A stretch of DNA of 32,000 bases, taken from NCBI RefSeq assembly GCF_000007225.1, contig NC_003364.1, positions 2,040,001 through 2,072,000 of the forward strand. The letters run 5' to 3'. This document shows positions 1 to 32,000 of the stretch, piece after piece. Position numbers and translations under genes: made by a program. Below the pieces are notes generated by a model. That model was not told the DNA's origin. It was given only the letters and a program-made list of their open reading frames with translations, and did not search any database. Numbering within the stretch: position 1 is the first letter of the stretch; each line of letters starts with the position of its first letter. The DNA comes from Pyrobaculum aerophilum str. IM2 (GTDB lineage: Archaea; Thermoproteota; Thermoprotei; Thermoproteales; Thermoproteaceae).

Positions 1-4
1 AGCT

Positions 5-967
5 CTACCGCCATACTACCCTATATTTATACATCACGTATCCGGCCAAGCCCCACGCCATCGCCGTGCCTACCAGGGCGTTTGCCACGAGGGCTGGCAA
101 CCCCATTACTTTTAGGTTAACGGCGACTTGGTAAAGCCATGCGATATAAAGCGAGGCCGCCGCGGCGCCCAGCGGGTGGAGGGCCCCGAGCCACGCCGCC
201 GATATGCCGTAGAGGCCGAATCCCGTGCTGACTTGTTGAAGAGTCATGTACCTCCCTGCCTCCCTGGTCATTATCTCCACTGCGCCCCCAACTCCCGCCA
301 AAGCGCCGCTTAAAAGAAGCGCGCCGATGATATATGCCTTAGGCGATTTGCCGGCGTAGCGGACGATTTCTTCGCCTGATGCCAGAAGCCTTAAAGTGAG
401 CCCAGCTCGGGTTTTATACAGCGCGATTATAGTTATGAGCAACGCGGCGTATAAAACGGCGGCGATAATTAAGCTCAAAGACGGCGCCTCAATTGTTACG
501 ACAAAGCCTTTTTTGGCGGGGTCGCGCAAAGGCCCCTCGACAAAGTATCGGGCAACGTATACAGCCGCCATTGAGAATAGAAATGTGGTCACAGCCTCGT
601 TTATCTCGGCGGCGGCTCTCAACAACGCCGGCGTTAAAGCCCAGGCTGTAGATGTAATGACGGCCAGCGCTAAAGCCTCTAATACGTTGTCAGAGGCCAC
701 GGCGGCGAGGGCGCCCATAATGGCCTGACCCTCTTGGCCTATATTCCAAAGGCCTGAGCGGTAGGACAAAACGCCCGATAGGCTAATAATGGCTACGACG
801 AGAAACACCCTCGTTAAATACTGGAGATCTACTGACGTCAAAGCCTTAGCCGCTCTCTCCGCGTCGCCAGTAAAGGCGAGCACAATTATTAAAACTGTGG
901 CGAGAGAGCCAAAGGCGGCGAGTAGATAAGACAGTGGGTAGGCTTCTCGCCTCTGTACTAGCCTCAT
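5..967 (-). CDS. ABC transporter permease (BMP/nucleoside-simple sugar uptake type)
   Basis: 320-aa ORF that is hydrophobic and multi-spanning throughout. ATGA start/stop overlap (964-967) with the upstream tandem ABC ATPase. Operon order is SBP-ATPase-permease. Confidence 0.8.
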   Translation of the reverse strand: MRLVQRREAYPLSYLLAAFGSLATVLIIVLAFTGDAERAAKALTSVDLQYLTRVFLVVAIISLSGVLSYRSGLWNIGQEGQAIMGALAAVASDNVLEALALAVITSTAWALTPALLRAAAEINEAVTTFLFSMAAVYVARYFVEGPLRDPAKKGFVVTIEAPSLSLIIAAVLYAALLITIIALYKTRAGLTLRLLASGEEIVRYAGKSPKAYIIGALLLSGALAGVGGAVEIMTREAGRYMTLQQVSTGFGLYGISAAWLGALHPLGAAAASLYIAWLYQVAVNLKVMGLPALVANALVGTAMAWGLAGYVMYKYRVVWR

Positions 968-2358
968 TGGGTCATTGCGTCTGCTATTTCGCTGATGTCA
1001 AACGGCGGGGTGAAGACCCCGGTTATCCTCCCCTGTGATATAGTGTATATTTTATCCGCCTTCTCCACGGCCTCTTCCACGTCCTCAACGCTTAAAATCA
1101 CGCCGCCAGACACAGTCTCTCTCACAATGGCGTAGAATTTCTCCGCGGTCTCCACATCGAGTCCCCGCGTGGGGTAAGAGGCTATCAGGATATAAGGCTT
1201 TCTGTACAACACCTCCCGGGCTAGGAGGAGTTTCTGCTGATTGCCTCCAGAGAGAGAAGCGGCCTTCGCCCCTGGGCTGGGGAAGTCGATATCTAACTCC
1301 TTCCTGGCCTCTTCTAACACCTCTAGGCACTTGTCTGAACACCTAATTCTAAAATTATCAATGACAGAGAGGTCTTTTGCCAAGGCGCGTCCGCGGTCTT
1401 CTGGGAGATAGGCCACGCCTTTTTTCAAGAAATAAGTATAGGGCTTGCCTGTCACGTCCTCGCCGTTTATAATAATCCGGCCCCCCTGGGGTTTTTTAAA
1501 ACCAGACAGCAATTCCATCAGCTCCTCCTGTCCGTTGCCCGCGACGCCGAGGACGGCCACCACCTCGCTCCTCCTAAGCTCTATATTTACATCAGTTACC
1601 TTAATTCCTCGCAAGCCCTCTGCTCGGCATATAATGTCGCCGGGGTTGTAAGACTTATAAACGCGGCGTTGTACAACGCCTTGGAACATTGCTGTTAACA
1701 ACTCCCCCTCTTCAAAGGGCTTTTCGTACGTCCCCACTTTCTCGCCTCTCCTCAACACAGTGATTCTATCTGCTATTTCAATTGCCTCTTTTATTTTATG
1801 CGTGACGAAGACAACAGCCTTCCCCATTTTTGCCAAATTCCTTATAATATTTAACAATGCCTTAACTTCACTGGGACTTAGTAGAGAGGTGGGCTCGTCC
1901 ATAAGTATTAACTCGCTGTTTCGGGCGAGCGCCTTCACTATTTCTATTCTTTGTCTCTCGCCCACAGTCAGTTCATAGACGTATTTCTCCAGGGGGAGAT
2001 CAACCCCTAGAGACTTGCCCATTTCCACTGCCTTAGACACATCGATCCCGGCGAGTTTTAAATTCTCCCTTACAGTTAAGGTGTCTATTAAGGCGAAGTG
2101 TTGTGAAATTAAAGAAATGCCCAGCCTCGCCGCGTGACTAGGCGAGTTTATAGAAGTCTTACGGCCCCTTATGTATATCTCCCCAGCGTCTGGCTTATAA
2201 ACGCCGTAGAGAATAGAAATAAGCGTTGACTTCCCCGCCCCGTTCTCTCCTAACAAGCCGTGGATCTCGCCTATTTTAACGTCAAAATCAACTCCGTTTA
2301 GGGCAGTTACGCCGGGAAAAAACTTCTTTATCCCAACGGCCCTGAGGAAAAACTCCAT
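964..2358 (-). CDS. ABC transporter ATP-binding protein, tandem (two-domain) ATPase
   Basis: Walker A GENGAGKST near the N-terminus, Walker B LILMDEPTS, and a second-half signature LSGGNQQK. 464 aa is the size of a duplicated ABC ATPase of BMP/sugar systems. It starts 1 nt after the SBP stop. Confidence 0.9.
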   Translation of the reverse strand: MEFFLRAVGIKKFFPGVTALNGVDFDVKIGEIHGLLGENGAGKSTLISILYGVYKPDAGEIYIRGRKTSINSPSHAARLGISLISQHFALIDTLTVRENLKLAGIDVSKAVEMGKSLGVDLPLEKYVYELTVGERQRIEIVKALARNSELILMDEPTSLLSPSEVKALLNIIRNLAKMGKAVVFVTHKIKEAIEIADRITVLRRGEKVGTYEKPFEEGELLTAMFQGVVQRRVYKSYNPGDIICRAEGLRGIKVTDVNIELRRSEVVAVLGVAGNGQEELMELLSGFKKPQGGRIIINGEDVTGKPYTYFLKKGVAYLPEDRGRALAKDLSVIDNFRIRCSDKCLEVLEEARKELDIDFPSPGAKAASLSGGNQQKLLLAREVLYRKPYILIASYPTRGLDVETAEKFYAIVRETVSGGVILSVEDVEEAVEKADKIYTISQGRITGVFTPPFDISEIADAMTQ

Positions 2359-2359
2359 T

Positions 2360-3655
2360 TCACGCCGGGAGTTGCCCGTAGCCCTCGACGTACCAATCCA
2401 TGTTGTATAGATCGTCTTTGCTCAGCCTCGCCCTGTCGGGCACTTTGACATTTCCCTTCATGTCCCTCACGGGCCCTGTGAAGGGGTCCCACACGCCCTC
2501 AATTATCTCCCTACGCCTCTTCTCCACATATACTCTAACTTCCTCTGGCACCGCCTGATTAAGCGGGAGTATAATGTCGGCGGGGTTTTTCTTGTAGTCG
2601 TAATTAGAATAGGCGTTTTTCATACTCCACCAGTAGTCCCTAGGCCTCTCAGGAGGCCACTCAGACCACAGCGCCAGCTCGCCAGATATCCAAGCCAGGT
2701 AGGCCCGTATTACCATTTCCACGTATAAGGGGCCCCAGTTGACTATTTGACCGGTGAGATGCGCGGTGGGGCCGTATTGAGACATATCGCTGTAATGCGA
2801 AAAGGACCACACCCTCCTCCCCCGCTTTTGGTAATCCTCAGCCACTTGCAACACAGTTGGGGAGTCCTCTGTAAAGGCCAAGACGTCGGCGCCGCTGGTT
2901 TCAACAAGCGTAATAGCAGCTTTTTTGGCGTTGTCTGGCGAATACCACGATCCTAGCTGGATTACGTCCATTGTCGCATTGGGGTTTACCTCTCTAGCGC
3001 CTATTAAAAAGGCGTTCATGTGGCGGATAATCTCAGGCAACTTTGCGAACGCGGCTACGTATCCCAGTTTATTAGTCTTAGTCATCTTCCCGGCGACGAT
3101 TCCGTTTAGATAATACGCCTCGTATAAGTCGATGAAATACTCGGCGAAGTTCTTGAGCCTAGCCCACTCTTCCTGGTCTTTGAAATAGCCGGAGCAGTGG
3201 GCAAAGAAGCGGTCTGGATTTTCGGCAGCGGCTTGTTTAGTCCCGTCCATAAAACCGTATGAAGTCGTAAAGACCATGTGAGCCCCGTCTGATATCGCCT
3301 TCTTTATGTACGTGTAGGCTTGTTCCTCAGGCACGCTTTCAGTGTATGAAGTCTTCACAATACACCACTTCTGAGGATCTGGGCAGAGGGCACTTTCTAA
3401 GTATCTTCTGCCTTGGTCGTGGGCGTGGGTCCAGCCGTAATCGCCGATAGGACCTACGTATATAAAATGCACTTTCATTACGGGGAGCCCGGCGGCAGTT
3501 TTCTGGGCCTCCGCCACTGTGGGAGATGGCGTCGTTGTCCTCTCCACGGCAGTTTTTATGCTCTGTAGCGCCGCGTATGTGGCGCCTGCGCCTACTACGG
3601 CACCAGCGGCGAAAGACGCAATCGCCTTTAGCCAATCTCTTCTGGTCGCCGCCAT
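2360..3655 (-). CDS. BMP-family (PnrA-like) ABC substrate-binding protein with twin-arginine signal
   Basis: N-terminus MAATRRDWLKAIASFAAGAVVGAG matches the Tat consensus (T-RR-x-W/F-L-K plus an h-region). The rest is a periplasmic-binding-protein-like alpha/beta sequence. It is the first gene of the ABC operon. Confidence 0.8.
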   Translation of the reverse strand: MAATRRDWLKAIASFAAGAVVGAGATYAALQSIKTAVERTTTPSPTVAEAQKTAAGLPVMKVHFIYVGPIGDYGWTHAHDQGRRYLESALCPDPQKWCIVKTSYTESVPEEQAYTYIKKAISDGAHMVFTTSYGFMDGTKQAAAENPDRFFAHCSGYFKDQEEWARLKNFAEYFIDLYEAYYLNGIVAGKMTKTNKLGYVAAFAKLPEIIRHMNAFLIGAREVNPNATMDVIQLGSWYSPDNAKKAAITLVETSGADVLAFTEDSPTVLQVAEDYQKRGRRVWSFSHYSDMSQYGPTAHLTGQIVNWGPLYVEMVIRAYLAWISGELALWSEWPPERPRDYWWSMKNAYSNYDYKKNPADIILPLNQAVPEEVRVYVEKRRREIIEGVWDPFTGPVRDMKGNVKVPDRARLSKDDLYNMDWYVEGYGQLPA

Positions 3656-3724
3656 GAAGCAACTTCTTAATATGGTATATAAACTTTATCTTTGGATCAG
3701 CGTTTTTATTTAAGTGGCTGGTTA

Positions 3725-3782
3725 AATTCAGCTACCCTAGGATCGAGCATCTAGCTCTCGGGCATGATTTTCATCATGACAG
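3725..3782 (-). ncRNA. candidate C/D box sRNA (2'-O-methylation guide)
   Basis: Minus strand has a perfect C box ATGATGA (3777..3771) and a perfect D box CTGA (3731..3728), separated by 39 nt. The canonical archaeal layout is 12+4+3+7+12. A TATA-like TAAATTTAAATT (3809..3798) is centred about 26 nt upstream of the C box. The internal C'/D' boxes are degenerate. Confidence 0.4.
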
Positions 3783-3806
3783 AACTATCACCTCGAGAAT
3801 TTAAAT

Positions 3807-5189
3807 TTAGCCCAAAAAACCCCTTATCCTGCCCAGAGCAATTGCGTGTGGTTGTGTATCTGCCGAATTTAACAATGTGATGTACGTGCGATCAGGCTCT
3901 GGCTTTATGCCAAGTATGTCAAAGGCGTTGTCTATGTCCTTAACTATCTCCCCTCCTAGGGTTTTTTCAGCCCTCTCTCTGCTGTAAAACCTCGATTCAA
4001 ATTTCCACTCTTCTACGGTTGCGGGCAGCGCTCTCAACACGTCATCTAACAAGTCGTTTTTATATGCCCATGCTATAAACCGTGCGTCGAGCAGTGTTGG
4101 CGGCACGCCCGCGAAATACCAAGTTGCTGTGTACACAATAGCCCTGGGGACGCGCCACTCCACTCCCTCTATAACTCTCCCGTACTCCCTCCAAGAGACG
4201 CGATCTCTAGTGGAAGGGATGGCGTTGGCTAATTCGGCTATTTTGCCTATATAAGGCCTTATGGCTTCGCGGTAGAGCTCTGAGGCTTTTGTAATCCACG
4301 CCTCTTCGACGTGTAAACGACGGGGCGTATAGACGCTTAATATGGCCTCTCTTACCTTTTGATACTCGGCGTAAGACACGTCGTATCTAACGGCTGATTG
4401 AATAGTGGCAGTCTTATAGCCGGCGTATTGCGCCGCCTCGGGAACTGCCAAATGGGGATTGTTGAGGCCGCCTCTAAATGGGGGCGATCCCATGCCGACA
4501 ATGGGAGATATCTTAAACTCCCCATCTCTGTTTATCTCGGAGATTTGGCCAAGCGCTTTTACCATGGCCAGCGCGGAGGCCATATGCCCGTGGCGCACCG
4601 CTGAGTCGGATATCCCCAGGAATATTCTCATGTGTTCTAAAATGCGGCCGCTCTGCGCCGCCGTTCGGAATAAGGCTTTTATGAAACTCTCTATTTTTAT
4701 CTGGCGCATGGCGTCTTCTACAAGCGGTATCAGCTCTATGGATGAGTCGCGTTTTACTGCGTTTAGCTCGGCCAAGTCTCTGGCCTTCATGTCCAGCGCC
4801 TTATATACAAAGGCCATAGTCTCCACATCTTCAGTCATTGGCAGTACAACCCACTTAACTGCCTGGACCCCAGCCGCCCTCTGTGAGTAGCTGTTGGCCA
4901 AAACTGCCGCCTCAAGCGACAGCATGCTGCGTTCAAAATCCTCAAGGCGGGGGTTGGGCACTCTTGGCGTTATGAAAAACCGCTCGCCCAGGGGAAGCCC
5001 CAGCGCCAGCGCCTTAGAGGCCACGTCTCTAGGTTGTGAATAGGGAGTTGCCTTCCCTTCGTAGTCCACCATGACCTCGTCGCATCCATAGGCCAAAAAC
5101 GCGACTACTGCCTCGTCTACTTCCTCTCCCGCCGTGATTTTAACTGTGGAGTCGGGGTGTTGAGTACACATAAGACACGGTATATACAT
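3807..5189 (-). CDS. ppcA: archaeal-type phosphoenolpyruvate carboxylase
   Basis: N-terminal MYIPCLMCTQHPDS matches the conserved (M)STQHPD motif of archaeal PEPC. Length (about 460 aa) and the C-terminal ...RIRGFLG are consistent with the family. Confidence 0.85.
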   Translation of the reverse strand: MYIPCLMCTQHPDSTVKITAGEEVDEAVVAFLAYGCDEVMVDYEGKATPYSQPRDVASKALALGLPLGERFFITPRVPNPRLEDFERSMLSLEAAVLANSYSQRAAGVQAVKWVVLPMTEDVETMAFVYKALDMKARDLAELNAVKRDSSIELIPLVEDAMRQIKIESFIKALFRTAAQSGRILEHMRIFLGISDSAVRHGHMASALAMVKALGQISEINRDGEFKISPIVGMGSPPFRGGLNNPHLAVPEAAQYAGYKTATIQSAVRYDVSYAEYQKVREAILSVYTPRRLHVEEAWITKASELYREAIRPYIGKIAELANAIPSTRDRVSWREYGRVIEGVEWRVPRAIVYTATWYFAGVPPTLLDARFIAWAYKNDLLDDVLRALPATVEEWKFESRFYSRERAEKTLGGEIVKDIDNAFDILGIKPEPDRTYITLLNSADTQPHAIALGRIRGFLG

Positions 5190-5208
5190 TATGATAGTTC
5201 ATGTGAAT

Positions 5209-5222
5209 CCTATATATACTTT
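5209..5222 (-). promoter_or_regulatory. TATA box for ppcA (leaderless)
   Basis: Minus strand AAGTATATATAGG lies 20-33 nt upstream of ATG 5189, inside the 38-bp gap after the MBL gene stop. Confidence 0.5.
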
Positions 5223-5227
5223 GTGCG

Positions 5228-6172
5228 TTATAAATATCTGGTTAGACCCACTGAGCCGGGTATTGTATACGCCTTAAGGCCGATTTTCCTAAGATATCTG
5301 GCGAGCCTCTCGGAGAAACCGTATACGGTGTACACAAGTCTGGGCGAGGCCGCGGTGGCGAATTCCACAAGACTGGGGAAATCGCTGTGGTCGCTCAGCG
5401 GTATGCCGTAGACTCCCCTGGATATTGCGTTTTTCCTAAGGCGTTCGTCTGCGTACCAACCGCTTACGTCTATCTTGAAGTAATTCGGCGGAGCGGCCTT
5501 GAGGTTAGGCACAACTATGACCTCATCGCCGTTGCCCGTGGGAATGCCGAGGGCTTTGTTGTACTTAGCTACGGAGGCGTGGGCGCCGGCCTTATTGCCA
5601 AGTAACTTGGCGATCTCCTGTGCCTTGCCGAGGGGATAGGCGGAAATAGCCACTCCCCCCTCGCTGATGCCCCTCTCCACTACGTCTAAAAACTCTTCGT
5701 ATACCTCAGCTCTGTTGGGAAAGACGTAAGAGGGATCGCCGTATGTTGCCTCCATTACCAACACGTCAGGCCTCTCTATTGGCTCTGCGGCGTCTGTGAG
5801 TATAGATCCTGCGGTGTTGAAATCCCCCGTGACTAGTATTTGTACTCCGTCAACCTCGGCGAGGTACATAACGCTCCCTAGGATGTGCCCTGCCTCTAGC
5901 ACCGCTATTTGGACTCCCCCAATCTCTAAGACGTTTCCAGGCGCGACAGTTACACGCCGCGGCGGAGGGTTGCCAAATCTAACGGACATGGCGCTGAAGG
6001 TCTCTCTCGTGGCGACTACAGTGTGTCTGTACGCGTGTTTTGAAACGTGATCGCTGTGTCCGTGCGTAATAAGTACAAAATCCACAGGGCCTGTGAGAGG
6101 CCCTGTGGGATCTACCACAAACCTTACCCTACGCCCTTCGATATATATGCCGCGGTCGTAATATATCCTCAC
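5228..6172 (-). CDS. metallo-beta-lactamase fold hydrolase (short beta-CASP/COG1236-like)
   Basis: HxHxDH motif (ITHGHSDH) near the N-terminus, with later His/Asp motifs (EAGHILGS, VTGDF, LSDHSD). GTG start at 6172 with CATAAAAAT about 25-30 nt upstream. Confidence 0.7.
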   Translation of the reverse strand: MRIYYDRGIYIEGRRVRFVVDPTGPLTGPVDFVLITHGHSDHVSKHAYRHTVVATRETFSAMSVRFGNPPPRRVTVAPGNVLEIGGVQIAVLEAGHILGSVMYLAEVDGVQILVTGDFNTAGSILTDAAEPIERPDVLVMEATYGDPSYVFPNRAEVYEEFLDVVERGISEGGVAISAYPLGKAQEIAKLLGNKAGAHASVAKYNKALGIPTGNGDEVIVVPNLKAAPPNYFKIDVSGWYADERLRKNAISRGVYGIPLSDHSDFPSLVEFATAASPRLVYTVYGFSERLARYLRKIGLKAYTIPGSVGLTRYL

Positions 6173-6483
6173 GTCAAGAAGTTACACCTCATTTTTATGT
6201 ATCACAACGCCCTGGGGGTACTGACGTCGGCTGGTTTAATCCTCTGTATTTGTCAGTTTGCCCTTTCTCCGCCGGTCTACTGCGCCTCTCAGCGACTTCA
6301 ACCGGCGCAAGGCGTCTAGGTAGCCGGAGTAGAGTTCTACACTGTCCGCCTTTGCCCTCCTCGTCAGCGCTTTCAGCACGGCGGTTTTACCTCGTTTTTG
6401 AGGCAGATACCCCTATACAGAGAGCGGATAAAAATAGCGCATAGCTATATAGACAACAGGAGAAGGGGAGCAGGAGGAGTGAG

Positions 6484-6493
6484 ATTTTAAAAT
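6484..6493 (+). promoter_or_regulatory. TATA box (ATTTTAAAAT) for the C/D sRNA candidate
   Basis: Centred about 23 nt upstream of the C box at 6512. Confidence 0.45.
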
Positions 6494-6508
6494 TGGGACG
6501 GAGTAATA

Positions 6509-6574
6509 CATGTGATGTAGTGTCCCTTTGCCGACTCTGTGACGACGTACGCCACAGCCTGAGATCGCATTTTT
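6509..6574 (+). ncRNA. candidate C/D box sRNA (2'-O-methylation guide)
   Basis: Boxes are C GTGATGT (6512-6518), a 12-nt guide, D' CCGA (6531-6534), a 4-nt spacer, C' GTGACGA (6539-6545), a 13-nt guide and D CTGA (6559-6562). A T5 run at 6570-6574 follows and a TATA box lies upstream. It sits in a 488-bp gap between two minus-strand genes. Confidence 0.55.
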
Positions 6575-6660
6575 CACTCCGCGTACTTAGGACTCCGGAG
6601 TGGGGCGGATCTGCACCGCCGGTTGCTTGGCGGGGACACCCCCGGAGTTAAAATGAGACT

Positions 6661-8127
6661 TTAATTCCCGCGCTCGCCTTGGCTTGAGGGAGGCACGGCA
6701 TTTCTCGTCCTTCGCAACGAGTAGGCCTTTATTCCCAATTTGCGCAGGCTTTCTGCCACGTCTAGGCTCAGCCCTCCGCTGTAGCAGTAGAAGACGTATG
6801 TCTTGTCCCTGCCCAATTTATCCACAAGGGCTAACACGTCGTCCACTCCTGCCCTAACCGCTCCTGGGAGGTGCCATTTTTTATACGACTCCTCGTCTCT
6901 AAGGTCTACAATAACAGCGCCTTCAGGCGCCGAGTCTATCTCAATGTCGTGGGGCGGGGTGAGCGCCTTTATGAATTCATCAAGCTCTCTCTTCCTCACA
7001 ATTTTCGCGTTATTAACTACTTCAGTAATTGCGTCGTATAGCGCCAAGTCAATTGCCTCTACCTCCTCTCTCAATGCCCATTTTCTAGGCCTCCGGCTGA
7101 AAACTGCGCAGTACTCCGGGAGTTTTGCAGAGAGCTCATAAGTCCCGATTTTCTGAGCGTGTTTTACAATTTCGTCTTTGTCCATGCCTATTAACGGTCT
7201 GAGAATCGGCATGTCTATCCCGGCCTCTACAGCAGCTAATGCTTGTAAAGTCTGCGATGAGACTTGCCCAAGGGACTCGCCAGTGGCCAGGGCAATGGCG
7301 CCTAATCTTTTCGCGATTTCAACGCCTATGCGATATAAAGCCCGCTTAAAGGCTATATTCCACAGCTCCTCCCTAACCCCCCTCCTCATGGCCCTGGCCA
7401 CGGGGCCGCAGTCAGCTATTATCACCCGGGCGTTATAGCCGTACGACCACGCGAGAAGCCGTTTAATAACCTCTAAGGCGTGTCGCAGTGTGATTGTGCC
7501 GCCTAAGTTGCAATAGAGGACGTCGACATGTGCCCCCCTCCTCATTAACATCCACGCCGCCACCGGTGAGTCAATACCGGCCGAAACTAAGGCGAGGACC
7601 TTCCCCTCCGATCCGAGGGGGAGACCCCCGGGGCCTTCAATAACCTCTGTGTAGAAATACGCCCTATTCCCCCTTATCTCAATATAAAACTCCAGTTCTG
7701 GATCCTCAAGATCAACCCTACCGCCTGCGGCGACTAACACAGCGCCTACCTCCGCCGCCACCTCTCTAGACGTAAAGGCGTGCTCCCCCACTCTGTGCAC
7801 TCTAACTGCGAACCTCTTACCGGCAACTATCCCGCTCCACAAATCGGCGGCCTCTAAGGCGATATCCGTAATTTTTTGATAGGTAATGACCCGAGCTGGG
7901 CTCACAGACTTAACTCCAAAGACTTTTGATAGTGCTTTTTTGAGACAGTTAACATCGCCATAGGCGTATATCCTCCCCGGCTCTTTTTCAAACCTCGCCC
8001 CTCCGCACTCCTCAGCCGCCTCTCTAGCCGCACGTAACAATAGCCTCTCCATCTCCGCCCTAGTGAGGCCTCTCTTTACTGTCAGCTCGCCAACTCTGAT
8101 AATAACTACCTCCACGTATATATCCAA
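6661..8127 (-). CDS. thiI: tRNA 4-thiouridine synthase ThiI (THUMP + PP-loop ATPase + C-terminal rhodanese)
   Basis: PP-loop SAGIDSPVAA, an N-terminal ferredoxin-like/THUMP region, and a C-terminal rhodanese-like segment with YCYSGGLS (active-site Cys loop). Confidence 0.9.
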   Translation of the reverse strand: MDIYVEVVIIRVGELTVKRGLTRAEMERLLLRAAREAAEECGGARFEKEPGRIYAYGDVNCLKKALSKVFGVKSVSPARVITYQKITDIALEAADLWSGIVAGKRFAVRVHRVGEHAFTSREVAAEVGAVLVAAGGRVDLEDPELEFYIEIRGNRAYFYTEVIEGPGGLPLGSEGKVLALVSAGIDSPVAAWMLMRRGAHVDVLYCNLGGTITLRHALEVIKRLLAWSYGYNARVIIADCGPVARAMRRGVREELWNIAFKRALYRIGVEIAKRLGAIALATGESLGQVSSQTLQALAAVEAGIDMPILRPLIGMDKDEIVKHAQKIGTYELSAKLPEYCAVFSRRPRKWALREEVEAIDLALYDAITEVVNNAKIVRKRELDEFIKALTPPHDIEIDSAPEGAVIVDLRDEESYKKWHLPGAVRAGVDDVLALVDKLGRDKTYVFYCYSGGLSLDVAESLRKLGIKAYSLRRTRNAVPPSSQGERGN

Positions 8128-8132
8128 ACCCC

Positions 8133-9587
8133 CTATAAATAGCCGTATTCCTTGAAAAGCCTCTCCATCGCGAACTTCTCTCTAAAGGTCAGATAAGCGT
8201 TAAACGCCACATCCCAATACCGCCCGCTGGCATAGGCGTCTAAGGCCTCTTCTACCTTACGCCTAAACTCCCTGTACTCTCTCTCGTCGATTTCCGCGCT
8301 GTCTAAGGGCAGTAGTCTATCTCTGTCCTCGCCGAATAGCCAGCCGTTTTGCCCGTCTACAACCGCCTCTACAACTGCGCCGTCTCTAGAAGCCACTGAC
8401 GGCACGCCGTTAATTCCAGCTTTCATGAAAGAAGTGCCGCTTGCCTCCCAGCCGCTAAAGGGGGTGAACAGCCATATGTCAGTAGCCCATATGATTTTTT
8501 TCATCGTCTCCACGTCGAGGTGGGGGAAGTAGTAAACGTTTTCCATATTCTCCGCCGCGTTTTTAAATTTCCCCATCATCTCCACGCCGTAGTGATCGGC
8601 GGGGTGCGCCCGCCCTCCGAGGATAAACACGGTATCTCTGTTCACGTCTTCTATTAACTGAAGCGCGAAATGCGGCCTCTTGTAGCGGGTAATTCTCCTC
8701 GCCCACGATATAACTACCTTCCCCCTAGCCTCTATTCCCAAAGCCGCCAAGGCCTCTTCCCTCACTTGAAGCCTCGCCTTCTTTAAGTCGTCAGCGCTTT
8801 TTACGCCCTCAAGCTTGGGGTGGGCCCACCGTGGTATTTCAACGGCGTTAGTCACAGGCGTAATTTTATGGCAGTGGTGGGGGAAGGTGTTGCACGCTAG
8901 TTTCACCATTTTCTTAGAAACGACAATCCCCCTAGACGCCATAGCGAGGCCTAGCTCTGTTAAAACGACGGGCTCCATTGCTAAGTCAAAGCCAAATTCG
9001 TCTTTGAAAAACCTCTTGTGGAATGTGGGGTGTCCCCAGGGGGCGGGGGTGTGTATTACAACTCTGGCATTTTCATGTCTTTTGAGAAACAAGGCCAATA
9101 CGGTGTACGCCTCTTGTAAGTCGAAAAATTTAACCTTTTCCCACCCCACGAACTTCTCCACGTAGTCCACAGCCGCTTTAGCTAAAATTACGTATTTGTA
9201 AAAACGCTCCGCCTCGGTGTCCTCTTGATAAAGCCTTCTAGTCGCCTTGACGGCCCACTCGGGGGACTCCACCTTGACAAATACAGCAGTTGCCGTGCCA
9301 GCTCTGTACACGTAGTAAGATACCACAACTCTCTCCCCTCTCGCGGCCAGCTCTGAGGTTCCGATTTTTGTTAAGTTGTCAAGTGTATTCCCCTCGGCCG
9401 CCGGTACCAGCTCTCCATTTTCCTCGCGGTATGACACGTAGCCGTCTGGGTAGAACAGAGTAATCACCGTATACGGCACGCCTAAGCGCGCCGCGGCGTA
9501 GAATTTGTCCCCCTCTAACACGCCTAAGCCGCCCGCAAAGTTCTTTACCACATCTATGGCGAGTTCCGGCGTAATGGATACTATCAC
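8133..9587 (-). CDS. glgP: short-form alpha-glucan (glycogen/maltodextrin) phosphorylase, GT35-like
   Basis: N-terminal FAGGLGVLEGDKF resembles the GGLG.LAGD motif. C-terminal WEASGTSFMKAGINGV matches the PLP-lysine motif EASGT(G/S)xMK...NG of GT35. At 484 aa it is much shorter than classical phosphorylases. Confidence 0.75.
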   Translation of the reverse strand: MIVSITPELAIDVVKNFAGGLGVLEGDKFYAAARLGVPYTVITLFYPDGYVSYREENGELVPAAEGNTLDNLTKIGTSELAARGERVVVSYYVYRAGTATAVFVKVESPEWAVKATRRLYQEDTEAERFYKYVILAKAAVDYVEKFVGWEKVKFFDLQEAYTVLALFLKRHENARVVIHTPAPWGHPTFHKRFFKDEFGFDLAMEPVVLTELGLAMASRGIVVSKKMVKLACNTFPHHCHKITPVTNAVEIPRWAHPKLEGVKSADDLKKARLQVREEALAALGIEARGKVVISWARRITRYKRPHFALQLIEDVNRDTVFILGGRAHPADHYGVEMMGKFKNAAENMENVYYFPHLDVETMKKIIWATDIWLFTPFSGWEASGTSFMKAGINGVPSVASRDGAVVEAVVDGQNGWLFGEDRDRLLPLDSAEIDEREYREFRRKVEEALDAYASGRYWDVAFNAYLTFREKFAMERLFKEYGYL

Positions 9588-9659
9588 GAGGCGACTCGGA
9601 GAGCTCCCTTTTTAAACGTTAACGCGAATGAATTTAATTGACTCTGAATTATTATAATT

Positions 9660-10970
9660 GTGAATCAACAATTTATAAATCGCGAACGGGAGCTCGCCTG
9701 GCTGGAAGAGCTGTATAAAAAGCCGGGGGCGCAACTAGTCGTCATATACGGCAGGCGGCGGATAGGCGAGACGGAGCTTTAAAAAATTCGCCGAGGGTAA
9801 AAAGGCCGTTTATTTCTACTGCGAGAGGTTTAGCTGATAATTTATCTAGGCTAGCCGCGGCTTTTGCCGACGGCCTCGGAATTGATTACCTCAGAGAAAT
9901 TAGTTTTACAGACTGGGAGCCCTTATTTAAAGCGTTAGCGCCTTATTTGAAGGGGAGGGTTGTGGTGATCTTTGACGAATTTCCCTATTTGTTAGACGTA
10001 GATCCAGCCGTTGCTTCTAAGGGATGAGTTGTTATCAAAAACAGAAGTCTTTTTAGTACTCTGCGGCTCTAGCGTGGCCGTAATGGAAGGCGAAATTCTG
10101 AGCTACAAGTCGCCATTATACGGCAGGAGGACGGGGTCGTGGGAAGTGGGGGAGATGCCTCTTCACAGCATTAAACACTTCTACCCACGCCCCTTTGAGG
10201 AGGTGTTGATGTTATACGCAGTTGTTGGAGGCGTTCCCCTCTATCTCAAAAAGTTTAATCCCAATAAGCCTTTTCTTGATAACTTAAAGGCGGAATTCTT
10301 CACGAAAGGAGGGTTTCTTTACGACGAGGCGGAATTCCTCTTGAGGCAAGAGCTCAGAGAGCCGAGTAATTACATGTTGATACTCCGGGCTATTGCAGAC
10401 GGCAGGAGGAAGCTGGGGGAAATCGCCAACGAGACTGGTCTGGACAAGGCGGCAGTGTCGCGGTACTTAGCCACGTTAGAGCTTTTAGACCTAGTCTCAT
10501 ACGAGTTGCCAGTCTTAGAGCCGCCGAAGGCGCGGAAGAGGCTTTACTACATTTCCGATAATTATATGGCATTTTTAAATTCGTATACCCCCACAAGTCG
10601 CTTGTAGAACAAGGCCTCGGGGAGCGCGCAGTTGTAGAGACGTGGAGACGCTTCGGGGATTATATGTCGTTTGTGTTTGAAAGAGTTGTTGCAAAAGTCG
10701 TCCAGGCAATGTACCCAAGTTACAAGGTGGGCAGACAGTGGGGCAAGAGAGGAGGACAAGCCTATGACATTGACGTCTTGGCTATACGTTGAGGCCAAGT
10801 GGTCAGATAATGTCAACTGCGGCGGGGAAAAGGAAAGGCTTAAAGAAAAGACTCTGGCGGAGGCGGAGCCCGAGGCCTTTTATATTTTTGCCAAATCTTT
10901 TAATAAGAAGGAAGAGGGGTGTTTCGACTTGGCGGATTTAGAGAGATTAATAGAGCTCTACAAGCTTTAA
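9660..10970 (+). pseudogene. decayed archaeal ATPase (Arch_ATPase/AAA + DUF234 family)
   Basis: Family-typical sequence is recoverable only by hopping between frames. The pieces are: VNQQFINRERELAWLEELYKKPGAQLVVIYGRRRIGETEL* (Walker A Lys replaced by Glu, stop at 9780-9782), KKFAEGKKAVYFYCERFS*, DNLSRLAAAFADGLGIDYLREISFTDWEPLFKALAPYLKGRVVVIFDEFPYLLDVDPAVASKG*, the 198-aa track ORF 10011-10607, FFKFVYPHKSL...GQAYDIDVLAIR*, and VEAKWSDN...ELYKL*. Confidence 0.85.
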
Positions 10971-11209
10971 TTCATTGCTTTGCACAATGTCAACGTTGCG
11001 GAAATGCGTGCGTCTCCTTAACTCTGGCCCGCGAATAATCTGGCGAGAAAGGCGCTCCGTCGCTGATGACCAAACGCAGACGGCAGAGGGTATGCGCCCA
11101 AGTGGTTGAAATAATGTGAAATGTTAATTCTGCGCTCAGGTTACTGGCGAAGGTGAAGCCATTATAGATGACGCCACGTCCAGTGCGAAACCGACCGCCT
11201 TATCTATTC

Positions 11210-13039
11210 CTAATCTCTCAATTCCACGTACCTTTCCAAGACGGGCGCCACGTACTCCAAGCCGAGGCGTTTTAACGTGCTCCTCCTCGGGATCCCCCTT
11301 TCGTCCCACCCCCTTAAGTCGTAGTAGTGGCTGAGCAATTCGTGGTACTTGTCGTAATCTAGATGCGCCCCCCTCAAAGGACCCTTACTCAAGGGTTCTT
11401 TAAACCACTTTGCAGGAGGCATGTCCAGCTCCCTGTCCCAGTAGCCGAGCTCTCTGGCCCAAAAGGCTCTTATAAGGGCGTATATCCTGTCGCCAACTTC
11501 GTTGAAATAATCCGGCGTGGCGTCTAGTCCGGTGGCCGTCTTGAAAAGCTTGGGGTACCAGTCGAGGGACAGCCCGACTTCTACCCAGGGGAATCTACAG
11601 CCGACAAAAGTCTCAAACCACCCGCCTCTAATTCTCTGAAGTTCAATTACCTTACTGGCCTTCTCCCTCGTGTAGCCAAAGCGGTCTGTCCTGACCTCCC
11701 AGGATATAACCCATGCGTCTTTGTGGTGGGCGCCGATGGGCGAGGTGGCATAGGCAAGCGCCATGGCGGGGGCTGCGTGGCAGTCGTACGCGCTTACTTC
11801 AAGCCCTTTTATGTGCATTGCGAAATCCTCCCCTCCTATCCGCTCCGAAATTCTCTTGACGCCCTCGGCCAGCAAGTCCCCAACGCCTCTTCTATACGCA
11901 ATGTCGTAGGCCAGCTGTTTAGCGGCTTCGTAGTCCCCCCACTCCACGACGAATCCCAGCCTATCGCCAAAACCCCTCTCCGACGCCTCCATTACATATC
12001 CCAGGACGTTGCCCAAGGAGATAGTGTCAATGCCCATTGTGTCAGCTATTTTATTTAATTCGCCGACTTTTGAGAGGTCGGCAATGCCCAAATTTGAGCC
12101 GAGCATTGCCAAGTTTTCATAATCGACCTCCACAGTCCCCGACTCCGCGGGAACCCAGTGTCCGCAGGCCATAAAACACAGAGGACACGACTTCAAGTCG
12201 GTTTCAAACTTCTCCACCATATTCCCGCCAATTTTGAAAAAATCCTCAAACTGCCCCTCGGAGAAATTATAAGTGGGGAGCACGCTGGCCTCTTGCGCCC
12301 ACTCCACAGTGGAGGTGGTGCCTTGCCGCATCCAGAAGCCGTAGCTGGGGCTAGCAGACCCTTCTCTCACCGCTTCAACAGCTAATTTCTGGTAACCCGC
12401 CTTATCCGCTACGGGTACCTCTCCCTTGCCCTTGACTACAACCGCCTTTAAGTTCTTAGAGCCCATGACGGCGCCCATCCCCGGCCTCCCGCCAGAGCGT
12501 CCCTTGTGCGAGATAACAGTGGCAAAGCGCACGAGGTTTTCCCCTGCGGGGCCTATGGTTATAACCGTGGCGTCTCTGCCGTGTACCTTTTGCAACTTCT
12601 CCTCCACAGCCCAGGCGTTGAGGCCCCAGTAATCCCTCGCATCAAGGATTTCAACCTTATCGTTTTCAATGTATATGTATACGGGCTTCTCCGCCTTCCC
12701 CTCTACAACTAATGCATCATAACCTGCCTTTCTTAAATTGACTGCGGTCCAGCTACCGATATTGCCATCGCCGTAACCCCCGGTGAGCGGGCTCTTCGCG
12801 GCTACTACCAATTTGCCGAAATTAGGCCCTGGCAGGCCTGTGAGAGGACCTGTGGCGAAGACGAGTTTGTTATGGGGCGACAGGGGATCCACGCCTGGAG
12901 GAAGCTCGTCCCATAAGATCTTTATTGCGAGCCCCCTGCCCCCAATAAAGGCCCTAGCCACCGTTGCGTCTAACTGTTGAACGACGGCTTTTTTCCTCGT
13001 GAGGTCAATCCGCAAGACTCTGCCCTGCCAACCAGCCAT
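11210..13039 (-). CDS. aor: tungsten-containing aldehyde:ferredoxin oxidoreductase family protein
   Basis: MAGWQGRVLRIDLT... is the typical AOR N-terminus, and the protein has an Fe-S Cys cluster (CPLCFMACGHW) and the expected family length. I chose ATG 13039 (Met18 of the track ORF) because of the homologous N-terminus and a TATA box 18-30 nt upstream. Confidence 0.9.
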   Translation of the reverse strand: MAGWQGRVLRIDLTRKKAVVQQLDATVARAFIGGRGLAIKILWDELPPGVDPLSPHNKLVFATGPLTGLPGPNFGKLVVAAKSPLTGGYGDGNIGSWTAVNLRKAGYDALVVEGKAEKPVYIYIENDKVEILDARDYWGLNAWAVEEKLQKVHGRDATVITIGPAGENLVRFATVISHKGRSGGRPGMGAVMGSKNLKAVVVKGKGEVPVADKAGYQKLAVEAVREGSASPSYGFWMRQGTTSTVEWAQEASVLPTYNFSEGQFEDFFKIGGNMVEKFETDLKSCPLCFMACGHWVPAESGTVEVDYENLAMLGSNLGIADLSKVGELNKIADTMGIDTISLGNVLGYVMEASERGFGDRLGFVVEWGDYEAAKQLAYDIAYRRGVGDLLAEGVKRISERIGGEDFAMHIKGLEVSAYDCHAAPAMALAYATSPIGAHHKDAWVISWEVRTDRFGYTREKASKVIELQRIRGGWFETFVGCRFPWVEVGLSLDWYPKLFKTATGLDATPDYFNEVGDRIYALIRAFWARELGYWDRELDMPPAKWFKEPLSKGPLRGAHLDYDKYHELLSHYYDLRGWDERGIPRRSTLKRLGLEYVAPVLERYVELRD

Positions 13040-13056
13040 AGGGCTATATAATCCCA

Positions 13057-13069
13057 TATTTAATAAATA
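13057..13069 (-). promoter_or_regulatory. TATA box for aor
   Basis: Minus strand TATTTATTAAATA lies 18-30 nt upstream of ATG 13039. Confidence 0.5.
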
Positions 13070-13103
13070 TGCCTGCGAGCAATTCAGCATAACAAAACGT
13101 TAA

Positions 13104-13113
13104 TTTTTTATAA
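13104..13113 (+). promoter_or_regulatory. TATA box for the GH57-glgA operon
   Basis: TTTTTTATAA lies 19-28 nt upstream of GTG 13132, back-to-back with the aor promoter. Confidence 0.5.
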
Positions 13114-13131
13114 TGGCGGACGTAACGTGGC

Positions 13132-14505
13132 GTGGAAGTTGTATTCTTCTTCGAAGTCCACCAACCTCGGCGCCTTAGGCCGGATTTATACCGCGTATTT
13201 CCCCGCAGGCCTGGAGATCTCGACGTCTTCTATGACGAATTAAACGAGCATATTTTTCGCAGAGTGGCTGAGAGGGTTTACCGCAAGGCGACTAGAATAA
13301 TTCTCGACGTAGCTCGCGAAGTGCCGGGGCTGAGGGTGACGTATAGCGTTAGTGGTCTGGCGCTGGAGCAATTCCGCAAGTGGGCGCCTGACGTTTTAGA
13401 ACTCTTTAGGGAATTAGTTGCGAGGGAAGTCGCCGAATTTGTGGCACAGACATACTACCACAGCCTCGCCTGGTTTGTCGACAAGGGGGAGTTCAGAGAG
13501 CAAGTGGAGATGCAGGCAAAGGCAGTGGAGGAGCTTATAGGCTACAAAGCCCGCGCGGCGGAGAACACGGAGTTTATTTACAACAACGACGTGGCGTGCT
13601 ACCTATACTCCCTAGGCTTTTCAACTGTCGTCACAGAGGGCGTGGACTGGGTATTAGGGTGGCGCTCGCCAAATTACGTCTACAAGGCGTGGGGGTGCGA
13701 CGCCAAGGTATTGGTCAGGAATTACAGGCTCAGCGACGACATAGGTTTTAGATTTGGCGCAAGGTGGTGGGATCAATGGCCCCTCACTGCTGATAAATAC
13801 GCAACGTGGCTTGAAGCAACGCCGGGCGACGTGGTTTTAATTGCCGTTGACTACGAGACGTTTGGCGAGCACCACTGGCCAGAAAGCGGCATATACGATT
13901 TTTTAAAGTGGCTTCCGAGGGAAATAGCCAAACGACCCCGGCTGTCTTTTGCCACAGTGTCGGAGGCCGCCTCTAAACACGCGCCTAGGGATATATATGA
14001 CGTGCCGCCCTGGGCGACAATTAGCTGGGCAGATGAACGGGACTTATCCGCGTGGCTGGGGAATGAGCTTCAGCGCAATGCCTTTACGCTGTTAAAATGG
14101 CTGTATCCATACGCGCGGGCGGTGGGCGAGGAGGCGTTGAGGCTATGGCGAGAGCTCTCCACAAGCGACCACTTTTACTACCAGGCCACTAAGTCAGGCC
14201 CCGCGGGAGAGGTACACTCCTATTTCAGCCCCTACGGATCTGCGCACAAAGCCCACGACATTTATATGGCGGCTTTGACGTCTCTACTAGTCTTAATAAG
14301 AGAGTCTTGGAGTCTAGAAGCGGCTGAGAGGCTTGTTTTAGACGACGAGAGATGTTTCTACGGCCAGGGTATAAGGATATGTTCTATAAGAGAGTTGAGA
14401 CGATTAGGGAAAGACGTTAAGGAAAAGTATAGAGGGGATTTAATACGCTGGCTAGTAAACGTCTTTATGATCAGCGTAGAGGAGGCCTTACGCCTTTTAG
14501 GCTGA
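13132..14505 (+). CDS. glycoside hydrolase family 57 enzyme (alpha-amylase/alpha-glucan-active)
   Basis: GH57 signature regions are present: FEVHQP, ...AENTEF..., VDYETFGEHHW and TSDHFYYQ. GTG start. The stop is 1 nt before the glgA ATG. Confidence 0.85.
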   Translation: MEVVFFFEVHQPRRLRPDLYRVFPRRPGDLDVFYDELNEHIFRRVAERVYRKATRIILDVAREVPGLRVTYSVSGLALEQFRKWAPDVLELFRELVAREVAEFVAQTYYHSLAWFVDKGEFREQVEMQAKAVEELIGYKARAAENTEFIYNNDVACYLYSLGFSTVVTEGVDWVLGWRSPNYVYKAWGCDAKVLVRNYRLSDDIGFRFGARWWDQWPLTADKYATWLEATPGDVVLIAVDYETFGEHHWPESGIYDFLKWLPREIAKRPRLSFATVSEAASKHAPRDIYDVPPWATISWADERDLSAWLGNELQRNAFTLLKWLYPYARAVGEEALRLWRELSTSDHFYYQATKSGPAGEVHSYFSPYGSAHKAHDIYMAALTSLLVLIRESWSLEAAERLVLDDERCFYGQGIRICSIRELRRLGKDVKEKYRGDLIRWLVNVFMISVEEALRLLG

Positions 14506-14506
14506 T

Positions 14507-15958
14507 ATGTACGCGCCTGAACGTTTACGCCGAATTTACATAATTACGTTTGAGTACGGAGGGCTGGTTAAAGTAGGAGGCCTGGGAGAGGCGGTGAGAC
14601 AATACGCAGTTGGTCTAGCAAGCAGAGGCTATGACGTAACTGTGCTTATGCCCAGCCACGGGAGGCACTTAGATCCACATAGGGGCTTTGACTTATATCC
14701 TCTCGACTTCAAGGCATGTGGCAATAGGTTGGGTCAAGACGGGAGGGCATATCCCTACTGCATAGGCGCCGAGATTACATTTCAAAACGGTGTGAAGATT
14801 GTGATGTTCAAAGGGCTTGACTACGCCACTGGGCACGTCTTCGATCGCTGGGGTGTCTATGAGTACACAGAGGAAAAAGCCGCTTTGTTTGCGAGAGCTG
14901 TCGTGGCATTTGCCGAGAGATTTGGCCTGCCAGATCTCATACACATTAACGACTGGCCCACTGTACTAGCTGGCGTTGCCTTAAAAGACCTGGGCGAGAG
15001 GAGAGGTCTGGCGATCCCCACGCTCTTCACTATACACCTCTCGTGGGACTATTCCTTCCCATGGCACTACGCCGAGTGGTCCGGCCTGGCTAACAGACAA
15101 CATTTAGTGTGGAGGGTGTGTTGCCACCGTTTTGAACACTACAGCGCTGTGTGGGATGAGGGATGGGGGAGCGTGGAGAGATTCGGCGTAGTGGAAGCGG
15201 ATATCGTGTCGACCGTGAGCTACGGCTATTTGGAAGAACTGTTGAGAAAATACGGGGATTGGATTAGGGAGAAGTCCTGTGTTATATACAACTCTACTGA
15301 CTGGTCTATAACAGACGTCGAGGGAGTTACAGAGGCCGACACATGGCGCCTAGTGGAGGAAGTAGAGCGATTAGGCGTGGATGGGGGGCTGGACAAAAAC
15401 GGCGCGCTGTTTCTTGCAGTTGGGAGGGTGGCGTCTCAGAAGGGGTTTGATATTGCAATAAAAGCCCTTGACTACGCCCCGCACGCGCGGCTATTAATCC
15501 TCGGCATGCCGGCTGGGGAGAGGGGGTATGAAGAGTATATAAGGGGGCTTGTCTGGGAGAGGCGCGGTAAAGCCGCCCTTTCCATGGCGAAAATCCCGCC
15601 GAAACTTTACAAGGCGCTTCACTATGTCGCCAAGGCGTTAGTCATGCCGTCGAGGTGGGAGCCCTTTGGCATTTCGGCCATTGAAGCCATGGCACTTGGC
15701 ACGCCCGTCATAGCCACTAAGGTTGGGGGGCTGCCCGAGGTGATAGACGGCTACGGCGTTTTAGTAGAGCCAGAAAACCCGCAAGAGTTGGGCAGGGCCA
15801 TGGAGGGCATGGCCACGGGCGTTATCAAAGCGCCGCCGCGGGCACACATAGTGCAGTATGTAGACAACAAGTTCAGGCTTAGAAATACTGTAGAGATGTT
15901 AGAATACTGTTATGAAAAAGCGAGACAATTTGCGTACTTTAGAGCTATCACCCCTTAA
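14507..15958 (+). CDS. glgA: glycogen (starch) synthase, GT-B glycosyltransferase
   Basis: N-terminal ITFEYGGLVKVGGLGEAV matches the K-x-GGL motif, and the C-terminal half has the PSRWEPFGISAIEAMALGTPVIAT motif (E-x7-E type). Confidence 0.85.
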   Translation: MYAPERLRRIYIITFEYGGLVKVGGLGEAVRQYAVGLASRGYDVTVLMPSHGRHLDPHRGFDLYPLDFKACGNRLGQDGRAYPYCIGAEITFQNGVKIVMFKGLDYATGHVFDRWGVYEYTEEKAALFARAVVAFAERFGLPDLIHINDWPTVLAGVALKDLGERRGLAIPTLFTIHLSWDYSFPWHYAEWSGLANRQHLVWRVCCHRFEHYSAVWDEGWGSVERFGVVEADIVSTVSYGYLEELLRKYGDWIREKSCVIYNSTDWSITDVEGVTEADTWRLVEEVERLGVDGGLDKNGALFLAVGRVASQKGFDIAIKALDYAPHARLLILGMPAGERGYEEYIRGLVWERRGKAALSMAKIPPKLYKALHYVAKALVMPSRWEPFGISAIEAMALGTPVIATKVGGLPEVIDGYGVLVEPENPQELGRAMEGMATGVIKAPPRAHIVQYVDNKFRLRNTVEMLEYCYEKARQFAYFRAITP

Positions 15959-15987
15959 AAATTTTAATTTATGAGTTATTGATAAAC

Positions 15988-17211
15988 ATGGTAAGAATTG
16001 CTGTCATTCCCGTGGGAGGCGAGGCTGTGAGACTTAGGCCGCTCACAGTGGAAACCTCCAAGGCAATGATACGTTTTCTCAACAGGCCCCTAGTGGAGCT
16101 ATCTATTCTCCATCTGGCACGGCAGGGAATAGAGGAGTTTTACTTCGGCGTGAGGGGATATCACAACTACCGCGATATTTACGACTACTTCCGCGAGGGG
16201 TCTTGGTTTGCGGTCAAATACGGCGTGAACATTAAAATAAGATATATGCCTAGAGTAGAGACCCGCGGCAACGCAGAGGCGGTGTTGGCAACGCTGGAAT
16301 ATTACGACATTAACGAGCCAGTTTTAGTAATCCAGGGCGATAACATCTTTAACTTAGATGTGAAAGAGATGTATTCATTTCACAGCTCTAAAAAGGCCTT
16401 TATCACAATAGCTCTTAAAGAGGAGACAGGCGACTTAAGCGAATTCGGCGTTGCTGCAGTAGATGATAACATGCGTATATTAAAATTCGTAGAGAAGCCC
16501 AAGAGGAGAGAGGAGGCGCCCAGTAATTTAGTCAACACAGGCCTATATTTACTCTCTGAGGACTTTAAGTCGTTTTTCAAGGGAGAGCTAGGGGGTAAGC
16601 TATACTCCGAGGGAAGGCTGGACTTTGGGGGCGACGTCATCCCCGCCGTAATAGAGGCAGGCCTTCCGGTATATGGCTATCACACAAAGGGGTATTGGTT
16701 TGACGTGGGAACTCCCGAGCGCTACCTAAAGGCTGTTCAGTATTTATTAAGACATCTAACTGCGTATGAGCTTGAGGCAGAGGAGATAGCGCCCTCAGTC
16801 TTTGCACAGGGTAAAAGCGAGCAGTCAAAAGCCCTAAAGGAGAAGATCGCCGAGGCAATTAAAAACGGCCAAATAAAGGCTGAAGGGCGCCTACTATTAG
16901 GCAGGCACGTACAAATAGGGGATAACTCCTACTTGAGAGACACTGTGATTGACAACTACGTCATTATAGGGGACAACAGCGTAATCGAGGACTCCGTTGT
17001 AATGGACAGATCTTATATAGGACGTGGCGTTGTGATAAGGCGCTCAATAATAGGCCGCCATGTACAAATAGGCGACGGCGCAGTGATTGAAGACGCTGTA
17101 GTTGCCGACAATGTGATAGTAGGAGACGGAGCCCACCTGAGAAGGGTCAAGGTCTGGCCGCATAAAACAGTAGAGAGAGGGGTGAGGCTAGAGGGCTTCT
17201 CGCTTATATGA
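15988..17211 (+). CDS. sugar-1-phosphate nucleotidyltransferase (NDP-glucose pyrophosphorylase-like) with C-terminal left-handed beta-helix
   Basis: MVRIAVIPVGGEAVRLRPLT matches the G-x-G-x-R-L motif. The C-terminal hexapeptide repeats include two GRHVQIGD copies plus related I/V-G-D-x units (VIIGDN, VIVGDG). ATG 15988 is preferred over the upstream TTG 15979 of the track ORF. Confidence 0.85.
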   Translation: MVRIAVIPVGGEAVRLRPLTVETSKAMIRFLNRPLVELSILHLARQGIEEFYFGVRGYHNYRDIYDYFREGSWFAVKYGVNIKIRYMPRVETRGNAEAVLATLEYYDINEPVLVIQGDNIFNLDVKEMYSFHSSKKAFITIALKEETGDLSEFGVAAVDDNMRILKFVEKPKRREEAPSNLVNTGLYLLSEDFKSFFKGELGGKLYSEGRLDFGGDVIPAVIEAGLPVYGYHTKGYWFDVGTPERYLKAVQYLLRHLTAYELEAEEIAPSVFAQGKSEQSKALKEKIAEAIKNGQIKAEGRLLLGRHVQIGDNSYLRDTVIDNYVIIGDNSVIEDSVVMDRSYIGRGVVIRRSIIGRHVQIGDGAVIEDAVVADNVIVGDGAHLRRVKVWPHKTVERGVRLEGFSLI

Positions 17212-18000
17212 GCATTTGGCGATGTAATTTAAAATAGAGAGCACTATAAACACTGCCTCCTCTGTCCTAATGGTCTCGACGCCCTGCCCCGGGGCGAAGT
17301 TTATAAGCTCTCCGGGAGGCTCCAGCCCCGCCTCTCTGAATATCTCGTCAACGCCTTTACGCGGCCCGCCGAACACTACTAACGTCTTTTTCCCAATTTT
17401 TGGCTTGGCCTCGCAGATCGATTTGCCCTCCTTTCCAGTTAATATTACTGTGTCAAAGCCCTCGGATAGGTTTTGAAGAGGCCTTACGTCGATTTTATAT
17501 CCCCAGTAGTCCGGCGGCGCGCCTCTATAAACCGCCGCCCTGTAAGTGTCTGGCCTGGAGGTTGTCCCCTCAATTCTCACGAGCAGGCGAGTTCCAATGG
17601 GGTAGGGCTTTGGCACCTTGGCGTATTTCCCGCCGCCTATGTAAATAAGGGAGTAGTAACCATCCCACCTTTCCACAATTCCCTCGCGAATTTCGCCTAT
17701 GCGGGGCTCTACAGGCACTGTGTGACTGGGGATTTTAAGCGGGGGTAGCAAGCCGGCGAGCTTCAGCCTATTATCTATTTTGTATACCTTTTTTCGAAGA
17801 TACGGAGGCGTGACTAAATACTCAAGAACAGTCTTAGCGAAGTCTATGTCCTCTCTGCGGGGAGTGCCGTAGTGGTATATAATTATGTACTCAGCTTTAA
17901 AGATGGCTGCGGCCCTTGCCAAGTAGCCGAGTTTGCGGACTTTCCCAGCTTCGTCTGGGATCTCTGAAAGAAAGTCGTGAGGTATTGCGATTGAAAACAC
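17188..18000 (-). CDS. DUF171/SPOUT-class putative RNA methyltransferase (COG2106-like)
   Basis: The pattern SIAIP..L......KVRKLGYLARAAAIFKAEYIIIY, TPPYLRK, LLPPLKIPSH, a central OB-like insert and a C-terminal ...ETIRTEEAV resembles archaeal DUF171 proteins. GTG start directly abuts the stop of the small upstream ORF. Confidence 0.65.
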   Translation of the reverse strand: MFSIAIPHDFLSEIPDEAGKVRKLGYLARAAAIFKAEYIIIYHYGTPRREDIDFAKTVLEYLVTPPYLRKKVYKIDNRLKLAGLLPPLKIPSHTVPVEPRIGEIREGIVERWDGYYSLIYIGGGKYAKVPKPYPIGTRLLVRIEGTTSRPDTYRAAVYRGAPPDYWGYKIDVRPLQNLSEGFDTVILTGKEGKSICEAKPKIGKKTLVVFGGPRKGVDEIFREAGLEPPGELINFAPGQGVETIRTEEAVFIVLSILNYIAKCSYKREAL

Positions 18001-18144
18001 TTACTTCTTCTTTTTCCGCTCTCCCTCCTTCTCTTCTTTTTTCTTCTTCTTTTTCTCTTCCTCCTCCTCCTCTGTGGCTATGCCGAGTTTTTTCGCCTCT
18101 TCCTCGCTGGTCATGAAAAGCGATGTCCTCTGTCGACCGCCCAT
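18001..18144 (-). CDS. small E/K-rich protein (47 aa), unannotated in the ORF track
   Basis: The ORF reads MGGRQRTSLFMTSEEEAKKLGIATEEEEEEKKKKKKEEKEGERKKKK*. ATTTTAAAAACC lies 19-30 nt upstream of the ATG. Its TAA (18003-18001) is immediately followed by the GTG of the SPOUT gene. The 107-aa track ORF 17897-18220 is an alternative frame that overlaps the SPOUT gene. Confidence 0.4.
   Translation of the reverse strand: MGGRQRTSLFMTSEEEAKKLGIATEEEEEEKKKKKKEEKEGERKKKK
18019..18073. repeat. 55-nt uninterrupted homopyrimidine(+)/homopurine(-) tract
   Basis: Direct reading shows only C/T on the plus strand from 18019 to 18073. Extended to 18004-18073 there is a single G at 18018. Confidence 0.9.
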
Positions 18145-18162
18145 GGCTGTATTTAAAATTCC

Positions 18163-18174
18163 GGTTTTTAAAAT
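18163..18174 (-). promoter_or_regulatory. TATA box for the small ORF/SPOUT unit
   Basis: Minus strand ATTTTAAAAACC lies 19-30 nt upstream of ATG 18144. Confidence 0.4.
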
Positions 18175-18398
18175 CTACTGCCCGAGGACTAAGCTGGCTT
18201 CCCCCTTCTTCGCTGGTCAATGGCGTCTTTCAGCGCCTTGAAGCGGCTAGCTGATCAGCGAAGAGAGCTATTCTCCCCCTTTCCGCGCCCTTTCCCGTCA
18301 GTGTCTTCAACACTGCGGCCTCTACCACGTCTTTAACCGTTGGCCGTGCTATTCCGATATAGTACTACTCAGCAAGTTAGGAGTGCCGCGGGAGTCCC

Positions 18399-19778
18399 TC
18401 ACTCAAGAATCTGTCTCAATCCTGGATACATCTCGAGCATTTGTTCGCGCATTACCAGTGCGTAGTATTGTAAAGCAATTTCTACAAGTAGGATAAGTCC
18501 AGTGCCGCCGCCCCATACGCCTAGGATATTGCCAAGAGCTGCGAATGAACCAGCTATAAAGCCGCTTATAATAGTCAACGCATTAATAGGCCTTTCCAGA
18601 ATTTTTGCCAGTATCTTTTCGCTCTGTCTAAAACCGGGCACGTGTAGCTGGGACCGGGCGAACTGCCTAGCCTGATCTTCGGCGCTTAGTCCAGCCAGCT
18701 GTACCCACACCCAGGCGAAGGCTATAGCGAGGGCCACGTAAATTAAATAGTGTAGTACCAATGCGGGAACGTTAGAGAAATCTCTGTGCAGTGGGAAAAT
18801 TATCATTAAAATTGCCTCTATGACAGGATTTTGCTGGAAAGGTGAAAGCAACTGGCCCACTAGTAACAACGAATATGTAGTGAATATAATAGGTAACACT
18901 GATACATACACAAATCTCAATGGTATTGTGAACTTAATACCTCTATACTGCCCCGCCGTCACTGGTATGTTTACTTTCATCATCTCCAAGTAGAGAATTA
19001 TATAGGCTAATAGCAAAGTGGAAATAAGGCCTATGAAATCCGGGAGGTAGGTAGGTGTTTGTTGTCCTTTCAGCCATACCTCGCGGTTAATTAATCCCAT
19101 AATCGATGCGGCGTTGCCGTGTGCAAATAAATCATACAACGCGGCCCCTAGCGCCGGGATGAGGCCGACAATATGCCTCTGGTCGGCGTTGTCTACTGCG
19201 ACGTCCCATGAGAAAAGGCTGAGGAATATTTGTTTAGAAACGCTGAGAAATATAATTAAACTAATTGCACTGCCAATGCCCCATCCTTTTGACATTAAGT
19301 CATCAAGTAGTATTATAATTACTGTGGCTATTAATAGCTGTAATACAATCAAAAGGCCGCCTAGAGGAGTGACAGGTCCGAACTGACCGCTGAGCACATA
19401 AGCAACGGCCTCAACTGCTGCTATGCCCAACGCAGTCCATTTCAAAAGCAAAGTGAATTTTAAACGGTCCTCCCGTTTGTTTAAGTCTAGGTTTAATATG
19501 CCGGAGAAGGCGAAAACCTCTAATAGAATTCCGGCGATTACTATAGGGCCAATGCCTAGGTGGGCCAAGGTGCCATACGCAGTCCCAAAGATTATTGATA
19601 AAAGCTGTTGGAGCGGTTGAGTCCCCTGCTGTGTAGTATGTTGAACGCCGTAAAGCGGCGTGATTGTCATCATGATATATACAATTGCTACTACTGCAGT
19701 CCAGAATAGCCTTTTTGAAAGGGGAAGGCGGCGGGGTGGCCTGGAAACAGTAGGTATTAAAGTTAAGAAATTCATCAT
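18399..19778 (-). CDS. secY: preprotein translocase subunit SecY
   Basis: 459-aa protein with a 10-TM-like profile and a typical SecY N-terminus (...[26 protein letters not shown]). ATGA overlap with the uL15 stop. Confidence 0.95.
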
Positions 19779-20245
19779 CTATGTATTACATGTATGATCC
19801 GGACCTCTCCCCCAGCCTTTTCAATTTTCTCTACCGCTGTTCTGCTCGCAATAGGGGTATATACAATCACCGGCAAGTCTATTGTCCCGCCCCCCAAGAG
19901 CTTATTAAAGCCCAGTTCCAACAGGTTTATTACATACTTACCCCCCTCCTCTCTCACTTTTCCTTCTGCTTTCAACTCTTTTACCAGCTCTGCAAGTGTG
20001 CCTACATTTATAGGCCTCCATTCAATTGATATTGGAGGCGGCTGTTTAAAGCCGTGTTTGCCGTAAAACGGCCAGCCTGTGCCGCTTTCTCCGTATTTCA
20101 TTACAAGAGACCATTTATGTTTATGAAAGCCCACCATGCCCTTGCCTCCCGATCCCCCGCTCTTCCTATGTTGCCCAACTCTGCCCCACCCATGGGTGCG
20201 ACTCCCCCGTCTGTACTTAGTGCCGCGTTTAAAGCGACGGACCAT
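19775..20245 (-). CDS. rpl15: 50S ribosomal protein L15 (uL15)
   Basis: [39 protein letters not shown] is the canonical uL15 N-terminus. ATG 20245 is preferred over the upstream GTG 20260 because a TATA box lies 22-35 nt upstream. Confidence 0.9.
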
Positions 20246-20266
20246 ACTAAGCCGCAACACCGTGTT

Positions 20267-20280
20267 AGATTTAAATTTTT
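20267..20280 (-). promoter_or_regulatory. TATA box for rpl15-secY
   Basis: Minus strand AAAAATTTAAATCT sits directly after the ROK kinase stop codon. Confidence 0.5.
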
Positions 20281-21171
20281 CTATCTAGGGTAGCCGAATT
20301 TCTTCAAACTTTCTGGTACTCTGTACGCCAAGGCCGCGGCGCCTATTGCCACCTCGTCGTCGCCGAAAGAGGCTTGAGTAATAGCCGGCGGCCTCACGCC
20401 GAGGTACTTCTTTAGACGTATGGGCAAATCTCTAGATATAATATCCCAGTTATTAAGCCCTATGGATCCCCCTATTATTAACAGCTCTGGATCATAGGCG
20501 GCAATTACAGTGGCAATGCCGGCGGCTAAAGCGTCAAGCCACAAGTCGATAAACTGCCGCGCTTTAAAATCCCCATCTCTATATCTTTTAAAAACCTCAG
20601 CGGCGTCATTAAGCGCCTCGCCCGTCAGCTCTTGAAACCACTTGGGTATATTCGCCCCTCCCACATACGCCTCAAAGTGGCCAAAACCACCGCATCCACA
20701 TTGGCGGCTAGAGCGGAAGTCTATAACTGCGTGTCCGAGCTCGTGGGCATTTCCATCTTTGCCCAATAATAAAGTCCCGTTTACAATAGCCCCAATCCCC
20801 ACTCCCGTTGACAACGTGACGTAAACTAAGTTTTCCACACGGTGTTTAAAGACGTACTCTCCCCACACCGCCGCAACGCAGTCGTTTGCCACCACTACGG
20901 GTTTGCCGAATTTTTTCAGCGGCTCCACTAAGGGGAATTGCCTAGAGGGCGAATTGGGCGAGTTAACTACCCGTCCGCTTCTTAAATCCATAGGCCCAAT
21001 TGACCCGACGCCAATACTGTCAAAACTCCATTTTTCCACAGCCACCGCCACATCGGCCAGCGGATTAACCCCAGTTCTGATTTTTAATCTTTTAAAAACC
21101 TGGAGATTTTCATCTATTAAAATCGCCCTAGTCCAGGTGGCCCCTACGTCAATTCCGAGGTACAAGGTCAT
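20281..21171 (-). CDS. ROK-family ATP-dependent glucokinase/hexokinase
   Basis: N-terminal [12 protein letters not shown] matches the ATP-binding DxGxT motif, with the ROK signature and a Cys/His zinc motif (HAVID...[12 protein letters not shown]). Confidence 0.85.
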
Positions 21172-21243
21172 GTAATATACATAACCGGCAATTAAATCTC
21201 TAACGCAACTATATAGATCTACATTTATACTATGTAAATTAAA

Positions 21244-21254
21244 ATTTTTAAATT
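21244..21254 (+). promoter_or_regulatory. TATA box for gdhA
   Basis: ATTTTTAAATT lies 18-28 nt upstream of ATG 21272. Confidence 0.5.
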
Positions 21255-21271
21255 AAGAAAATGTACTTTCC

Positions 21272-22555
21272 ATGGCCCATATAAGTGGGGTTTATATCAA
21301 CAGCGCATTTCTTGAAAATACGTTATATACAATAAAACGTGGAATTGAACTATCAGGTTTGCCTGTGGAATTCTACGAGATCATCACAAAGCCTAAAAGA
21401 ATACACATTGTGTATATCCCTGTTAAAATGGACAGCGGCAGAATTGAAGTGTTTGAGGGCTATAGAGTTCAGCATAATGACGCCCTCGGGCCTTTTAAAG
21501 GCGGAATTCGTTTTCACCCGGAGGTCACTCTAGCTGACGACGTCGCCTTGGCTATTCTCATGACGCTTAAAAACAGCCTCGCGGGCTTGCCCTACGGCGG
21601 GGCTAAGGGCGCGGTTAGAGTAGACCCCAAGAGGCTCTCCCAGAGAGAGCTCGAGGAGTTAAGCCGGGGCTACGCCAGGGCAATCGCCCCGCTAATAGGC
21701 GATTTGGTGGACATACCGGCGCCAGACGTGGGGACTAACTCGCAGATAATGGCCTGGATGGTAGACGAGTATTCAAAAATAGCGGGGAGAAACGCCCCCG
21801 CCGTGTTCACCTCAAAGCCGCCGGAGCTTTGGGGAAACCCAGTGAGGGAATACGCCACGGGCTTTGGAGTGGCAGTTGTCGCTAGAGAAATGGCCAAAAG
21901 GCTGTGGGACGGAATAGAGGGGAAGACAGTGGCTGTACAAGGCTTAGGCAATGTGGGCAGGTGGACGGCGTATTGGCTGGCAAAACTCGGCGCCAAGGTT
22001 GTAGCCGTATCGGATATAAACGGCGTGGCGTATAAAAAAGAGGGGTTGAATGTAGATATTATCGCTAATAATAGAGGACTCGGCGGCCCCGCCCTACTAG
22101 AGGCGTTTGTCTCTAAAGACGGGGCTCAATATGTGAAAGATCCAGACGCTATACTCGCTGTTGATGTGGATATTTTCATTCCAGCGGCTATTGAGAACGT
22201 GATTAGAAGCGACAACGCCGGCCGAGTTAAGGCTAGGCTTGTGGTTGAGGGCGCTAACGGCCCGACAACGCCAGAGGCCGAGCGGGTTTTATACCAGAGG
22301 GGAGTTGTAGTAGTGCCCGACATATTGGCCAACGCAGGCGGCGTGATTATGTCTTATTTAGAGTGGGTGGAAAACCTCCAGTGGCTCTCGTGGGACGAGG
22401 AGGAGACTAGGAAGAGACTAGAGGCAATAATGGTTAACAACGTGGCGAGAGTATACCAGAGGTGGCAAAAAGAAAAATGGACAATGAGAGACGCGGCAAT
22501 AGTCACGGCGCTGGAGAGAATATACAAGGCAATGAAATTAAGAGGGTGGATTTAA
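21272..22555 (+). CDS. gdhA: glutamate dehydrogenase
   Basis: Contains [11 protein letters not shown] and [11 protein letters not shown] (catalytic Lys region), plus a Rossmann GLGNVG motif. Confidence 0.95.
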
Positions 22556-22590
22556 TATTTCCATTTTTAAACTGTTTTCTGTTATTTCAA
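22556..22590 (+). terminator. oligo-T termination region after gdhA
   Basis: T5 (22563-22567) and T4 (22574-22577) runs lie directly after the stop, in a convergent gap. Confidence 0.3.
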
Positions 22591-22650
22591 TAATTGTATT
22601 ATTAGGTATCGGCTCCCACGGCCCCTCGTCAAGAGGCTCTGAAGTTATTA

Positions 22651-23246
22651 TCACTTTTCCATTGTCTCGTCGGAGAACTGGTATAAATGGGGATCTTCAT
22701 AGGCTCTATAGGTAACGAAATATGTAGTTAAGTTCTCAAGATTAACTACGGCGAAGTTAATAAGGGGCTCCTCGGGATCTATGTAATCTCTTGTTAATAA
22801 CACTGCTTTACGTATAGACTCCTTATCGCCTCCTAGTTTTACAATAATTTTTAAGAATAATTCTGTATCCGTGGAACCTCCTATTGTAGGATTTACGTCG
22901 AGATTTTTAGCCACTTCAGCCAGTTTCCTCTTGTTAAATGTGCCGTTGTGTACTATGGCGTATGGGCCGTAAATTATGGGATGCGTATTAGAAAGCGAGA
23001 CTCCCCCCACAGATGCCAGCCGGGAGTGTATAAGGTAAAGATCATATCCCTTGGGCAGATTGATCTCGTCCTCCCATATCGCTTTAACCGATTTGTACAC
23101 CCCGTAGTGGCCGCGCCGGGCGTATAATACGCCCCAGCCTGATCCGTGGCTCCATCCCTTTGTTCTGTCTTTTTTGAAACTGTAATAAAAGCTGAGATAA
23201 TGTCTTGCGGGGGATCTCCCCCGCGGAGGAAAAGAATTCTACACAT
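22651..23246 (-). pseudogene. class-II (Ntn) glutamine amidotransferase, interrupted by a -1 frameshift at an A-AAA-AAG heptamer (pseudogene, sequencing error or recoding)
   Basis: The ATG at 23246 overlaps the glnA stop (TAATG) and opens MCRILFLRGG...ITVSKK. The fold continues in the -1 frame as DRTKGWSHGSGWGVLY...HSRLAS..SNTHP..AIVHNGTF down to 22651. The track shows the two pieces as 22974-23279 and 22651-23100. Confidence 0.8.
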
Positions 23247-24541
23247 TAGGCTTCTTCTAAGTATTTTTCGTATTCCCATTTAGTTATTTTATTCCATGTG
23301 GTTTCCCAGCTTCCCTCGGCCGTTATGTACTCTTCCCACTCCCTCTCTTTTAGCCTTAAGTAGGCCTCTAGGAATTGCCCGGGTAGCGGCGTGCCGTCTC
23401 TGGCCATTTTAAGGGCCTCGCCTAAATTGGGGGGAGTCTCCCTGGCCTCTTCCAGCTCATACGCCACTTCGGCCACTGGGGGCGGGGGCTCTCTCTTTTT
23501 TTCAATTCCCGCTAGGGCTGAGAGGATAATTACTGCAAAGGCCAAGTAGGGATTTGCAGAGGGGTCTGGGTGTCTGTACTCAAGCCTATTTATCCTCCCG
23601 CCGTAGTAGGGAATTCTGACCATGACAGAGCGGTTTCCAAGTCCCCACACAACTCTCGTGGGGGCCTCGTGGTGTGGGACGAGCCTTTTGTAGCTGTTCA
23701 CAGTGGGCGCGACGAAGGCGCTGTTGCGCAAGGCGTTTTCTAAAACCCCCGCCACTGCCCACTTGAGCTCTTGCGTCGGCTCGCCTCTAGAGGCGAAGAG
23801 ATTAACGCCGTCTTTCCAAAAACTGACGTGTACGTGCATGCCAGAGCCGTTAACTCCCCAGAAGGGCTTCGGCATGAAAGTGGCGGTGAGGCCCCTCCTC
23901 TTGGCCACGGCCTTTGCCATTATTTTAAAGACTAGGATCTGGTCGGCCACTTGCACTGGGTCTCCCGCCGGGATGTTCACCTCGTACTGGCCCGGGGCGA
24001 CTTCGTGATGCGTCTTAGATAGGCCAATGCCAGAGGCCTCTAAATGGCCTAGGATTTCCTCAACCGCCGCGTAGGAATCCCCGTGGAGATAGCCGTCGAA
24101 ATAAACGCCGCTGTCCGCAGGGGCTGGCGGAACGCCTCTCACTAGAAAGAACTCCACCTCAGCCCCCACCACTGGCGCATACCCTCTAGACTTGGCGTAG
24201 TCCGCCGCCTGTCTTAACACGTTTCTCGGGTCCATTGGGTGGGGCTTGCCGCCGTCCACAGTGTTTGTAAAGACTATGGCAGTCTTCCCCCCGTTCCAGC
24301 TCTCCACGTATACTGCGTTTAAATCGGGGACGGCCACTAAATCGCTTTTATTCACAGTGGTATAAGCCGGTATAGAAGAGCCGTCGTAAGCAACGCCGTC
24401 TAAAAAGGCCTCTCTAGCCGCCTCTATTGGCAAGACCTCAGCCCTAGGCCTGCCGAATATATCCACAACGATAAACTTCACTAACTTAACCCCAGCCCCT
24501 CTCAACACCCTCCAAACAGCCAAACCATCTGGCATAGCCAC
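23246..24541 (-). CDS. glnA: glutamine synthetase, type I
   Basis: Typical GS-I sequence (FVVDIFG..., ...HHEVAPGQYE..., NGSGMHVHVS, ...NSYKRLVP...). Start is GTG 24541 or ATG 24535 (MPDG...). Confidence 0.95.
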   Translation of the reverse strand: MAMPDGLAVWRVLRGAGVKLVKFIVVDIFGRPRAEVLPIEAAREAFLDGVAYDGSSIPAYTTVNKSDLVAVPDLNAVYVESWNGGKTAIVFTNTVDGGKPHPMDPRNVLRQAADYAKSRGYAPVVGAEVEFFLVRGVPPAPADSGVYFDGYLHGDSYAAVEEILGHLEASGIGLSKTHHEVAPGQYEVNIPAGDPVQVADQILVFKIMAKAVAKRRGLTATFMPKPFWGVNGSGMHVHVSFWKDGVNLFASRGEPTQELKWAVAGVLENALRNSAFVAPTVNSYKRLVPHHEAPTRVVWGLGNRSVMVRIPYYGGRINRLEYRHPDPSANPYLAFAVIILSALAGIEKKREPPPPVAEVAYELEEARETPPNLGEALKMARDGTPLPGQFLEAYLRLKEREWEEYITAEGSWETTWNKITKWEYEKYLEEA

Positions 24542-24554
24542 AGTATCTACGAGG

Positions 24555-24566
24555 TTTAAAAATTAA
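24555..24566 (-). promoter_or_regulatory. TATA box for glnA
   Basis: Minus strand TTAATTTTTAAA lies 20-31 nt upstream of ATG 24535. Confidence 0.5.
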
Positions 24567-24835
24567 TCGAAAAAAATATTCTATATAGCACTCCAACGTC
24601 TCAAAACTTTGTACCATAATATCAGGGTAATAAAAAAGCAAATACAAGGAATATAGGGGTTTTTAGGTATAAAGAGAAAGCGGTCGTAGGGAGGTTTTTA
24701 TCAAATCATTGTGAATATTATATAAATTAACATAGAGGTTGGCTACATGATTTTTACAACAGAACTTTTAGCTTTTAAAATATTACTCATTTTGTGTAGG
24801 AGTGGAAAATTTTCTAATTTATCAGTCTCTCTAAC

Positions 24836-24862
24836 TTAATATATAGTGCATAGGTTTAAATA
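24836..24862 (+). promoter_or_regulatory. two TATA-like boxes upstream of the glutamate synthase genes
   Basis: TTAATATATA (24836-24845) lies 17-26 nt before ATG 24862. TTTAAATA (24855-24862) lies 21-28 nt before in-frame GTG 24883. Confidence 0.45.
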
Positions 24863-26601
24863 TGGAGTTTGTTTGCTATGCTGTGTGCGGCATATTTGGC
24901 ATATATAGTCTTGGCGGGGAGAATATATACGCCGGTACTATACTAGAGGGCCTAGTTGCCATGAGAGAGCGGGGAACGCCTCACGGCGCAGGCGTGGCGC
25001 TTTATAGGGACTGGGGCCGTGAAGTTATCAAATTTTTTTCGCATAAACCAGTTTCGCATAACGTCCCCCTCCCTGGCGGGATATATGATAACATAGTTGA
25101 ACACGTGGAAAAGGTACCCGACGACGCCTTTATCTATATGCGTAGCAGATGGCTCGATGTTTATAAAATTGTAGGCTGGCCTGACGATATTATCAAGATT
25201 TACGATATTAGCCAGTTGAAAAGTCCCGTATGGATAGGGCATACAAGATATCCCACAAATAGCCCCGGCTGGTATCCCTATCAGTCTCACCCCTTCTCAG
25301 TGGGCGACGTGGCCATTGTGCACAACGGCGACTTAAGCTCCTACGGTTCTAATGTAAACCTCTTGAAATACAAATTTGGCTATTCTAAATTCAGCGGTAC
25401 TGACAGCGAAGTAATAGCACATCTCCTATGGGAGTTGTATAAAGCGTACGGCGTTGAAGACGCGGTGTTAGAGCTTCTTTACGGCAGGAGGGAGAGGTGG
25501 GCCAGGCTCGACGGGCCATATGCCGTGGCGTTTATAATTGGGGGGCCGCGCCCTGTCTTTGGAGCTTTTGTAGACACGCAACACTTCAGACCGCTTTATG
25601 TGGGTTTAGACGGGAGGAATTTGTACATCGCCAGTGAGGCCATGGCCATAAAGAGCGTGGCGAAAGACGCCGAGGTTTGGGCTATGAGAAGCGGAGAATA
25701 CATCCTCGCGGAAGGCGGCGAGATCTGGGGGAATTATAAGAAAAGGAACGTTAGCTTATTGACGCCGCCTCCGCCCTCTGATGTCCTCGATGCTTCCAAT
25801 TACGGCGTGATAGAACTTGCCGATATTGTGAGAAAAGAGCTGGAGAGGCGCGATGTTGTAAATGTGGTGAATGTTATGGGTCATCGCTACTTGGGCAACG
25901 GGATGTACAGGGGAGTTCTCAACGCGTGGGGAGTGGTGGGAAATGCCTCTGCTAACGTAATGAGCGGGGGGGTGTTTAACATCTACGGCGACGCTCAAGA
26001 CGATCTCGGCGACGCTATGAACGATGGAGTTATAGCTGTATATGGCAGTGTTGGAGACGCTGTTGGCCAGGCTAAGAGGGGTGGGGAGATTTACATATAC
26101 GGCAACGCGGGGACTAGAGCTGCTATACAACACAGAGGGGGAGTTCTCGTAATAGGCGGCTCTGCGGGGGACTACCTCGGGGAGTACATGGGAGGCGGCG
26201 TGGTGATAGTTTTGAGAAAGACGTGGGATGAGGAAATTGGTTGGAAAATTGGGAGCGGAATGGTCGGCGGAGTGATTTTTATCAGAGGCGAGGTGCCGAG
26301 GGAAAAAATCGGCTATGGGTTTGACTTAAAAAGGCTTAGGAGATATTTAGAATTATTATATAGAGAGGGCGAAATTAGCAGAGAATTTTACGAAAGCGCA
26401 GCTAAAAATCCCGAACTCGTCGCGAAATTAGACGGCCGCGCTGAGCTTTTCGCCATTACTCACCATGTGGAGATAAGAGAATTATCTGAAGAAGAGGAGT
26501 CGCTTCTAAAACCCTATATCACAAGATTTAATAATTTGTTTAATACGGACATTAAGATAAGTGGAGAGACTTTCACTATTATAAAACCGTTGAAAATATG
26601 A
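24862..26601 (+). CDS. glutamate synthase-like fusion: class-II amidotransferase domain + GXGXG (GltB C-terminal beta-helix) domain
   Basis: N-terminal ...VCGIFGIY, HTRYPTN and VHNGDL are Ntn amidotransferase motifs. Residues of about 330-470 carry repeated G-x-G-x-G units (YGDAQDDLGDAMNDGVIAVYGSVGDAVGQAKRGGEIYIYGNAG...). ATGA overlap with the next gene. The true start may be GTG 24883 (M-C-G-I-F-G). Confidence 0.85.
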   Translation: MEFVCYAVCGIFGIYSLGGENIYAGTILEGLVAMRERGTPHGAGVALYRDWGREVIKFFSHKPVSHNVPLPGGIYDNIVEHVEKVPDDAFIYMRSRWLDVYKIVGWPDDIIKIYDISQLKSPVWIGHTRYPTNSPGWYPYQSHPFSVGDVAIVHNGDLSSYGSNVNLLKYKFGYSKFSGTDSEVIAHLLWELYKAYGVEDAVLELLYGRRERWARLDGPYAVAFIIGGPRPVFGAFVDTQHFRPLYVGLDGRNLYIASEAMAIKSVAKDAEVWAMRSGEYILAEGGEIWGNYKKRNVSLLTPPPPSDVLDASNYGVIELADIVRKELERRDVVNVVNVMGHRYLGNGMYRGVLNAWGVVGNASANVMSGGVFNIYGDAQDDLGDAMNDGVIAVYGSVGDAVGQAKRGGEIYIYGNAGTRAAIQHRGGVLVIGGSAGDYLGEYMGGGVVIVLRKTWDEEIGWKIGSGMVGGVIFIRGEVPREKIGYGFDLKRLRRYLELLYREGEISREFYESAAKNPELVAKLDGRAELFAITHHVEIRELSEEEESLLKPYITRFNNLFNTDIKISGETFTIIKPLKI

Positions 26602-28667
26602 TAGGGAGGTCAGTAGTAGTAAAAAGCTATATAGAAGTCGCGCGTCATGTAGTACCAGAGTTCTGGGAGCCCAGCAGAGTTTTGGCTATTAGAAAAATGG
26701 CGCAGTCCTCAATGCCTGTAATTGATAGATTTGAGCCGGAGAGATATGGCAGACTGCTTGACAGAATGGCGTTTAAAGACTTAAGGCGGCGGGATTTAGA
26801 AGAGGCTTATGCGAAGGCTGATAAAATAGATATTGATATTGGAATTAAACTAGGCGGGGCAGAGCTTCAAATGCCTATATACGTGGGGGATATGTCCTTC
26901 GGGGCTTTGAGCGGTAACCCGAATATAGCAATTGCCAAAGCCGTCACTGAGGCGGGCGCCGTTGCCGGCATTGGAGAGGGCGGGCTACATCCCGAAGTGG
27001 CGAAATATAGAAACATAGTAGTGCAGTGGGCCTCTGCGCGTTTCGGCATGGATATGAATTTGTTAACGGCAGGCATCGCCGTTAATATAAAAATAGGGCA
27101 GGGGGCTAAGCCAGGTATTGGGGGGCATTTGCCGGGGAGGAAAGTTGTGGACATTATTGCCAAGTTAAGAAAAATACCAGTGGGAAGTGAGGCCATCTCT
27201 CCAGCACCCCATCACGATATTTATTCTATTGAGGACTTGGCGCAGAGAGTGAAGGCATTGCGCGATTTGACGAAAAAGCCAATTTTAGTAAAAGTGGCTG
27301 CGGTCAATAAAATACACTACGTATCTGTTGGAGTAGCCAGGTCTACGGCAAATGGGATAATAATTGACGGCGCGGGGGCGGGGACTGGGGCGACTCCAAT
27401 AGTGGCCAGGGACCACTTAGGAATTCCAATAGATATCGCAGTGCCAGTGGTAGATCAATGGATTAGAAAAGACGGGACTAGGGATGGATTTTTAATGATC
27501 GCCGGCGGCATGTTATATTCTCCTTTAGACGTGGCTAAGATAATTGCCCTCGGCGCCGATATGGCCAATTTAGGGACAGCGGCGTTGTTGGCAATGGGCT
27601 GTATAATGTGCCACGCTTGTCATACTGGGGGTTGCCCGACGGCTCTTACAAATATGATAGGATCGGGGAAGGAGTTAGACATCGAATGGGGCTCGGCTCT
27701 ATTACGTAATTACCTTCTGGCCGTATCCCGCGGGTTAAAAGCTGTGTTATACGCTTTGGGTATGTCGAGTATAAAAGAGCTTGTGGGACGGAGAGATTTT
27801 TTGCAAATACGCCACGTAGACGAGGAATTAGCCTCAGTCATAGGCGTGGAGCTGGCAGAGCCCGGCGAGACTGCTTGGCTTGATAAAAACCGGCGTGTGA
27901 TTTTCCCAAGGGAGTATTACGAAGGTGTTCATATTCCCATTATCGGCATGGGAGGCGTGGTGCCGGGGTATACCACTCCCGCGAGACGGCTACTCGACGT
28001 GTTGAGAATTGAGGCGGTACAAGTGACGAGGCCCTCCGTTGATCCGTATAGAGAAGACGTGGACGTATCTGTGAAATTCGGCCGCCTCGTGTTAGACACG
28101 CCGGTTGTGGTGCCCGCCATAGACGAAGCGGCTGAAGACGCTGCTTATATAATGGGCGCCGCCGTGTTGGGGGATAACTGTAAATATGAGGAATACTGTC
28201 TTGGTTCATTTAAACCGGCAATTACGCCGCCAGGAGAAATCGATATAGACTCAGGCGTAATTATTATAGACGAAAGGATGGGCGGAGAAAAGCCACTGGA
28301 GGCGGCAGTGGCCAGGCTCCATAGAAAATTAATGGAAACAGGCCGTAGGCGAGAGACTTTAATAGTCGCCGTAGGCGACCTATACAACGGAGCCGACATC
28401 TATAAACTAGCAGCACTAGGGGCCGATTTAGTGGCGCCGTTATCGGCTTTTCAACAAGTTGTGCAGAGGGTGAAAGATTTGCCGAAGGGAGAGAGGCGGC
28501 GGAGATATGAGAATTTAATAGCAAATTTGACAGCGGAGTTAAAAGTGTTAATGGGCGCAGGCGGCGTCACGAGTTATATGCACACTCTAGTAGGCAATTT
28601 AGACTTGTTGAGATCTCTAGATGGCAGAGTTGGGGAAATTTTAGGCGTTGAAATCGCCGGGAGGTAG
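26598..28667 (+). CDS. glutamate synthase FMN-binding (GltB domain 2-type) subunit with extra C-terminal domain
   Basis: Contains GDMSFGALS, IGQGAKPGIGGHLPGRKV, ISPAPHHDIYSIEDL and the Fe-S Cys motif GCIMCHACHTGGCP. An additional region of about 250-290 aa follows the barrel. Confidence 0.85.
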   Translation: MIGRSVVVKSYIEVARHVVPEFWEPSRVLAIRKMAQSSMPVIDRFEPERYGRLLDRMAFKDLRRRDLEEAYAKADKIDIDIGIKLGGAELQMPIYVGDMSFGALSGNPNIAIAKAVTEAGAVAGIGEGGLHPEVAKYRNIVVQWASARFGMDMNLLTAGIAVNIKIGQGAKPGIGGHLPGRKVVDIIAKLRKIPVGSEAISPAPHHDIYSIEDLAQRVKALRDLTKKPILVKVAAVNKIHYVSVGVARSTANGIIIDGAGAGTGATPIVARDHLGIPIDIAVPVVDQWIRKDGTRDGFLMIAGGMLYSPLDVAKIIALGADMANLGTAALLAMGCIMCHACHTGGCPTALTNMIGSGKELDIEWGSALLRNYLLAVSRGLKAVLYALGMSSIKELVGRRDFLQIRHVDEELASVIGVELAEPGETAWLDKNRRVIFPREYYEGVHIPIIGMGGVVPGYTTPARRLLDVLRIEAVQVTRPSVDPYREDVDVSVKFGRLVLDTPVVVPAIDEAAEDAAYIMGAAVLGDNCKYEEYCLGSFKPAITPPGEIDIDSGVIIIDERMGGEKPLEAAVARLHRKLMETGRRRETLIVAVGDLYNGADIYKLAALGADLVAPLSAFQQVVQRVKDLPKGERRRRYENLIANLTAELKVLMGAGGVTSYMHTLVGNLDLLRSLDGRVGEILGVEIAGR

Positions 28668-29006
28668 CGTTAAGAAATTATGCAAATAGTCTGTGAGAAG
28701 ATCGGCGCATTCCACGCACCGCCCCTGTCCGCTGAAATAACCCCCTTCTAGCTCATCTACGCATTGGAGGATCTCCAATGGGTGGCTTTCTGAGATTTTT
28801 AATAACAGCGATTTCAACGTCTTAACTACGGGGCCTGGGTAGTCTGGATCTAATCCCACAATTCCGCTTAAAAGGGCGGAAACGGCTTGATAGGCGTGAT
28901 AACAAGCAGATCTTCTATCTCCCATTTCCGCCGATTCCAACGCCGTGGCCATGTGAGAAATATGGCGTTGATACCATTTTAAATGAACCCCTCCCAGCCT
29001 CTCCAT
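28641..29006 (-). CDS. small helical protein, HEPN/PaREP1-like (tentative)
   Basis: 121-aa predicted helical bundle. The spacing ...A..SAE.GD.R.AC..A.QA...LL.GI.G... resembles HEPN-clan proteins, but no R-x4-6-H motif is present. TAATG overlap with the aminotransferase stop. Confidence 0.4.
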   Translation of the reverse strand: MERLGGVHLKWYQRHISHMATALESAEMGDRRSACYHAYQAVSALLSGIVGLDPDYPGPVVKTLKSLLLKISESHPLEILQCVDELEGGYFSGQGRCVECADLLTDYLHNFLTLPPGDFNA

Positions 29007-30160
29007 TACCTAAATGTCTCTATTGCTACCTCCACGGCTTTTCCAACTTGGACGTTGAAACCCAAGTCTCGCAACGCGGCTCCCAAGATGGAAATACTGG
29101 CGGCTATGGAATCTGCCGATGCTTGTATTCCCATGTGGCTAATACGCATTATTTCCCTCTCCAGCGGGCCCCAACTGCCGGCGAAAAGCACTCCGTACTT
29201 CTCCCAGATAAACCTCCGTAGCTCTGGTGACGGCAACGGAGTTTTAAAGGCAGTTGCCGTGGGACATGTGTCATCCACCCGCTCTATATATGGCTCTAAG
29301 CCAAGCGCCTCTATACCTGCCCTAAACGCTGCCCTGGCGGCTTTATGGCGTTGGAAGACAGACTCAAACCCCTCATTGTGTATTCTCTGTAAACTCTCCT
29401 TCAATGCGTATATCAAGACGTCAGACATCGTATAGGGAAAGCCGCCCTTTTCTAACCACTCTTCCCAAATCTGGTAGTTCATGTAAAAAGAGGGGCGTGC
29501 CACTTCTAAAGCCCTGTCCCAAGCCCTCTTGCTAATTGACAGTATAGTCAACCCTGGCGGCGCGTTTAAAGCCTTTTGCGACCCGCCTATTAGCACGTCA
29601 ACGCCCCAGTCATCTACTCTAATCTCATCTGCGGCTATAGAAGATACTGCATCTACGATTAAATAGGCCCCGTGGCTGGAGACTATTTTCGCAATTTCTC
29701 TTAAGTTATTATACACAGTAGAGGGCGTGTCGCAGTGGACTAAAGTGACTACTTCCACGTCTTTCTCTTTATCTAAAATTCTCTCTATGGCCGAGGGATC
29801 CGCCGACCTTCTCCAACTTAGCCCTGGGGTTATGGGATTTCCTCCGTACATTTTCACCAAATCCGCAAAGCCAGATCCGTATACTCCGTTATCTATTACA
29901 AGGACCTTTGTCCCCGGCCTTACGGCGTTGGCTAACGCCGCCTCTAAGCCAAGCATGGCCTCGCCGACCCATATGTATACTCGCGACTGCCACGCCCCAA
30001 GTAGGGGTCGCAACAATTCAATTACTTGTTTATACTCCTGGAAAAACTGAGGATCTAGATCCGGATTAGTGGTCTCCCTCACAAGAGCTGCCTTAACGCC
30101 GTGGGGTAACTCCGTCGGCCCCGGCGTGAGAATTCTGCGTTGGGCAAAGCGTTTAAACAC
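29006..30160 (-). CDS. class-V aminotransferase (AGXT/serine-pyruvate/alanine-glyoxylate family)
   Basis: N-terminal ILTPGPTELP, the PLP-lysine motif GGSQKALNAPPGL, and length (384 aa) fit the family. Confidence 0.9.
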   Translation of the reverse strand: MFKRFAQRRILTPGPTELPHGVKAALVRETTNPDLDPQFFQEYKQVIELLRPLLGAWQSRVYIWVGEAMLGLEAALANAVRPGTKVLVIDNGVYGSGFADLVKMYGGNPITPGLSWRRSADPSAIERILDKEKDVEVVTLVHCDTPSTVYNNLREIAKIVSSHGAYLIVDAVSSIAADEIRVDDWGVDVLIGGSQKALNAPPGLTILSISKRAWDRALEVARPSFYMNYQIWEEWLEKGGFPYTMSDVLIYALKESLQRIHNEGFESVFQRHKAARAAFRAGIEALGLEPYIERVDDTCPTATAFKTPLPSPELRRFIWEKYGVLFAGSWGPLEREIMRISHMGIQASADSIAASISILGAALRDLGFNVQVGKAVEVAIETFR

Positions 30161-30645
30161 TATTTCCTAAGATATGCAACTATAAATATTGCTAAGGCGA
30201 TTATTAGTGCAAATACGCCTAGTGCCGCTATGTAGACGCTTTGAGGATCCGCCTCTCTCACAATTTTAGTCTCTGTTACTGTATAAGTCTCGGTGACAGT
30301 CACCGGCCTAATTGCCGTCTCAGCGACAGTTTTAATAGCCGTAGAGGTTATTACCTCAGTGGCGGTAATTGTAGACGTTTTCGTCGTTGTTACGGTTATA
30401 GTTGCCGGCGCGTTGGACATGTTGCCGACAATTTCAACTTTCCAAGGCGAGGGGGCGGCCATGTGAAAAACTAGTTTTATGATATAGTCGTCGCATGGGT
30501 TCAAGCCCCGTATGGACAACGTCTTTGAGATCGTGTAGTTATTGCTGTGGAAAACAGCCGCTATAGTGTTAAACGTTATGGATCTAAGGGTTAAAACTGC
30601 GGTGGATCGCTGGTAAGAAGTAGTCCGGTTTAAGACGTATATCAT
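30160..30645 (-). CDS. Thr-rich, C-terminally membrane-anchored protein (hypothetical)
   Basis: Several N-x-S/T sequons are followed by a Thr/Val-rich stretch (TITVTTTKTSTITATEVITSTAIKTV...TVTETYTVTETK). A single C-terminal TM follows (VYIAALGVFALIIALAIFIVAYLRK). ATG 30645 gives an ATGA overlap with the upstream ORF; the track start is 30687. Confidence 0.5.
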   Translation of the reverse strand: MIYVLNRTTSYQRSTAVLTLRSITFNTIAAVFHSNNYTISKTLSIRGLNPCDDYIIKLVFHMAAPSPWKVEIVGNMSNAPATITVTTTKTSTITATEVITSTAIKTVAETAIRPVTVTETYTVTETKIVREADPQSVYIAALGVFALIIALAIFIVAYLRK

Positions 30646-30962
30646 CGGCGTCGCGCTACAAGTGGCGTTTCGAGGACCCACCCCCATATCTCAATTCTAT
30701 CAACCTCTACGCCGTTGTGATAAAGCACGAGCGCAACGGCGCTGGAGGCGTAGGGAATGGAACATATATTATACGCCTCTGTCCCGTTTCCCACGTTACA
30801 AGCTCCCTGCCAGCCGCCATCATACCAGTACAGCTTTAAGGCCCCGGCACCGCCGCTCACGTGCGCCCACACGTCGAGATACAGCCACTGCGGCTCCATA
30901 CAAAGGCATCGTTTCAGGACAATGACGGCGTTGTCAATATAAGGAGTGGCCGATAAAGACAT
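30642..30962 (-). CDS. hypothetical Trp/Cys-containing beta-rich protein
   Basis: 106-aa ORF (…LKLYWYDGGWQGACNVGNGTEAYNICSIPY…) with no recognisable family. It may be part of a disrupted larger gene (see findings). Confidence 0.4.
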   Translation of the reverse strand: MSLSATPYIDNAVIVLKRCLCMEPQWLYLDVWAHVSGGAGALKLYWYDGGWQGACNVGNGTEAYNICSIPYASSAVALVLYHNGVEVDRIEIWGWVLETPLVARRR

Positions 30963-31009
30963 AACTTAATATCAGTAGGAACAAAAGAGTCTTTACGCTT
31001 TGCAAGATG

Positions 31010-31219
31010 CTAATTTTTAAAAACTTGTAGTGCGTGTTCAATTTGATCCTCTAGGAACCACTCTAGTATATAGTCAAGCTTGTTAGCTAGGTACACGGCC
31101 TTTTTATACGCCTTTTCCCAAGAGGCGTATTTACCGATGAGCGCCCAGCCGTTTTCTACAATTTTGAATTTAGTTACGAGAACTCTTTCCTCTTTGGGAT
31201 TTAGATACACCCGGTACAT
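31010..31219 (-). CDS. small hypothetical protein (69 aa)
   Basis: The ORF reads MYRVYLNPKEERVLVTKFKIVENGWALIGKYASWEKAYKKAVYLANKLDYILEWFLEDQIEHALQVFKN. TTTTTAAAT lies about 20-30 nt upstream of ATG 31219. The N-terminal 67 codons of track ORF 31010-31420 overlap the MobA-like gene and look like out-of-frame noise. Confidence 0.4.
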   Translation of the reverse strand: MYRVYLNPKEERVLVTKFKIVENGWALIGKYASWEKAYKKAVYLANKLDYILEWFLEDQIEHALQVFKN

Positions 31220-31304
31220 ATACGTATACGTACACTGATTTAAAAAGCCGCGGTAATACGGCTTCCAATTATCTTCTGAGTATATTAAAACTTTTTGTTT
31301 ACTC

Positions 31305-32000
31305 TTACCGCGCTTTTTCGATGTCCACAGCGCTATAAATAGCCTCTGCAAGCACAGCGAATCCTCTGAAAATAGAGGAGAGATCCTTAGCCACATGAGC
31401 CGCCATTGAGAGAAGGCCAACTTCTACATACTTAAAGAACTCCTCCCGGAGGGGATCTACCTCCCCCCCGCCCAACCATTTAAACAACGGCGGATCGGGC
31501 CAGGAGAGGAGGATATCCCTTAGGAATACCTCTTCACCTAAGGTGACAGCCATCCCCTCTAAGTCAGCCGGCCTATTTACGTTAAGCAACCAGGCGGGCT
31601 CTATGCCGTGCTGAGCCGTCGAGAGGAATAAAGTGGGAGTTGTCCTAAACAAGTCGTCAAGTCTATTCCGCTTGTGTAAAGCCAAGGCGTTGAGTACGGG
31701 CTTAACCGCTTCGGGACTCGCCTTAAAAATAGTGGACTCGACACGGCCGTTTGGAAAGACCCATACGGCGACTGGGGCGCGGGCGCTGAGGAGATCCTCA
31801 AAAACCCTGGGCTTTACATTAGGAACGTCGCAGGGCGCGAATAAAAGTTCTTCATTAAACATATTTACGGCGGCATCAACCGCGGCCAAAGGCCCTGAGA
31901 ATCGGGCGCTGTCTTGTAAGATCCTCTCCCCGGGATATAGGGAGGCGTTATTGCCAGCGGCAATCACCACGCCATCGGCCACTTCTCTACCCGCCTCAAT
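31305..32000 (-). CDS. MobA-like nucleotidyltransferase-domain protein, 5'-truncated by the window edge
   Basis: ...DSARFSGPLAAVDAAV......LLFAPCDVPNVKPRVFEDLL resembles the MobA/MocA core (GPL.G....., aCD.P). The frame stays open to position 32000, so the listed GTG 31982 is probably internal. Confidence 0.45.
   Translation of the reverse strand: MEAGREVADGVVIAAGNNASLYPGERILQDSARFSGPLAAVDAAVNMFNEELLFAPCDVPNVKPRVFEDLLSARAPVAVWVFPNGRVESTIFKASPEAVKPVLNALALHKRNRLDDLFRTTPTLFLSTAQHGIEPAWLLNVNRPADLEGMAVTLGEEVFLRDILLSWPDPPLFKWLGGGEVDPLREEFFKYVEVGLLSMAAHVAKDLSSIFRGFAVLAEAIYSAVDIEKAR

Follow-up and report, generated by a model that had tools for sequence, protein, structure and literature searches.

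Organization of the locus

The window, a stretch of 32,000 nucleotides from the genome of Pyrobaculum aerophilum str. IM2, contains a region of nitrogen assimilation genes in which glnA lies upstream of a disrupted amidotransferase gene, gdhA is convergent with it, and glutamate-synthase-type genes are divergent (Table 1). The TAA stop codon of glnA (23248..23246) overlaps the ATG at 23246 in the sequence TAATG, as a preliminary description of this DNA had noted and as the ORF coordinates confirm. From this ATG, the 0-frame encodes MCRILFLRGGDPPQDIISAFITVSKK and then runs into unrelated sequence up to a stop at 22974, giving 90 aa, and the -1 frame carries HSRLAS…NTHP…HNGT down to 22651; both frames had been described before and were reproduced by translation. 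The switch point had been placed at A-AAA-AAG (23175..23169). This position holds, both by the phasing of the heptamer, which is read as TCA AAA AAG in the 0-frame at 23177..23169, and by a gap-free alignment with orthologues.

The preliminary description was thus right about a split gene and about its first break, but the 198-aa shifted product that it proposed is not complete, as a second break had been missed. Homologous reading leaves the -1 frame after EDPH187 and resumes in the third frame, down to 22538. The complete amidotransferase comprises 236 aa in three frame segments of 26, 161 and 49 residues.

The tail of the 0-frame showed no homology, and a record look-up gave no gene call for the 90-aa product. 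The tail of the -1 frame closes an annotated 149-aa ORF (AAL64917.1 / WP_011009384.1, Pyrobaculum aerophilum). Several peptides distinguish the possible products: GWSHGSGWGVLYAR, encoded in the -1 frame upstream of an internal GTG at 23100, is obtainable only by frameshifting, DGATDQAGAYYTPGAATTGCTNR marks the unshifted 0-frame product, and VIITSEPLDEGPWEPIPNNTIIEITENSLK is an example of a third-frame peptide in IM2. Tryptic digestion cuts the region of the first junction (…ITVSK/K/DR/TK…) into tiny peptides.

Table 1 Features of the glnA–amidotransferase–gdhA locus, with positions in the window.
Feature	Position	Strand	Evidence
glnA (glutamine synthetase, 431 aa)	23246..24541	-	ORF; Gln-synt_N/Gln-synt_C on the identical gene in L001/L034
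Segment A, frame 0, M1-K26, MCRILFLRGGDPPQDIISAFITVSKK, including the predicted Cys2 nucleophile	23169..23246	-	gap-free alignment with orthologue N-termini
First frame break, A6 run (23175..23170) plus G, read A-AAA-AAG	23169..23175	-	
Segment B, -1 frame, D27-H187, DRTKGWSHGSGWG … HSRLASVG … NTHP … HNGT … TDTE … YRAYEDPH	22687..23169	-	
Second frame break (-1), T3 run in ccccaTTTatacc	22685..22687	-	
Segment C, third frame (further -1), F188-S236 and stop, 49 residues	22538..22687	-	
Frame-0 dead-end tail TEQRDGATDQ…LIRIP-stop, completing the 90-aa unshifted product	22974..23168	-	
Frame -1 dead-end tail LYQFSDETMEK-stop, 11 unrelated residues after the second break	22651..22684	-	
gdhA (glutamate dehydrogenase, 427 aa), convergent with the amidotransferase gene	21272..22555	+	ELFV_dehydrog domains on the identical gene in L002/L010

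The 3' ends of the reconstructed amidotransferase gene and of gdhA overlap by 18 nt (22538..22555). The divergent genes, at 24862..28667 on the plus strand, encode a 579-aa fusion of class II amidotransferase and GXGXG domains followed by a 689-aa glutamate-synthase FMN protein, in which the FMN (Glu_synthase) domain is accompanied by part of the central domain. The two ORFs share a 4-nt overlap and represent an unusual domain split of glutamate synthase.

The repaired product is predicted to be a class II amidotransferase

The product of the repaired gene is predicted to be a stand-alone class II (Ntn, EgtC/YafJ-like) glutamine amidotransferase or amidohydrolase with Cys2 as the nucleophile. 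Cysteine directly follows the initiator methionine (MCRIL at 23246), and the M-C-R start is kept in the orthologues. In profile comparisons, the repaired protein scored 33.6 bits against PF13522 GATase_6, above the cutoff of 27, 19.9 bits against PF13230 GATase_4, under the cutoff of 23, and 51.5 bits against TIGR03442 EgtC, far under the equivalog cutoff of 218.65. A profile search of the PDB returned 3mdn (E = 4e-9), 1te5, EgtC and GlmS.

An AlphaFold model of the repaired 236-aa sequence (pLDDT 90.2, pTM 0.89) has the four-layer alpha-beta-beta-alpha arrangement of Ntn proteins. The best Foldseek matches of the model are the GlmS glutaminase domain, EgtC, PurF and 3mdn, with TM scores of 0.71–0.75 and E values of about 1e-12. 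Segment B corresponds to the catalytic core of the Ntn fold. Segment C is also predicted to belong to the fold: it forms four beta-strands in the model (residues 191–195, 198–202, 218–222 and 227–231, pLDDT 94–97) and aligns with the SEPL…W region of 3mdn. The earlier assignment to glnA-coupled class II (Ntn) amidotransferases with a Cys2 nucleophile is therefore upheld by profile, model, fold and orthologue evidence.

The repaired protein has the N-terminal cysteine and the fold in common with EgtC/YafJ-type amidotransferases (4zfj/4zfk/4zfl, 3mdn, 1te5) and with the GlmS glutaminase domain (1xff). It differs from the solved EgtC/YafJ-type structures in sequence, with about 17% identity and a score below the EgtC equivalog cutoff, and, unlike those proteins, its family is Thermoproteaceae-specific and coupled to glnA. 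By its sequence and predicted fold the locus is a member of the amidotransferase family, but as a disrupted gene, with two frame breaks in the window interrupting the ORF.

Orthologues in other Thermoproteaceae are intact

In ten Pyrobaculum and Thermoproteus species genomes (L011–L020) and at an additional locus, L038, the orthologue is a single intact ORF of 230–236 aa; the P. islandicum protein P0014 is intact as well. At the position of the first break the orthologues encode S-R-R/K-D-R-T with the codons AGG/CGA/CGT/AGA/AAG, and neither an A run nor a heptamer is present there in any of the 11 orthologous loci. The alignment across the junction, with FITVSKK and DRTKGWSHGSGWG of P. aerophilum placed against FVEISRR DRTxGxSHGSGWG of the orthologues, is free of gaps, so the first break lies inside the A run itself and is not a chance coincidence with it. 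The preliminary description had proposed examining orthologues for a conserved split and heptamer as a check on recoding; both are conserved among the P. aerophilum sequences, which are at least 99.2% identical, but in none of the diverged orthologues, an outcome that speaks against recoding.

Across the second break the orthologues continue in one frame, with CAC/CAT followed by TTC/TAC/TTT, and the encoded sequence reads …E(D/E)PH(F/Y)(V/I)PV…(A/S)SEPL…W…N(G/D)….

Two short proteins were considered as broken orthologues. P0016 (197 aa) was rejected, since its locus, L038, is intact from MCRIF… onward and the length reflects a conservative gene call. The N-terminus of P0003 (215 aa) corresponds, at the protein level, to an internal methionine of the GTG-started L012/P0002 type, and its shortness looks like a start-call artefact.

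The gene lies immediately downstream of glnA in eight of the ten other species, and the stop/start overlap is kept with the motif T(A/G)(A/G)TGTG. Overlaps of the TAATG, TGATG or TAGTG form between glnA and the small class II amidotransferase gene occur in L011, L013, L014, L016–L020 and L038; in L012 and L015 the amidotransferase gene has a different context. Judged from these arrangements, glnA and the amidotransferase gene appear to be a conserved, translationally coupled pair across Pyrobaculum and Thermoproteus, whose function appears undescribed.

A second break truncates the shifted product

With a single -1 shift at the first break, translation gives 198 aa, in which 11 junk residues stand in place of the last 49 of the complete protein. 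The site of the second break, CAT-TTA, is not of the X-XXY-YYZ type and is non-slippery, so a single -1 shift cannot yield a complete enzyme in this genome. According to the model, the truncated product would be missing part of the core sheet, and it would presumably fail to fold.

Variation among P. aerophilum strains

To place the breaks among strains, we compared the window with 13 other P. aerophilum contigs that encode the 149-aa ORF and come from metagenomes and MAGs of at least eight projects. The contigs are 99.2–100% identical to the window, and several represent different strains, as they differ from it by common SNPs. The A6 run was found in all 13 independently assembled contigs and the T3 run in 12; the remaining contig, L010 (GCA_036754085.1), has T4. 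Both breaks are thus real in the DNA. Homopolymer sequencing error had been one reading in the preliminary description. An error of sequencing or assembly that makes an intact gene look broken in the reference would fit the location of both breaks in homopolymer runs, but A6 in the 13 independent assemblies rules it out at the level of consensus assemblies, and the recurrence of A6 and T3 in Illumina-type metagenome and MAG assemblies of differing strains from at least eight projects makes the chance of such an error negligible.

The L010 sequence reads through T4 to NPPS and encodes a 187-aa RefSeq protein (WP_333638718.1, P0021) that includes EDPHFIPVLRRDNGKVIITSEPLD… in one frame. In this allele, and in no other of the sampled sequences, one -1 shift suffices for the full-length protein. 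T4, directly observed in L010, is the ancestral state, and the A-run break is older than the T-run break. No intact P. aerophilum-type protein (>90% identity) was present among 5.8 billion protein clusters. A metagenome DNA pattern scan allowing A6–A8 revealed no A7 allele; its sole match, FWWM01127805.1, is the A6 contig L007.

Among the 14 sequences, seven codons are variable, four of them with synonymous changes and three with replacements, a ratio that is the same as that of the neighbouring genes (25:13). Seven sites are too few to weigh selection; total diversity is below the neutral expectation. The replacements are L7P and two singletons, N87K at an invariant column and R28G at a column occupied by R or K, column conservation being judged on 13–14 orthologues. 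R28G is carried by L010, directly after the site of the first break. The two radical replacements at conserved columns, together with the second frameshift, may point to relaxed constraint.

The broken locus (22538..23245) is less diverged between strains than its intact flanking genes, as seen in L002 and L010. Over 690 nt, L010 and the window differ by 2 SNPs, where the third-codon-position rate of the flanks predicts 12.9 (P = 2e-4); for L002 this rate predicts 7.1 SNPs, and 2 are seen. Because the SNPs are fewer than expected, the broken gene has not been drifting neutrally for the whole divergence time. The adjacent 155 nt at the 3' end of glnA contain 5 SNPs, and this mosaic pattern of divergence in the region hints at recombination or a recent sweep. 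To explain the low divergence it suffices that the A6 allele arose recently and then spread by recombination or a sweep; the low divergence fits such an origin but also residual selection.

Contig L034 (JGI sample 3300014786) has, at about 1282..1353, an indel or a rearranged intergenic stretch that corresponds to 24748..24835 of the window. It lies between glnA and the divergent GATase-GXGXG gene, in what is likely the promoter region for both.

Search for a recoding signal

The heptamer stands in 0-frame phasing exactly at the frame junction. Signals that accompany programmed frameshifting were searched for around it. The 79 nt downstream of the heptamer fold at z = -1.05, no more stably than shuffled sequences, and their only stem lies about 30 nt away; a 49-nt window gave z = -0.82, and the second break site z = +0.1. 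The Rfam scan detected no frameshift element at either break at E ≤ 1, and no GGAGG- or GGTGA-like Shine-Dalgarno motif is present within 20 nt upstream of the heptamer. The earlier remark that no convincing stimulatory hairpin follows the site is borne out by the folding z-scores and the Rfam scan.

The only significant hairpin is a perfect 7-bp G+C hairpin, cgcggggGAGAuccccgc, located in the N-terminal coding segment at 23207..23224 on the minus strand, 31 nt upstream of the heptamer (z = -2.7 relative to shuffled sequences). A one-residue insertion found only in P. aerophilum (GGDPP) falls at the same place.

Sites of the X-XXY-YYZ type are common in the window, where 42 occur in frame in 26 kb of intact ORFs. 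Among them are A-AAA-AAG sites within two intact genes, glnA (at 23501) and a gene for an RNA methyltransferase (at 17794). A literature search found no paper on the amidotransferase locus.

Comparison with known frameshift sites

The heptamer is identical to that of bacterial dnaX. In dnaX, the shift gives a shorter product (gamma) from an intact long ORF, the site is assisted by an upstream SD-like element and a downstream hairpin, and it is conserved among enterobacteria. At the P. aerophilum locus, in contrast, the shift would have to repair a broken ORF, no stimulators were found by the folding, motif and Rfam searches, and the site lacks conservation among the orthologues.

The closer parallel is fucA1 of Sulfolobus (Saccharolobus) solfataricus, also a crenarchaeal gene with a short N-terminal ORF and a longer -1 ORF, in which the break likewise falls exactly on an in-phase, A6-containing X-XXY-YYZ heptamer (A-AAA-AAT). 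In fucA1 a single shift was experimentally shown to give a complete, active enzyme (PMC1616953, PMC8211752), and a review describes a putative stem-loop and tandem rare codons flanking the site. In P. aerophilum, by comparison, no such structure was found by folding, and the second break truncates the product. The site fails three defining features of a programmed frameshift, namely a stimulator, conservation and a complete trans-frame product, and should not be filed as one.

A probable young pseudogene formed in homopolymer runs

We conclude that the locus is, most probably, a young pseudogene that arose when homopolymer runs lost bases by slippage. The frame is broken in a mononucleotide run where the orthologues are intact, and there is more than one disabling lesion, with the A6 and T3 breaks in the window and N87K and R28G in other strains. 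Of the readings left open by the preliminary description, a genuine and recent deletion in the A run is the one that gains support.

The following order of events is proposed. In Thermoproteaceae the gene normally forms one ORF of about 232 aa with translational coupling to glnA. In the P. aerophilum lineage, the Arg-Arg/Lys codons may have changed to AAA-AAA after a TCA codon, giving an A7 run; an ancestral A7 (TCA-AAA-AAA-GAC) is the state that we infer for P. aerophilum because the alignment at the first junction is gap-free. Loss of one base from this run by replication slippage (A7 to A6) would then have broken the frame species-wide, and the TCA-AAA-AAG left behind would automatically read as the A-AAA-AAG heptamer. 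Later, in the lineage of the window, a one-base deletion from T4 to T3 would have put the last 49 residues out of frame. As an A7-to-A6 deletion necessarily leaves the heptamer, the coincidence of break and heptamer would be a by-product of the mutation and no designed signal. The inactivating event was presumably recent, and no useful amount of active enzyme is likely to be made.

As a general rule, the homonucleotide repeats that are prone to slippage are also those in which indels appear (Rockah-Shmuel et al. 2013, PMC3812077). A one-base indel has split a gene in a single archaeal species before: the chitinase gene PF1233/PF1234 of Pyrococcus furiosus, which relatives carry as a single ORF, is described as split by a one-nucleotide insertion (PMC3575233). 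In the present case, by contrast, the affected homopolymer resembles a slippery site, and a second indel has followed.

Another disrupted gene is present in the window. An archaeal ATPase gene at about 9660..10970 on the plus strand, encoding the C-terminal part of PF01637 ATPase_2 and an HTH domain, is split into at least five frame segments, with the first break at a T3A6 run in cTTTAAAAAAtt (A6 at 9781..9786). This gene is apparently a frameshift pseudogene in which decay has gone much further than in the amidotransferase gene, and its presence indicates that decay through frameshifts is nothing unusual in this genome. The P. aerophilum genome paper reportedly describes unstable G/C mononucleotide tracts and a possible mutator phenotype.

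Several observations weigh against the pseudogene interpretation. A6 is fixed in every sampled strain, with the heptamer phased as in dnaX and fucA1; the L010 gene needs just one -1 shift for full length; divergence between strains is lower at the locus than in its neighbours; and four of seven polymorphisms are synonymous, a neighbour-like proportion, though the numbers are small.

One alternative is leaky, non-programmed bypass, in which A6 is a real mutation and -1 slippage of the ribosome, or slippage of RNA polymerase on the A run, restores the frame in a few per cent of the products. T4-type strains such as L010 would in that case keep producing a little full-length enzyme, with the gene under weak selection, and the second deletion would have ended that in the IM2-type lineage. 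The correct phasing of the heptamer, the otherwise intact L010 allele, the SNP density under the neutral expectation, and the retention of the Cys2 start and of the coupling to glnA all favour such bypass. Indels in homonucleotide repeats are often bypassed (PMC3812077), and -1 frameshifting on A-AAA-AAT has been shown experimentally in Sulfolobus fucA1 (PMC1616953, PMC8211752). Set against this are the lack of a stimulatory element at the site in the folding and Rfam analyses, R28G of L010 right after the site in a column otherwise held by R or K in the orthologues, and the second break in 12 of the 13 contigs; a recent origin in a visibly mosaic region explains the low diversity equally well. 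Moreover, AAG is usually read in archaea by a tRNA-Lys(CUU) of its own, and slippage on this codon should therefore be less easy than in E. coli. We therefore regard leaky bypass as unlikely.

It is quite improbable that the site is a functional, P. aerophilum-specific -1 site, whether programmed or a selected 'savior' slippage, that keeps the glnA-coupled amidotransferase low and tunable. If it were, the state seen in L010 and other T4-type strains would be the functional one, the strain of the window would have lost it secondarily, and fucA1 would be joined by a second archaeal -1 case, one that works at about 100 °C with no stimulator downstream.

Programmed -1 ribosomal frameshifting of the dnaX/fucA1 type, selected to set the ratio of amidotransferase to GlnA or to give two products (90 aa and full length), would account for a canonical A-AAA-AAG exactly at the frame junction, for its presence in all 13 sampled P. 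aerophilum sequences and for the low divergence at the locus. This recoding reading, also raised in the preliminary description, is left unsupported and is highly improbable, as the heptamer is limited to one species with <1% internal divergence, all 11 orthologues being intact without it, and as no downstream hairpin or pseudoknot, upstream SD-like motif or Rfam element was found. The second frameshift in 12 of 13 strains argues strongly against it: this non-slippery break leaves the trans-frame product incomplete in the genome of the window. The 0-frame tail, which would end the shorter of the two products, has no homologues.

There is scarcely any likelihood that the A run serves as a phase-variation switch, with A6 (off) and A7 (on) alternating inside populations. 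Indels are especially frequent in homopolymer runs, and the T3/T4 polymorphism demonstrates that run-length changes segregate in P. aerophilum, but no A7 allele appeared in the 13 contigs, the protein database or the metagenome pattern scan, and an independent second frameshift is not expected in a gene that is regularly switched back on.

Implications

When an A7 run over Lys-Lys codons loses one base, A-AAA-AAG remains in phase. Ordinary homopolymer indels are hence expected to place a slippery heptamer exactly at the break, and such a heptamer is by itself no evidence of recoding. The three checks that settled the present case, all of them inexpensive, were the search for further downstream breaks, the comparison with orthologues and the comparison of strains. 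For annotation, two entries, the 149-aa 'hypothetical protein' (AAL64917.1 / WP_011009384.1) and a 187-aa 'class II glutamine amidotransferase' (WP_333638718.1), each represent only a part of the same 236-aa gene. The value of the locus lies mostly in this correction and in its use as a cautionary example. For the organism, the pseudogene interpretation means that P. aerophilum has lost a putative glnA-coupled amidohydrolase that is otherwise conserved in Thermoproteaceae.
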